Source: Malacoraja senta
Taxonomy: Eukaryota
Reading direction: 5' to 3'
Length of the DNA: 64,000 nucleotides
Assembly: GCA_038087875.1 (NCBI GenBank)
Contig: CM075992.1
Span: forward strand, 7,876,001-7,940,000
Positions 1 through 64,000 of this stretch are shown here, piece after piece (positions within the stretch are counted from its first letter, which is position 1; each line of letters opens with the position of its first letter). A model generated the notes under the pieces. The model did no database searches and was not told where the DNA came from. It saw nothing but the letters and a program-made list of their open reading frames with translations. A program made the position numbers and the translations under genes.

Positions 1-520
1 GCTCCTAAAGAATTGTGCTTATCCGATGAAGCAAGCCACTGTTTGATGAAGGATGTAGCACCTCTACGGTCAATGGATCACTTGCCGCTCCCAGCTTTTG
101 ATGTCTCTTCATATTCTTCAGATTCCATTTTTAAAAGTCCATATGACACTTCTTCTGACCATGACAGATTGTGAGTGAGCAGGAAGTAGAGGGCTTGTTT
201 AAGGAGGATAAATTTGTATGAAAAACAATATCCAGTCCAACGAGGTTCATGAGAATTATTGCTTCAAAGCCAATAATATTGGTATCTGGGAGAATGCTGG
301 CATTTGTATGGTGATCTTTGCACTAGATGCATATTATCTTCCAGAGACACCATTGGAGGCATTTCCCCAGAAATGAGGTGATGCCACTGGTTCTCCTACG
401 GTTCACATCCATAGATTGTCACAGTGGTGACTGATTGATTAAATGGGACCTTGGTGGTCTTCTGTAGTTCACAATCAAGAAGTGCACAACGCAGAAGAGT
501 TTCTCAAAGGAGTGTTTCCA
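1..520 (-). mobile_element. Degraded RTE-clade LINE ORF2 C-terminal fragment
   Basis: Frameshifted minus-strand translation gives TIYGCEP, KDHHTNASIL, EAIILMN, PRWTGYC, LLKQALY and GQKK. These follow the RTE ORF2 pattern LLYGCETW...WEDRRTN...LRWTGH...LPKQ.LY...GQRKR in order. Confidence 0.7.
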
Positions 521-2019
521 GTTTTTATTTCATATTCACCTAACCATCCAATCCTTTCTCACAAGTTAACCTTTTTAACTTTGCCATAATATATCCAAGT
601 AATTGGTCTCAACCATTCTCAAGATAGCAAATTCCACATTTTAATCTCCCTCTGGGTGAAGAAACTATGTGGCTAAAGTCTAAGTGCTTTTCTACTCCAT
701 TTGATTTACAGCACAGAAACAACCATATTTATTAACCAGAGTTTAAAAGTCTCACAAAAGTGTAAAACTTACATAACACCTCTATGAGATTCTTCCTCGA
801 TTATAGAAGTACACAGCATGGAAACAGTACCTTCAGCCTCACTCATTCATGTCGCTGAGTTAGTCCCATTTGCCTGCATTTGGCCCACAACCCTCCTGTT
901 CATTTATTTTCTAAATGACTTTTAAACATTGTAATTGTCTTGCAGATTATTAAAGATTGTGGACTTTCGTTGTTTTCCTAAAATAAACCCACACATTTTT
1001 ACTAAAATTAATTTGCCATTTACAAGACTATCAATACCTGTTTATTACATCTCCGATATTTTGTCGCAGGCTTCCTCAGTCGCAACTATCTCCTATATTC
1101 AAAATCAGATTAGGGTCATATTCGTCCTTCTCCCAAAATTCAATCCACTGTCAATCCCACAGTAAAATTAATTAGCTATCCATTGAAGAAACCAAGAATC
1201 TCTTTAGTCAGTTCTACACATTCACATTTTTCATACTTTTTATATATTGTCTCTTGTTCATTTAAGACTACAATTAACCCTTTCAAAAATGTTACTGGTT
1301 TTCATGGACCTATGTTCAAAAGGCAAATGTTCAAATACATTCCCTATTCTTCATTGTCAGAAAAAAGCCTTCATAACAAATTACATTAAATAGAATCCTT
1401 TATTGTGTCAAAGTCTTATTAAGTGAATATTCATTAATCAGGGGACACTTATATGGTAAAAGTCTGTTATCAGAAACGTTGCTTTGTAAACTTTGTAAAC
1501 GTAAACTTTGTTATCAGAAATGATATATTGCCGATGATGTAAGAGCTAATCTTGAGCTCACTCAGTACTGCTCCCTTAGTGCTGCTTTTGCTCCTTCACC
1601 ATTGCCCTCCACTAGCCTGGCTGCTCCCTCAGTGTTACTCCACCATCGGCCAAGTCGCCCTGTCCAAAATGCTAGCTGCTTGAGTATGCAAAACACCAGC
1701 CAACAAAGCTTTTACTTCATTTACTAAGTTTGATAATTGTTTCAATCTGTCCATTTTGGATTTATGGGTCCAAGTACACAGCACTTAAAAACGATTGAAT
1801 TACAGAAATACTATTGGAATGATGGTCTGCCTCAAACAAATGAACACTAAAATCAAGCATCACTGAACGAGAATGCTTGACAAGAGTATTGAAAAAAAAC
1901 CAACTGTATTTTGAAAGGAACAGTGCTAATGTTAGGCCTGTTGCCGCACAGCTCTGGAGACTGAGTTTCATGTGTTTCCAGTTCCTTATCTTAACCAATC
2001 TCCACATGACTTTTGTTTT

Positions 2020-2175
2020 ACACTTCACTTTCCCACCCCCACCTTAGTTTTGAATACTATAACCCCTCCACTCTCTCCCTAGTTCTAAGGAAGGGTCCTT
2101 GACCCAACACATCAACTGATTTCTCTTTCTACAGATGCTGTTTTAATGACCAAGTTCTTCCAGTGTTTTGTTGCA
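2020..2175 (+). mobile_element. Old Penelope-like element 3' end (degenerate hammerhead motif)
   Basis: Pyrimidine tract, then ctaaggaagggtccttgacccaacacatc...acagatgctg...ttccagtgttttg, a decayed version of the PLE tail at 22440-22620. Confidence 0.55.
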
Positions 2176-2383
2176 ACTATTTCACTGGTGTCCTGCAAAC
2201 AAATAACACTGAAGAGGTTTGTATATTTTTGTCTTGCTCAGAAGTGTTTTAATATGTTTTCATGGATATTGATGCTATTTAAAGCTTTTGATGAATTATA
2301 CATTAGTCACTTCCAATATATCAAAATCAGGTGTTTGTAACCATTTTTAAACATTCAATATTATAATCACAATCTCACATTGG

Positions 2384-2794
2384 CTCCATGTCTACAAAGC
2401 CCTCAATGGGCTTGCCCCCACCTACATAAAAAGTCTTCTCACCCACCACTCCACCTCCAGGCCCCTCAGATCAGCCGACTTGGGGTTGCTGAATATCCCA
2501 CGGTCTAGGCATAAGCTCAGGGGCGACCGTGCCTTTGCGGTTGCAGCCCCTAGACTGTGGAACAGCATCCCCTTTCCCATCAGAACTGCCCCCTCCATTG
2601 ACTCTTTTAAGTCAAGACTAAAGACTTATCTATACTCCCAAGCTTTTCCTGACGTCCTCTGAGTGAGGGCTACATGTATATATGTATGTAGTTTGTTTTG
2701 TTTGTGCTATTCTTATAACAAATGTAAAGCACTTTGGCCAACGAGAGTTGTTTTTTAAATGTGCTATATAAATAAATGTGACTTGACTTGACTT
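2384..2794 (+). mobile_element. L2 LINE 3' fragment (5'-truncated)
   Basis: Translates as VYKALNGLAP...RPLRSADLGLLNIPR...GDRAFAVAAPRLWNSIP...SFKSRLKTYLY (stop 2662), the typical L2 ORF2 C-terminus. The 3' UTR has gtaaagcactttg...gctatataaataaa and a (gactt)n tail. Confidence 0.9.
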
Positions 2795-3782
2795 TTTATA
2801 TCTACAAAATCAATTCAAAATCATCACAATAAAATGTGGTAGAAAATATGCATGCACTGTGCTTTATAAAATTCATCATATCATCTTTTGATTGTGAGAT
2901 TTCTTATTATGAAACATTACAAAACATTTAATATGCTCTAGCTATGAATAAAAATGTTAACTGTAAGCAACTCTTTAATGATACCGACAGGCAATCAGGT
3001 TCAATATAACATTTCCAAGAAATAATGAATAAGTTGGTTTACCTATTCAAATCAGCTAACTCATTGTTTTATGCGTCAGGTACTTGAAACAGCTGAAAAT
3101 TACACCTTCAAACCCACACTTAATATTCTGCTATAGAAATAGCTGGTACACAACAAGCAGTGTTCTGGTTGGATTGCCTCTTGGGACATGAAGATTTTTC
3201 TTTAAATAGCATTGCTGGATATTAACAGCAAAACTAAGGACAGCTCATCGGATGAAGAAGTTGAATAGTTCATTAATCGGTCAAACTGATAGTGAGCAAT
3301 GACACATAAAAGAACTGTTATTACGTTGTAAAATCTTATATATTGTCTAGGTATTCAGTCATAAAATGGATCAGTAAAATCAATGAATAGTCCAGAGAGT
3401 TCATGTGCAGATTTTGGTAAATCAATTCACAATAAACTCTAGACTTACTACAACAAATGATTACAAAAAGATGACATTGTACACATTTTAAAAAGCAGAT
3501 TTCTAATACAGCTCCACATCAGCACTGAAAAAGACTTTCAACTGCCACCATTAGCGTATCTACACCCTTCCTTACCTTCTCCCAATTCCTTCACTCTATT
3601 TTCCTTAAGCATTTTCCTAAATACCCAACATGTCAAAATTAATCACTCCAGGACTACCCACATGCCAAACGCTATATCTTATTGTCCTGCTTCGGAGTGC
3701 ATCCTTCTCTCCAACCTCCACTAGATCAGAACCTAATCTGCCTCTGGATCACATCTTTCAGAATGCATTAAAAATAATCCAG

Positions 3783-3992
3783 TCGTCAGTCGATAGTCTA
3801 TCTCCTGTGATGGAGACGGTGAGATCAAGAAAGGGCAGGGAAGTGTCGGAAATGGTCCAAGTGAATTTGAGTGCAGGATGGAAATTGGTGGTGAAGTTAA
3901 TGAAGAAGAGTCTCTACCTGAAAAGTCACTCATTCCTTTTCTCCAGAAATGCTGTCAGACCCGCTGAGTCACTTCAGCTTTTTATCTCTATC
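3783..3992. mobile_element. Penelope-like insertion: inverted RT fragment plus sense 3' end, 14-bp TSD
   Basis: 3783-3900 minus reads INFTTNFHPALKFTWTISDTSLPFLDLTVSITGDRLSTD (PLE RT). 3901-3992 plus is the PLE tail. Flanked by taaaaataatccag at 3769-3782 and 3993-4006. Confidence 0.85.
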
Positions 3993-4624
3993 TAAAAATA
4001 ATCCAGAATCCATTTAAGAATTATGTTCCCACATGCCCCTTAATTGAGATGAAACTTTGTGATATGTAGAAATTAAAACCTCATCTGGACTTTTCTACTC
4101 AACTAGCCATCACAGTTGACACTTCCACCCCAGTGTCTCCTCTGCATTTTCTGATTTTCAATAAATTCCACCTCATATTTCTTTGACAAGGTCTCTTCCA
4201 TTCTTGAAATGACCTGTAAAATGTTATTATTAATTTCAAATAAAATCCATTCCCAATATTAATCTTAAACTGCATGAATAAAATCAACATTGACACTTGC
4301 ATCACCATCCCTCCCCTCAGAAAAGATGCCTAGTATGGCTCATGTTCCGTTATATCCCCAATTAATCTCACTGCAATAGCATGAAAGAGTCCCAACTTGG
4401 TCTAATCTTCTATCGCTGTGCTTCTTCTTAACAATCCACTTGAGCCAGTGGACCACTCTCCTTTGCACCTGTTTGTTGCCTTAATATTCCACCTTATTTA
4501 TTATTCCATAAAGTCTTCAAAGTCTTTCTCCAATTTCATGTAATGTATATTAAGTAACTTACCACCCAACTATTTTCTTGCTTTCAAATGGAACAATAAA
4601 ATAAAATCGCCATGGTTAATCGTC

Positions 4625-6724
4625 ATACCGACGAGTGGGCAGGCCATCCTAGACTGGGTATTATGTAATGAGGAAGGATTAGTTAGCGATTTTGTTGTGC
4701 AAGGCCCCTTGGGCAACAGTGACCATAATATGGTGGAATTCTACATTAGGATGGAGAGTGACACGGTTAATTCAGAGACTAGAGTCCTGAACTTAAAGAA
4801 AGGAGACTTTGAAGGTATGAGATGGGAATTGGCTAGGATAGACTGGCAAATTATACTTAAAGGGTTGACAGTGGAGATGCAATGGCAAAGATTTAAAGAC
4901 CACATGGATGAACTCCAAAAAATGTTCATCCCTGTCTGGCAAAAAAGTAAAACGGGGAAGGCGGCTCAACCATGGCTAACGAGGGAAATCAAGGATAGTG
5001 TTAAATCCAAGGAAGAGGCAGATAAATTAGCCACAGGAAGCAGCAAACCAGAGACTGGGAGAAATTTAAAACTCCACAGAGGAGGTTAAAGGGGTTAATT
5101 AAGAGGGGGGAAAAGAGCATGGAAGAAAGCTTGCAGGGAATATAAAAACTGACTCTAAAAGATTATATAGATATGTAAAAAGGAAAAGATTAGTGAAGAC
5201 AAATGTAGGTCCCATACAATCAGAGACAGGTGTATTTATAATGGAAAACAAAGAAATGGCAGAACAGTTAAATTAGTACTTTGTTTCTGTCTTCACTAAG
5301 GAAGGTACAAACAATCTCCCAGAAATACTAGGGGACTGAGGATCTAGTGGGAGGGAGGAACTGGAATCCACATTTTTCAGGAAATGGTATTAGGTAAACT
5401 GTTGGGACTGAAGGCAGATAAATCCACAGGGCCTGATGGTCTGCATTCAAGAGTACTCAAGGAGGTGGCGCTAGAAATCGTGGATGCGTTGGTGATCATT
5501 TTCCAAAGTTCTCTCGACTCTGGATCAGTTCCTGTGGACTGGTGGGTAGCCAATGTAACTCCACTTTTAAAAAAAGGAAGTAGAGAGAAAACGGGGAATT
5601 ATAGACCAGTTAGCCTTACATCGTAGTGGGGAAGATGCTTGAGTCGATTGTTAAAGATATTATAACAGCGCATTTGGAAAGCAGTGACTGGATCAGTCAA
5701 AGTCAGCATGGATGTATGAATCTTCTCGAATTTTTTTGAGGATTTAACAAGTAGAATGGATAAGGGAGAGCCAGTGGATGTGGTGCATCTGGACAAGGTC
5801 CCACACAAGAAATTAGTGTGCAAAATTAGAGCACATGGTATGGGGGTTCAGTACTGACATGGATAGAGAACTGGTTGGCAGACAGGAAGCAAAGAGTAGG
5901 AATTAACACGTCCTTTTCAGAATGGTAGGCAGTGACTAGTGAGGTGCTGCAAACCTCGGTGCTGGGTCCCCAGTTATTTACAATATATATTAATGATTTA
6001 GACGAGGGAATTAAATGTGATCTCCAAGTTTGCGGATGACACAAAGCTGGGTGGCAGCGTGAGCTGCGATGAGGATGCTATGAGGCTGCAGGATGACTTG
6101 GAGAGGTTGGGTGAGAGGGCAGATGCATGGCAGATGCAGTATAATGTGCATAAATGTGAGGTTATCCACTGGTGGCAAGAACAGGAAGGCAGATTATTAT
6201 CTGAATGGTGTCAGATAAGGAAAAAGGGAGGTGCAATGAGACCTGGGTGTGCTTGTACATCAGTCATTGAAAGTAAGCATGCAGGCAAGAATGGGTTGAC
6301 TGGGTTTGTATTCACTGGAATTTACAAGGATGAGAGGGATCTTATAGATAGAAACATATAAAATTCTTAAAGGATTGGACAGGCTAGATGCAGGAAAAAT
6401 GTTCCCAATGTTGGCAGAGTCCAGAACCAGGGATCACAGTTTAAGAATATGGGGTAGGCCATTTAGGACTGAGATGAGGAAAAACGTCTTCACCGAGAGT
6501 TGTGAATCTGTGGAATTCTCTGCCACAGAAGGCAGTGGAGGCCAATTCACTGGATGTTTTCAAGAGTTCGATTTAGCTCTTGGGGCTAAAAGAATCAAGG
6601 GATATGGGTAAAAAGCAGGAACGGGGTACTGATTTTAGATGATCAGCTATGATCATATTGAATGGTGGTGCTGGTTCAAAGGGCCGAATGGCCTACTCCG
6701 GCACCTAATTTTCTATGTTTCTAT
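4625..6724 (+). mobile_element. CR1 LINE, 5'-truncated, frameshifted ORF2 (end of APE, RT, 3' UTR)
   Basis: Motifs LGNSDHNMVEF, KSTGPDGLH, NYRPVSLTS, ISKFADDTKLGG and SRTRDHSLRI occur across broken frames. Ends with the CR1 tail gggccgaatggcctactcc...ttctatgtttctat. Confidence 0.95.
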
Positions 6725-7021
6725 ATTAATTACATTTCTAGCCTGTACTGAATTCTTAAAATTCACTAAATGTTGAAAAGTCTGTCTGGCTACCTATTTT
6801 TCTAGTTTCTATCAAACACATCATTTTTATGGCCCAGAAAGAATCTCCCTTTCTGACATATTCTCTCAATTTCCAACACACTTTTTCTTGCAACATCAGA
6901 GATCTCCGTCAGTTATTGCTGTAAAACTTGCATACACACTTTCAAATGTTAATCCCCCCCACAGATTCCATTTCTTCAAAATCACCGAAGAAATGTCATT
7001 GACCAGAAATATGAACTACTT

Positions 7022-7434
7022 GTTAAAGAAGGAACTGCAGATGCTGGAAAATCGAAGGTAAACAAACATGCTGGAGAAACTCAGCGGGTGCAGCAGCATC
7101 TATGGAGTGAAGGAAATAGGCAGGTGAGAGGTTAATTAAATATTTATAAAACACTGAGGTTACAACTTAAGCATTGCATCCAATTGTGATTATCACACTG
7201 TTGGAAGGACATGAAGACCCCCAATCAGATGCAAAAAAGATTCACCAGAATGCTTCAAGGGTCGATCAATTTCAGCTACATGCTTCGACTGGAGAAGCTG
7301 GTACTGTACTCTTTGAAACAAAGAATGTCTGAAATAGTCTGAAGAAGGGTTTCGGCCCAAAACGTTGCCTATTTCCTTCGCTCCATAGATGCTGCTGCAC
7401 CCGTTGAGTTTCTCCAGCATTTTTGTGTCCCTTC
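7022..7434. mobile_element. Penelope-like fold-back insertion with captured local DNA, 14-bp TSD
   Basis: Antisense PLE tail at 7022-7122, a copy of 8809-9016 at 7121-7328, and a sense PLE tail at 7337-7434. TSD aatatgaactactt at 7008-7021 and 7435-7448. Confidence 0.9.
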
Positions 7435-7984
7435 AATATGAACTACTTCCCTTGCCGCCTGAGCGTTTCCAGCATTCTAGGGCTATAATTTTACATTTCC
7501 AACATCTACAGCCTTTTGTTTTGCACCTCATTGTCGTATTTCCACTTCTCAACTCTCCACTTTTATTTTTTCCAACTAAAGGTATTTTTGTCCTCTTGAA
7601 GATACCACCTGAAACATAGACCCGTGCGGCAAAATTGTCAATAAATTAGTTTAACAGTAATTTCTTTATTGCAACTTAAATAAAAGTTCAGCTCCAATAT
7701 GATGCCAGCCAAGTGAAGCTGTATTACGGGACTACATGCACACTAATCAATCTCAGAAGCAATGGATCCATTTGAAGCTCTGCCATCCTACCACTTGTGT
7801 CCATCGACGGTGGACAACTATGCAGCTAATAGGAGGAGGAGACCAAGTAACGGCTCAAATACCATATACAAAATGCACTGTAGGTAATTCTAACAGCACC
7901 TCCCAAATTTCTATCAACAAGTAGGATAAGGTCAACACCATGGGAGCAACATCACCCAGTTTTCCCCTCTGATTCACACACCAT

Positions 7985-8440
7985 CCTGTCGCGGAGCGGC
8001 CGACGGAGCCTACGGCTGGAGTCCGGGTCGGCACCACGGAGGCGTGAAGTGGCACGGAGGTGTGAAGTGGGATGGAGGCGTGAAGTGGGGCGTTGGCAGC
8101 GGTGATGCCTTGACGGCAGCGGTTAAGCCTGGCAAAGATGGGGCCTCGGCAGCGGCGATGCCTTGCAGGTTGACCCGCGGTCGACGAGAGCATGGATGGG
8201 GGGGGGGGAAGAACCATGGAGGACCCGGCGTGGGGGGACTGCCATGCAGGAGGCGGGGGGAGAACAATGGACACCTGGCGTGGGGGAACTGCTGTGGGGG
8301 TGTGGGTGGGCGGAGGAGCCAGCGTGCTTTGTGACTTTGTCAGCGCCATAGAAGCCTGCTATTTGTACACATTGTGTATGCAAGGAAAGAATTTCACTGT
8401 GCCTAGTCACATGTGACAATAAGTATTCCTTCCCTATTCC
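7985..8440 (+). mobile_element. GC-rich non-coding retroposon with Rex1/Babar-type tail
   Basis: CpG-rich body with 3 copies of an 18-bp unit (ggaggcgtgaagtgg...), ending aatttcactgtgcctagtcacatgtgacaataagtattcc(ttccc/tattcc). It interrupts an older LINE 3' end. Confidence 0.6.
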
Positions 8441-8699
8441 AATAATATGCCATTGGTCCTTTGTCGTCACAGAATCCAAATTGTAGAAATTTGTATCCAA
8501 TAGCACTGTCGGAGTCGCTTTACCAGAAGGACTGCGGTATTGCAAGAAGGACAAAAGGCAGTGGAGGGGGGACGAGGGACAGGTAATAATGGCAGTGATG
8601 CCATCCGATCCCAAAAATGAAAATAGACATTTAAAGTAAATATTTATTTCACCAACAAAACAAATTTGAATTATGATTTTAAAGTAGAATCTCTTTCAA

Positions 8700-9140
8700 A
8701 CGTGGGTATATGTATGCATAACTCTCTAAAGGTGGCTAAACACATAGAGAGAGCCGTTACTAAGATACACAGAACCCCAAAGTTCATAAATAAAGGCACA
8801 GAATAACTCAGGAGAGAGGTAAATTAAATATTTATAAAACACTGAGGTTACAACTTAAGCATTGCATCCAATTGTGATCATCACACTGTTGGAAGGACAT
8901 GAAGACCCCCAATCAGATGCAAAAAAGATTCACCAGAATGCTTCAAGGGTCGAGCAATTTCAGCTACATGCTTCGACTGGAGAAGCTGGTACTGTACTCT
9001 TTGAAACAAAGAATGTTGAGAGGAGATCTGATGGATGTATACAAGATCATGATGAGACAGGACAAATAGGGAGAAGCTGCTCCCATTAGTGGGTGGTTAA
9101 AGGATCAGGAGCATAGATTCAAAGTGATGGATAAAAGATG
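8700..9140 (+). mobile_element. Old CR1 fragment (RT C-terminal region); donor of the captured 208-bp segment
   Basis: Decayed CR1 sequence (...agattcaccagaatgctt...ggagaagctgg...gaggagatctgatgg...). Confidence 0.7.
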
Positions 9141-9577
9141 TCAGAAGATAGGCAGAAATGCTGGAGGAACTCAGCGGGTGAGGCAGCATCTATGGAGGTC
9201 CATCACTTGTATAACACCGACACTTAGGTCAAATTTTATTTTTTTCATTTCTCAGGAAAAGATTGATCGATTGACATATGATTCAATGATCAACAACTCA
9301 TTCCACACCAATACAGATTGCTGAAGCGGCACAGAAGTTCAGACTAGTCTGCCTGTTTGGACGTGAAGCAACTAACAAGATTTACCAAGTGCATCAAAAA
9401 TCAGAATGTTGCAACCAGGCCACACAACATTTTAATCAATATGTTCTGTGACTTTTAACATTATTTGTTTGTCCTGCAGATATACTAAACTGACCAACTA
9501 CTAAACTCCTAATCAGCTAACCCTTCCAATGCCTGACTGGATGGTTGGAAGGTGGAAATGTATATCTTCTTTACTTC

Positions 9578-10417
9578 GCGTCAGTTTTTTCAACTTTTTT
9601 TTATTTTTTAGTATGTTTTAAAGTATGTATTTTGTGTTTCTTTGTGTGTCTTGCGTGGGGGGTGGTGTGGGGGGGTAAGGGGGAAACCGCTTCGGTCGCC
9701 TCCTCCATGGAGAGGCGACTTTTTCCAGGTCGCCACCCCCGTGGCCTAACATCAAGGATCGGCGCGGCCTTTCCCGGAGACGCGCCCGGGGCTTCAGCGG
9801 CGGGCGCAGCGTGGACTCTCGGCGTGGAGCGGGTGAGCCCTCGCTGGGGCTCACTGGAGGGGAGCGCTCCATTTCGCTGGCCCGGGACAGCCGGCAGCCT
9901 GAAGTCGCAGCCTGAAGTCGCGGTCTGCAGAGCTCCAGCTGGTGCGGCGTCTACAGCCCGGGATCCCTCGTGGGGGACCCGGTGGGGGAAGAAGAAGCCA
10001 TCACTGCCGGCCCGCGGCCAACTTCTACCGCGGGGCCGGCATGGACTTACCAACACCCCTGCAGGGGAGCTTCGACCGCCGGCCCTGCAGTCTACGGTGC
10101 TTCTGGCTGCGGCGGGGACTTTAAATCTCGACAGTCGGCCTGCGGCCTACAACAACTTAAAGCCGCGGTCTCCGGTGAGGAAGAGCCGATTCTGGACTGA
10201 CCCTGGACTCTGGTCCTGTTCACGGAGGGGAAATGGAGGAGGATTGGCCAAATTTTTGTGCCTTCCACCACAGTGTTGAATGCTGTGGTGGATGTTTGTG
10301 TTACATTTTTTTTATTGTGGTTGTGTGTTCTTATTATTGTATCGCTGCTGTCAACCCAAACTTCCACCAGCTTGGCTGTGTGGTCATTAAAAATACTATA
10401 CTATACTATACTATACT
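9578..10417 (+). mobile_element. GC-rich non-autonomous retroposon (~840 bp) with 3' stem-loops and (atact)n tail
   Basis: T-rich leader, GC-rich body, hairpin CCACCACAG...CTGTGGTGG (10264-10292), attaaa and an (atact)n tail. Same architecture as 26419-27197. Confidence 0.7.
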
Positions 10418-10814
10418 TAAAAATATGAAACATATAAGTAAAATCATAGCAAACAATGAAGCAATGCCACCTGAAAACCCCCAAGGAGGCATCACATTAG
10501 ATAATCAAGGAATGCTATGAGAAAGCCTCATACAACCTTTCTACTTTAAGTAGAGAATCTCAAAGGCAAGAAACCACGGAACAATAAAGAGATCATGAAC
10601 AGCCTTAAACAATAATGTCAACATCATAGACAAATGTAAATTGGAAGTGACCGATAACTTATTTTATAATTCTTTTCCTTATGAATGCACATTCTGATGG
10701 CCAGGGTTGAGAAACGGGATCTGAGACCCAATATGTTAGATTTCTAACCCGATTACATTGTCCATGATTTCCAGGTCTTCAAAATATTGCTTTGAAAGGA
10801 AACAAGTGACGACC

Positions 10815-10868
10815 ACACATTTCACTGTACCAATTGGTACATGTGACAAATAAATGTATCTTGTATCC
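10815..10868 (+). mobile_element. Rex1/Babar-type LINE 3' tail stub
   Basis: catttcactgtaccaattggtacatgtgacaaataaa followed by (tgtatc)n. Confidence 0.6.
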
Positions 10869-10881
10869 TATAGGGTGTAGG

Positions 10882-11020
10882 TTTAAGAAAGAACTGCAGA
10901 TGTTGGAAAAATCGAAGGTAGACAAAAATGCTGGAGAAACTCAGCAGGTGAGGCAGCATCTATGGAGCGAAGATAGATGCTGCCTCACCCGCTGAGTTTC
11001 TCCAGCATTTTTGCCTACCT
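10882..11020. mobile_element. Penelope-like fold-back mini-insertion, 13-bp TSD
   Basis: Inverted PLE tail arms of about 48 bp around a ggagcgaag loop. TSD tatagggtgtagg at 10869-10881 and 11021-11033. Confidence 0.9.
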
Positions 11021-11090
11021 TATAGGGTGTAGGAGTAGGAGATCATATGAATTACCGCTAATAAGTTACAATTATATTTAATGTGGATGT

Positions 11091-11262
11091 GTAGGAAGTA
11101 AATGCAGATGCTGGTTTATACCCAAGAATGACACAAAATGCTGGAGTAACTCAGCGGGTCAGGCAGCATCTCTGGTGAAAAATAGGTGACGTTTTGGGTT
11201 GGAACCCTTCTTCAGTCTAAAAAAGGGTTCCAACCTGAAACATCACCTATTCATTTTCTCCA
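11091..11262. mobile_element. Penelope-like fold-back insertion with two back-to-back hammerhead-like motifs
   Basis: Minus CTGAAGAAGGGTTCCAACCCAAAACGTC (11188-11215) abuts plus ctaaaaaagggttccaacctgaaacatc (11217-11244). TSD tta(a/g)tgtggatgt at 11078-11090 and 11263-11275. Confidence 0.85.
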
Positions 11263-12504
11263 TTAGTGTGGATGTAATACTTCTCAACAAACATAAAACG
11301 AGGTCGATGAGAAAAACATTAAATGGAAAATAAAGTATTTCACTATTCTTACAACCTTGCCATGGGTTATTCAATAACATCCATACAAATTTTCAGTCAA
11401 GTGTAAGAGTATGCAGTTAATTAAATATGGATATAAACGCAAGCCTCCAGAAGACCTAATATCCTGTCACCCATTTCACAAACCTTATCAATAATGGAAA
11501 ATAAAAAAAGTACAAGCTTCATTTTCAATAGAACTACACTGCTTTATCCACTTTGTGCTCAATCCACTGCAGGGATGTTGCCTTGCTTTCATGAATCATA
11601 TTCTTCTGCAGTTCACAGCTCGGCTTTGACTGAAACAGATATAAATTGATAGAGAAAAACTGCCATGTAGTGTAATGTAGCTTGAAAACAAAATGCACAG
11701 GATTCATAAAGCACAACTGGCAAGAAGCAGTGATCTATGGAACAAGAAAATGAAAAGAGAAAAGTGTGGTAATCGGAGGGGGAGCTCTAGAGGACCCATT
11801 GCTACTAACAACTAGCCAAAAGAATGCAATATGTGCTGCATATATTTTTTATTCTATCTTACTTCAGCCTTAGGACTGACAGGGTGACTATGTTTGCAAA
11901 CACATAGGCTATTAATCACTGGCTGCTTGGGGTAGAGCTCATTCATTTCTGTCACTCTGTTAAACTCTCTCTGACTAGCTTGTTAGAACTGGGCCTTTCT
12001 TGGCTTTGTGGGTCAGCCTTTCCCACGCTTGTAGGTTGAGTACATTAAACTGCAGGGGCAACAATTCACATCCCCTGTGGCATATCGGAATATCACTTAT
12101 AGCTTCCCAAGTAAATATATCGAAAAAGGTATATCTATATAATTTTAGTCTTCCAAAAATGTAATCTCGGGAAGGTCTCATTTTTAGGTTTACTGCACGA
12201 TGAACATATTTTTCCACAAAACTAAAATATGAAGATAAATGTAATACTTTTTCCAAATTAATGGTTAAATACATGGTTCAACAGCAAAACAATTATGAAT
12301 TGCTTTACAGAATCAAAATGGTGCACCCGACTTTCTGTAAATCCATTTGGCATTCTTTACACTTCTCATTTGGACAAGTATGCATGGATCCATCATCACA
12401 CTAACGACCAAAGTGTATATAAGAATTCTGTGAGTTCTGAGAATATTTTCCTCAACTCGGGAGAACAATTTTCCGGTGTTTCGCTTAATTGCATTTGTAC
12501 AGTA

Positions 12505-12820
12505 TTGAAGCAGTTAGGGCTGCAGCCGCACCACTCTAGCCTACTAGTTCAACCCTGCCCATTGGTACTGTCTGGGAGCTTGCATGCTCTCCCTATATCA
12601 TGTTGATTTCTTCCTGGTTCCCCAGTTCTCCCTCACCAACATTTCAAAAATGTGCTAGTATGTTCATTGGGTACTGTAAGTTATCTCCTAAGCGGCAAAA
12701 GAATCAAAGGGACGTAGATGGCATGTGAGAGAGAATAGATTACGGGGAAAGCGGGGAAATGGGACCCATAGGCAGTTGCAAGAACCCAATGATCCAAATA
12801 GCTTCCTTCTATGTTGTGGA
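12505..12820 (+). mobile_element. Old V-SINE copy
   Basis: Decayed tRNA-like head and V-domain (gcttgcatgctctccct...cagttctccctc...). Confidence 0.5.
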
Positions 12821-13267
12821 CATTAAATATCATTAAAAGTCAATGCTTATCTATTTATGGCTGCTCAAATTTGGTTAATAGACAATGATCAGAAGTAACC
12901 AAATGCATTACTGATGTCAGTAAAACTTGACAAAGTTTATATCCAGGAGAAAACAAAATGCATATGCAGGTCGAGAGGGTGAGGTTCTTGGGAGGGAGAA
13001 AGATTTGTACAGGCTGAGACATTTACTTATATACTTAGAATTACTGCATAAATTAACAGTTTTCATCCTTATGAAACATGCTACATTTTCAAGTCATTTA
13101 GTACTTGGAAAGTCATGTTCAGAAATCATACCTAAAAGTCAGAAAATAACTGCCCAAGAATGTAGTAAAATATACATTAAGTTCTGCTTATTAAACAAAA
13201 AAAATGGAAAGGAACTCATCCTTTGGGTCATCTTAGACTAGCATGCAGCTGATAACTGATGAAGATG

Positions 13268-13712
13268 TTCAGAGACCTGGATTCAATCTTCACTACGGGT
13301 GCTGTCTGTACGGAGTTTATAAGAGATACGGAGTCTGTAAGAGATTTTTCGCCTTCCATCACAGTGAGGAATGTGGAGGAGTCACTGTGGTGGATGTTTA
13401 TATTAAAATGTGTTATGTGTGTTCCGTTGCTTTTTATTGTATGACTGACTTGGCAAATGAAATTCCTCGTATGTTGCAAAACATGCTTGGCTAATAAAGT
13501 ATTATTGTGATTGTGATGTTCTCCCTGTGACCGCGTGGCTTTTCCCCGGGTGCTCCGGTTTCCTCCCACAATCCAAAGACGTACAGGTTTGTAGGTTAAT
13601 TGGCCTCGGTAAAAATTGTAAATTGTCCCTAGTGTGTAGGATAGTGCTAGTGTACAGGGATCGCTGGTCGGAGTGTACTTGGTATGCCAAAGGACATTGT
13701 ATCTCCAAAGTA
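13268..13712 (+). mobile_element. V-SINE (HE1-like) interrupted by a retroposon tail
   Basis: B-box-like ggattcaatc, V-domain gggtgctccggtttcctcccaca...aaagac and a CR1-type tail. Split by the insert at 13320-13516. Confidence 0.85.
13320..13516 (+). mobile_element. 3' fragment of the GC-rich retroposon family
   Basis: Hairpin TCCATCACAGTGA...TCACTGTGGTGGA (13355-13394), aataaa and a (tgtgat)n tail. Confidence 0.7.
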
Positions 13713-15316
13713 AATCATGTTAAACCTGCAAAACAAAGGCTAAGTAATGGCAGGAATAATTGTGCAATTTTGTGTACCAGATAACAAAAATAATGACATT
13801 CAAACAATATTGATCCACTGATGTATAATCAGAAATATAAATTTAGAGTTAGGAAGAACAATTTTAAAAGTATGGCATTTTCCCAATGCAGCAGAAATGA
13901 TTGTGGGGATAAACACAAATTTGAATCATGAAATGTTAAGATAGATTGCTTTGAATGGTCGATAAGCCAGTAATAAGAGCATGCAGAATAATTATAAAAA
14001 CTGAATGGAGGTAAAAAGAAAAATCTCCGTTAAAAGAGTGGTGGAACATGGAATTGATTTTTAGTGGGAAACTGAACACCAAAATGGACTGGATAAGCCA
14101 AAAAAACTGTTCACAAGCTGCACTTTCTTGTAATTATACCTTTGCAAAGAAAATAATAGCTCAAGAAAAGGGAGGTCAGCTCTCCAAACACAGTCGTGAA
14201 ATGTCAGGTGCAAAACAATAAAACATGTAATATTAGTTGACTGAGCCATTAATTTCGAAATTACTCCACAGATCATTATTTTCAAGTGTATATGTTACCA
14301 ATGTTTTTCCAATAAATGTGCAATGTTTGTAATTTTATACAAATACATTTCTTACTGTCATATCCATAACAAATTAGCACAGAATATGATTGCTCACCAA
14401 AGGCAGACAGATTTTAACAATCTCTCAGATCTTAAAATTCCTTAGTATGCCATGGTTTTGAATATAAAACATGCAGCTTATTTTGGTCAAATATCTATGC
14501 TATAATTGCATTTGGTTACTATTGAAATTATTTCATATTTTACACTTGCTCCAGCATACACCAACCTAAATAATGTTTGAATTAGTAGTGCTCAATTAAC
14601 CTTGAAGTTACAATAATTTCTATAAGCAATAGACAGACAACCCATATTTACCATACCACTAGAGACACATAATAGTATTAGAGCAAAGGAACAAAAAACA
14701 TGGATCGGAAAAGAAAAACTAAATTGTGACCAGTAACATTTTAAGTTCCGAAGGAAATGCACAAACAAGAATTCCACACAGAAATAAGCACATTTTAAAA
14801 ATATAGCAACGTTCCACAAATCGTGAACCTTGTGCGTTGATCTCTTAAACTAATAAGCAATTTAAGAGTTAATGCATTTTTACATTTTAGTAACAAATGT
14901 TGACTTAAATGTCGGAAATTTGAATTACTCGTAAATATAATCTACTAATGAAATTTGCTTATGTTTATCATCAGTAATTAACTGTAGTTTAATAAAGATG
15001 TGCAGGATATCAGCCCTAATATTAAATCTAAGGATGTGGGAGTACTGAGGAGTTTAGTACTATTGAATAGTAGATCAATGCTTACCCTTTTCATAATTAT
15101 GAAGGCTTCATTCATTATCAACAAAATTGCTATGAACATTTAAATTTCAACACTCATGGTCTTACAAATGCCAACTCGGACAAATAAATTTGATTAGTGG
15201 CCATTTTTTTCTGGGTAGAAACTTATACTGAATGGAATTGCATCTGTATCCTTTTTTTTGGAATGAAGAGTCCTTAACAGCTTTCAATGATATGCAGGGG
15301 AAAAATAATTTGTCCT

Positions 15317-15431
15317 AGTTAGCGTGTGCGCGGGGGGGTAGTTAGTGTATGTGACGCCGCATGCTGCCCCCCCCCCCTCCCCGCAACCGCACGTTGGGGG
15401 AACAGACCCAACGGGTCTGCACTTGGTCTAG
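15317..15431 (+). mobile_element. Helitron-type 3' end (non-autonomous, 5'-truncated)
   Basis: Hairpin CAGACCC-aac-GGGTCTG (15403-15419), 8 nt, then terminal CTAG followed by T. Confidence 0.7.
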
Positions 15432-15879
15432 TAAGTACTAAAACTCTAAATTTAATCATCTATGACTACATCTAATGTACTGAAATGCATGGAAGGGTTT
15501 CTGATATTACATGTAAAGATAACATTATTACATGGTGCTATATACGCAATGGAAAGAGAAACAAAATTATTATGAAAACTTAAAACTTTGAGGTTCTTCA
15601 GTTAGTTCTTAACATGGATTTTTTTTAAATCAGCAGCTGGAATATATGACAACTTGAATACATATCATGCCACTGAAGAGCAAATGAGCAAAGCTCCAAG
15701 TGAAATACTCTAAATAAAAACTCCAATGTTTAATACGCCTCATACAATGTACATTCATCCTTTTATTTATTTCTCACTCATGTACGTTATTCTTTTTCTT
15801 CAAATATAAAGCTACACTCTTGCCCATGCCTCACCAAAGTCTCTTATTCACCAATGTAATGCTCCTGGCTTACCCTCCT

Positions 15880-16950
15880 TCACTCTTTGAACTAGGGTTG
15901 ATCCCCTGGTTTCATAGTGATTGTCGAGTTGAGTTTATGCAGGCCCAAGTGGTTGTAGATGTGGGCAAGTATAATTCCGCTGCTGCCGATGGCCCATAGC
16001 ACCTTATAAATGCCCAGTCCTGAGTTGCTAGATCTGTTACTGTCTACCTCATTTAGCAAGCTGGTAGAGCCACATGACACAGTGAAGTCCCCATAAGGAT
16101 TGTGCGGTATCACTCCTACCGATACCGTCGTGCACAGATGCCTCTGCAACAGGTAGATTGGTGAAATCAAAGAGTTTTTTCCACCATGTTGGTCCATCAA
16201 CACATGCTACAGACCCAACCTAACTGCAATGCATTTTAGCACGGCCAGCTCAGTCAGTAGAGGAGCCTCTGAGCCAGGCATGGTGATGGTCATTGTTGTC
16301 CCCCACCCAGAATACATTCTGTGCCTTTACTACTCTCCGTTTCTTCCAAGTGGTGCTCTACACAGTGTAGTACTGATTCATCAGCTGAGGGGGGAGATTG
16401 GTGGTAATCACGTGAGATTTTATGTGATCCAGAGTCAATGTTGCAGATTCCGAGTGCAGTTGCCTCCCAACTGTATAGTATGGTGTTACCACCTCTGCTG
16501 GGTTTGTCCTGGCCTGTCTTGTCTGGAACGTTGATTTTATAGTGTGATTCCGTGAGTATGACTGTGTCAGGCTGTTGCTAGACTAGCCTATGAAACAGCT
16601 CTGTTTTGACAAAAGCCTCCAGATATAGGACAGATTTTCCCATGATCATTTTCAATGCCTAGGTTGATTCCGGACAATCCTTTTGTATTTATTTTGTAGG
16701 CTTCGCACAGTGTACTAAAGGTGCTTGGTAATTTCGCAGGGCAGTTAAAAGTCAACAGCGATGCTGTGTGTCTGGTGTCGCATGTAGACCAGACCAGGTA
16801 AGGATAGCAGAGATACTTCCACATGGATCTTAGTGAACCAGGTGGGTCTTTACAACAACCGACAATGGTTTTTATGTTCTTTAATAGACATTTTAATTCC
16901 AGAATTCAAATTCAAATTTATCATCCTCTGTTGAAGCAGGACTCAAACAA
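15880..16950 (-). mobile_element. Old CR1/L2-group LINE 5' part (tRNA-like head and endonuclease region)
   Basis: Minus strand shows a B-box-like head (gtttgagtcc...aaatttgaatttgaa...cacctggttcactaa) followed by decayed APE-like coding sequence. Same lineage as 20838-22815 and 62100-64000. Confidence 0.55.
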
Positions 16951-17080
16951 ATTCATTTCCAGAAGTTAGGAACTATAATTTACATGTCAATGTTTCTCAT
17001 GGCTATTTATTGACTGATTGATTGAAAGATATAGTATGTAAACAGGGCCTTCAGCTCACCAGGTCCACCTGTTCGCACTA

Positions 17081-17398
17081 GTTTAGTTTAGTTATGTTTA
17101 GTTTGGAGACACAGCGTGGGAACATGCCTTTTGGCCCACCGAGTCCCTGCTGACCGGTGATCCCAGCACACTAACGCTATCCTGCGCACACTAGGGACAA
17201 TTTACTTTACACCAAGTCAATCAGCCTACAAACCTGTACGTCTTTAGAGTGTGGGAGGAAACCAAAGCTTCCTGGAGAAAACCCACACAGGTCACCGGGA
17301 GAACGGACAAACTCTGTACAGACAAGCACTCGTAGTCAGGATGGAACCCAGGTCTCTGGAGCTGTAACGCAACAACTCTACCGCTGCGCCACCGTGCC
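17081..17398 (-). mobile_element. Full-length V-SINE (HE1-like), nested in an older V-SINE
   Basis: Minus head ggcacggtggcgcagcggtagag (A box), gggttccatcc (B box), V-domain, CR1 tail and (aaact)n. The host copy is split into about 17010-17080 and 17400-17625. Confidence 0.9.
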
Positions 17399-17399
17399 T

Positions 17400-17625
17400 C
17401 CCCTATGCTATCCATTTTCATATTTACTCCCTGCGCACTAGGAAAATTTACGGAGGCCATTAACCTACAAACCCGCACATCTTTGGGAGGTGGAGGGATA
17501 CCAGAGCTCCCAGGAAACCCATAGGATCACAGGAAGGACGTGCAAACTCCATATAAGACAGGATTGGACCCAGGTCTCTGGCACTGTGAGGTAGCAGTTC
17601 TACCAGCTACGCAACTGTGCCGCCC
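17400..17625 (-). mobile_element. Older V-SINE 5' half
   Basis: Minus gggcggcacagttgcgtagctggtagaactgc...ctctggtatccctccacctcccaaagatgtg. Confidence 0.75.
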
Positions 17626-19266
17626 TTGCTAATCTTTGCAAAGAATGAACTCCTAAGTAAAATAAAATTTAACTTATTTTATATTGTTATTGTACTTTAC
17701 AAAAGCTGATGATTTGTGCAAGCAATCGTTTAAAAATATATCCATGCAGTGAAGATCTAAAACTATAATTAGGCATTCAGGGAAGAGGACTGATAAATGG
17801 TATAGCTCTGAAAAGCAACAGAGATCTGCATGTCAGAATTAATAGATTTGGAATCTAAAAGGGACACTGAGAATCTGCAGATTAGATTTATCTATCTTTA
17901 TTACAATATTTATAACAGAATAAGATCATCCTTCACAATGAATGTCAAAGTAAATACAAGCAGGGAAAGCAAACCGTCCGCAAGTAGAATGACAAAGCAA
18001 CAGTGTAGCATAGCCAACTCCAAATGCAAATTATACTCTTCTATATTATCGCAGGGCCTTGCAACCAAAGATACTAGAACACATGTTGATAAACTACACA
18101 GTTCAATGTTCTGCTAATAAAAATAGAATTCAAAATCTCACTATTTATTCTAAAATGATTTTGCTTCGCTTATATTTGAAATCAGTCAATAGTTTACAGC
18201 AAAATAATTGAAACCTAATCCATTAGTTTGAGATGTTTGTGTACTTTGAAGATCTACATTTTACTCACACTTATTATAGACTTACATTAAACACACATAT
18301 TTGTTTCATTAATATATATAGACATTCTATGTGAATACAAAATAATATACTACTTTAGGCATGTTTTCTTAAATATTTTGTGCGCAATGCCCAAAATATT
18401 TACGACAAATTTTACATCAAAACATTTCTTGCATTTGTTTGAAGAGATACTATACCTCTATTTACTAATTCTCTCCCTCTTGCAGCAGCACAACAGAATA
18501 CGTAAACATAGTACTCTGTAACGAAGCATCATTGCAAGAATAAGTGTATCACTAGAATGAAAACTAACATAATGGCCACTATTTCCAAATAATTAACTTA
18601 AGAGGTCTTCCAAGTCCTCCATTGTGATATAGTACAGTGTAAATGTATAAGATAAAAAGTCTACTTGCTCTGCCTAGCACGTTATAAGAACTCTTCACTG
18701 TTGAAATATGCAATATCGCAATTTATATAAAACAAATGTTAATCCTTGCACTGAAATCAATAGTACAGAAATCTTTGTTCAGAGTTAATGCAAGGGTGTA
18801 AAACTATAAACAAATACCTAAATGCATGTAAAGTTGCTTGAAGACAACATTAAAACAATGCCAATACATGGTGTTACTGCTCCAGCATGAACAACATTAA
18901 CCTGGTGCAGCTGTTTGCGCAGATTAAATGTGCAAATCCCCATTACAGGGAACTACCTGCCTATGCTTACGACTCTTGCTGGTGGTCAGCACCACATTTG
19001 CACCTGTGCAGCTTGACCAGCTCACTAAACATGCTATCCATGATGCGCTCAACATCATTATTACTCCATTGAGAGTCCATCTGCAGCTTAGTAGCTATAA
19101 AACAATAATATAATCTCACACAAGGAACAGTTGAGATGAAATTGGTTCTGTAAAAATCGGTAGTGAGACTTCACTTGGAGTGGTGTGTGCGGTTCTTATC
19201 TCCCAGCTATAGGAAGGATGCCATTGTTGTAAACAGTGTAACAGAAATTAACCTTATCCCTAACTA

Positions 19267-19355
19267 CTGAAGGGTCTCGACCCGAAATGTCACCCATTCC
19301 TTCTCTCCAGAGATGCTGTCTGTTCCCCTGAGTTACTCCAGCTTTTTGTGTCTAC
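19267..19355 (+). mobile_element. Penelope-like 3' end stub
   Basis: ctgaagggtctcgacccgaaatgtcacccattccttctctccagagatgctg...gtgtctac. Confidence 0.85.
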
Positions 19356-22107
19356 ACCTTTTTAATTAGTTCTTCACAAAATAGATCTTAATAAATAAAC
19401 TAAGTAGACAAAACAGCTGTCATGACAATAGGGTCTCAAACTAAACAGTTGTGAATAATATGTGTGGGCCTCCTCCTATATGGGTCATGTATATAAAAAC
19501 GATCTGAAATGTTAACCCCCAAAATAATAGCATTCACAAATAAAGTCTAGGAAAAAGAAAATTGTGAATATCTTTTCTTTGGTATATCATAGATACGCCC
19601 AAAAAAACATTACAGATGGAATATGTATAAAAGTTAGGGTGGTAAAAGGGCATAACAATAAGTAATAGGTCTGTCTCCTCATTAAGAAATAGGAGAATAA
19701 TGGACTAGGTTTAGCTTGAAGAAATTATTTTCATTCCTCCATCATTCCCAAGGGAAATTACAATGCACAAATTAACATTGGATCCAAAATAGGTAGTAAT
19801 ATTGAACAGTCATTGGTCTCACACCATGAGAAACAGCTGTAGCTTCTGAGGAATAGTCATTAAAATAATTAGCAATGTTTAACTAGCAGCACAACAAAAC
19901 AGTCCTGTGATAGATGTAGCATAACTGAAGCTGCCAGGAGTGAAGTTGCTCTCCCACTCATGCCCACCATTTTCACAGGCTCCTGGAGATCCTACAGCCT
20001 AACTGCCGATAAGTTTAAAACAAAACTTTACAGAGTAGATTTAGAACAGAATCAATTATTATAATTGACATTACCAACAGTGGAGAAGAAACTCTTCACG
20101 ATCAGCTGCCAGCTGCTCATATCTTGCCCCGAGATTGGGAAAGAATTACAAAGAAACAAATCCATAATTTTCTAAAATAAACTGCTCTACCAAATGTTCT
20201 CTCCTCTCCAGTAGATGACAGTTTGAGATTGAGGTCCATGCACCCAATGACTAAACAGACTCTAATGACCGTTTAGAGGCATTAGAGTCCAGGTCATGTT
20301 ATGCTACTGCTGCTGTCTGATACTCTTGCCATTAAATAGTCCAAAACACAAAAAGACAAAAGAATTGTACCAACCGCTTTTAATCCATAAATAACCAATG
20401 AATATGAGAAAAATAATTATTAAGCTAACATTTGAACATACAATATTACAGAAACTGGAGATTTTGGCTTCCTTGAAGAACAAATGAGCAGTTCAACAAT
20501 GTATTTGAAAGAATAAGCATAAAACCAATGCTATATTTTAAGGCTGAATACAAAATGATGCAAAAAAACTGTTCATTGGGAGCAGGGCAAAACTGTTAAT
20601 GGGCATGATGATGGAGGAAGGTATTTAAAAATGACACCATGTTACAGAATTGATACAAAGGTCCAAAAACACTGTTTATCAAGAAAATGGAAAACTAATG
20701 ATATGTAAGAGATAAAATGTAGGAATGCCAAATTAAATAAAATAATTCTTACAGATACCAAAAATAGCAAAAAGTAACAAAGCAGATCAAAATGGTCACA
20801 AAAAGGGAATTAAAAAATAAAAAATCCTGCAAGGGATTTTTATTTGTTTTGGGATTTAGACATTGCTGTCAGGAGCAACCTTGATTACCCAAACCTAAAT
20901 GACCTTAAGAAAGTGATGGTGAGTCATCTGGTTGAACCTCTGCAATCCTCTGGTGAAGGTTATCCCAGTGTAGATTAGTAGGGAATTCCAGGTTTTAGAT
21001 CCAGCAATGGTGAAGCACCAGTTATATATTTCCACGTTAGGATAGAATGTGACTTGGAAACAAAAATGCAGCTGGTTTTGTTCTCATTAAAGAATACAGA
21101 TTTGGGGGTACTATCAGAGTAGCCAAGGCAAGAAACTGCAGAGTATTGCAGCCAATGACCCATAAGTCTTCTATATTATGGCTGGTATGTTGTCAAAGCT
21201 CATAATCCTGCTGGATCCAGTACTTTCAGCTACTTCTTGATATCATTTGGAGTGAACCAAATAGCCTGAAGACTGATATATGTGATGATAGAATTTTGGA
21301 GGATGTCACAATGGTTAATTCATTCAAAATTTCTGACTGAAATAGTTGTAAATGCTTCAGCCTCATCTCTAGCATTCACGTGCTGGGCCTCACCATCACT
21401 GAAGATTCTTGCTGCTCCTTATCATTTTAGTGGTTTAAATGATCACCAGAGTTTACAACTAAATGCTCTACAACTGCAGAACTTTGAACAGATCCCGGAG
21501 TTGCACTTTGATCTGTCTTTTGAACACTGTTTAGCATGCATGTGGTCTTGTGTTGCAACTTCACTGGTCTGGCATCTTATTTTTTAAGTACGGCTGATGC
21601 TGCTTCATTCTGCTCTTACTGAACAAGATGTTGATCCCTTGTCTTGATAGTAGCGGTCAAATGAGGGATGTGGCAGACTGTGAGGTTACATATTGATGGT
21701 GAACATATTTTCTGCTGCCGATAGTCTACAGAGCCTGCTAAAAATTTATATTCCATTCAGCATGATTGTAGTGCCACATTACACAACTTAAAGTGACCCT
21801 CGGTATGCATATAGGACTTTGTCTCCACAAGGTGAAAACAAGATCAAGTAGCTTCATTTTTGTTTTGTTTTGAATTGCTTACCAGCTGTTGCAGATCTAG
21901 TCTGGCAGGGAGTCTATTCATGGCACAGCCATGTCAGTCACTATGACACTGGCAGACTACTCCTGGTGTTGAATCTTGAAGTGTCTTAATCAGTGTCCAT
22001 TTTATATTCCTGTTTGTTCTTTCAGTACTTCCTCCAAGTGTTAGTCAGCATAGAATAGCACAGATATAAAAAGATGGCAGATGATAATCATAAGGAGCTT
22101 ACTTGCT

Positions 22108-22623
22108 AAACCAAGCGTAGGCTTGGCGATCGTTTCGCCGAACACCTCCGCTCAGTCCCCATTAACACCAAGCATAGGCTTGGCGATCGTTTCGCCGAAC
22201 ACCTCCGCTCGGTCCGCATTAACCAATCTCCCTGTGGCTCAGCACTTCAACTCCCCGTTCCATTCCGAATCCGACCTTTCTGTCCTGGGCCTCCTCCATG
22301 GCCAGTGAGCACCACCAGAAATTGGAGCAGCAGCACCTCATATTCCGCTTGGGCAGTCTGCACCCCAGCGGCTTGAACATTGACTTCTCCAATTTCCGGT
22401 AGCCCTTGCTGTCTCCTCCCCTTCTCAGCTCTCCCTCAGCCCTCTGGCTCCTCCTCTTCCTTTCTTCTTCCCCCCCCTCCCCACCCTACATCAGTCTGAA
22501 GAAGGGTTTCGGCCCGAAACGTTGCCTATTTCCTTCGCTCCATAGATGCTGCCTCACCCGCTGAGTTTCTCCAGCACTTTTGTCTACCTTCGATTTTCCA
22601 GCATCTGCAGTTCCTCCATCAAC
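22108..22623 (+). mobile_element. Penelope-like element 3' portion (GIY-YIG C-terminus, 3' UTR, hammerhead), 11-bp TSD
   Basis: Translates across small frameshifts as TKRRLGDRFAEHLRSV...LPVAQHFNSPFHSESDLSVLGLLHG...KLEQQHLIFRLGSLHPSGLNIDFSNFR* (stop 22402). TSD gcttacttgct at 22097-22107 and 22624-22634. Confidence 0.92.
22496..22523 (+). ncRNA. Minimal hammerhead ribozyme motif (PLE type), intact core
   Basis: CTGAAGA-A-GGGT-TTCG-GCCC-GAAAC-GTT: CUGANGA box, extra A, 4-bp stem II with a UUCG loop, GAAA box, palindromic loop-less stem III and a GUH site. Helix I pairing is short. Confidence 0.7.
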
Positions 22624-22829
22624 GCTTACTTGCTTATGTTTGACCTGATGCGATGAGACATCACGAGGTCAGAAATCAATTTTGATGACTTTAAGAAGGA
22701 CTCTTTCATTTATATGTACCACTGTGCCACCATCTCTTGTGGGTGCATCTTGCCAAAGGGATATTGTCTAAAATATGATTTCACTTGTACAATAATGTTA
22801 GGCTGTTGCTTAATAAATCATGGAATCAT

Positions 22830-23095
22830 ACTGCATGGAGACAGGCCTTCAGCCCAACTTGCCCATGCCAACCAAGTTGCCCCATTTACACTAGTCCCAC
22901 ATCCCTCTAAATCTTTCCAAGCCATGTAACTGTCCAAATGTCTTTAAATGTTGTTATAGTACCTGCCTCAACTACCTCTTCTGGCAACTCGTCCCATATA
23001 CCCATCACCCTCTGTGTGAGGTCCATATAGCCAATGTCTACGGCTTTGCCCTCATCTACCTTTTTAGTTACTTCTACAAAGTCAATGAGATAGAT
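22830..23095 (-). mobile_element. CR1 3' fragment
   Basis: gcatggagacaggccttcagcccaac...cctgcctcaactacctcttctggcaactc is the reverse of a CR1 tail. Confidence 0.75.
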
Positions 23096-23557
23096 CTCCT
23101 AAGTTAATCACCTGGCCCATATGTTTGTAAGAATGACTTTGCATTGTTGACTGAGCTGCAGTTGTCAAAATCAATAACATTTAGTACAATTAAATAAAGA
23201 AGAAAGCTAGTTGCATAATATTTGCTCTTTCAAAATGGATAAATATAAATAAGGAATTGTAGACAGGTTATCCATCGTTATCAGACTCGTATGCTAAGGA
23301 TGAATTCCTGATTACATGACAATAATAAACCTATACCAATATTTACTTTGGATCAGTTAAAATAGATTGCATACCAGACATCAAAATGAAGCCAATGTTG
23401 AATCAGATTTATATTTAAGTAAACTGACAACAATGAAGAAAATGCTCAGCCAGATCGTGCTTTCATACAAAACCAGCAATATTTAGCTACTTGAATGTAT
23501 TAAATCCCAGACCCATAAGCATACTCTGTCATTTCAAGTCCAGGATTTACTCAAATA

Positions 23558-24089
23558 CAGGTAGTTCTACTATAATTCGATAGTTGTGATCCTAAGAAAC
23601 TTCACAGTAAACCATATTATAAGGACAATTGTATCAAATGGGGAAAAGGGGGATTTGAGCTTGGAGAGTTTCAGACTCATAATCAGTTATTTTTCCCCAC
23701 ATGATTTTCAAAAATAATATTTTCAATGACAATAAGTTTATTATTGCAAGCGCAAAATGCTTTATGTTACATTATTTAAAGGTGTATCATTGCACAAATG
23801 CCAATACCAGTGATTCCTTGTCAATTTCAATGGTTACCCATGGTTCCAGTAGCAGCTGTTGATCCTAAGAGACAATGGTGTCTGATTACTGCAGCAAGGT
23901 TTTCTCCTATACTGTTTAAATCAAAGGCAGCTTTATTTCTGCTTGTCAATTTACAAAGCAATTTTTAAGTGATTCTCTAGTTCCTGATCAGAATTGCATA
24001 ATAGTCAATTCAGCCAGTGTAATGGCAATAGTGCTCCCTAATCCATTACTCACGTTAAATCCCAATTCTTGCTATAGCAGAACTACCGA
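23558..24089. mobile_element. Possible old Tc1/pogo-type MITE
   Basis: Imperfect inverted ends ta|caggtagttctactataa and gctatagcagaactaccg. Confidence 0.35.
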
Positions 24090-24254
24090 TGCGTATCAAA
24101 TTTCCTTTAGTGGTGGGTGGGAGATTCAGGACATTGCCACTCACTGAGTAGAACAGTTTTTCCTAGTATTCCCATTCTTGCTCAATAAGCTAAAATCTGT
24201 GGACCCAAGGCCTTACTAAAAAAAGCTAAAGGGAAACACTTTTCTTTATCCACC

Positions 24255-25250
24255 TTATTGCTGAGACCAATGCTGTCTGCAATATATGTGAATGATTTGG
24301 ATGGGATTGTGGGAGGCATAATCAGTAAGTTAGCGAATGATACAGAGATTGGCAGAGTTGTTGACAATGTGGTAGGTATCCCTAGATTGCAGAGAGACAT
24401 TGATGTGCTGGTGAGAGCGGATGAAAAATGGCAGATCTAGTTTAACTCAGACAAACATGTGGTGATGCATTTTTAGAGAACAAATGAGGCTAGAACATTC
24501 ACATTAACCAGTAGAGTCTTAGGGAATATTGTGTAACACAGAGACCTTGGAGTACAAGGTCATAGATCCTTGAAGGTGGCAAAAGAGGTAGACAATGTGG
24601 TTAGGATGACATATTGGAAACTGGCCTTAATTAATTAGGGCATTGCTCCAACCTTATTCAAGCTTGGTCAAACTTTGGATGGAGTACCGTGTGCAATTCT
24701 GGTCAATCATACTTTAGAAAGGACGTGACAGAGCTGGAGAAGGTACAGTGGAGATTATAATCAATAGTCAATTTTATTCGTCACATACACATATAAGTGC
24801 AGTGAAATGAATTTAACAAAGCTATTGCCTGGGATGAGCAAGCAGTTCATTTAAGAGAAGCTAAGTCTGTTCTCCTTGGAGTGGAGAAGGTTAAGAGAAG
24901 ATACGATGGAGGTATGTAACATTATGAAGGGTATAGATAGGGTAGACTGCAAGAATCTTTTCCCAACATCAGAGGTAGATCAAACTAGAGGACATAGATT
25001 TAGGGTGAAGGGGAAAAGATGTAGAGGGGATCCGAGGGGGGACCCTCTTCACCCAGAGTGTGCTAAGTACCTAGAATACACTCCCCAACAGAGTGGTTGA
25101 CACTGGGTTACTGACAGTGTTTGAGAAGTGTCCAAAGTAGCACATGAATCATTCAGGTATAAAAGACTATGGACCAAATACTGGGATTATGGGCACTACA
25201 TGATCAGCATTGACGAGTTGGCCTGCTTCCATGTCTTACAATTGTATACC
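24255..25250 (+). mobile_element. Old CR1 RT/3' fragment (Rex/Babar tail stub inserted at ~24760-24815, minus)
   Basis: IYVNDLD...ISKLANDTEIG, EWRRLREDTMEV...TRGHRFRVKG. Confidence 0.85.
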
Positions 25251-25259
25251 TCTATGCAA

Positions 25260-25640
25260 CCTATCGTCGTTGCATACTTTTAAATCTCTCCTCAATGTCC
25301 TTTACTCCACAAGGAGATGATTCCCAGCTTCTCCAACCTATCATTGCAACTAAAATCCATCATTCCTGGCACAAGATAAGGAAATTCCTTCCACTGCCTC
25401 TCAAGAACCTTCATTTCTTTCCTAAAGTATAGTGACCAAAACTGGACATAATAGTGTAGCAGCCCGATGACAGCTATGGAAATATACATCATAACTTCAC
25501 TACTTTTGTATTCACAACCGCTATTATTAAGCTCAAAATCCTATGTGGTTTGCTAATTACTCATTCATTACATCTTGTCACATTTAAATATCCATGCATA
25601 TGAACTTCCGGTCCCTCCATTCTTGTACATACTTTAGAAC
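25260..25640 (-). mobile_element. Old CR1 fragment
   Basis: LLHYYVQFWSLYFRKEMKVLER...DRLEKLGI. Confidence 0.75.
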
Positions 25641-25678
25641 TGCACTATTTAGGTCTAGAAAGAGAAAGCCCCTTAGAA

Positions 25679-25820
25679 TAGAGACACAGGAAATTGCAGA
25701 TATTAAAATCTTGAGCAAAACAAAGTATGAAGAAGGGCCCTGACCTGAAATATCGCCTATCCATTCCTTCCAGAGATGCAGCTTGGCCTGCTGAGTTCCT
25801 CCACCACCGTGTGTTACTCA
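25679..25820. mobile_element. Older Penelope-like fold-back insertion, 14-bp TSD
   Basis: Short inverted tail, then tgaagaagggccctgacctgaaatatc...gagatgcagc. TSD aaagccccttagaa at 25665-25678 and 25821-25834. Confidence 0.8.
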
Positions 25821-26418
25821 AAAGCCCCTTAGAACCTTAGCTTGTAGTAACACCTTTAATGCAAATCTTCCCTCTATTTTTTTCTTGGTCTCCATTCGGC
25901 CTGTTGAATCACTTGTAATCATGGCAAGACTTTGTGTAGGCTGACCCTTAGAGAATAGGAGCTCTTCAGTGTTTGCAACACAGCTAAGTGCCAACAACTG
26001 TGTGAAATTTAATAACAATTAGTCCTGGACCATGCTGCTTTATATATTAGGAAGTGCTGCCTGGCAAAAACATGTGCTGCAGAGTTACATTAGCATGGCA
26101 ATAAAGAATTGAAATCCTAACGCATGAATTGGCCAGGATGAACCACTGGGGACTGAATTAGCAATCCTATAACAAAGTAGACTCATTGTTAGGCAATCTT
26201 TCTTAATTTAAAGATAAAAGTTATAAATTATCTTTAAAATGGTAAACTACCCTGGAAGAAATATCTATCAGAGATAATTTGCACTGATCTCAGCCTGGCT
26301 GGTAGCTGGGTACAATAACTGGAAAAGAGCAAAAGACTGAGTCACTGGAAAGTGAAAATGTGCATGCCAGGCAGGAATTGAATTTACATGTTCTAGTCTC
26401 TAGATTAAATGAACCTTT

Positions 26419-27197
26419 AATACAACAATACAATACAATACCGTTTATTATCATTTGGACCTCATGAAGTTCAAACGAAATTTGGTTTCTGCAGTCATAC
26501 AAGAAAAGAACCAAGACACAACACAATTTACACAAACATCCATCACAGTGAATCTCCTCCTCACTGTGATGGAAGGCAAAGTCTTGTCTCTCCCCTGCAC
26601 TCCCCATTCTCCTCCCGATGTCAAAGTCAAAGCCCCCGGCGGGCGATGGTAAGTAAGTCCCGCGGCCATTCAGGCCGCGCCGGGCGATGCAAGGCCACGC
26701 TCCAGGTCATCTTCAACCCCGCAACTCGGGCGGGAGTAGCTGCCGTTGCGGGAGCTCCGAAAAGCGGTCTCCCACCAGGGACCCGCGAGCTCCCGATGTC
26801 ACCGTCCACCAGACCTGCGGCTGGAGCCTCCGAATCTCCGGGGTCGGGTCGCAGCCGCGCGCCACCACAGCTCTCCATGCTCCCACAGCTCTCCATGCTC
26901 CGAACTCGGCCAGCTCCACGATGGTGAGTAGTCCGCAGGCTCCGCGACTGGAGCCCCAGGTCGTTCCGGTTGGAGGCCTCTCCACGGTGCTAGGCCCCAA
27001 CGACAACGGAGACCCGACAAAGGTCGGGTCCTCCATACAGGGAAAAGATTTTAAAAGTTTCCCCACCCACCCCCCACATGTACCCAGTTAAAAAAAAAAA
27101 CACTATACATTACACACTACACGCAAACGAGACAAAAAAAATTTAAAAGACAGACGGACTGCAGAGGCCGCTGCGACGTGGGTCGCGCCGCCTATCG
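26419..27197 (-). mobile_element. GC-rich non-autonomous retroposon, apparently full length
   Basis: 5' stem GATAGGCGG/CCGTCTGTC, T-rich tract, GC-rich body, hairpin TCCATCACAGTGA...TCACTGTGATGGA (26539-26573), aataaa and a (tgtat)n tail. Confidence 0.7.
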
Positions 27198-30100
27198 TAC
27201 TATGACACTTCATCACTGGATTAAGACACTTCATCCAGGCTAATTCATATCATTGATTAATACCTTGTACACGAAACAAGGATTTGTAATCCAATAGAAA
27301 CCAAAGTTAAGAAAATGGAGAAATAGTATCTTTCTTGAAAAAAAGATGCATAACCACATTTTCATAAACCAAAGGCAGGAAATCGATTCCGGTTATTTCT
27401 CTTCCATTTAAATTAATTATATAGTCAGAAAATCAAACAGCTCTTTCTAATATACTCAATTACTGGCAGTCAACCAAAATGCATTCTTTAAACTCCAAAA
27501 TCCATGGGCTACTGATCTAGATAGCTATGGGCAAATTGTAGCAAATTGAGATTAGTATCAATGGACTGTCATGGATACAGGGGTCTGAAGAACCTGTTTC
27601 TATGCTATATGACTTGATGACATTCGCTTTCATCGCAACTTTCTTTAACCTGGATTTATTTTTGCATCTTAAAGACTATGAATTTCCAGCTGAAGATAAA
27701 AATTGTATGCATCAGATTCAATCACATTTTGCTGTTCCCTTCAGTACTTTGAATTGAAAATTGGGTTAATGTGGAGTAAATTATTTTTGTGACCATCTCC
27801 CAGTCAAATCATGCCAAATCATGGAATTAATTTGGACACTTCCAGTCTGGGCTGACCTTATCCAAACCACCCACCTACATTTAGAGCTCCAGCTTCCAAT
27901 TTGTTCTCCTGCGCCTGTTCTCAGAAGAAGAGATTGGATAGCACTCTGTTGTGCTACAATACAATGCCCAACAGGTCTCAGTCACAATGGATACTGATGT
28001 ACAGGGGGCGGCTATCAAAAGATTAGCTGTTTCAAAATATTAATACCATTCCAGTGAATCTGCTATGTGCAATGAACTTTCTTGTATTGTGGGAAGTGTT
28101 TATTAGAATAATGAATTCAACATTGCTGAAAATTTAAAAGATGCTGTTACGTTGAAATGGTTGGAATGAAATTCAACTGCATCCTTTGGGAAAAAAAGAT
28201 ATTCATTCTGAGCACTTCATATTGTATATCGTATTGAAATACAACTTGGAATTTGAACTAATTAAAGCTTATGATCACCTATTTTGATTCCATTAAATTG
28301 AATCATACAAGTGATACAATGGCAACTCCCTCTATATGATTAAGATCAATATGTCAGCCAAGTATTTTACTGAAAACTGCAATGTCAATATCTTTAAGCC
28401 ACAATGTAAATGCCCCAATACCTACCACTATGTCTATATATAACCCTTACCTATATGACAATGGATTTGCATCATGAACCTGATTGTTGGGACGCAATGT
28501 TCGACCTCTGGCGGAAAAATATCGGGCCACATTTAGCTGTCAAAACGGTGACATGCTAATTGCCTTCTCAGTTCTTTAGGCACCAACAGTAAAGTAAATC
28601 TGGGTGAAGGACAAATGCATAGTTAAACTGCAAAGTCAAATAAATGAGTCATAGAAATACGTTAGTCGTTACAAATCTAAAATGCCATTTTCATGAAGTG
28701 ATATGTTAATTAATGCAATTTAACTTCATAGGCACTCAAATTAACTATTACAAATATGAGATTTGATTTCCTCGTGTTAATTGAAGTTTAAGGTATTACA
28801 TTGGCTTTCTTTAAAACGTCCTCTATTTTCTCTCTATTTCCCTTCATTTAATCTTCCTTTATTTTAACCAATTTAACGTGAAATCTTTTGCCGATGAATT
28901 AATCTAGTCAAATTTATTCTTTCTTATCAATCCTTGCAATTTTCATAGTTCTTCAGTTTATTTCCTGAAGGAATTCACTGTTTTTTTTGTTTGAAGAAGT
29001 TCTATATTCCACAATTCCATTGCCTGTGCTACCTTAGGTTCATGTTTTCAGCAAACTGACAAGCAAACATGCAGTGTAAAGTCTGTACCAGATGTCTTCA
29101 GATGCCTTGCTAGAGAAATGTTTGACCAAATAATAAAAATATATTTTTAAATAGCTTTGCCTCTGCATATGCTGCAAATTCTAGCCAATATATATATATA
29201 TATATTTATTGTTATATTGGGCGAAACATTTTGTCAATGCTTTTTCAAAATCTGATTTGACGTTTTATCTTCCAAATTACTAAAGCCAGAAATAAAGAAT
29301 GAAACATATTTCACAATAATGGGATTAAAATGTATTTCACAATAACAGGATTAAAAGTGATGAAGTATCCAATGAATTACATTTTCCAATATCTTCAATA
29401 AAGTTTATACTTTTGTTTCAGTACACCTCAAAATGTTTGGTATTTTTGATTACAAAGCAAAGAGAATCAGAGTACAGCACAACTCCAACAATCCACCAGT
29501 AGATTTTGCTATGTAACTCCTAATAATACCCCAACACACTTTTAGTTCACTCTTTTTACATTTATACCATTGCATAATAAGTTTTCCAGTGAAATTGAGT
29601 GTCCAAATGGCACAGTGATACTGTATATAAATAGAAACACTCCAGACCCAGGCTAAGCCACACATCCACCTATGTTCCTAAACCTTGGTGTTCTTCTGGG
29701 CATCTGGCTCACAATATCCTTCGTCTGGCCGTATTCCATGCTCGCTCTCTGCCGCCCCTTCCCCCCTCCCCGTTCATCTTCTGGGCTTTTTGATTGCAAT
29801 TAGAAAGTCTATATTTTCTAATAGCTTTCATACATAGAATCAGAGACAAAGCAAATGATACACTGACAATTCTCTCTCAATTTGTTTTAGCCATCTGATT
29901 TAGCTTTTTCTTTTTAAATTAACCTGCTATCTGTTGATACCTTTAAATCAGAATCTTTACGTTTTTAATGGCAAAGTTAAATTTAGCATTTCCATAGATC
30001 CCAAAAGTCACAAACCAAAGCAGCAAAACAAGGTACTTCAAAACAACAGCCAAACAGGCCGATTGCTTCCCAAGTAATGTTAAATCCTAGATTATCCATC

Positions 30101-30690
30101 TCCAATTAGTGCAACCTATGTGCTACAATTCTGCTTTTATAATTTTTTTTTTTAAGTTAAAGAACAATATAAAATACCGATGATTTTGGGAAACAATTGT
30201 AGAATTATAACTCCAAAGTATTAGTCAAAAAATTGCATGATACCACTAAACCTTAAATTCAATTATTGATATCTGTAATCCAGTGGCCTTGATGTTATGG
30301 CCTCCATAAACACCCAAGCGGTCATAAAATAGCAAGTCCAAGGAATCAAACAGTAAATCTTCACTGAACAATATTAAACAAAATTAACTTCCTCTCAAGA
30401 CCTTGGGTGGATCGAGGTGGCTTTATAAACCTCTGCAATAAGTCTGTGATGAGCGAGTCAACCTGTGGAGTCCAGTACACAATTGTGCTGTGATTAAACT
30501 GTGGAAGCTGTCACTTGCCAGATGATTGGAATTCGCACTCATTAAAATGGATTTGACGTTCTCAGTGCCATCCAAAAAAGCTGCTTCAACACAAGCTCTG
30601 GGTATATTCTGTGAGAACACTGTGGTCTACAGTCTGAGGGACAACAACTGGCATCTTCATTACTCAAGTATTATCGTTATGTCAAATTGT

Positions 30691-30997
30691 GGCACACAGT
30701 GGCGCAGCGATTGAGTTGCTGCCTTACAGAGCCAAGGACCCCGGTTCGAACCTGACTATGATCCTGTCTGTACAGTTTGTATGTTCTTCCTGTGACTGCG
30801 AGGGTTTTCTCCGGATCCTCCAGTTTCTTCCCACACTCCAAAGACATACAGGTATGTAGGTTAACTGGCTTGTCTAAATTGTAAATTGTTCCTAGTGTGT
30901 GGGATAGCGCTAGTATATGGGTGGTCACTGGTCGGTGTGCACTCGATGTGCCGAAGAGCCCATTTTCATGCTGTCTCTCTAATGTCTAAAAGTCTAT
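30691..30997 (+). mobile_element. V-SINE (HE1-like)
   Basis: A box tggcgcagcga, B box ggttcgaacc, V-domain, CR1-type tail gccgaagagcccattttc...gctg. Confidence 0.9.
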
Positions 30998-31107
30998 AGT
31001 CCAAGACATCCCAAGTTTAATCAGGGCTTTGAAGGAAGCACCTTGCATACCTAAAACGGAGGCGCCTTTCTGACAAAGCGACAAATGTAGGACTATATGT
31101 CAACTAA

Positions 31108-31477
31108 GCTCTCTCTCTCTGCCCTCTCTCTCTCTCTCTCTCTCTCAGCCCCCTCCCTCTCTCTGCCCCCTCCCTCTCTCTGCCCCCTACCCTCCCTCTC
31201 TAGCCGCGCCTGCGCAGTTGGGGGCTATGCGTGAGTGGATAGGGCGAGGGATGGGTAAAAGGAGCGAATAAATAATATTAATATAATATCAAGGGGGGTT
31301 AGTGTGTGTGTGGAGGGAGGGAGGAGGGTTAGTGTGTGTGTGGGAGGGGAGGGGGTTAGTGTGTGTGTGTGGGGGGGTGGTTAGTGTGTGTGTGTGAAGC
31401 CGCAGGCCGCACCCCCACCCCCCCAACCACCACCGCGCGTTGAGGGGACGGGACCCAACGGGTCCCACTTGGTCTAG
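31108..31477 (+). mobile_element. Helitron-type non-autonomous element 3' part
   Basis: (ct)n and ggttagtgtgtg repeats, hairpin GGGACCC-aac-GGGTCCC (31450-31466), terminal CTAG|T. Confidence 0.75.
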
Positions 31478-31676
31478 TGTCAACTAAAAGGCAAATAAAC
31501 AAAAGCTAAGCAATTCCACAACTAAGATCAGATCAAACTTTTGCAATCCCACTGCGAATTAAAAAAAACACATTACTGTCCAATACACAGCTAAAGCTCT
31601 TAGTCGAGCATCTTCAGCTAGAATTGCCAAATGGTTGATCCATCTCTATTTCCTCTCAAGGATGTTGCCGGGAATG

Positions 31677-32733
31677 GATACATAGATACATAGAAAATAG
31701 GTGCAGGAGTAGGCCATTCGGCCCTTCGAGCCTGCACCGCCATTCAATATGATCATGGCTGATCATCCAACTCAGTATCCCGTACCTGCCTTCTCTCCAT
31801 ACCCCCTGATCCCTTTAGCCACAAGGGCCACATCTAACTCCCTCTTAAATATAGCCAATGAACTGGCCTCAACTACCCTCTGTGGCAGAGAGTTCCAGAG
31901 ATTCACCACTCTGTGTGAAAAAGTTTTTCCTCATCTCGGTCTTAAAGGATTTCCCCCTTATCCTTAAGCTGTGACCCCTTGTCCTGGACTTCCCCAACAT
32001 CGGGAACAATCTTCCTGCATCTAGCCTGTCCAACCCCACAAGAATTTTGTACGTTTCTATAAGATCCCCTCTCAATCTCCTAAATTCTAGCGAGTATAAG
32101 CCAAGTCTATCCAGTCTTTCTTCATATGAAAGTCCTGACATCCCAGGAATCAGTCTGGTGAACCTTCTCTGCACTCCCTCTATGGCTATAATGTCCTTCC
32201 TCAGATTTGGAGACCAAAACTGTACGCAATACTCCAGGTGTGGTCTCACCAAGACCCTGTACAACTGCAGTAGAACCTCCCTGCTCCTATACTCAAATCC
32301 TCTTGCTATGAAGGCCAACATACCATTCGCTTTCTTCACTGCCTGCTGCACCTGCATGCCTACTTTCAATGACTGGTGTACCATGACACCCAGGTCTCGC
32401 TGCACCTCCCCATTTCCTAATCGGCCACCATTTAGATAATAGTCTGCCTTCCTGTTTTTGCCACCAAAGTGGATAACCTCACATTTATCCACATTATACT
32501 GCATCTGCCAAACATTTGCCCACTCACCCAGCCTATCCAAGTCACCTTGCAGTCTCCTAGCATCCTCCTCACAGCTAACACTGCCCCCCAGCTTAGTGTC
32601 ATCAGCAAACTTGGAGATGTTGCTTTCAATTCCCTCGTCCAGATCATTAATATAAATTGTAAATAGCTGGGGTCCCAGCACTGAGCCTTGCGGTACCCCA
32701 CTAGTCACTGCCTGCCATTGTGAAAAGGACCCG
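31677..32733 (-). mobile_element. Young CR1 LINE, 5'-truncated, near-intact RT C-terminal ORF
   Basis: VTSGVPQGSVLGPQLFTIYINDLD, ISKFADDTKLGG, RPHLEYCVQFWSP and SRTRGHSLRI are in one frame, with a frameshift near the C-terminus. Ends in a (ctatgtat)n tail. Confidence 0.97.
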
Positions 32734-33079
32734 TGGAGGAGGAGGTATGAGGAGAGATTAGATAGGCTGGGATTGTTCCCCCTGGCATGAAGAAGGTCAA
32801 AAGGTGATCTTATTGAGATGTACAAAGGGCATAGATAAGATGGATTTTCAGAGTTTTTTTTAAATTTACTTATGATGATTAAAAAGAATGATGAGAGTAA
32901 TGAAGATATGGTAGGCAATGGACATTTTGGCTATCACACTGAAGATTTATGCTCCAGAACAGGACATACCTCTACCAAAGCTGCTCCAGCACACCTATAA
33001 CACATCTAGTTAATATGGAAATTTAGTTATGATTGATACACAAAAAAACAGATCAAGTCCAATTTGATGAATCATTTCA

Positions 33080-33545
33080 CTATCAATCATAAGCATGGTG
33101 ATGAAGATGTTGTTGACAGTGCTGTCAAGTTGCACTTACTCGCCAATAACCTGCGACTCAGTATGGGCACCAATCAACTCCATGCCTCATTACAGTCTTG
33201 ATCTATACATGGACAAAACAGCCAAGCCCACAGTTGAAGAAAGAATGATCTTCTTTGAAATTAAGACACCAATGTGCTCTGGGAATAGTGAAGATGATGG
33301 CAATCCAAAGCAAGCTCCCCATGACTGGAGTCAACCTAGTACAAAGGAAATAGTTATGGTTGGAAGTCTCATCACCTCAGATCTCGGTCATTGCTGCAAA
33401 ATTTCCTCACAAATGGCATGGTTTCCTGATGGTTTCTTGAGCACTTTGTTCAATTCCACTTGCAACTGTCAGATAATTATAAACATTTGCTCACACCTAA
33501 AGGTTTTATGTGGCAAGTAACAATCATGAACACCAGTGCCAGGCA
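33080..33545 (+). mobile_element. Old CR1/L2-group LINE RT fragment (continues at ~34770-34960)
   Basis: Decayed homolog of 63150-63660. Confidence 0.5.
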
Positions 33546-33569
33546 AAGATTAATTTTAACGCATGGGAT

Positions 33570-33920
33570 GGGATGAAATCACTGTGACTTGATCCTTTGG
33601 AATCAGATGTGGCTTAGTCGTAGAAGCAGAGGGTTTTGGTGGAAAGGTATTATTCTGGCTGGGGTTCTTGACCAGTAATGTTACACAGGAAGAGAAACAG
33701 TGCAGTGTTGTGTTATTTGTGATACATATAAATTACTTGGATGTAAATCTAGTTGGTAAATTTGAAGATAGCACACAAATTGGTGGAGTCGAGGACAGTG
33801 AGGAATGCTGTCAAGTATACAGCGGGAATCAGCTACTGGGTGGAGAAATGGCAGTTGGGAATTTAACCCAAGCAAGTGAGAAGTGTTGCAATTTGGGAGG
33901 TTGAATGTAATATAGCCATG
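33570..33920 (+). mobile_element. Old CR1 RT fragment
   Basis: LFVIHINYLDVNLVGKFEDSTQIGGV. Confidence 0.7.
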
Positions 33921-34049
33921 TGAATATGCAGGGAATGGAGGGGTGTAGGTCACCTGCAGGCAGAGGAAATTCGTATAACCTGGCATTGTGTTTGTCACAG
34001 ACCTTGTTTTCATTCGGCCTATTCCAGTGCTGTATTACACCATGTTCTA

Positions 34050-34751
34050 CCGTGCCCTCCATAATGTTTGGGACAAAGACCCATCATTTATTGATGGTAG
34101 TAGCATAAAGAATTCTGAAGTGTATAGACACATCCAATCTGCTCAAGTTCAAACAAATGCCTTAAAACTCATTTGCCGGCAGTTCATTCGACACCAAGAC
34201 AATGGTCCCAAACATACTGCTAAAGCAACAAATTTGTTTTTCAAAGCTGAAAAATGGTCAATTCTTGAGTGGCCAAGTCAATCACCCGATCTGAACCCAA
34301 TTGAGCATGCCTTTTATATGCTGAAGAGAAAACTGAAGGGGACTGGCCCCCGAAACAAGCATAAGCTAAAGATGGCTGCAATACAGGCCTGGCAGAGCAT
34401 CACCAGAAAAGACACCCAGCAACTGGTGATGTCCATGAATCGCAGACTTCAAGCTGTCATTGCATGCAACAGATATGCAACAAAATACTAAACATGACTT
34501 TCATTTACATGATATTGCTGTGCCTCAAACATTATGGTGCCCTGAAATGGGGGGGGGGGGGGACTATGTATAAACACTGCTGTAATTTCTACATGGTGAA
34601 ACCAAAATGTATAAAAATGGCCTTTATTGAAATCTGACAATATGCACTTTAACCACATGTGATTTTTTTCTATTACAAATCTCAAATTGTGGAGTATAGA
34701 GGCAAATAAATAAATGATGGGTCTTTGTCCCAAACATTATGGAGGGCATTG
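34050..34751 (+). mobile_element. Internally deleted Tc1 (same family as 47964-49611)
   Basis: ta|ccgtgccctccataatgtttgggacaaag left-end stub jumps into the transposase C-terminus (QDNGPKH...WPSQSPDLNPIEH, D34E spacing, stop 34491). The right TIR is complete. Confidence 0.95.
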
Positions 34752-35218
34752 TGTGTTCACTGAGAGAGTCCAACTTCCTACACCATGTTCAACAATATTG
34801 CAACACCAAATCCCTCAACAATATCACAGGAGTGTCACTAATGAGTGGAACGCAACGAGTCCAGCCATATAAATACGATTGCTACAAGAGTTCAGGGATT
34901 ACATATATTGCAGCGTGACTCAACATCCAATTCTACTTTATCGCCCAACCACTAACAGCCCTTCTACCAGTGAGAAAAAGTTTTGACACAAAGTTAAAAG
35001 TACTTTAAGAAACAGAGAGGCAAAGTGATTTATAGTGGGAATTCAAGAATTCGTCCAGACAGTTAAACACAGCCATCAATGCTAGCGACACTGAAATTGA
35101 GGATATATACGCCTGAATTGTAGGCGTACAGAGCTGTTAATGGCTAAATGGATTGGATACTGCAATGGGTCGCAATGAGATTTGAAAACAAGGATGAAAA
35201 CTTTAAATGGAGGCATAA

Positions 35219-35345
35219 GTGACTGCAAATGCTGGAATAAAAGACAAACTGCTGCAGGGTCTTGAGATGAAACATCAACAATTTATTTCTCCTCCATAGA
35301 TGCCACTTGAGCTGCTGAGTACCTCCAGCATTTTGTTCTTTGCCT
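35219..35345. mobile_element. Old Penelope-like fold-back stub
   Basis: Short inverted piece ctgcaaatgctgg...gctgcag, then gggtcttgagatgaaacatc...tccatagatgcc...ctgagtacctccagca. Confidence 0.6.
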
Positions 35346-36391
35346 GAGATTTTTTAAATCATGCCAATGAGCCCTGAAATTTCAAAGGAAAATACTATTG
35401 AATCGAAGACTATAAAGCACAGTAAAGCTCTGAAAGTTTGTATTTTATCACCACAGCAGTAATATACATCTCCAGACACTGCCGCACGAGTATTTGAAAT
35501 GTTTAATACTCGATGATCTTTCAGTTAGAGAACTGGCATCCAACTGGAGCCTACAACTCAACTCACGTCATTAGGCTTGGTATAGGCTAAGCTTGCTTTT
35601 ACAGGCCCATATTCAGTAATATTATCTAAGTATTATCTGGTTACTTATAAACTTCTGAGATCAATGAGTAGTTATAGTTGTCGGTAAGTTCCAATTTACA
35701 GATTGACTTTATTGTGAAATGTTGTGAAAAGATGTGACTTTATTTTGTGTACGATGTGACAGACATCTAATAAATGTAAAGCTTTTACATATAGATGGGA
35801 GCTACTTGGCACTGTTCAGTGATTCAAATGTTACTTATTTTCAAGCAGATCAGGGGTGAATTTATAGTAACTACCATTATTCAGTCCTAAACATATCTAA
35901 ACATAAGAAAGAAAAATCACTGATCTAATAAAATCTACCAGTATAACGGCATTACAGCTCCCTGAGGAACGAGATTTAAAAAATATCAATGTAGTTCCTT
36001 CGGTGTTAAAGGTATAAAAATCAAATTTTGGAGAAATAGAATACAAATATTTCCTTTCAAATGTTTAAACTAATTTTCCTGCTTTATAAAAGTTTGCTGG
36101 TATAGCATTTTACTAAAAAATCTGCAAAACGTGTTTAGGGGTTTATTTATTCAGAATATCAATCAAAATTGAATGCTTCGCCAGAGGTTGATGTACTATT
36201 GGTTTTGTTTCGAGTCCTCTCAAAATCATGAAACAAATGCAATTTTCAAACCAAATCTGAAAGCCAGTTTCAATTGCAATTCATGCGACAGTTTAAAATG
36301 CTTTGAAATACAATTTGAAATCTGAATTTTGCACAGATTCTTGCAGATTATACCAATTAATATTCTGAAGTTCAATCCAAACATTGTTCTC

Positions 36392-36491
36392 ATCCATTCC
36401 TTCTCTCCAGAAATACTGCCTGTCCTGCTGAATTATTCCAGCTTTTTGTGTCTATCTTCGGTTTAGACCAGCATCTGCAGTTCCTTCCTAC
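36392..36491 (+). mobile_element. Penelope-like extreme 3' end, 11-bp TSD
   Basis: PLE tail to ...gcagttccttcctacac. TSD acattgttctc at 36381-36391 and 36492-36502. Confidence 0.85.
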
Positions 36492-36859
36492 ACATTGTTC
36501 TCGTGTTCTTCTGCTAACCACTTACTTAGCTTTCTCAACTCACTTAAAACCTTTGACCCCACCAACCAGTTGGGATGATGGAGCATTCATCAACCCACAA
36601 CAAATCATTTCCATCTTACACTTGGTTCATGATGGCACGTAAGCCAAGATACTAACCTACAGTCTACAATAGAACTAACCTCAGTGCAAAAACCTGTAAG
36701 TACCCAGGCACTTTTTTTAAAATTTCAAAATGGGAAGCTTTTAAACATGAGATAGTGAGAGTTCAAGGCCAGCATATTCATGTTAGAGTGAAGGCCAAGA
36801 ATGGTAGGAGTAGGAACCCCTGGATGACAAGAGGCTCTGGTCAAGAAAAAAGGAGATAT

Positions 36860-37340
36860 AGTCTACCTTCTACCTCCCAGGGGAATTTGCCTCCATCGAC
36901 ATGCCTGCAGTCTACATTCCACCCCAGGCAGACATTCGGCTAGCACTGGAGAAGCTGCATGCCTTGGTCTAACAGCATACCTCAACCCCTTTCCCATCAT
37001 AGTGGGGAATCTCAACAAGTTTAGTTTGAAAAAAATAACTTTCATATACCACCAGCATGTGTCCTGCAGCACCAGAGGATCAAATAATCTTGAGCATTGC
37101 TACTTCATCAAATAGGTCTATCGCTCCATCCCTTGCCTGCACTTTTGAAAATCAGTCCACCTGGCTGTACTCCTTCTTCCTGCCTACAGGCAGCGACTGA
37201 AGAATGCAGCACCAGCGCTGTTGTTGGCCGAATCACAACAGATGAGTCAGCGCATAAGAGAGAGATAGAACACCTGGTTGAGTGGTGCCACAGCAACCTC
37301 TCGCCAAACATCAACAAAACCAAGGAACTCTGTCAGTGAA
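36860..37340 (+). mobile_element. Rex1/Babar LINE fragments (endonuclease end and RT)
   Basis: IIVGNLN, YHQHVSCSTRG, HLAVLLLPAYRQRLK, AVVGRITTDESAHKREIEHLVEWC...NINKTKEL. Confidence 0.8.
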
Positions 37341-37529
37341 TGGGAAGGTCTGAAGGAGTATTGAGCCTCAGCAGGACAGAATTCTGTCCCTGATTCATGT
37401 ATTGGTCTTTATAACCTATTTTTTTAAAATTCTGATTATGTGTTTTCTATAAATCTCTGTATGGTGTCCTTGAGACCTCGGTATAAGGCGCCCGTAAATA
37501 AAATCCATTATTATTATTATTATTATGTG

Positions 37530-38200
37530 TGCAAGTCCAAGTTGACAGATTGACACGGTGGTGAAGGCGGTACATGGCACGCTTGCCTTCATCGGATGCG
37601 ACAATGAGTATAAGAGTTGAAACATCATGTTACAGCCACATAAGATGTTGGTGAGACCAAACGTGGAATATTGTATGTAGTTCTGGTCACCATACTATAA
37701 TAAAGCTGTGACTAAGCAGAAAGGGCACTGAAAAAAATTACAAGGATGTTGGCAGGACTGGAGGGCTTGAGCTATAAGGAGAGACCATGTAGGGTAATAA
37801 GGAATAGGCTAGGATTGTTTTCCCTGGAGCGAAGGAGGCTGAGGGGTGGCCTTATGCAAGTATATAAGATTGAGGGGAACAGATATGCAGATAGTCAAAA
37901 TCATTTTCCCACGGTAGAGTATCAAGAGCAAGAGGCCATATAATATGAGAGGAATTAGTTTTTAAAAGTGGATCTGAGGGGTTATGTATTTTTTTAACGT
38001 AGAGTGGCTGATATCTGGAATACACTGTCAGAGGAGATGACAGGTACAATGACTACATTTAATAGGCATTTAGATATACACTTTTGTATGTAAGGCTGAG
38101 AATGATATGGTCCTAACACTGGCAAATGTGATTAGTGCAGATAAGCTAAAAGGTGTGGTGGACAAAAAGGCCTATTTCTGTGCCGTATGACTATGGCTCT
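37530..38200 (+). mobile_element. Old CR1 3' fragment
   Basis: LEGLSYKER...LGLFSLERRRLRGGL, followed by a CR1-type tail. Confidence 0.8.
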
Positions 38201-38269
38201 ATAACTGTACACAGTACTCCAGGATTCAGGAAGGACCTATATCATTTCAATGAAATCCTTAATCTTATA

Positions 38270-39200
38270 ATCAATACTCTGTATGATCAGTAATCTGTAC
38301 ATAAAGTCCAACATGCCAATTGCTCTGCTTGCTGCACTTGCGTATCGGCCTTCAGTGACTTAAGCACAAGCCTATCCAAGTCTCTTAGAACATCAATGCT
38401 ATTCAATCTCCTACCCTTTAACAGATACCTTACTATTCTGTTGTATGCATCAAAGTGCGTGAGATTCTATGTTACAGCCCAGGAACAAACTTTTTAAGGT
38501 GCTGAATAAGATAATCGCTACAGTACGAAAATCTTGATTACTGCTGCACTATAGAGAACTACCATCTGACTCCCTCCTTCTTTGAAAAGTGGCATTACAT
38601 TTGCAGTTTTCCATTCGTCTGGCACCTCTAAAATCCAGGTAACGTTGGTGCCTTCCCACCAATACATCATTATATCCGTAGCAATTTTCTTGAAGACATT
38701 AGGATGCAAATCATCATGCTCAGGGAGACACATCAGCCTTTATTGTTTTACTTCAAACTTTTTCCTTTAATGATATAAATCCATTCAGATTCCTCCCTGC
38801 CTATGGCCTTGGGATTTTCTAATATTGGTAAGTTTGTCCTAAGATCCATCCAAACAATTATTTAGAATCCCTGCCATTTCTCTATTTCCAAATATTAATT
38901 TCTGTCTCATCTTCTAAGGGACCAACATTTACTTTAGCTACCTTCTTCCTTTATGTGTCTGAATATCAAGTATGTAGCTTACTGTTTATTTTCTTATTAT
39001 TTGCTAGTTTACTCCCATACTCCATCTTCCTTTCTATAATTATTATCTTTGGCTAAAAAGATAGAAGTGTAGGGGAGTAAACTATCCAATAAAAATAATA
39101 TTTTAACATTTCATTTTATAATTATTTTCTAAAGTTTTTCAAATCTTTGCAACACTGTATGGCTTTTATTTCAATTTGATACCATAGATAGCCATGGATT
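38270..39200 (-). mobile_element. Old CR1 fragments
   Basis: DDLHPNVFKK...VPDEWKTANVMPLFKEG. Confidence 0.7.
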
Positions 39201-40413
39201 GTTGGAAAGGGGGAAGAGGAATTGAGGTCTATCACAATGTGACATGACTCTGAACAGAATTTATTAACCAGGTCCTAGAGTCAGGCGCAGGAAAGGGGTT
39301 AGCGAGAATGTATTTCATAGCAAAGTGTAACAGGCTGTGAGAGCATAGAGAAGCCAGAGATTAAACAATTGGAAGGATAGTCATTGAATGTTGGTGTAGT
39401 TAAGTGATAGGAAGGGTGTATTGAGATGGATTGTAAACGGTTCAGGTATATACTTAGAATGTTTGCATTAAGTTTTTACAGCACTGAAAGGTGAATCCCA
39501 GGATGCAGAAGCACGGCAATGGGGTACAAGGCAATGGGAGTGGTATATATGGTAGTGCACATAATAGGGATGGATAATTGTTGAGAAGACATTTGAATGG
39601 AGCAGAACCTTTGCCTAACATTACCATCACACTGAAAAGTTATAATTCTGGCTAATTAACGTTTTTCTATCCTTCAAATATTCAATTCTAAATTAAACAT
39701 TTCTGTTTTAGTGCAAATTATCATATTCATTCATCTAGATTCAGACGGAGTAATAAGTAGGGTTAGTAAAGAATGATTCCAAGGACCAGAACATTTCATT
39801 TATTTTAACAAATCTAGCATATGCTGTCGGAATTTCATTTTACAAGCTCATTGTGCAATCTTTTGATTTCCTATTACCAGTATAAATAATGTCAATCAAG
39901 TGTTTAAAAACATGGACATAAATCTTCTCTTGCAATTACAAACCACAAAAAAACTGTAGGTCTTATAATGGAGCGGTTCAAATTTTAGCCAAGATAAAAA
40001 TTTTAACCCAAAAACTAAATCTTGTTTTTGCTTTCCTGTAAATGGTGCCAACCCAGATTAACAGATTTTCCATAAGACTACCTCAATTTTGCTTTCTTGT
40101 ATGAAATTTAATGCCAGAAATTCATGCCAGAAAATATAAAATATATATATTTTATATGATAATACCTTTTAAAATATCTTTTAACAGATTGCCATTGGGA
40201 GAATTCTAGATTACCAGACTCTACACCATTGTAAAAGGATACAGCATAAAGAGTCCATTAAGTTTTTATTAACTTAACTGTTCAAAACACCCTCGGCTCC
40301 CCAGAGATGAGGTTTAAAGAGGTCTTCTTCCAACCATATGTGGTTTACAGCAGGCCTTGATCTTGCTTGTCCAGAATCCCGCATATCAAGCCTACACTAC
40401 AACATGCACATCA

Positions 40414-40620
40414 GAAAAGAAAGATTTGCGTTTATATGGCACCTTTACGGCCTCAGGTCATCTCAGAGTACTTTACAGAATCAATTAAGTACTACTGACG
40501 TACAATCACCTTAAAGTAGGAAACACGGCAGCCAATTTGCATACAGCAAAATTTCAACAACAGCAAAATGGCAACCTGGTTTATGATGTTAATTGCAGGA
40601 TATATATTGGTCAGGACATC
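40414..40620 (-). mobile_element. DeuSINE (SacSINE1/AmnSINE1-like) relic
   Basis: ttgcgtttatatggcaccttt...gtaggaaacacggcagccaatttgc...tattggtcaggacatc resembles the reverse complement of the Deu-domain plus L2-type tail (from recall). Confidence 0.6.
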
Positions 40621-41071
40621 ATTATAAAATTGCCAGCTTCCAACAGATCAATATTAAACTCTACCAAAAATAGCAACAAAATCGATAATAGAATGATGAA
40701 GTAAGTCAACGTATGTAAGATTGAATGTTTCATCCAGCAATAATTCATGTCATCAATATTGCTAATTTGCAGCAAAAGGTGATATTAAAGTGTGAACGCA
40801 TGATCGACGAATAAACCGTAATCAAATTAATTAAAATTTCACACTATGGCTTCAGCATGAAACTATTTTGCAAATGGCAGCTAACATATTTAACCTGTAC
40901 ATCACAATTACAATCTTTTCAAGCCTCTGAGCACATCTAACCAGTGATAAACTGTTAAAAGTAACTATTAAACTACTGGACTATCACTGGGACCCACTGT
41001 CCTTGGGTAATGAACAGTTGTTGGGTTTTTTTAACAGATTTTTTAATGTCAATATTGTCCTTGTCAGAAAT

Positions 41072-41298
41072 ATACATCCCAGCGGTATGAACATTGACTT
41101 CTCTAATTTTAGATAGCCCTTGCTTTCCCCCTCCTTCCCAGCTCTCCCACAAAGCCTTGTCTCCGCCTCTTCCTTTATTTCCACACATCCCCCCCCCGAC
41201 ATCAGTCTGAAGAAGGGTCTCGACCCGCAACGTCGCCTATTCCTTCTCTCCATAGATGCTGCCTCACCCATGAGTTTCTCCACCATTTTTCGTCTACC
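41072..41298 (+). mobile_element. Penelope-like 3' end
   Basis: HPSGMNIDFSNFR*, then a pyrimidine tract and ctgaagaagggtctcgacccgcaacgtc (hammerhead with GAAA>GCAA). Confidence 0.9.
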
Positions 41299-41337
41299 AA
41301 AAATCACTCAATGTAATTACACCCCCACAACGTGGTA

Positions 41338-41908
41338 AAACATAGAAACATAGAAAGTAGGTGCGAGAGTAGACCACCAGGCCCATCGAGCCCGCACCGC
41401 CATTCGCTCATGGCTGAACACTAAACAGACACCCTTACCCACAAACAGTGGACACAAGACACAGAACACAAGACACTACCCTCCCCTTTATACCGCTATC
41501 ACCCCTCTCCACCCCAAGAACCGCGTGATCTCCTGGGGGAGGCAAAAAACCGGATAAAAACCCAGGTCCAATTCGGGAAAAAAATCCGGGAAATTCCTCT
41601 CCGACCCCAATCCAGGCGATCGACACTTGTCCAGGAGATCACTCAGGTCTTACTATACTAACCATACCTAGGTCCATATCCCTGCCCTCTCCCCGTAGCC
41701 CCTTATCCCCTTGGCAGCTAAAAAACCATCTATTTTAGACTTAAATATATTTAATGTTTCTGCTTCCACTGCTCCCTGGGGCAGTGAATTCCATAAATTA
41801 ACCACCCTCTGGGTGAAGAAGTTCTTCCTCATCTCAGTTTTAAAAGAGCCCCCCCTTATTCTACAACTATGTCCCCTAGTTCTAGTTTCCCCGATCATTG
41901 GGAACATC
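41338..41908 (-). mobile_element. CR1 3' fragment with unusually long 3' UTR
   Basis: MFPMIGETRTRGHS...FFTQRVVNLWNSLP...IRGYGERAGIWT* (stop 41668), then a ~330-nt UTR ending (ttctatgt)n. Confidence 0.85.
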
Positions 41909-42596
41909 CAACATCCTGGTAATTGCATACCAACATCCTGGTAATTGCATCAAAAGTGTACAAGAGTGGTAAGAAAGAACAATTATTAAAAGTGGTGAAA
42001 GAAAGGAATGAGGAGATTGTAGGAACAAACCTACATCAGATTTTTTTAAATTTAATTATATGGGAGTTCACTTGTACGCAAGGATGTCAGTAAGTCAGGC
42101 ATTCGTAACTCGTATTTCATTAATCTCCTTTAATTATGGTTTCTACCTGAGTTAGGTTACATTATCATATCATCTCCATCATGATATAACTCCAAGAAAA
42201 ATGCAAAAAGAAAACCATTTGTGAAGCAAAAACCATTTATGACCTTTTCAACCTTAACACAGGCATTAAATTTGTCAACATGGAATATCTTCGGCAAATT
42301 CATCAGACAACAGAAATTTACCTTTTTTGTGTTTGCTTTGGGACAGATGCAAGCCATGATCCTCAGTGAATGGTAACAAGCAAGGCTGTCATTATCCCGA
42401 AACATTTCACAATCATTCTCACTATAATGTTGTACTTCACATGCAACAAATTTATTTTGGGAATGAGCTAATCTTCAGATGTAACAGAAAACTATTCAAA
42501 CTACAGCAACTACACTTCAGAACTTAGTAGTCGAGCTGCAGTATGCAAATTACGCTTTCCTTTGTGCACACCGAGAGGTCGAGCTCTTATCCATCA

Positions 42597-43989
42597 TTAT
42601 AGACCAGTTAGCCTGACATCGGTGGTGGGGAATATGCTGGAGTCATTTATAAAAGATGAAATAGCCACACATTTGGATAGCAGTAACAGGATCGGTCCGA
42701 GTCAGCATGGATTTACGAAGGGGAAATCATGCTTGACTAATCTTCTGGAATTTTTTGAGGATGTAACTAGGAAAATGGACAAGGGAGAGCCAGTGGATGT
42801 GGTGTACCTGGACTTTCAGAAAGCATTTGATAAGGTCCCACATAGGAGATTAGTGGGCAAAATTAGGGCACATGGTATTGGGGGTAGAGGGCTGACATGG
42901 ATAGAAAATTGGTTGGCAGACAGGAAACAAAGAGTAGGGATTAACGGGTCCCTTTCAGAATGGCAGGCAGTGACTAGTGGGGTACCGCAAGGCTCGGTGC
43001 TGGGACCACAGCTATTTACAATATATATCAATGATTTGGATGAAGGGATTCAAAGTAACATTAGCAAATTTGCAGATGACACAAAGCTGGGTGGCAGTGT
43101 GAACTGTGAGGAGGATGCTATGAGAATGCAGGGTGACTTGGAGAGGTTGGGGGAGTGGGCAGATGCATGGCAGATGAAGTTTAATGTGGATAAATGTGAG
43201 GTTATCCACTTTGGTATCAAAAACAGGAAGGCAGATTACTATCTAATTGGCGTCAAGTTGGGAAAAGGGGAAGTACAACGGGATCTGGGGGTCCTTGTTC
43301 ATCAGTCTATGAAAGTAAGCATGCAGGTACAGCAGGCAGTGAAGAAAGCGAATGGCATGTTGGCATTTATAACAAGAGTCGTCGAGTATATGAGCAAAGA
43401 GGTCCTGCAGTTGTACAGGGCCCTAGTGAGACCACACCTGGAGTATTCTGTGCAGTTTTGGTCCACTAATTTGAGGAAGGACATTCATGCTATTGAGGGA
43501 GTGCAGCGTAGGTTTACAAGGTTAATTCCCGGGATGGTGGGACTGTCATATGCTGAGAGAATGGAACGGCTGGGCTTGTACACTCTGGAGTTTAGAAGGA
43601 TGATAGGAGATCTTATTGAAACATATAAGATTGTTAAGGGTTTGGACACGCTAGAGGCAGGAAACATGTTCCCAATGTTGGGGGAGTCCAGAACCAGGGG
43701 CCACTGTTTAAGAATAGGGGGTAAGCCATTTAGAACGGAGATGAGGAAACACTTTTTCTCACAGAGAGTTGTGAGTCTGTGGAATTCTCTGCCTCAGAAG
43801 GCGGTGGAGGCCGGTTCTCTGGACACTTTCAAGAGAGAGCTAGATAAGGCTCTTAAAGATAGCGGAGTCAGGGGATATGGGGAGAAGGCAGGAACGGGGT
43901 ACTGATTGGGGATGATCAGCCATGATCACATTGAATGGCAGTGCTGGCTCGTAGGGCCGAATGGCCTACTCCTGCACCTATTGTCTATT
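42597..43989 (+). mobile_element. Young CR1 LINE, 5'-truncated, uninterrupted RT ORF
   Basis: Open frame from YRPVSLTS through QHGF, YLDFQKAFDKVPH, GVPQGSVLGP and KFADDTK to GYGEKAGTGY* (43905), followed by the 3' UTR tail. Confidence 0.97.
42598..43905 (+). pseudogene. CR1 ORF2 reverse-transcriptase fragment (no APE domain, no true start)
   Basis: About 435 open codons covering the whole RT domain. The N-terminal residues in the ORF track come from flanking DNA. Confidence 0.9.
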
Positions 43990-44162
43990 TACATGGTTAC
44001 GTAAACATACAAGAAGATGAGTCTTGCACTCAACATCCACAAAATAGGTTGGTAGAGGACTTCTGCTTCTCTTGCACAACACTGCCCTCCCATTACAAAG
44101 GTTTGCAGTGAGACCCTGGAAAAAGTTAATCACTTCTGATATCTCCGGAGCCATCTCTCAGC

Positions 44163-45020
44163 CATACAGCATGGAAACAGGCCCTTCAGCCCAACCTTCC
44201 CACGCAGACCAACATGCCCCATCCACACTAGTCCCACCTGCCCATATCCTTCTAAACTTATCCTATTCATATCCCTGTCCAAATGCTTTTCAAATATTGT
44301 GATAGTACCTGCCTCAACTCTGGCAGCTTGTTCCATATACCCACCACCCTTTGTGTACAAAAGTTGCCCCTCAGGTTACTATTAATTCCTCCCCCCCTCC
44401 CCCCATCACCTTAAACATATGTCCTCTGGTTGTTGATTCCCCTCCTCTTGAGTATTCACTCTAAGGCCTGTTCAACCTCCTCCAATAGCTCAGGCCCTCA
44501 AGTCCTGGCACATCCTCGTAAATCTTCTCCACCTTTTCCAGCTTATCAACATCTTTCATGTAACAATGTGACCAAAACTGAACACAATTCTCCAAATGTG
44601 TCCTCACCGATGTCTTAAACAACTGTAACATAACCTCCCAAATTTTATACTCAATAGTCTGATTGATGAAGGCCAATGTGCCAAAAGCCTTCTTGACCAC
44701 TCTATCTACCTGTGACGCTACTTTCCACTGACTTCCCAAAATTCAATACCTTGCCCTTATCTGTATTAAACTCGATTAACCATTCCTCAGCTCGTCTGCC
44801 AACCAATCAGAATCCTGCTGCAATGTTTGATTATCATCTTCACTATCAACAACCCACTTTATTGTAGTCTGCAAACCTACTAATCTTGCCTTGCACATTC
44901 ACATCCAAATGACAAACAACAATGGTCCCAGTCGGCTAGCTCTCCTTCGATCCCATGCAATCTAACCTTCTAGAGCAGCCTACCATGCAGAACTTTGTCA
45001 AATGCCTAGCTGAAATCTAC
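44163..45020 (-). mobile_element. CR1 fragment (older subfamily)
   Basis: KVASQVDRVVKKAFGTLAFI...HLENCVQFWS; tail catacagcatggaaacaggcccttc. Confidence 0.85.
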
Positions 45021-45190
45021 CATTGCCTTCAATATACCACCATATTTGGTTTATTAAAGGAAAGGATTTTTGAAAATCAATACCTGAACAGCAAAAAAAA
45101 CCATTGTCACCTGGGCAGCAGCGTGCAATCTTCCGAGACCCCGATTACCCACAGCAGCCACCTAAATATTTGTACATCAAGATTTGCTTC

Positions 45191-45482
45191 TTTAGTTTAG
45201 TTTACTTTGGAGATACAGCACAGAAACAAGCCCTTTGGCCCACTGAGTCCACGCCGACCAGCGATCCCCAAACACTAACACCATCCTACACACACTAAGG
45301 ACAATTTACAATAGCCAATTAAATTACAAAGCTGTATGTTTTTGGAGAGGAAACTGGGGCACTCGGGGAAAACCCACGCGGTCACGGGGAGAATGTACAA
45401 CCTCCTTACAGACAGCACCCATAGTCAGGATCGAACCTGGGTCTCTGGCGCTGTAAGACAGCAACTCCACCACTGCGTCACC
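45191..45482 (-). mobile_element. V-SINE (HE1-like)
   Basis: Minus tRNA head with B box ggttcgatcc, V-domain, CR1 tail and (aaact)n. Confidence 0.9.
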
Positions 45483-45519
45483 TGTAAATCACCCTTCCCA
45501 CCAGACTATTCTTTGAACT

Positions 45520-45614
45520 AAAGGTAAACACAAAATGCTGGAGTAACTCAGCGAGTCAGGCAGCATCTCTAGAGAATATGAATAAGTGACGTTTCAGGTC
45601 GAGACCCTTCTTCA
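45520..45614 (-). mobile_element. Penelope-like 3' end
   Basis: Minus tgaagaagggtctcgacctgaaacgtc...gatgctgcctgactcgctgagttactccagca. It directly abuts a V-SINE head at 45615-45698. Confidence 0.85.
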
Positions 45615-46346
45615 AACTCCACACAGATGGCACCCAAGGTTGGGATCGAACCCAGGTCTCTGGTGCTGTGAGGCAGCAGCTCTACCCGCTGCGCCACCTG
45701 TACGAAATTTGAGATATCCTGATGTTCTGAACAATGGTGAATAAAGCAAATACTTTTGGTTTCCGGAATTCAGAACAAACAGTTCACGACTACAGATAGT
45801 GGATCTGAGGTCCATCAGCCATTAATCATATTACAATGCTGTCTCTGCAAAATGTTCCAAATCACCAGACTAATAAGCAAACCAATGTCCACATCATGTC
45901 CCAAGCCGACATCTCCAGCATTGAGCCCCTAAGTAAACTAAGTCAGGATGGCTGGGTCGGCCAGGCCACATTGTTCACATGCCCAACAGCAGACTCCGAA
46001 ACAGGAAGTCGATTCTAAGCTTCATCATAAAAAAATGATTACCAGGCACAGTAGAAAAGATTCAAGCATGTGCTCAAAGCCTCCTTAAAATATGCAACCG
46101 TGTCTTACTGGCTCATGTTTGCTAAATCTGGACAAGAATCATCCAGATTGACTCCTCAAATCCATGCACTGGGAACACACAGAGCAAACAGAATACTGCA
46201 CCACATGTCAGCCACCTCCTTCTCCATCTTCAGAAAACTTGGTGGTTCCCAAATCAGTTCCTCAGTACCCAGAAAGCCAGAGTGGCAACTTCACACTCAA
46301 TCCAGAGTGATTACCCAAGATGAAAATAACATGGATGAAACAATAA

Positions 46347-46543
46347 AGGGCCTCTCCCACTTTCACGACCTAATTCACGACCTCTGCCGAGTTTGCCCTT
46401 GGCTCATACTCGCAGCATGGTCGTCACGAGGTCGTAGGTAGGCCGTGATGCTAGTAGTAGGTACTCGTGCGGGGCGTTTTATCAACATGATGTCCACGAG
46501 TAAAAAAGGTTGTGAATTAAGTCGTGAAAGTGGGACAGGCCCT
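46347..46543. mobile_element. PIF/Harbinger-type MITE
   Basis: TIRs of about 36 bp (agggcctctcccactttcacgacctaattcacgacc / ggttgtgaattaagtcgtgaaagtgggacaggccct) flanked by a TAA 3-bp TSD. Confidence 0.85.
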
Positions 46544-47096
46544 TAACAGTTCATTACCACCTATCAGGCCAATTTATCCAAGGTAAATTGCAATCACCCA
46601 GACAATTATTCCCACATCTCAATAATATTTTTGTTAAACGGGCTTTATTTTGGATAGCAAACTGAAATGTTTTACTAAATCATAGGAAGATTGCAGTGCA
46701 GGTAAAGAGGATCTTTCACACTACTTTTTTAAAAAATTTAAACATTAAAGGCTCAAAAAGTGTCAGATCGGATGAGGTAAAAAGATAATTGTGGAAAACA
46801 GAATTGCACAAACATAATTAATCAAATCAGTTGATTTCTAGTTACACTGAAGTTTAAGTGTTTGTTTTGGGTTGATTTCAGAAACAGCCACTCTCCTAAT
46901 ACTAGTAGCATATTAGAAAAGTACAGCACAGGAATATGTCCTTTGGCCTCCTCTGCCTGCATGTGACATGTATCCCTTCATACCCTACATAGCCATGTGT
47001 CTTCCGAAAACACTCTTAAACATCACTACCATATTTGTTTCCATCACCACCCCAGGCAGCGAGATCCAGGACACGCCATCATGTCTAAAAAAACCT

Positions 47097-47846
47097 ACTG
47101 TCTGTGTGTGTCTGTGTCTGTGTGTTCATACTGCTCGAAAACACAACACTCTGACTGTAAAATTTTTACATATTCCTGTAGAGTTTTATCCCCCGAAGTC
47201 AAAAATCGGCTTACCTGAAAATTTCGAGCTTTATTTCTTGAGTTATTTGTGAAAATGTTCACAAATCTGAAATTTCTTTGAAAGTAAACGAGCTGATGAC
47301 GTCACAATGGGTCTGCTCGCGCCGCCCGTTGCAGTTTTCCACGCGCCGCCTGCTGCGCAGTTTTCCACGCACCGCGAGTTATGTCCACCACCCCCCCCGA
47401 CTCAGTCATTTAGTCGCCGCCCACCCACCGTGTCCCCGCCCGCTCACATTCGAATCGCTCTGATGGCGCTCTGCCCCCCCCCTCCCCCGGGCTCTGGATC
47501 GAAGCCGCTGAACACGCAGTAATTTGGTTGATGCGCACACCGCTGCCTGCTCCCCGTTCCCTTCCTGCACTCTCCACTCGCTTTTCAGACTGCGGCACGC
47601 GCTGCGAGTGAAGAACGAGCAAGTCGGGCCCTGCACTAGAGCTCTCTCTCTCCCCCCGGGCTCCCTCGATATCCCCCCCCCCCCCAGCCTCTCTTCCAAA
47701 TCCCCCCCTCCGCTTCCCCAGGCCTCTCCCACCGCCCACCTCTCTCTCTCTCCCCAGCCTTTCTCTTCCTCCCCCGGCATCCCTCTTCCTCCCCCCTCCC
47801 TCCGCGCGTTGAGGGGACGGGACCCAACGGGTCCCCCTCGGTCTAA
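47097..47846 (+). mobile_element. Helitron-type non-autonomous element inserted in a CR1 fragment
   Basis: (tgtctg)n near the 5' end, GC-rich body, hairpin GGGACCC-aac-GGGTCCC and CTAA|T (CTRR) end. The host CR1 resumes at tctcctttaaac. Confidence 0.75.
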
Positions 47847-47963
47847 TCTCCTTTAAACTTTGCCCCTCTCACCTCAAACCTGTGACCTCTAGTTTTTGAC
47901 ATTTCCAACCATTAAAAGGGTTCTGACAGTCTACCCCATTTATATCTCTCATAATTTTATATA

Positions 47964-49611
47964 CAGTGCCCTCCATAATGTTTGGGACAAAGATCCATCA
48001 TTTATTTATTTCCCTCTGTACCCCACAATTTGAGATTTGTAATAGAAAAAAAAAAATCACATGTGGTTAAAGTGCACATTGTCAGATTTTATTAAAGGGT
48101 ATTTTTATACAGTTTGGTTTCACCATGTAGAAATTACATAGTTCCTCCCCCCCCCCCCCCCACCCCCCAATTTCTGGGGCAGCATAATGTTTGAGACACA
48201 TGGCTTCACAGGTGTTTGTAATTGCTGAGATGTGTTTAATTGCCTCATTAGTGCAGGCATAAGAGAGCTTTCAGCACCTAGTCTTTCCTCCAGTCTTTTT
48301 ATCACCTTTGGAAACCTTTATGGCTGTTTATCAACATGAGGACCAACGTTGGGCCAATGAAAGTCAAAGAGGCCATTATGAGACTGAGAAACAAGAATAA
48401 AACTGTTAGAGACATCAGCCAAACCTTAGGCTTATCAAAATCACTGTTTGGAACATCAGTGAGAAGAAAGAGAGCACTGACAAGCTTACTAATCGCAAAG
48501 GGCTGGCAGGCCAAGGAAGACCTCGACAACTGATGACAGAAGAATTCTCTCTATAATAAAGAAAAATCCCCAAACACCTGTCCGGCAGATCAGAAACACT
48601 CTTCAGGAGTCAGGTGTGGATTTGTCAATGACCACTGTCCGCAGAAGACTTCATGAACAGAAATACAGAGGCTACACTGTAAGATGCAAACCACTCGTTA
48701 GCCGCAAAAATAAGATGGCTGGGTTACAGTTTGCCAAGAAGTACTTAAAAGAGCAACCACAGTTCTGGAAAAAGGTCTTGTGGACAGACGAGACGAAGAA
48801 GAACTTATATCAGAGTGATGGCAACAGCAAAGTATGGATTGAAGGAACTGCCCAAGATCCAAAGCATACCACCCCATCTGTGGAACACGGTGGTGGGGGT
48901 GTTATGGCCTGGGCATGTATGGCTGCTGAATGTACTGGCTCACTTATCTTCATTGATGATACAACTGCTGATGGTAGTAGCATAATGAATTTTGAAATGT
49001 ATAGACACATCCTATCTGCTCAAGTTCAAACAAATGCCTCAAAACTAATTGGCTGGTGGTTCATTCTACAGCAAGACAATGATCCCAAACATACTGCTGA
49101 AGCAACAGAGTTTTTCCAAGCTAAAAAATTGTAAATTCTTGAGTGGCCAAGTCAATCACCCGATCTGAACCCAATTGAGCATGTCTTTTATATGCTGAAG
49201 AGAAAACTGAAGGGGACTAGCCCCCAAAACAAGCATAAGCTAAAGATGGCTGCAATACAGGCCTGGCAGAGCATCACCAAAGACACCCAGCAACTGGTGA
49301 TGTCCATGAATCGCAGACTTCAAACAGTCATTGCATGCAAAGGATATACAACAAAATACTAAACATGACTACTATCATTTACATAACATTGCTGTGTCCC
49401 AAACATTGTGGTGCCCTGAAATGGGGGGGGGACGATGAAAAAAACACTGCTGTCATTTCTACATGGTTAAACCAAAATGCAATTTATTAAAATCTGACAA
49501 TGTGCACTTTAACCAAATGTGATTTTTTTCTATTACAAATTTCAAATCATGTAGTACAAAGACAAATAAATAAATGATGGGTCTTTGTCCCTAGCATTAT
49601 GGAGGGCACTG
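47964..49611 (+). mobile_element. Full-length Tc1 transposon, IR/DR type, TA TSD
   Basis: ta|cagtgccctccataatgtttgggacaaag...ggagggcactg|ta. TIRs of about 235 bp contain an inner direct repeat cataatgtttgagacac. Confidence 0.97.
48336..49361 (+). pseudogene. Tc1 DD34E transposase, frameshifted
   Basis: HTH region (VRDISQTLGLSKS), VLWTDETK, GGGVMAWACM, QQDNDPKH and WPSQSPDLNPIEH lie in broken frames. Confidence 0.92.
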
Positions 49612-50984
49612 TAGGTCTGTCAGGTCTACCCTCAACATCCAGGATTCTAGAGAAAACAGGAGAAGAGTATTTGCTTTCTGTCAAAGTACACGTTGAAATT
49701 GTTGAATCTTAGTGGATCAGCCAGCAATTTATAGGTTAAGAATTTTATAAAAAATACTTCACAAAAACTGTATCGGTAACCACAATAGTTCCAAACCTGT
49801 GTGTTTTCTGCTGGCTGAAAGATTTCTATTATATAATTTGTTCTGCCTTAATGGTCATGCACTATTTGGGAAGCCATTAACATAGCTATAATTAAATCAG
49901 ACAAGGATGAGCTCAGAATAACCATCTTAAACTAATAAACCAAGACGAACTTTGGATGAACCCTGGCCAGCACCAGGAAATCTCTTTCAATAGCATGCTT
50001 TTCTTCTGGTGGTAACGGATTAACATACCACTGTCAGTCTTAGAGGTAACTCTAGAAACTGGTTGAGTGAGCTTTCTTTCTCTGCCAGATGCCTTTACAA
50101 TTCTGTGGCCTTATGCAAAATGTGTGTTCATTGTGCCTTTGCATTTTAGGCAAGGTAACAAAATAACTTTATTCCCTCTAATGATCATTTTCTGAGCATA
50201 AATAATTCAACATGAAACACTCCAATAGAATCTTGATTATATATTATAGACAACTAAATAGTAACATTGAAAGAACTGGAAGAATAAGTTATCTCCTGTC
50301 AAGGGAAAAGAGATGGCTTACAGTAGTAACTGATAGGAGCTTGCCAAAAATAAACAGCCACCTTTGTTCTGAAACGAGTCACCCTGATTCTAGTCTCTCG
50401 ACCCAGCATAAACTACACCACTTTAAAATTTTCATTGCCCCAAAATTGTTTTAGCATGCTACATGATACAATTTCAATGAAAATTAAAACTTAAATGATA
50501 ATCAAAAAATAATTGATAATCAACAACTTTTGTTCCAGATTCTCAATGTATCTGATGCACAAACATAGAGAGAAACATGTGTGCAATGCACATCTGGACA
50601 TCATTCTAGATGTTTCATTTTGGCATATACGGCCAGACGATACAGGCCCCATCTGTCTGTTTGTGACCCCACCTCAAATCTCCAGCTCACCTATTTCTCC
50701 CCTCCGCTCTCAGTCCCCTCCGTTCCATCCAAGACTTCAACTATATCTTTGCCTGACCTGCTAATTTCCTCCAGCAGTTTGTTTTTTGCAGTAATCTGAC
50801 CAGGCTTGCCTGGCAAGAATATTGGAAGAGCTACAAATAGACAAACTTATAGAAAATTGATAATTCATATCATTGGGTGAACGACAAACTCCATCCACTA
50901 CTAAAGCACGTGAGCAATTCTAGGAATCTATCAAGGAAAAATTGTTAAGACCGCTGTGAAGTCCAGCAAGATCCTTTAAGATCA

Positions 50985-52195
50985 GGGATGATGTTTTCTC
51001 CAGTTGGGATCCTCAGAACAAGAAGTCACCGCCTCAAAATTGGGCTGCTGAGGACTGTTCAGAAGAAATTTCTTCACCCAGAGGGCAGTGGTGACCCTTT
51101 ACGATTCTCTGCCCAAGTTTAAAGGTTTTGGAGGCTCATTTGCCCTCTATATATGGTAGCATTTGATAGATTATCAAATATTAAGGGAATGGAGGGATAT
51201 GGAGCTGGTAAAAAGGTAGTACCAAAGTAAAATGTTAGCCATGAGCCTAGTTAATAAAGAAGTGGCCACAAGAAGCTGAACTTCAGCTTCTAGTTATTAT
51301 GGTTTGATATCATTCACTATTTCGTTTTATTTACTATGTTCCTCAGTTTCTTGCCCGACAGATAACTCACGCCATTTCTTCATGATGAGGAGTTTACACC
51401 AGGTATGTGTGAAGTGTTGATTTGGGAGATTGAGTGTAAAGGAATAGTTTACAGTTGTTACTGGCAGGATGCTTGACAGCATTGATGTACAGAGGGATTT
51501 TGAGGATCAAGTCATATGTCCCTGAAAGTAGCAATGCAAGTAGACAGTGCTGAAGTAGGTGTATGGTTTGCTTGCCTTCATTGAATGGGCAATTGAGTAC
51601 AACAATTAGGTCAGGGAACATTGAGTACAAAAGTCAGCAAGGCATGTTGCAGTTTTCTAAAACTCTGGTTAATCCACAATTGGCATAGTGTATGCAGTTC
51701 TGCTTGCCCCATTACAGGAATGATGTGGAGGTGTTGGAGAAAGTGCAGAAGAGCTTTACCAGGATACTGCCTGGATCAGAGTATTACCTATAGAGGTAGA
51801 ACAAATTTGGATCGTTTTCTCTGGAGAATTGGAGGCTGAAGGAAGACCTGATAGAGGTTGAAGTTGATAGAATGCTGAGAGGCATAGATAGTGTTGACAG
51901 TCAAACGTTTTATCCTAGAATGGAAAATTGTCAAATGTGAGAGGCCACAGTTTTAAGGTCAAAGTTCAAAGGAGATGTGCAGTAGTAGGTGCTTGGAACA
52001 TGCTACCAAGAATGTGGTAGAAGCAGAAACAATGGTGGCATTTAGGATGTTTTTAGATAAGCACAATGAATTTGTAGGGAACGGAGGGATATGGATCATG
52101 TGCAGGCAGAAGGGATTAGTTTAATTTGGTATCATTTTCAACACTGGCATCGTGAGCTGTAGAACCTGTTCCTATATTCTATTCTATGTTCTATG
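50985..52195 (+). mobile_element. Two old CR1 3' fragments
   Basis: agaagaaatttcttcacccagaggg..., then ...gtgtatgcagttctg...ggaggctgaaggaagacctgatagagg... with tail ttctatgttctatg. Confidence 0.75.
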
Positions 52196-52749
52196 AATGG
52201 CATTTTATCACTACGACTCCTGTAGAGTAATCCAAGCAGCAGAATCATTGCTTCAACATAACAATGGTAGCTTGCTAAAACTGATTCAATGTATCAGCAT
52301 GGCTCATTGTTTGCATCGGCAGGGAACGAAAGCCATCTACTTGATGGTACCACCAACCCTGCCAGCACAAATATAGTGCTATTACGTAAATTAGTTACTA
52401 TTCCATCCTTCAGTAATGTGTTCACCTCTTATCCTGTCAAATGCCATCTTTTTGATTATGCTTAAGAAATTTCCACTTTGTTAATTTCTAAATTTGCAAT
52501 TATACCTCAATGCTATTGCCCATTTAGAATTTAGAGAACTTCCCCATTTCAAAATTTCAATTTGATATTAAAATATTACCAGAATTAGAAATTTCTGTGC
52601 ACTTAGATTAGCCAATTGCCGAACAGGCTAAGAAATGCCTTTATAATCCATCTCTTAATTCTCTCCATTTGAAATCAACTTGTACGCATTTTAAACCTGG
52701 TCTTTAAATGCAATATACTACCTGTTACAGATATCACCTCTTTCTCTGG

Positions 52750-53125
52750 AGACACGCAAGAAGTTTATAAAATTACAAGAGGCATTGATGGGGCAGATAG
52801 AGTCTTTTTCCCCAGGGCAGAAGTATCAAATACTAGAGGGTATAGATTTTACAGTGAGAGGAAGAAAGCTTAAAGGAGATGCACGGGGAAATATTTTTTA
52901 TATAGAGTGATAGATGCCAGCAATCCACTGTCATGGGTGGTAGTTGAAGCAGACATGTTAGTGGCATTTAGGAGGCAATTAGACCGGCACACAAACATAC
53001 AGAGAATGAAAGGATATGGATCATGTCCAGGCAGATGGGATCCGTTTAATTTGGCATCATGATCGGCTCAAACGTCATGGGCCAAAGGGCCTGTTCCTAA
53101 GCTATACCGTCCCTCTGTTCCATGC
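52750..53125 (+). mobile_element. Old CR1 3' fragment
   Basis: tactagagggtatagattt...gggccaaagggcctgttcc tail. Confidence 0.75.
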
Positions 53126-54394
53126 ATGTTCTTTTCCTGGGCTCTATTTGTCTACGTTACAGGAATAAACTGAATATTATTTTCAATTAATGCTAAAATG
53201 TACAAGGTACTGTATGATGCCCAAGAAGGTTAAAATATAAAATAGAACACAAAACCTGGAAGAAACAAATGTAGGCATGTGATATTAAAAACTAGCAACA
53301 GATTCAAACGATGGGCCAATAAATTAAAAAATATCAGGTCCTAATTGCATAAATCGGAGTTTCAAGGTTATTCAAAATTAAAAAACTACAAGACACCTAT
53401 TAAATCCAGTCTGAATCACGATCACCCACTTTCATTAAAAAAAGGAATCCCCGGTATAAATTTTGACAGAAAATTGACAGCACTATTGCACAACAGAGAA
53501 GTAAAACAGGCAGTTTTGAGACAGCAGATGCACTTAACTTTTTTATTATTTAGACACATAACCAGAAACATACTACATTTCTTAGCACAAATATACAAAA
53601 TGGCGAAACAAATGTGGGATAGCACACAACCCAGGGTAAATCTTTACTCTTAGACATGCAGCAAGGGTTTTAATCGGTACTGTCATTTCAGGAAACTCAG
53701 AAACAGTGAAAATTCCAATTTTGAGCACTTAACATCTCACCTGATGCATTACATTATCACCTAAACTTAAAATTAATGAAATGTTGAGCTATTTCAAACA
53801 GTGTAACAACAAATTAACCCAAAACTCAGTGAATGGTTAAAACAATTTATTTATCTTCTCAAAGCAGCCAATTAAATTTTAAAACTTGCTTGTTACATGG
53901 TTTTCTAGTCAATTTAATCAGTGGGTGCACGCTATCTGCAGATGATTTTTTGTGTACGTAAGCCCATACCTTAAGAAATATTCCCAGCGCAAACGAAAAC
54001 ACAAGATAGAATAAAATTTAACTTTTTTTAAAATTTAGTTTAAAATCATTATGTGGCATGATAAATTATTAGTTCTCAGTAAATTATTCTGCGGATATGA
54101 TTCAGTGATATTTTTAAAATTCTATTTAAGGAAGCCAATTCTTTGCTGAAATAATGCAGTCTCATATAAAAATGTTAAGGTTTTCACTTTGGTGTCCCAG
54201 AGTTTAATTTCAGTATCTAAACAATCTGGTACTATACAAGGTTAACAGCTCCCAGTTCTAGAAATATTATTTATAAAAATGCAAGGGTTCCAAATATAGT
54301 AACCTAGTTGTTTGGATGTTTAAAAAAAAAAATACAAAAATGAAAATAATCCATTAAAGTAATGGATAATACATTTAAAGTGCATCGTTTCACC

Positions 54395-54693
54395 TCCAGA
54401 ACAAGGGGTCACAGTTTAAGGACATGGGGGAAGTCTTTTAGGACTGAGATGAGAAAATATTTTTTTACACAGAGAGTGGTGAATCTGTGGAATTCTCTGC
54501 CACAGAAGGTAGTTGAGGCCAGTTCATTGGCTATATTTAAGAGGGAGTTAGATGTGGCCCTTGTGGATAAAGGGATCAGGGGGTATGGAGAGAAGGCAGG
54601 TACAGGATACCGAGTTGGATGATCAGCCATGATCATATTGAATGGCCGAAGGGCCGAATGGCCAACTCCTGCACCTATTTTCTATGTTTCTAT
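54395..54693 (+). mobile_element. Young CR1 3' stub
   Basis: SRTRGHSLR...FFTQRVVNLWNSLPQ...GIRGYGEKAGTGY, then ttctatgtttctat. Confidence 0.92.
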
Positions 54694-54707
54694 CAATTTG
54701 CAAGTGG

Positions 54708-54930
54708 ACACGAGACTGTAGACAAAATTTTGAGCCAAAAACAATATGCTGGAGAAAATTAGCAGATCAGACAGCATCTGTGGAGAGAGATGGACAGTCA
54801 TGTTTTTGGTCAATATCCAACGATGGACTGAAAGTCTCATGGAAGAGGTCCGGGAGTAGAGTCTCAACCCAAAACATTGACTGTCCACGTCCCACAACAA
54901 ATCCTCTTGGTTCTGCCAGAAGATTGTTTT
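54708..54930. mobile_element. Old Penelope-like fold-back insertion
   Basis: Inverted tail (atgctggag...cagcatctgtggag...ggacagtca) followed by sense agagtctcaacccaaaacattgactgtcc. Confidence 0.55.
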
Positions 54931-56454
54931 TAACAATCACTTTGCAAGTTCAATCCAATTGAGTAATTATCATGCAAGACAAAAACTAGATTGTCTAATA
55001 TTTACTCATGTTTACTTTCCCTTTTTCTAATTAAGTAATTGCCTAAATTTACATTATTTGGCCTGTTAATTAGATCTTATCACAAGAATTTCAGCTGTAG
55101 TTCTCTACATATATAGTATCTTTAGCAGCCACTCAACACTTCCAGAGCATTAATTTCCTAATCATTACTGTTCCTGTGACTTCACGAATGTCCCCCATCA
55201 ATTTCCACTTCACCTTTGTTTCAAGGGATTCCTAATCCCAATTTACAAGACATTTCAGCCATAGACAACTGTGGCACCAAGGAGTAAAGAAGTCCTCCAG
55301 CTATTATATGGTACTTTTTAGGACCATGTTTTCTAGTCTACAATAGACAATGAGAAAAATCAGGCAGAAAATGCAGGGTTCTCCATTCCACACTTATACT
55401 CTTGACGTTCCTTAGCTCCATCGCTACAGATTCCACATCATTGTTCTCAGAGCTAATATCCTTCATCACTATTGCATTACTTCCCCCTTTTCAATCATCA
55501 GCACTCATTCTTTCCAATTTTACATATTTTTCCTGAAAATCCAGTTCACCTGGATGTCAGATCCCATCCCCTGCCAGGTTCCCGAAATTGCCCCTATATT
55601 GTATCTCTATGTAGTTAATTTGTCTTTGCTATTGTGAGTCCACAATCCTATTGTATCCTAATGTACTTCACACATTGATACAGAAAGACTTTAGGCTTGC
55701 TTCTTTAACATTCTTGGTCTTCTTAGCATTATTTTGGCCCACTTGCGTCTCATCCCAATCTCTCTACCATCAACTCCCATCTTCTAGCTTACTGTCTTTC
55801 ATTTCAAAACTTGTTTCCTCCTCTTCAGTTGCTCCACTCAAGCTCTCATTCCCCATGCTAGTTTAAAGTCCCCAAATGCACTATCAAGCAGGCGAGGACA
55901 CTTCTTCTGGTCCTGCCTATATGTCCCACTTATAGGTCACATTTTCCCAAGAAATGGCCCCAACATCCCAGGAATTTAAATCCTTCCCTCCTGCATCACC
56001 TTTTCAGCCATGTGCTCATCTCACCTATTCTCCTGTTCTACATTACCTGCATTTTAATTTACCTCCAAAATCTAAGTATATCATCACATTCCTTATTCCT
56101 TTTCCCCCCATATCATCCAGTTATGGTACCAACATATATCACAACTGCTGATTATTCACTCTCACCGTGCACACCCCCACTCTCTGGTCATTCCTCATCT
56201 TGATATCACCGTGCTACTATACCTTGCCAGAGAGAGAAATGTCTGTCGGCTCCCAATCTTTTTTCTTCTAACCTGTGCAGCAGTGCCATCCATGGTGCCA
56301 CATAGTTGCTTTCTCCTGGGAGTCCCATAAAGTACATACTACTGGGAAAGCTAAATTGCTGAATGGTGCAACCATTTCAACTCAACCACACTCCGCTACT
56401 CTTTTCTGGGATACTGCCATTCAGAAACTTTTTGGTATTAAACAAGCATCTATG

Positions 56455-56795
56455 ATCGACAGAGTCATGGAAATATGCACAAGTTTATTTCTCACCGACT
56501 ATCAAACCAATTTTACGCTAATCCTACTTACCTCATTTTATCCTCCCTACATTCCTACCAACCCCCACAACTCACCACCTCTCCCAAATGTTACCACTCA
56601 CCTAGATAGCATGGACAATGTGCCATGGCCAGTTCATGGCCAACAACCTTCATATTTTTGGAATGTAGGAGAAACCAGAGCACCAAATGGAAAACCCACA
56701 GTCACAAGGAGAACATGCAGCTCCACACAGACAGCACCAGAGGTCAGGATTGAACCTGGGTCCCTTGAACTACAAGACAGCCAGCTGTGCCATTA
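56455..56795 (-). mobile_element. Old V-SINE
   Basis: ggaatgtaggagaaaccagagcacc...gtcaggattgaacctggg. Confidence 0.7.
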
Positions 56796-57433
56796 TGATA
56801 TCCTGTAATGTGGGTTTTGAACACCACCCAAACATGGATTTTGAATTCTGCATCAGTCCATTTTGGCAGTTCTAGAATCTTACCCTGGAGATGATTGTTT
56901 TGAACCTATGCGCCCAGTACTTTGGAAATCAAATCATTGCAACGATTTAAGTACAAAACCTAAAAATTGATACGCATCTTAATTTTATTTTGAATTATGA
57001 CTTCCTCAGGCATTCCAAAATAATGCTTCTCCAATATTTCAGGAAAACTACTACAATGATTTTATAAAAAGAAAGTATTTTTAATTTACTTATAATTTGT
57101 TCTACTTGCTCTTTCCACTCTTTTAGACTCAATGCACACTCCCTGATTACCTTCTGGGTGAATTAACTCTCTAGATTGTCTATAATGTAGTATTCTTTTA
57201 TCCTGTGTACCCTCTGTCAATTTATTCTCATCCGTGCTGCTTAGAATGCACCGTATCCATGTTCAACGTGTAATTGAAATTATGCATTAATACAGAGAGT
57301 ACATCTGGTTGTTTTTTTTTTAATAAAGTTTCTAAAATCGAGAATTTATCAACAATGCACACCATCATTAAAAAGTTAATAGAATACATAATTATTTGTG
57401 TGCAGATATTGATTAACATCTTGCAATACATTC

Positions 57434-57528
57434 AGAAGATAGACACAAAAAGCTGAAGTAACTCAGTGGGACAGGCAGCATCTCTGGAGAAAAGGAATGG
57501 GTGACGTTTCGGATCGAGTCCTTCTTCA
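57434..57528 (-). mobile_element. Penelope-like 3' end
   Basis: Minus tgaagaaggactcgatccgaaacgtcacccattcc...gtgtctatc. Confidence 0.85.
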
Positions 57529-58388
57529 TACACATTTCAGAATTTGCAATCATGGCTTGGAATTTAAGGAATGCAAGCAGTTCTGTACATAAGACTACAT
57601 TTCCCGATATAATTGTCAAGATGCTCAGGACTCCGGCACAATTCTGCACATTGCAAAAGTCCTGAATATCCTGATGGGCCCTCGACACTGTCACTCCAAC
57701 TGTGATCTACCATTGAACTCTTCGTGGAGTCCAGTGGTGATGTGCCAACTTCCTGCAGTTTCCCAGCAGTGACACTGGAAAATGTGCCAATTGAATCTGC
57801 GATTTCATTTCAATCGAGAACACCACTGCGAGGGAAAGAGACAAGTTTCAGTTCATTTATATTTATTTTGTTTTAATTGAGCTAATCTAAATATAATTAA
57901 TCATTTGTGTTTTCCAGTGTTTTTTTAATATAAAGAAATATTAACAACATTAAACTTATTTTTTTATGATTCCAAACGTTGCTGATTCACAAACATTCAA
58001 GCTGTTTGACAGTTTGAACAGTTGGTTTAGCCCGAGAGAGTGACTTAATCAGTTGCCAAAACCTTTGTGGATTTCATAATCAGAAGGCCTTGTCAATAAG
58101 TCCAAGATAAACATCATTCAGGAAACTCCCATCAGAAGATTCGTCCCGATTCATTCTCCGTATATACGTCAATAAAAAAAAGTTATTTCTCTCAATGCTC
58201 TATTATGAAAAGAGACCCAAATTTTAGTGCATAAAAACCAGAACTGTTTACTCCTATGATACATCCAAATTTAAACTGCCATCCAAGTGTGTGTGATCTT
58301 TAAAAAAAAACTTTGTATCAGCAGTACATTCTTAGTCCCAAGCCTGCAAAGCACAATGCTCAGCTATGTTGCAATAAAATATCATATA

Positions 58389-59718
58389 GAGTACATTCAG
58401 AAAGTATTCAGACCCCTTAACTTTTCCACATTTTGTTACGTTACAGCCTTATTCTAAAATGGATTAAATTCTTCTTTTTTTTTAAATCATCAAACTACAC
58501 ACAATACCTCATAATAAAAAAGCAAAAACAGGTGTTCAGAAATTTTTGCAAAGTAATTAAAGAGATAACTGAAATATCACATTTACATAAGTATTCAGAC
58601 CCTTTACTCAGTACTTTGTTGAGGCACCTTTGGCAGCGATTACAGCCTCAAGTCTTCTTGGGTATGACGCTATAAGCTTGGCACACCTGTATTTGGGTAA
58701 TTTCTCCCATTCTTCCCTGCAGATCCTCTCAAGCTCTGTCAGGTGTGGATGGGGAGCGTCGATGCACAGCTATTTTCAGGTCCCTCCAGGGCCATCACCA
58801 AGGCCATCACCACTGGTGATGGCCTCCTCCCCGAAGGCCATCCTCACAACATGATGCTGCCACCACCATTCTTCACCGTAGGTATGGTATTGGCCAGGTG
58901 ATGAGCGGTGCCTGGTTTCCTCCAGACGTGATGCTTGAATCTCATGGTCTGAGAGTCCTTTAGGTGCCTTTTGGCAAACTCCAAGCGGGCTGTCATGTGC
59001 CTTTTACTGAGGAGTGGCTTCCGTCTGGCCACTCTACCATAAAGGCCTAATTGGTGGAGTATTGCAGATATAGTTGCCCTTCTGGAAGTTTCTCCCATCT
59101 CCACAGATGTACTCTGGAGCTCTGTCAGAGTGACCATCGGGTTCTTAGTCACCTCCCTGACCAAGGCCCTTCTCCCCCGATTGCTTAGTTTGGCCGGGTG
59201 GCCAGCTCTGGTGGTTCCAAAGTTCTTCCATTTAAGAATGACGGAGGCCACTGTGCTCTTCGGGACCTGCAATGCTGCAGAAATTGTTTTATACCCTTCC
59301 CCAGATCTGTGTCTCGACACAATCCTGTCTAAGATCTACGGACAAATACTTTGTCTTCATGGCTTGGTTTTTCCACCGACATGCACTGTCAACTGTGGGA
59401 CCTTGTATAGATTAATTTGCCACTGGTGGACTCCAATCAAGTTGTAGAAACATCAACGATAATCAATGAAAACAGGATGCACCTCAGCTCAATTTTGAGT
59501 GTCACAGCAAAGGGTCTGAATACTTATGTAATTGTGATATTTCAGTTATTTATTTTTAATTACTTTGCAAAAATTTCTAAATACCTGTTTTCGCTTCTTC
59601 ATTCTGGGGTATTGTGTGTAGATTGATGATAAAAAAAAGAATTTAATCCATTTTAAAATAAGGCTGCAATGTAAATGCAGAAAAGGTGAAGGGGTCGGAA
59701 TACTTTCTGAATGCACTG
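58389..59718 (-). mobile_element. Internally deleted Tc1 (second IR/DR family), TA TSD
   Basis: TIRs of about 210 bp (cagtgcattcagaaagtattc.gacccctt, inner DR aagtattcagaccc). Minus ORF RHRSGEGYKTISAALQVPKSTV...ARRKPLLSKRH...TVKNGGGSIML; most of the DDE core is deleted. Confidence 0.95.
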
Positions 59719-60896
59719 TAGCTTCTGCATACACTAAAACATCAGAATTTGACACCTAAATGAAGCCTACTTTATCTGTACCTTCACCAGATACACAATC
59801 ATTGATGGAATGTCAAATCTCTTAGGAAACTTGCACAATGAACTGGCAGTTTCTCTTTCAAAGTACAAACTATTTTCATTAATAGAATGTTATATGTAAA
59901 AGAAAATCTTTAAAATGTTAATTCATGAACAATATCTGTTTAAAAACAGAATACATTTTTACAAAGTAAGACATCCATTCATTACGAGACATTTTAACTC
60001 AATGAAACATCTGTTAGGTTCCCCAATTCATGCCTCTGGCTTTTCAGAAAAAGAGAGGTTTGAAGCAGAAAATATTGATCGCGAAAACTTAACCCAGTAT
60101 TTTATGTATTATGTGAAACTGTCTCTGGGAAAATATTTGTTTTTATATTAGTAATTCTATTTCCAGGCTATGATTCTCCAGTTAACAGAAACATTTTTAA
60201 TCACAAATACTTACTGATTTACTATCATTTTTCATTAATTATATTTGATATTAATGACTATTAACCTTTCTCAAATTTGATTCATAGCATTTATACTGTT
60301 TGCGGTTTGCTTCTTTCATCAAAATCAAATTTCAGCCGATGTAAATATGTCATTTCTTATGACATTTTTCTCCCATACCATTTCAGTTCAAAATGCAACT
60401 GTATTTGGGCGTATTGGTGGGAAGGGGAAGGAGGAAAGTGGAGAATAAAAGGAACAAATTCCAATTAAATGAAAACACCAAAAAAGATTTCAATTCTCTA
60501 AATAATTTAGTGATTTGATAAGTTTTTGTAATCTTTATGAATGTAAGGAAAATTTTAGAAGACCATTGAGTATTGCATTAATTCTTGAATGCAAGGCAAC
60601 TCCAACGATCATACAGCATGGAAACAGGGCCTGTAGCCATGTCAATCGGATTTTAGAAATATAATCTTATCTATGACAATAAAATTACAATGGAAACATA
60701 GGATTTGTATGCTTCATGGTCAGCATGTACTCAGTGGGCTATTTCTATGTTGCACTATTCGATATCTTTACAAAGCCACATAATACATATACCTTATTTT
60801 TTGGTATAACAAACCAGAATGCCTCATTACCTGAAATAAATAGAATTCAGGAGATCAACCCTATATATTTTTCTACAGTCTGCAACAATACCTTTT

Positions 60897-61103
60897 GTAT
60901 CCACATCCTACACACTAGGAGCAATTTACAGAGGCCAATTAACCTACAAACCCACATCTTTGGAATGTGGGAGGAAACTGGAACACACAGAGAAAACCCA
61001 CATTGTCACAGGGAGAATATGCAATATCCAGAGACAGCATTCAAGGTTAGGATCGAACCAGGTTTCTGCTGCTGTGAGGCAGCAGCTCTACCAATTGCAC
61101 CAC
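60897..61103 (-). mobile_element. V-SINE 5' part
   Basis: ggaatgtgggaggaaactgg...ggatcgaaccagg...gcagctctacc. Confidence 0.8.
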
Positions 61104-62479
61104 TCTAAACCTCAATTTTTAATTTTAAGCACTAAGCTAGTGTTGAAACAATACCACTACAGCATCCTCCAACGTCCAGTGAAGTTATTTCCCTATCTTT
61201 GTTCTTCCATTTCCTCTCCCCCACTCCTATCTCAAGCATATCCACAAATGCACCAAACACACAGAACTGAAAGTGTTTTTTGTAATGACTAAATATAACA
61301 AAAATAAGTCCATTCAAAATTAGAGGTTACTGTGAATGACAAAGAACAATGAATAGCTGTTTTCAAGTTTGTACTTTCAAACAGCAAAAACCATTCACAG
61401 ATCAGATACTATCTGCTGCAAATGCTTGTTGCATTTAATAACTACCCGTATCAAATAATGTGAATATGTAAAGCAAAAACATTTTAAATTCTATTTGATA
61501 GACCAATTATTCCAATTATCATTTATTCCACCAAATTTCTAAAATTAGATAGCAAAACCAACCAGTTGAAAACAGATAGAACCAACCATGAATGCTAATG
61601 TTCTTTCTCATAAACCAAAGATCATCCTTTTGTGACTGGACCTACAGTGTAATACCACTTACTTACAATGCTTAATTGAAAAGCTGCTTATCTGAAAGAA
61701 CCATACAATGTATTCAGTCGATAGTCTGCATTTCCCCCCAAATAACATTAATGAACAAAATACTATACAACATTTCCAAAGTGCTGACATCAAGCTACTT
61801 TGTCAAAAGATACGTGCTTATATTCTAACTTGACTAGAAAAGACAATCAGCAACCAAAAAACCGATTCATTCATGGAATACAAATAGCTAAAGGGGTAGA
61901 CATACAAGTTTTTTTTTAACGTCTTATTTGCCAATGGCAAACTATCACAGGAATGTAAAATGTATCACACTATATGCATAATGAAAGATCAATATAAAAA
62001 TGGCAGTCTGGTATTATCAGCAAAACATTTCTGTCATTCATTCCCATCAACTTGTAGTCTGGAGAATGCTGTTTGTATTATCCAAGCAACACATTTTCAC
62101 AACTTGCATTTTGTATTCTTCGCTGCTCCTCTCTCCTGAAAGCAATAACCCATGACGTGGTAATCAATGCAATAAAGAAAACTGAAACATTTGCAAAAGT
62201 CTTCAGCCAGAATTGCCAAATAGATGATCCATCTCAGCCTCCTCCAGTGGTCCCTAGTATGATAGATACCAGTCTTCAGCCAATTCGATTCACGACATAT
62301 CACAAAATGGCTAAAGGCACTGGGTAGAGCAAACGTTATGGACCCTGACAACATTCTAGCAATAATACTGAAGACTTGTACTCCAGAACTTACTTTGCCC
62401 TAAGCCAAACTGTTCTAATACATCAACAACACTGGCATTTACCTGACAATGTGGAAAATTGCTCATGTATCCACATAGT

Positions 62480-62985
62480 CAGAAACATATAGCACAAAAC
62501 ACGGAAAAAGGCCCTTCGGCCCAACAAGTCCATGCTGACTAAGATGCCCTATCTAAGCTACACCCATTTGTCCACATTATGATTCTATTATTCCAAGCCT
62601 TTCCTATCAATGTATCTGTCCAAATGACTTTTAAATGTTGTTCTTGAACCTGCTTCAACTATTTCCTCTGGCAACTCGCTCCATCTACCCACCACACTGC
62701 ATGTGAAAAATCTGCCTCTCAGGTTCTTATTAAATCTTTCCCTTCTCACCTTAAACCATTGCCATTGCATTATTGATCCCCCTACGGGAGTGAAAAAACT
62801 GTGCATTCATCATTTCTATCCCCCTCATAATTTTATACACTTCCACAAGATCATCCTTCAGCCTTCCTGTGCTCCAAGGAATAAAGTCCTTTCCTGCCCA
62901 ACCTCTCCCTATAACACAGACTCTCGAGTCCTGGCAAAATGTTCACATTTTCTCTGCATTCTTTCCAGCTGAATGGCATCTTCCC
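62480..62985 (-). mobile_element. CR1 3' fragment
   Basis: FKVRRERFNKNLRGRFFT...WSELPEEIVEAG; tail aggcccttcggcccaac. Confidence 0.85.
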
Positions 62986-63657
62986 TTCGAGACAACACTG
63001 CCATTCATTATGATCATGGCTGATAATCTAAAATCAGTACCCCGTTCCTACTTTTTCCCCATTCCCTTGATTCCTTTAGCTCCAAGAGTTAAATGTAACT
63101 CTCTTGAAAACATCCAGTGTCATCTGCAAAACACAGCCAATTGCCACAAATGTAGTCTACTTTCAATAATCAAAGTGATAGAAGGGATAGTCAATAGTAC
63201 GGACATGCTGTATGTTCTTAGATCAACCTGCTCACAGGCACTCAGTTCATAACCTCCTTCGAGCCTTGGTACAAACATGGAAAAAAAGGTTGAACTCCAA
63301 AGGTGAAGCGAGAGTAATTACCCTTGACATCAAGGGGTCTTGGCCAAATTAGAGACAATGTACATCACGGGAAAACCCACTATCGGTTGGAATCATATTC
63401 AGGACAAAGAAAGACGGTTCGAGGTCAACCATTTCAACCAGAGGATATCACTGCAGTAGTTCCTCAGGGTGACGTCCCAGGCCCAACCATCTTCATCTGT
63501 GTCATCAATAACCTTCCTTCATCAGCTCAGAGATAGGGGTGTTCGCAGATCATTGAAGCACCTTATCTTCACATCCAAATTCAGCAAAACTTAAGACAAT
63601 ATCCAGGCCTGGGTTGATGGGCAGCAAGTAAAATTTGCACCTCAAGTGCCAGGTAAT

Positions 63658-63867
63658 AAGTGTGTAAGAAGAAACTGCAAATGCTGGTTTAAACCAAAGA
63701 TAGACACAAAAAGCTGGAGTAACTCAGCGGGACAGGCAGCATCTCTGGAGAGAAGGAATGGGTGACGTTTTGGGTCGAAGAAGGGTCTTGACCCGAAACG
63801 TCACCCATTCCTTCTCTCCAGAGATGCTGCCTGTCCCGCTAAGTTACTCCAGCTTTATGTGTCTATC
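63658..63867. mobile_element. Penelope-like fold-back insertion, 11-bp TSD
   Basis: Near-perfect inverted arms of about 78 bp around gaagaagggtcttgacccgaaacgtc. TSD tgccaggtaat at 63647-63657 and 63868-63878. Confidence 0.92.
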
Positions 63868-64000
63868 TGCCAGGTAATGATAATATCCAACAAGAAATTA
63901 GCTAGAAATATGACCATCAATGGCATTACCATCACCAAATTCCCCACAATCAATATCCTGGGGTCACCATTGACCCAAAAATTGAACTGGAGTAGTAATT

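Follow-up and report, generated by a model that had tools for sequence, protein, structure and literature searches.

The fold-back insertion at positions 7008-7448 of the window (the whole 64-kb stretch of DNA analysed here) raises the question of how a copy of neighbouring DNA came to lie between two inverted arms of a Penelope-like element (PLE). An earlier sequence-only reading attributed it to template switching or synthesis-dependent repair during PLE integration. This account is supported in outline by an empty site, a donor that is older than the insertion and a spacer that is not multi-copy.

Anatomy of the insertion and identity of its arms

The fold-back structure is confirmed as real: two inverted pLTR arms and a 208-bp spacer lie between target site duplications (TSDs), and the total insert measures 427 bp. 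Its parts, together with the target and the donor, are as follows.

7008..7021, no strand: left TSD, 14 bp, exact; single copy in organism B
7022..7122, minus strand: inverted PLE pLTR arm, 101 nt, 91% identical to 22523-22623 by alignment
7022-7053: 32-nt tail within the left arm, absent from the right arm
7121..7328, plus strand: captured 208-bp copy of 8809-9016 with 4 substitutions; its first 2 bases are common to the left arm
7329..7335, plus strand: 7-nt filler, which with 7327-7328 repeats the start of the sense arm (stutter)
7336..7434, plus strand: sense PLE pLTR arm, 99 nt, without the tail, 93% identical to 22493-22591
7339-7362: candidate hammerhead core near the beginning of the sense arm; 7359 is changed from G to A
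7435..7448, no strand: right TSD, 14 bp, exact; crossed by X2 record 12, which runs from 7409 to 8048
6985..7520 excluding 7022-7448, plus strand: apparent older, decayed PLE pLTR relic that served as the insertion target, from local alignment
8809..9016, plus strand: donor, part of a decayed CR1-type LINE 3′ region continuing to ~9143 (33% aa identity), contiguous with 8808
9144..9197, minus strand: separate 54-nt PLE pLTR fragment, 128 bp beyond the donor, from a sequence match

Most of this anatomy had been noticed from the sequence alone. The exact 14-bp TSDs, the antisense PLE tail at 7022-7122, the copy of 8809-9016 at 7121-7328 with its four substitutions and the 'ca' microhomology at the left junction all hold up. 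The sense arm does start at the candidate hammerhead, as described; its first base is 7336 by alignment, not 7337. Across the 64-kb window the TSD 14-mer occurs exactly at 7008-7021 and 7435-7448 only, and none of 300 random position pairs at similar spacing carried an exact repeat of at least 10 bp. At the left junction the 'CA' that ends the left arm is also the donor's first two bases, a 2-nt microhomology. At the right junction the donor's final 'GT' forms a 2-nt microhomology with the start of the sense arm, and is followed by a 7-base repeat of that start, then two bases and then the arm proper. The chance of each 2-nt junction match is ~0.07. There is moderate support for the insertion having landed in a much older pLTR relic, which by local alignment scores 31-36 against three window copies, values reached by 1-2 of 1000 shuffles each; a profile search at E 0.05 missed this relic.

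Both arms are 91-93% identical to a PLE 3′ end at 22493-22623. Just upstream of that 3′ end lies an ORF relic (22110-22399) that matches residues 290-369 of P0004 (E 1e-16), a protein annotated in Mobula hypostoma. Residues 272-346 of P0004 match Pfam GIY-YIG with an E-value of 4.6e-4, below the gathering score, and RVT_1 is present in the related proteins P0010 and P0007. A second PLE relic lies at 3785-3910; six of its 20 protein matches carry a species name, all of them elasmobranchs (rays, skates and a shark). Pfam searches with four short PLE peptides gave no match (0/4). Judged from these protein matches, the arms are pLTRs of a canonical EN+ Penelope-like element, which bears an RT plus a GIY-YIG at its C-terminus, and the DNA probably comes from an elasmobranch. 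By the core pattern that we take to mark a hammerhead, the candidate at 22496 has CTGANGA, a 5-bp stem II and GAAA all present, and the focal candidate at 7339 would carry a G-to-A change within GAAA. No hammerhead family was matched in Rfam, and MFE folds of the core did not yield a hammerhead fold.

The left arm reaches 32 nt past the 3′ end of the right arm, and this is the one-sided tail of inverted 5′-truncated PLE copies, which carry a 30-40-bp tail at one end only according to the available text of PMC8557442. Moreover, both arms share a dinucleotide that is absent from the five other young copies aligned, and therefore both derive from one subfamily. An open frame of 25-26 codons from an ATG is found in the pLTR tail (7022-7095 on the minus strand; 22546-22620), consistent with pLTRs holding an ORF start. 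We also note two public proteins, P0006 and P0007, named divergent protein kinase domain 1C and nicotinamide riboside kinase 1, that match the PLE relic peptide and have GIY-YIG or RT matches; these are probably exonised PLEs or annotation chimeras.

Origin of the captured segment

The donor belongs to a LINE that we take to be of the CR1 family; aligned over 130 aa with the RT-encoding ORF of the window (42472-43902), its region is 33% identical at the aa level. Copy and donor differ at 7125, 7133, 7191 and 7266. In all four cases the copy has T, an unexplained pattern with a rough post-hoc chance of 0.01-0.05. Other CR1-type relatives in the window, the next-best matches, are 59-66% identical to the donor segment, which rules out two independent CR1 insertions and bears out the earlier view that the near-identity reflects local copying. 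The donor is nearby, as had been proposed, but the proposed distance of 1.7 kb includes the insert itself: the spacing is 1,688 bp in the filled allele, and prior to insertion ~1,360 bp lay between the target and the first base of the donor (7448 to 8809).

Assembled contigs from 4 of 24 runs were compared with the window over 6700-8808, and the statements made here cover the contigs listed. X1 and X2 represent organism A, X4 organism B and X8 organism C. The flanks diverge from the window by ~0.2% in X1 and X2 and by ~5-6% in X4 and X8. An empty site with one TSD copy, which the sequence-only reading had suggested looking for in related species, was found in organism B: a 925-nt contig (X4 record 15) joins 6701-7010 (310 letters) to 7436-8052 (617 letters). 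Its join is 2 letters longer than a clean single TSD, and its pieces are gapped, leaving the exact register uncertain. Among the X8 contigs listed, none covers the insertion site. The outer junctions are present in both samples of organism A: record 1 spans 6700 to 7050, record 8 spans 6700 to 7043, and record 12 covers 7409 to 8048. These contigs enter the arms by 29, 22 and 26 nt, which is below the 31-letter rule and is expected where contigs halt at a repeat. Neither inner junction, nor the copy's base at 7266, was found in the contigs listed for any of the four runs.

The donor is contiguous with its upstream flank (8808) in 4/4 runs and therefore predates both the A-B split and the insertion. 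The reverse direction, with 7121 as donor, is ruled out because 8809-9016 is continuous with its flanks in 4/4 runs. Donor contigs carry the donor base at 7191 (X2, X4 and X8) and at 7266 (X1, X2 and X4), so the copy is derived at these two of the four sites; 7125 and 7133 fall outside the rows listed. Depth over 7126-7267 is 5-90, compared with 0.2-13 million over the arms, and at 7166, 7191 and 7266 each run has one contig among those listed, namely the donor contig. The spacer is thus not part of a multi-copy PLE subfamily, the outcome that the earlier reading had named as fatal to it. With the donor in place in 4/4 runs, an empty site and a spacer that is not high-copy, it follows that the donor is ancestral and the spacer a later local copy. 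The X1 donor contig alone carries the copy's T at 7191. The X2 donor contig has a depth of 29.3, against 19.3 and 25 for its neighbours and 22.6-29.3 expected had the copy merged with it, and the X4 and X8 donor contigs show no depth excess. The T in X1 and the depth in X2 are weak hints that the copy is present in organism A.

Could the PLE insertion be real but its interior misassembled, with donor sequence wrongly set between the arms? The inner junctions are in none of the contigs listed, and the X1 and X2 donor contigs are unbroken across 8808/8809, as such an error would allow. We nevertheless regard it as very unlikely. Collapse would not give rise to four copy-donor differences and a 7-nt filler, and the T at 7191 in the X1 donor contig is expected if copy and donor had merged, or if a T allele exists in the species. 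The X2 depth sits at the top of the merging range, although this is weak and X4 and X8 show no excess. Moreover, the contigs listed leave aside 215,888 further pieces, and assemblers of this kind are prone to prune short links that lead into very deep repeats. We give hardly any credence to a further explanation, that arm, spacer and arm form a pre-formed, multi-copy non-autonomous element (MITE-like, or pLTR-mobilised cargo) lying by chance near similar sequence. The pLTRs of PLEs can mobilise cargo in trans, as described in the available text of PMC3846280, but the contrast in depth between spacer and arms and the single donor contig at 7166, 7191 and 7266 argue against such a unit here, the donor is without a flanking pLTR pair, and the 32-nt offset of the arms sets them apart from terminal inverted repeats. 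A MITE or fold-back DNA transposon was ruled out on this offset and on an interior that is not high-copy.

The separate PLE fragment at 9144-9197 probably predates the insertion, and the donor contigs of X1, X4 and X8 end inside it, at 9171-9183. Homology tethering or 3′ transduction via this fragment was not adopted, since such proximity arises by chance with a probability of 0.14. The donor itself appears less diverged from organisms B and C than the flanks are (~1.5-3% versus 5-6%); against organism B it shows ~3-4 differences in 202 positions, compared with 5.7% in the flanks (p=0.01-0.03). This seems to reflect chance, local rate or constraint. At ~6724, contigs in 4/4 runs join a CR1-type 3′ end directly to an inverted PLE tail, which suggests that CR1 3′ ends are frequent sites of PLE insertion at other places in these genomes.

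Filling of the centre

We favour, tentatively and at close to an even chance, a double-primed PLE insertion whose centre was bridged at integration by synthesis from local DNA via 2-nt microhomologies. To judge from the TSD and the empty site, the PLE endonuclease would nick the two strands 14 nt apart. Each 3′-OH would prime reverse transcription near the 3′ end of the PLE RNA, one from a distal and one from a proximal start site. The product would be two ~100-nt outward-pointing arms, one of them with the 32-nt tail; the anatomy is observed here, and the chemistry would follow that of the purified anole PLE protein, which cuts and extends both strands and has two RT start sites bounding the tail (available text of PMC11167929). 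Both cDNAs would stop at or just past the hammerhead, as most of the window's young copies do. Because both copy the same RNA polarity, their ends could not simply anneal and would have to be sealed by end joining. In the neighbouring fold-backs the cDNA ends would have been joined directly. In the focal case one end may have paired by 2 nt with chromosomal DNA ~1.36 kb away and copied 208 nt, and the copied end would then have joined the other arm through another 2 nt with a 7-nt stutter, presumably in this order and by the action of either the PLE RT or a polymerase of the host, for instance Pol theta. As the sense arm begins at the usual boundary (column 95), there is no sign of later resection. 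L1 templated insertions have been attributed to SDSA-like copying in the available text of 10.1101/2024.08.27.596794. Distance tells against DNA capture at integration, as L1 templates usually lie at most 15 bp away and the donor here is ~100-fold farther. As a result, a dead LINE fragment has been duplicated locally, as a one-off, and no function is expected of it.

A single locus cannot tell a DNA template from an RNA template. In the RNA version of the same event, the PLE RT would jump from the PLE RNA to a nascent local transcript over 8809-9016, copy 208 nt and join the other arm. A donor in the kb range would suit a tethered nascent RNA, and the four T of the copy correspond to A on the bottom strand, which an RT prone to errors could have produced. 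At the hammerhead boundary, the 7-nt stutter resembles repeated template jumping; however, Pol theta-type DNA synthesis stutters too. No host exon was found to provide a transcript or its direction: Pfam searches of 300 ORFs (all 267 of at least 62 aa and 33 of the 242 of 47-61 aa) gave, at E <0.001, transposon families only (RT and transposase). For L1, one insertion with co-inserted local pre-mRNA is on record (PMC10191854), but it is outnumbered by DNA-templated cases, namely 22 templated insertions in ~3,598, which typically measure <250 bp and have templates no more than 15 bp from the site (10.1101/2024.08.27.596794), and three from a cell model whose templates were nearby genomic sequence (PMC11702581), as far as the available text of these papers goes. 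On balance we think an RNA template rather unlikely.

Copying could also have come in a second step. A spacer-less fold-back would have inserted first, and the near-palindrome would later have broken at its centre and been repaired with a templated neighbouring copy that stabilised it. The spacer-less neighbours form long hairpins with short loops, palindromes in mammalian cells break and are revised at the centre (available text of PMC8701086), and the organism A contigs listed show outer junctions only. Moreover, there are 5 differences between the arms in 69 shared positions, against 4 in 208 between copy and donor (p=0.045; p=0.11 without the CpG site). A spacer younger than the arms would account for this gap; so would arms derived from two RNAs, or a copy that took all the changes. 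If all four changes are assumed to be on the copy, as at the two polarised sites, its per-lineage 4/208 matches the arms, with 5 non-CpG changes in 200 (p=0.75). Timing is the weak point of same-event copying, on which the divergence tests point both ways; no allele lacking the spacer turned up among the contigs listed. Against two steps, the sense arm still begins at the hammerhead boundary usual here, arms joined directly would have left a loop of ~30 nt from the outset, and three spacer-less fold-backs persist in the window. Palindrome revisions are also mostly deletions (93% of 118), with spacer inclusion uncommon, in the same text (PMC8701086). We consider this sequence of events unlikely.

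Known systems and the other PLE insertions of the window

The novelty implied by the sequence-only reading was overstated. Host sequence between TSD-flanked pLTRs (PMC3846280) and local templated pieces at L1 insertions (10.1101/2024.08.27.596794, PMC11702581, PMC10191854) have already been published, to go by the available text of each. The PLEs of Adineta vaga have head-to-head inverted pLTRs with a ~31-bp tail on one arm and an 8-10-bp TSD, and a host NRPS gene and non-coding sequences lie between pLTRs inside the TSD, with the empty site as proof (PMC3846280). The focal insertion resembles these in its inverted pLTRs, one-sided tail, empty site and unrelated sequence between pLTRs within the TSD; its TSD differs in being 14 bp long. 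However, the NRPS cargo sits between two direct pLTRs and is explained by trans mobilisation, whereas the focal cargo lies at the inversion centre. A local donor is not given in the available Adineta text, in contrast to the one found here ~1.36 kb away and without a pLTR pair. The direct-pLTR frame is absent from the focal locus, which has two inverted arms only and a donor with one 54-nt fragment 128 bp off, and pLTR-mediated trans-mobilisation of the Adineta type was rejected. Inverted junctions in Adineta vaga are explained in that text by self-priming on an antisense template (PMC3846280).

The spacer works like an L1 templated insertion but from beyond the usual distance. It is a non-element segment of <250 bp (208 bp) inside the TSD that duplicates nearby DNA, with 2-nt microhomology at each junction, as is also described at twin-primed inversion junctions; its template lay ~1,360 bp away, not within the 15 bp typical of L1 in the text available. 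Further differences are that the element is a GIY-YIG PLE and not L1 ORF2p, that there is no poly(A), and that both primings fall in the 3′ region of the RNA and not one internally. Twin priming itself still needs validation, according to the available part of a review (PMC10760644). The focal insertion is also like the Poseidon PLE of Anolis carolinensis in vitro, in which both strands are cleaved and extended, two start sites bound the tail and the pLTR has a hammerhead, for which the focal copy has a candidate; Poseidon has a 30-40-nt tail, and its targets include its own pLTR (PMC11167929). In the available text of that work the joining of the two cDNA ends is unaddressed and captured host DNA unreported. 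Non-LTR retrozymes are likewise short, PLE-related sequences in vertebrates and bear a hammerhead, but they are head-to-tail tandem units, whereas the focal insertion is a single inverted pair with a foreign spacer (available text of 10.64898/2026.07.22.740005). A full-text literature search, in which older Penelope work was scarcely covered, returned no PLE insertion with a local donor at the inversion centre and an empty site.

The formation and sealing of PLE inverted ends are still described as undefined in the available text of PMC8557442 and PMC11167929. With its donor and empty site both known, this locus offers a genomic counterpart to the in vitro finding that two start sites are used and both strands are extended. 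Fold-back-type joints are present in all four data sets compared, making a direct genome-wide test of PLE end sealing possible; joints that end at 7335-7340 do not count here as evidence for a truncation hotspot, since the reference itself ends there. Taken alone, the locus amounts to one neutral event in which a dead LINE fragment was duplicated, and events of this type are already known from L1. A broader hypothesis, which we hold to be improbable, is that PLE integration routinely makes a double-primed intermediate and that every fold-back centre is a scar of end joining, open to filling from chromosomal DNA that lies kilobases away. If it is true, DNA-templated gap filling would underlie some of the 'host capture' and intron retention now put down to RNA-level mobilisation of PLEs, and the abundant fold-backs of sharks and rays would be a ready catalogue of local duplications.

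Spacer-less fold-backs are ordinary in the window: they occur with 13-bp TSDs (0-1 mismatch) at 10.9, 11.1 and 63.7 kb. TSDs of 13-14 bp bound other PLE insertions at 10869/11021, 11078/11263, 63647/63868, 22097/22624, 36381/36492, 3769/3993 and 25665/25821. Of 22 pLTR profile matches, 7 begin at columns 94-103, at the hammerhead, and the focal sense arm begins at column 95, a boundary that for old subfamilies partly reflects seed-alignment bias. For the seven other fold-back centres, no match to a local non-PLE donor was better than E 0.056, and the focal capture is thus one in eight fold-back structures of the window. A 27-nt arm pattern had no matches in viral, metagenome and prokaryote genome collections; five metagenome loci obtained with a 20-nt arm pattern were rejected as short chance matches.

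Other relics in the window include those of transposases at 33979-34488, 48493-49359 and 58847-59335 (DDE_3, HTH_Tnp_Tc3_2, HTH_SB) and of RTs at 31872-32930 and 42472-43902. At 3769-4006 a 14-bp TSD surrounds an inverted internal PLE coding fragment and a sense hammerhead arm, an inversion of the classical twin-priming type. The 5′-truncated PLE at 22097-22636, with a 13-bp TSD (1 mismatch), opens with a 57-bp head-to-tail duplication (22110-22166 and 22167-22223). Lastly, the tail lies on the left (minus-strand) arm in 5/5 clear fold-backs (7022-7434, 10882-11020, 11091-11262, 35217-35336 and 63660-63867; p=0.06), and in 7/7 when two cases judged by eye are included (25679-25820 and 54710-54900; p=0.016). 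This bias suggests a strand asymmetry tied to the direction of transcription or replication.
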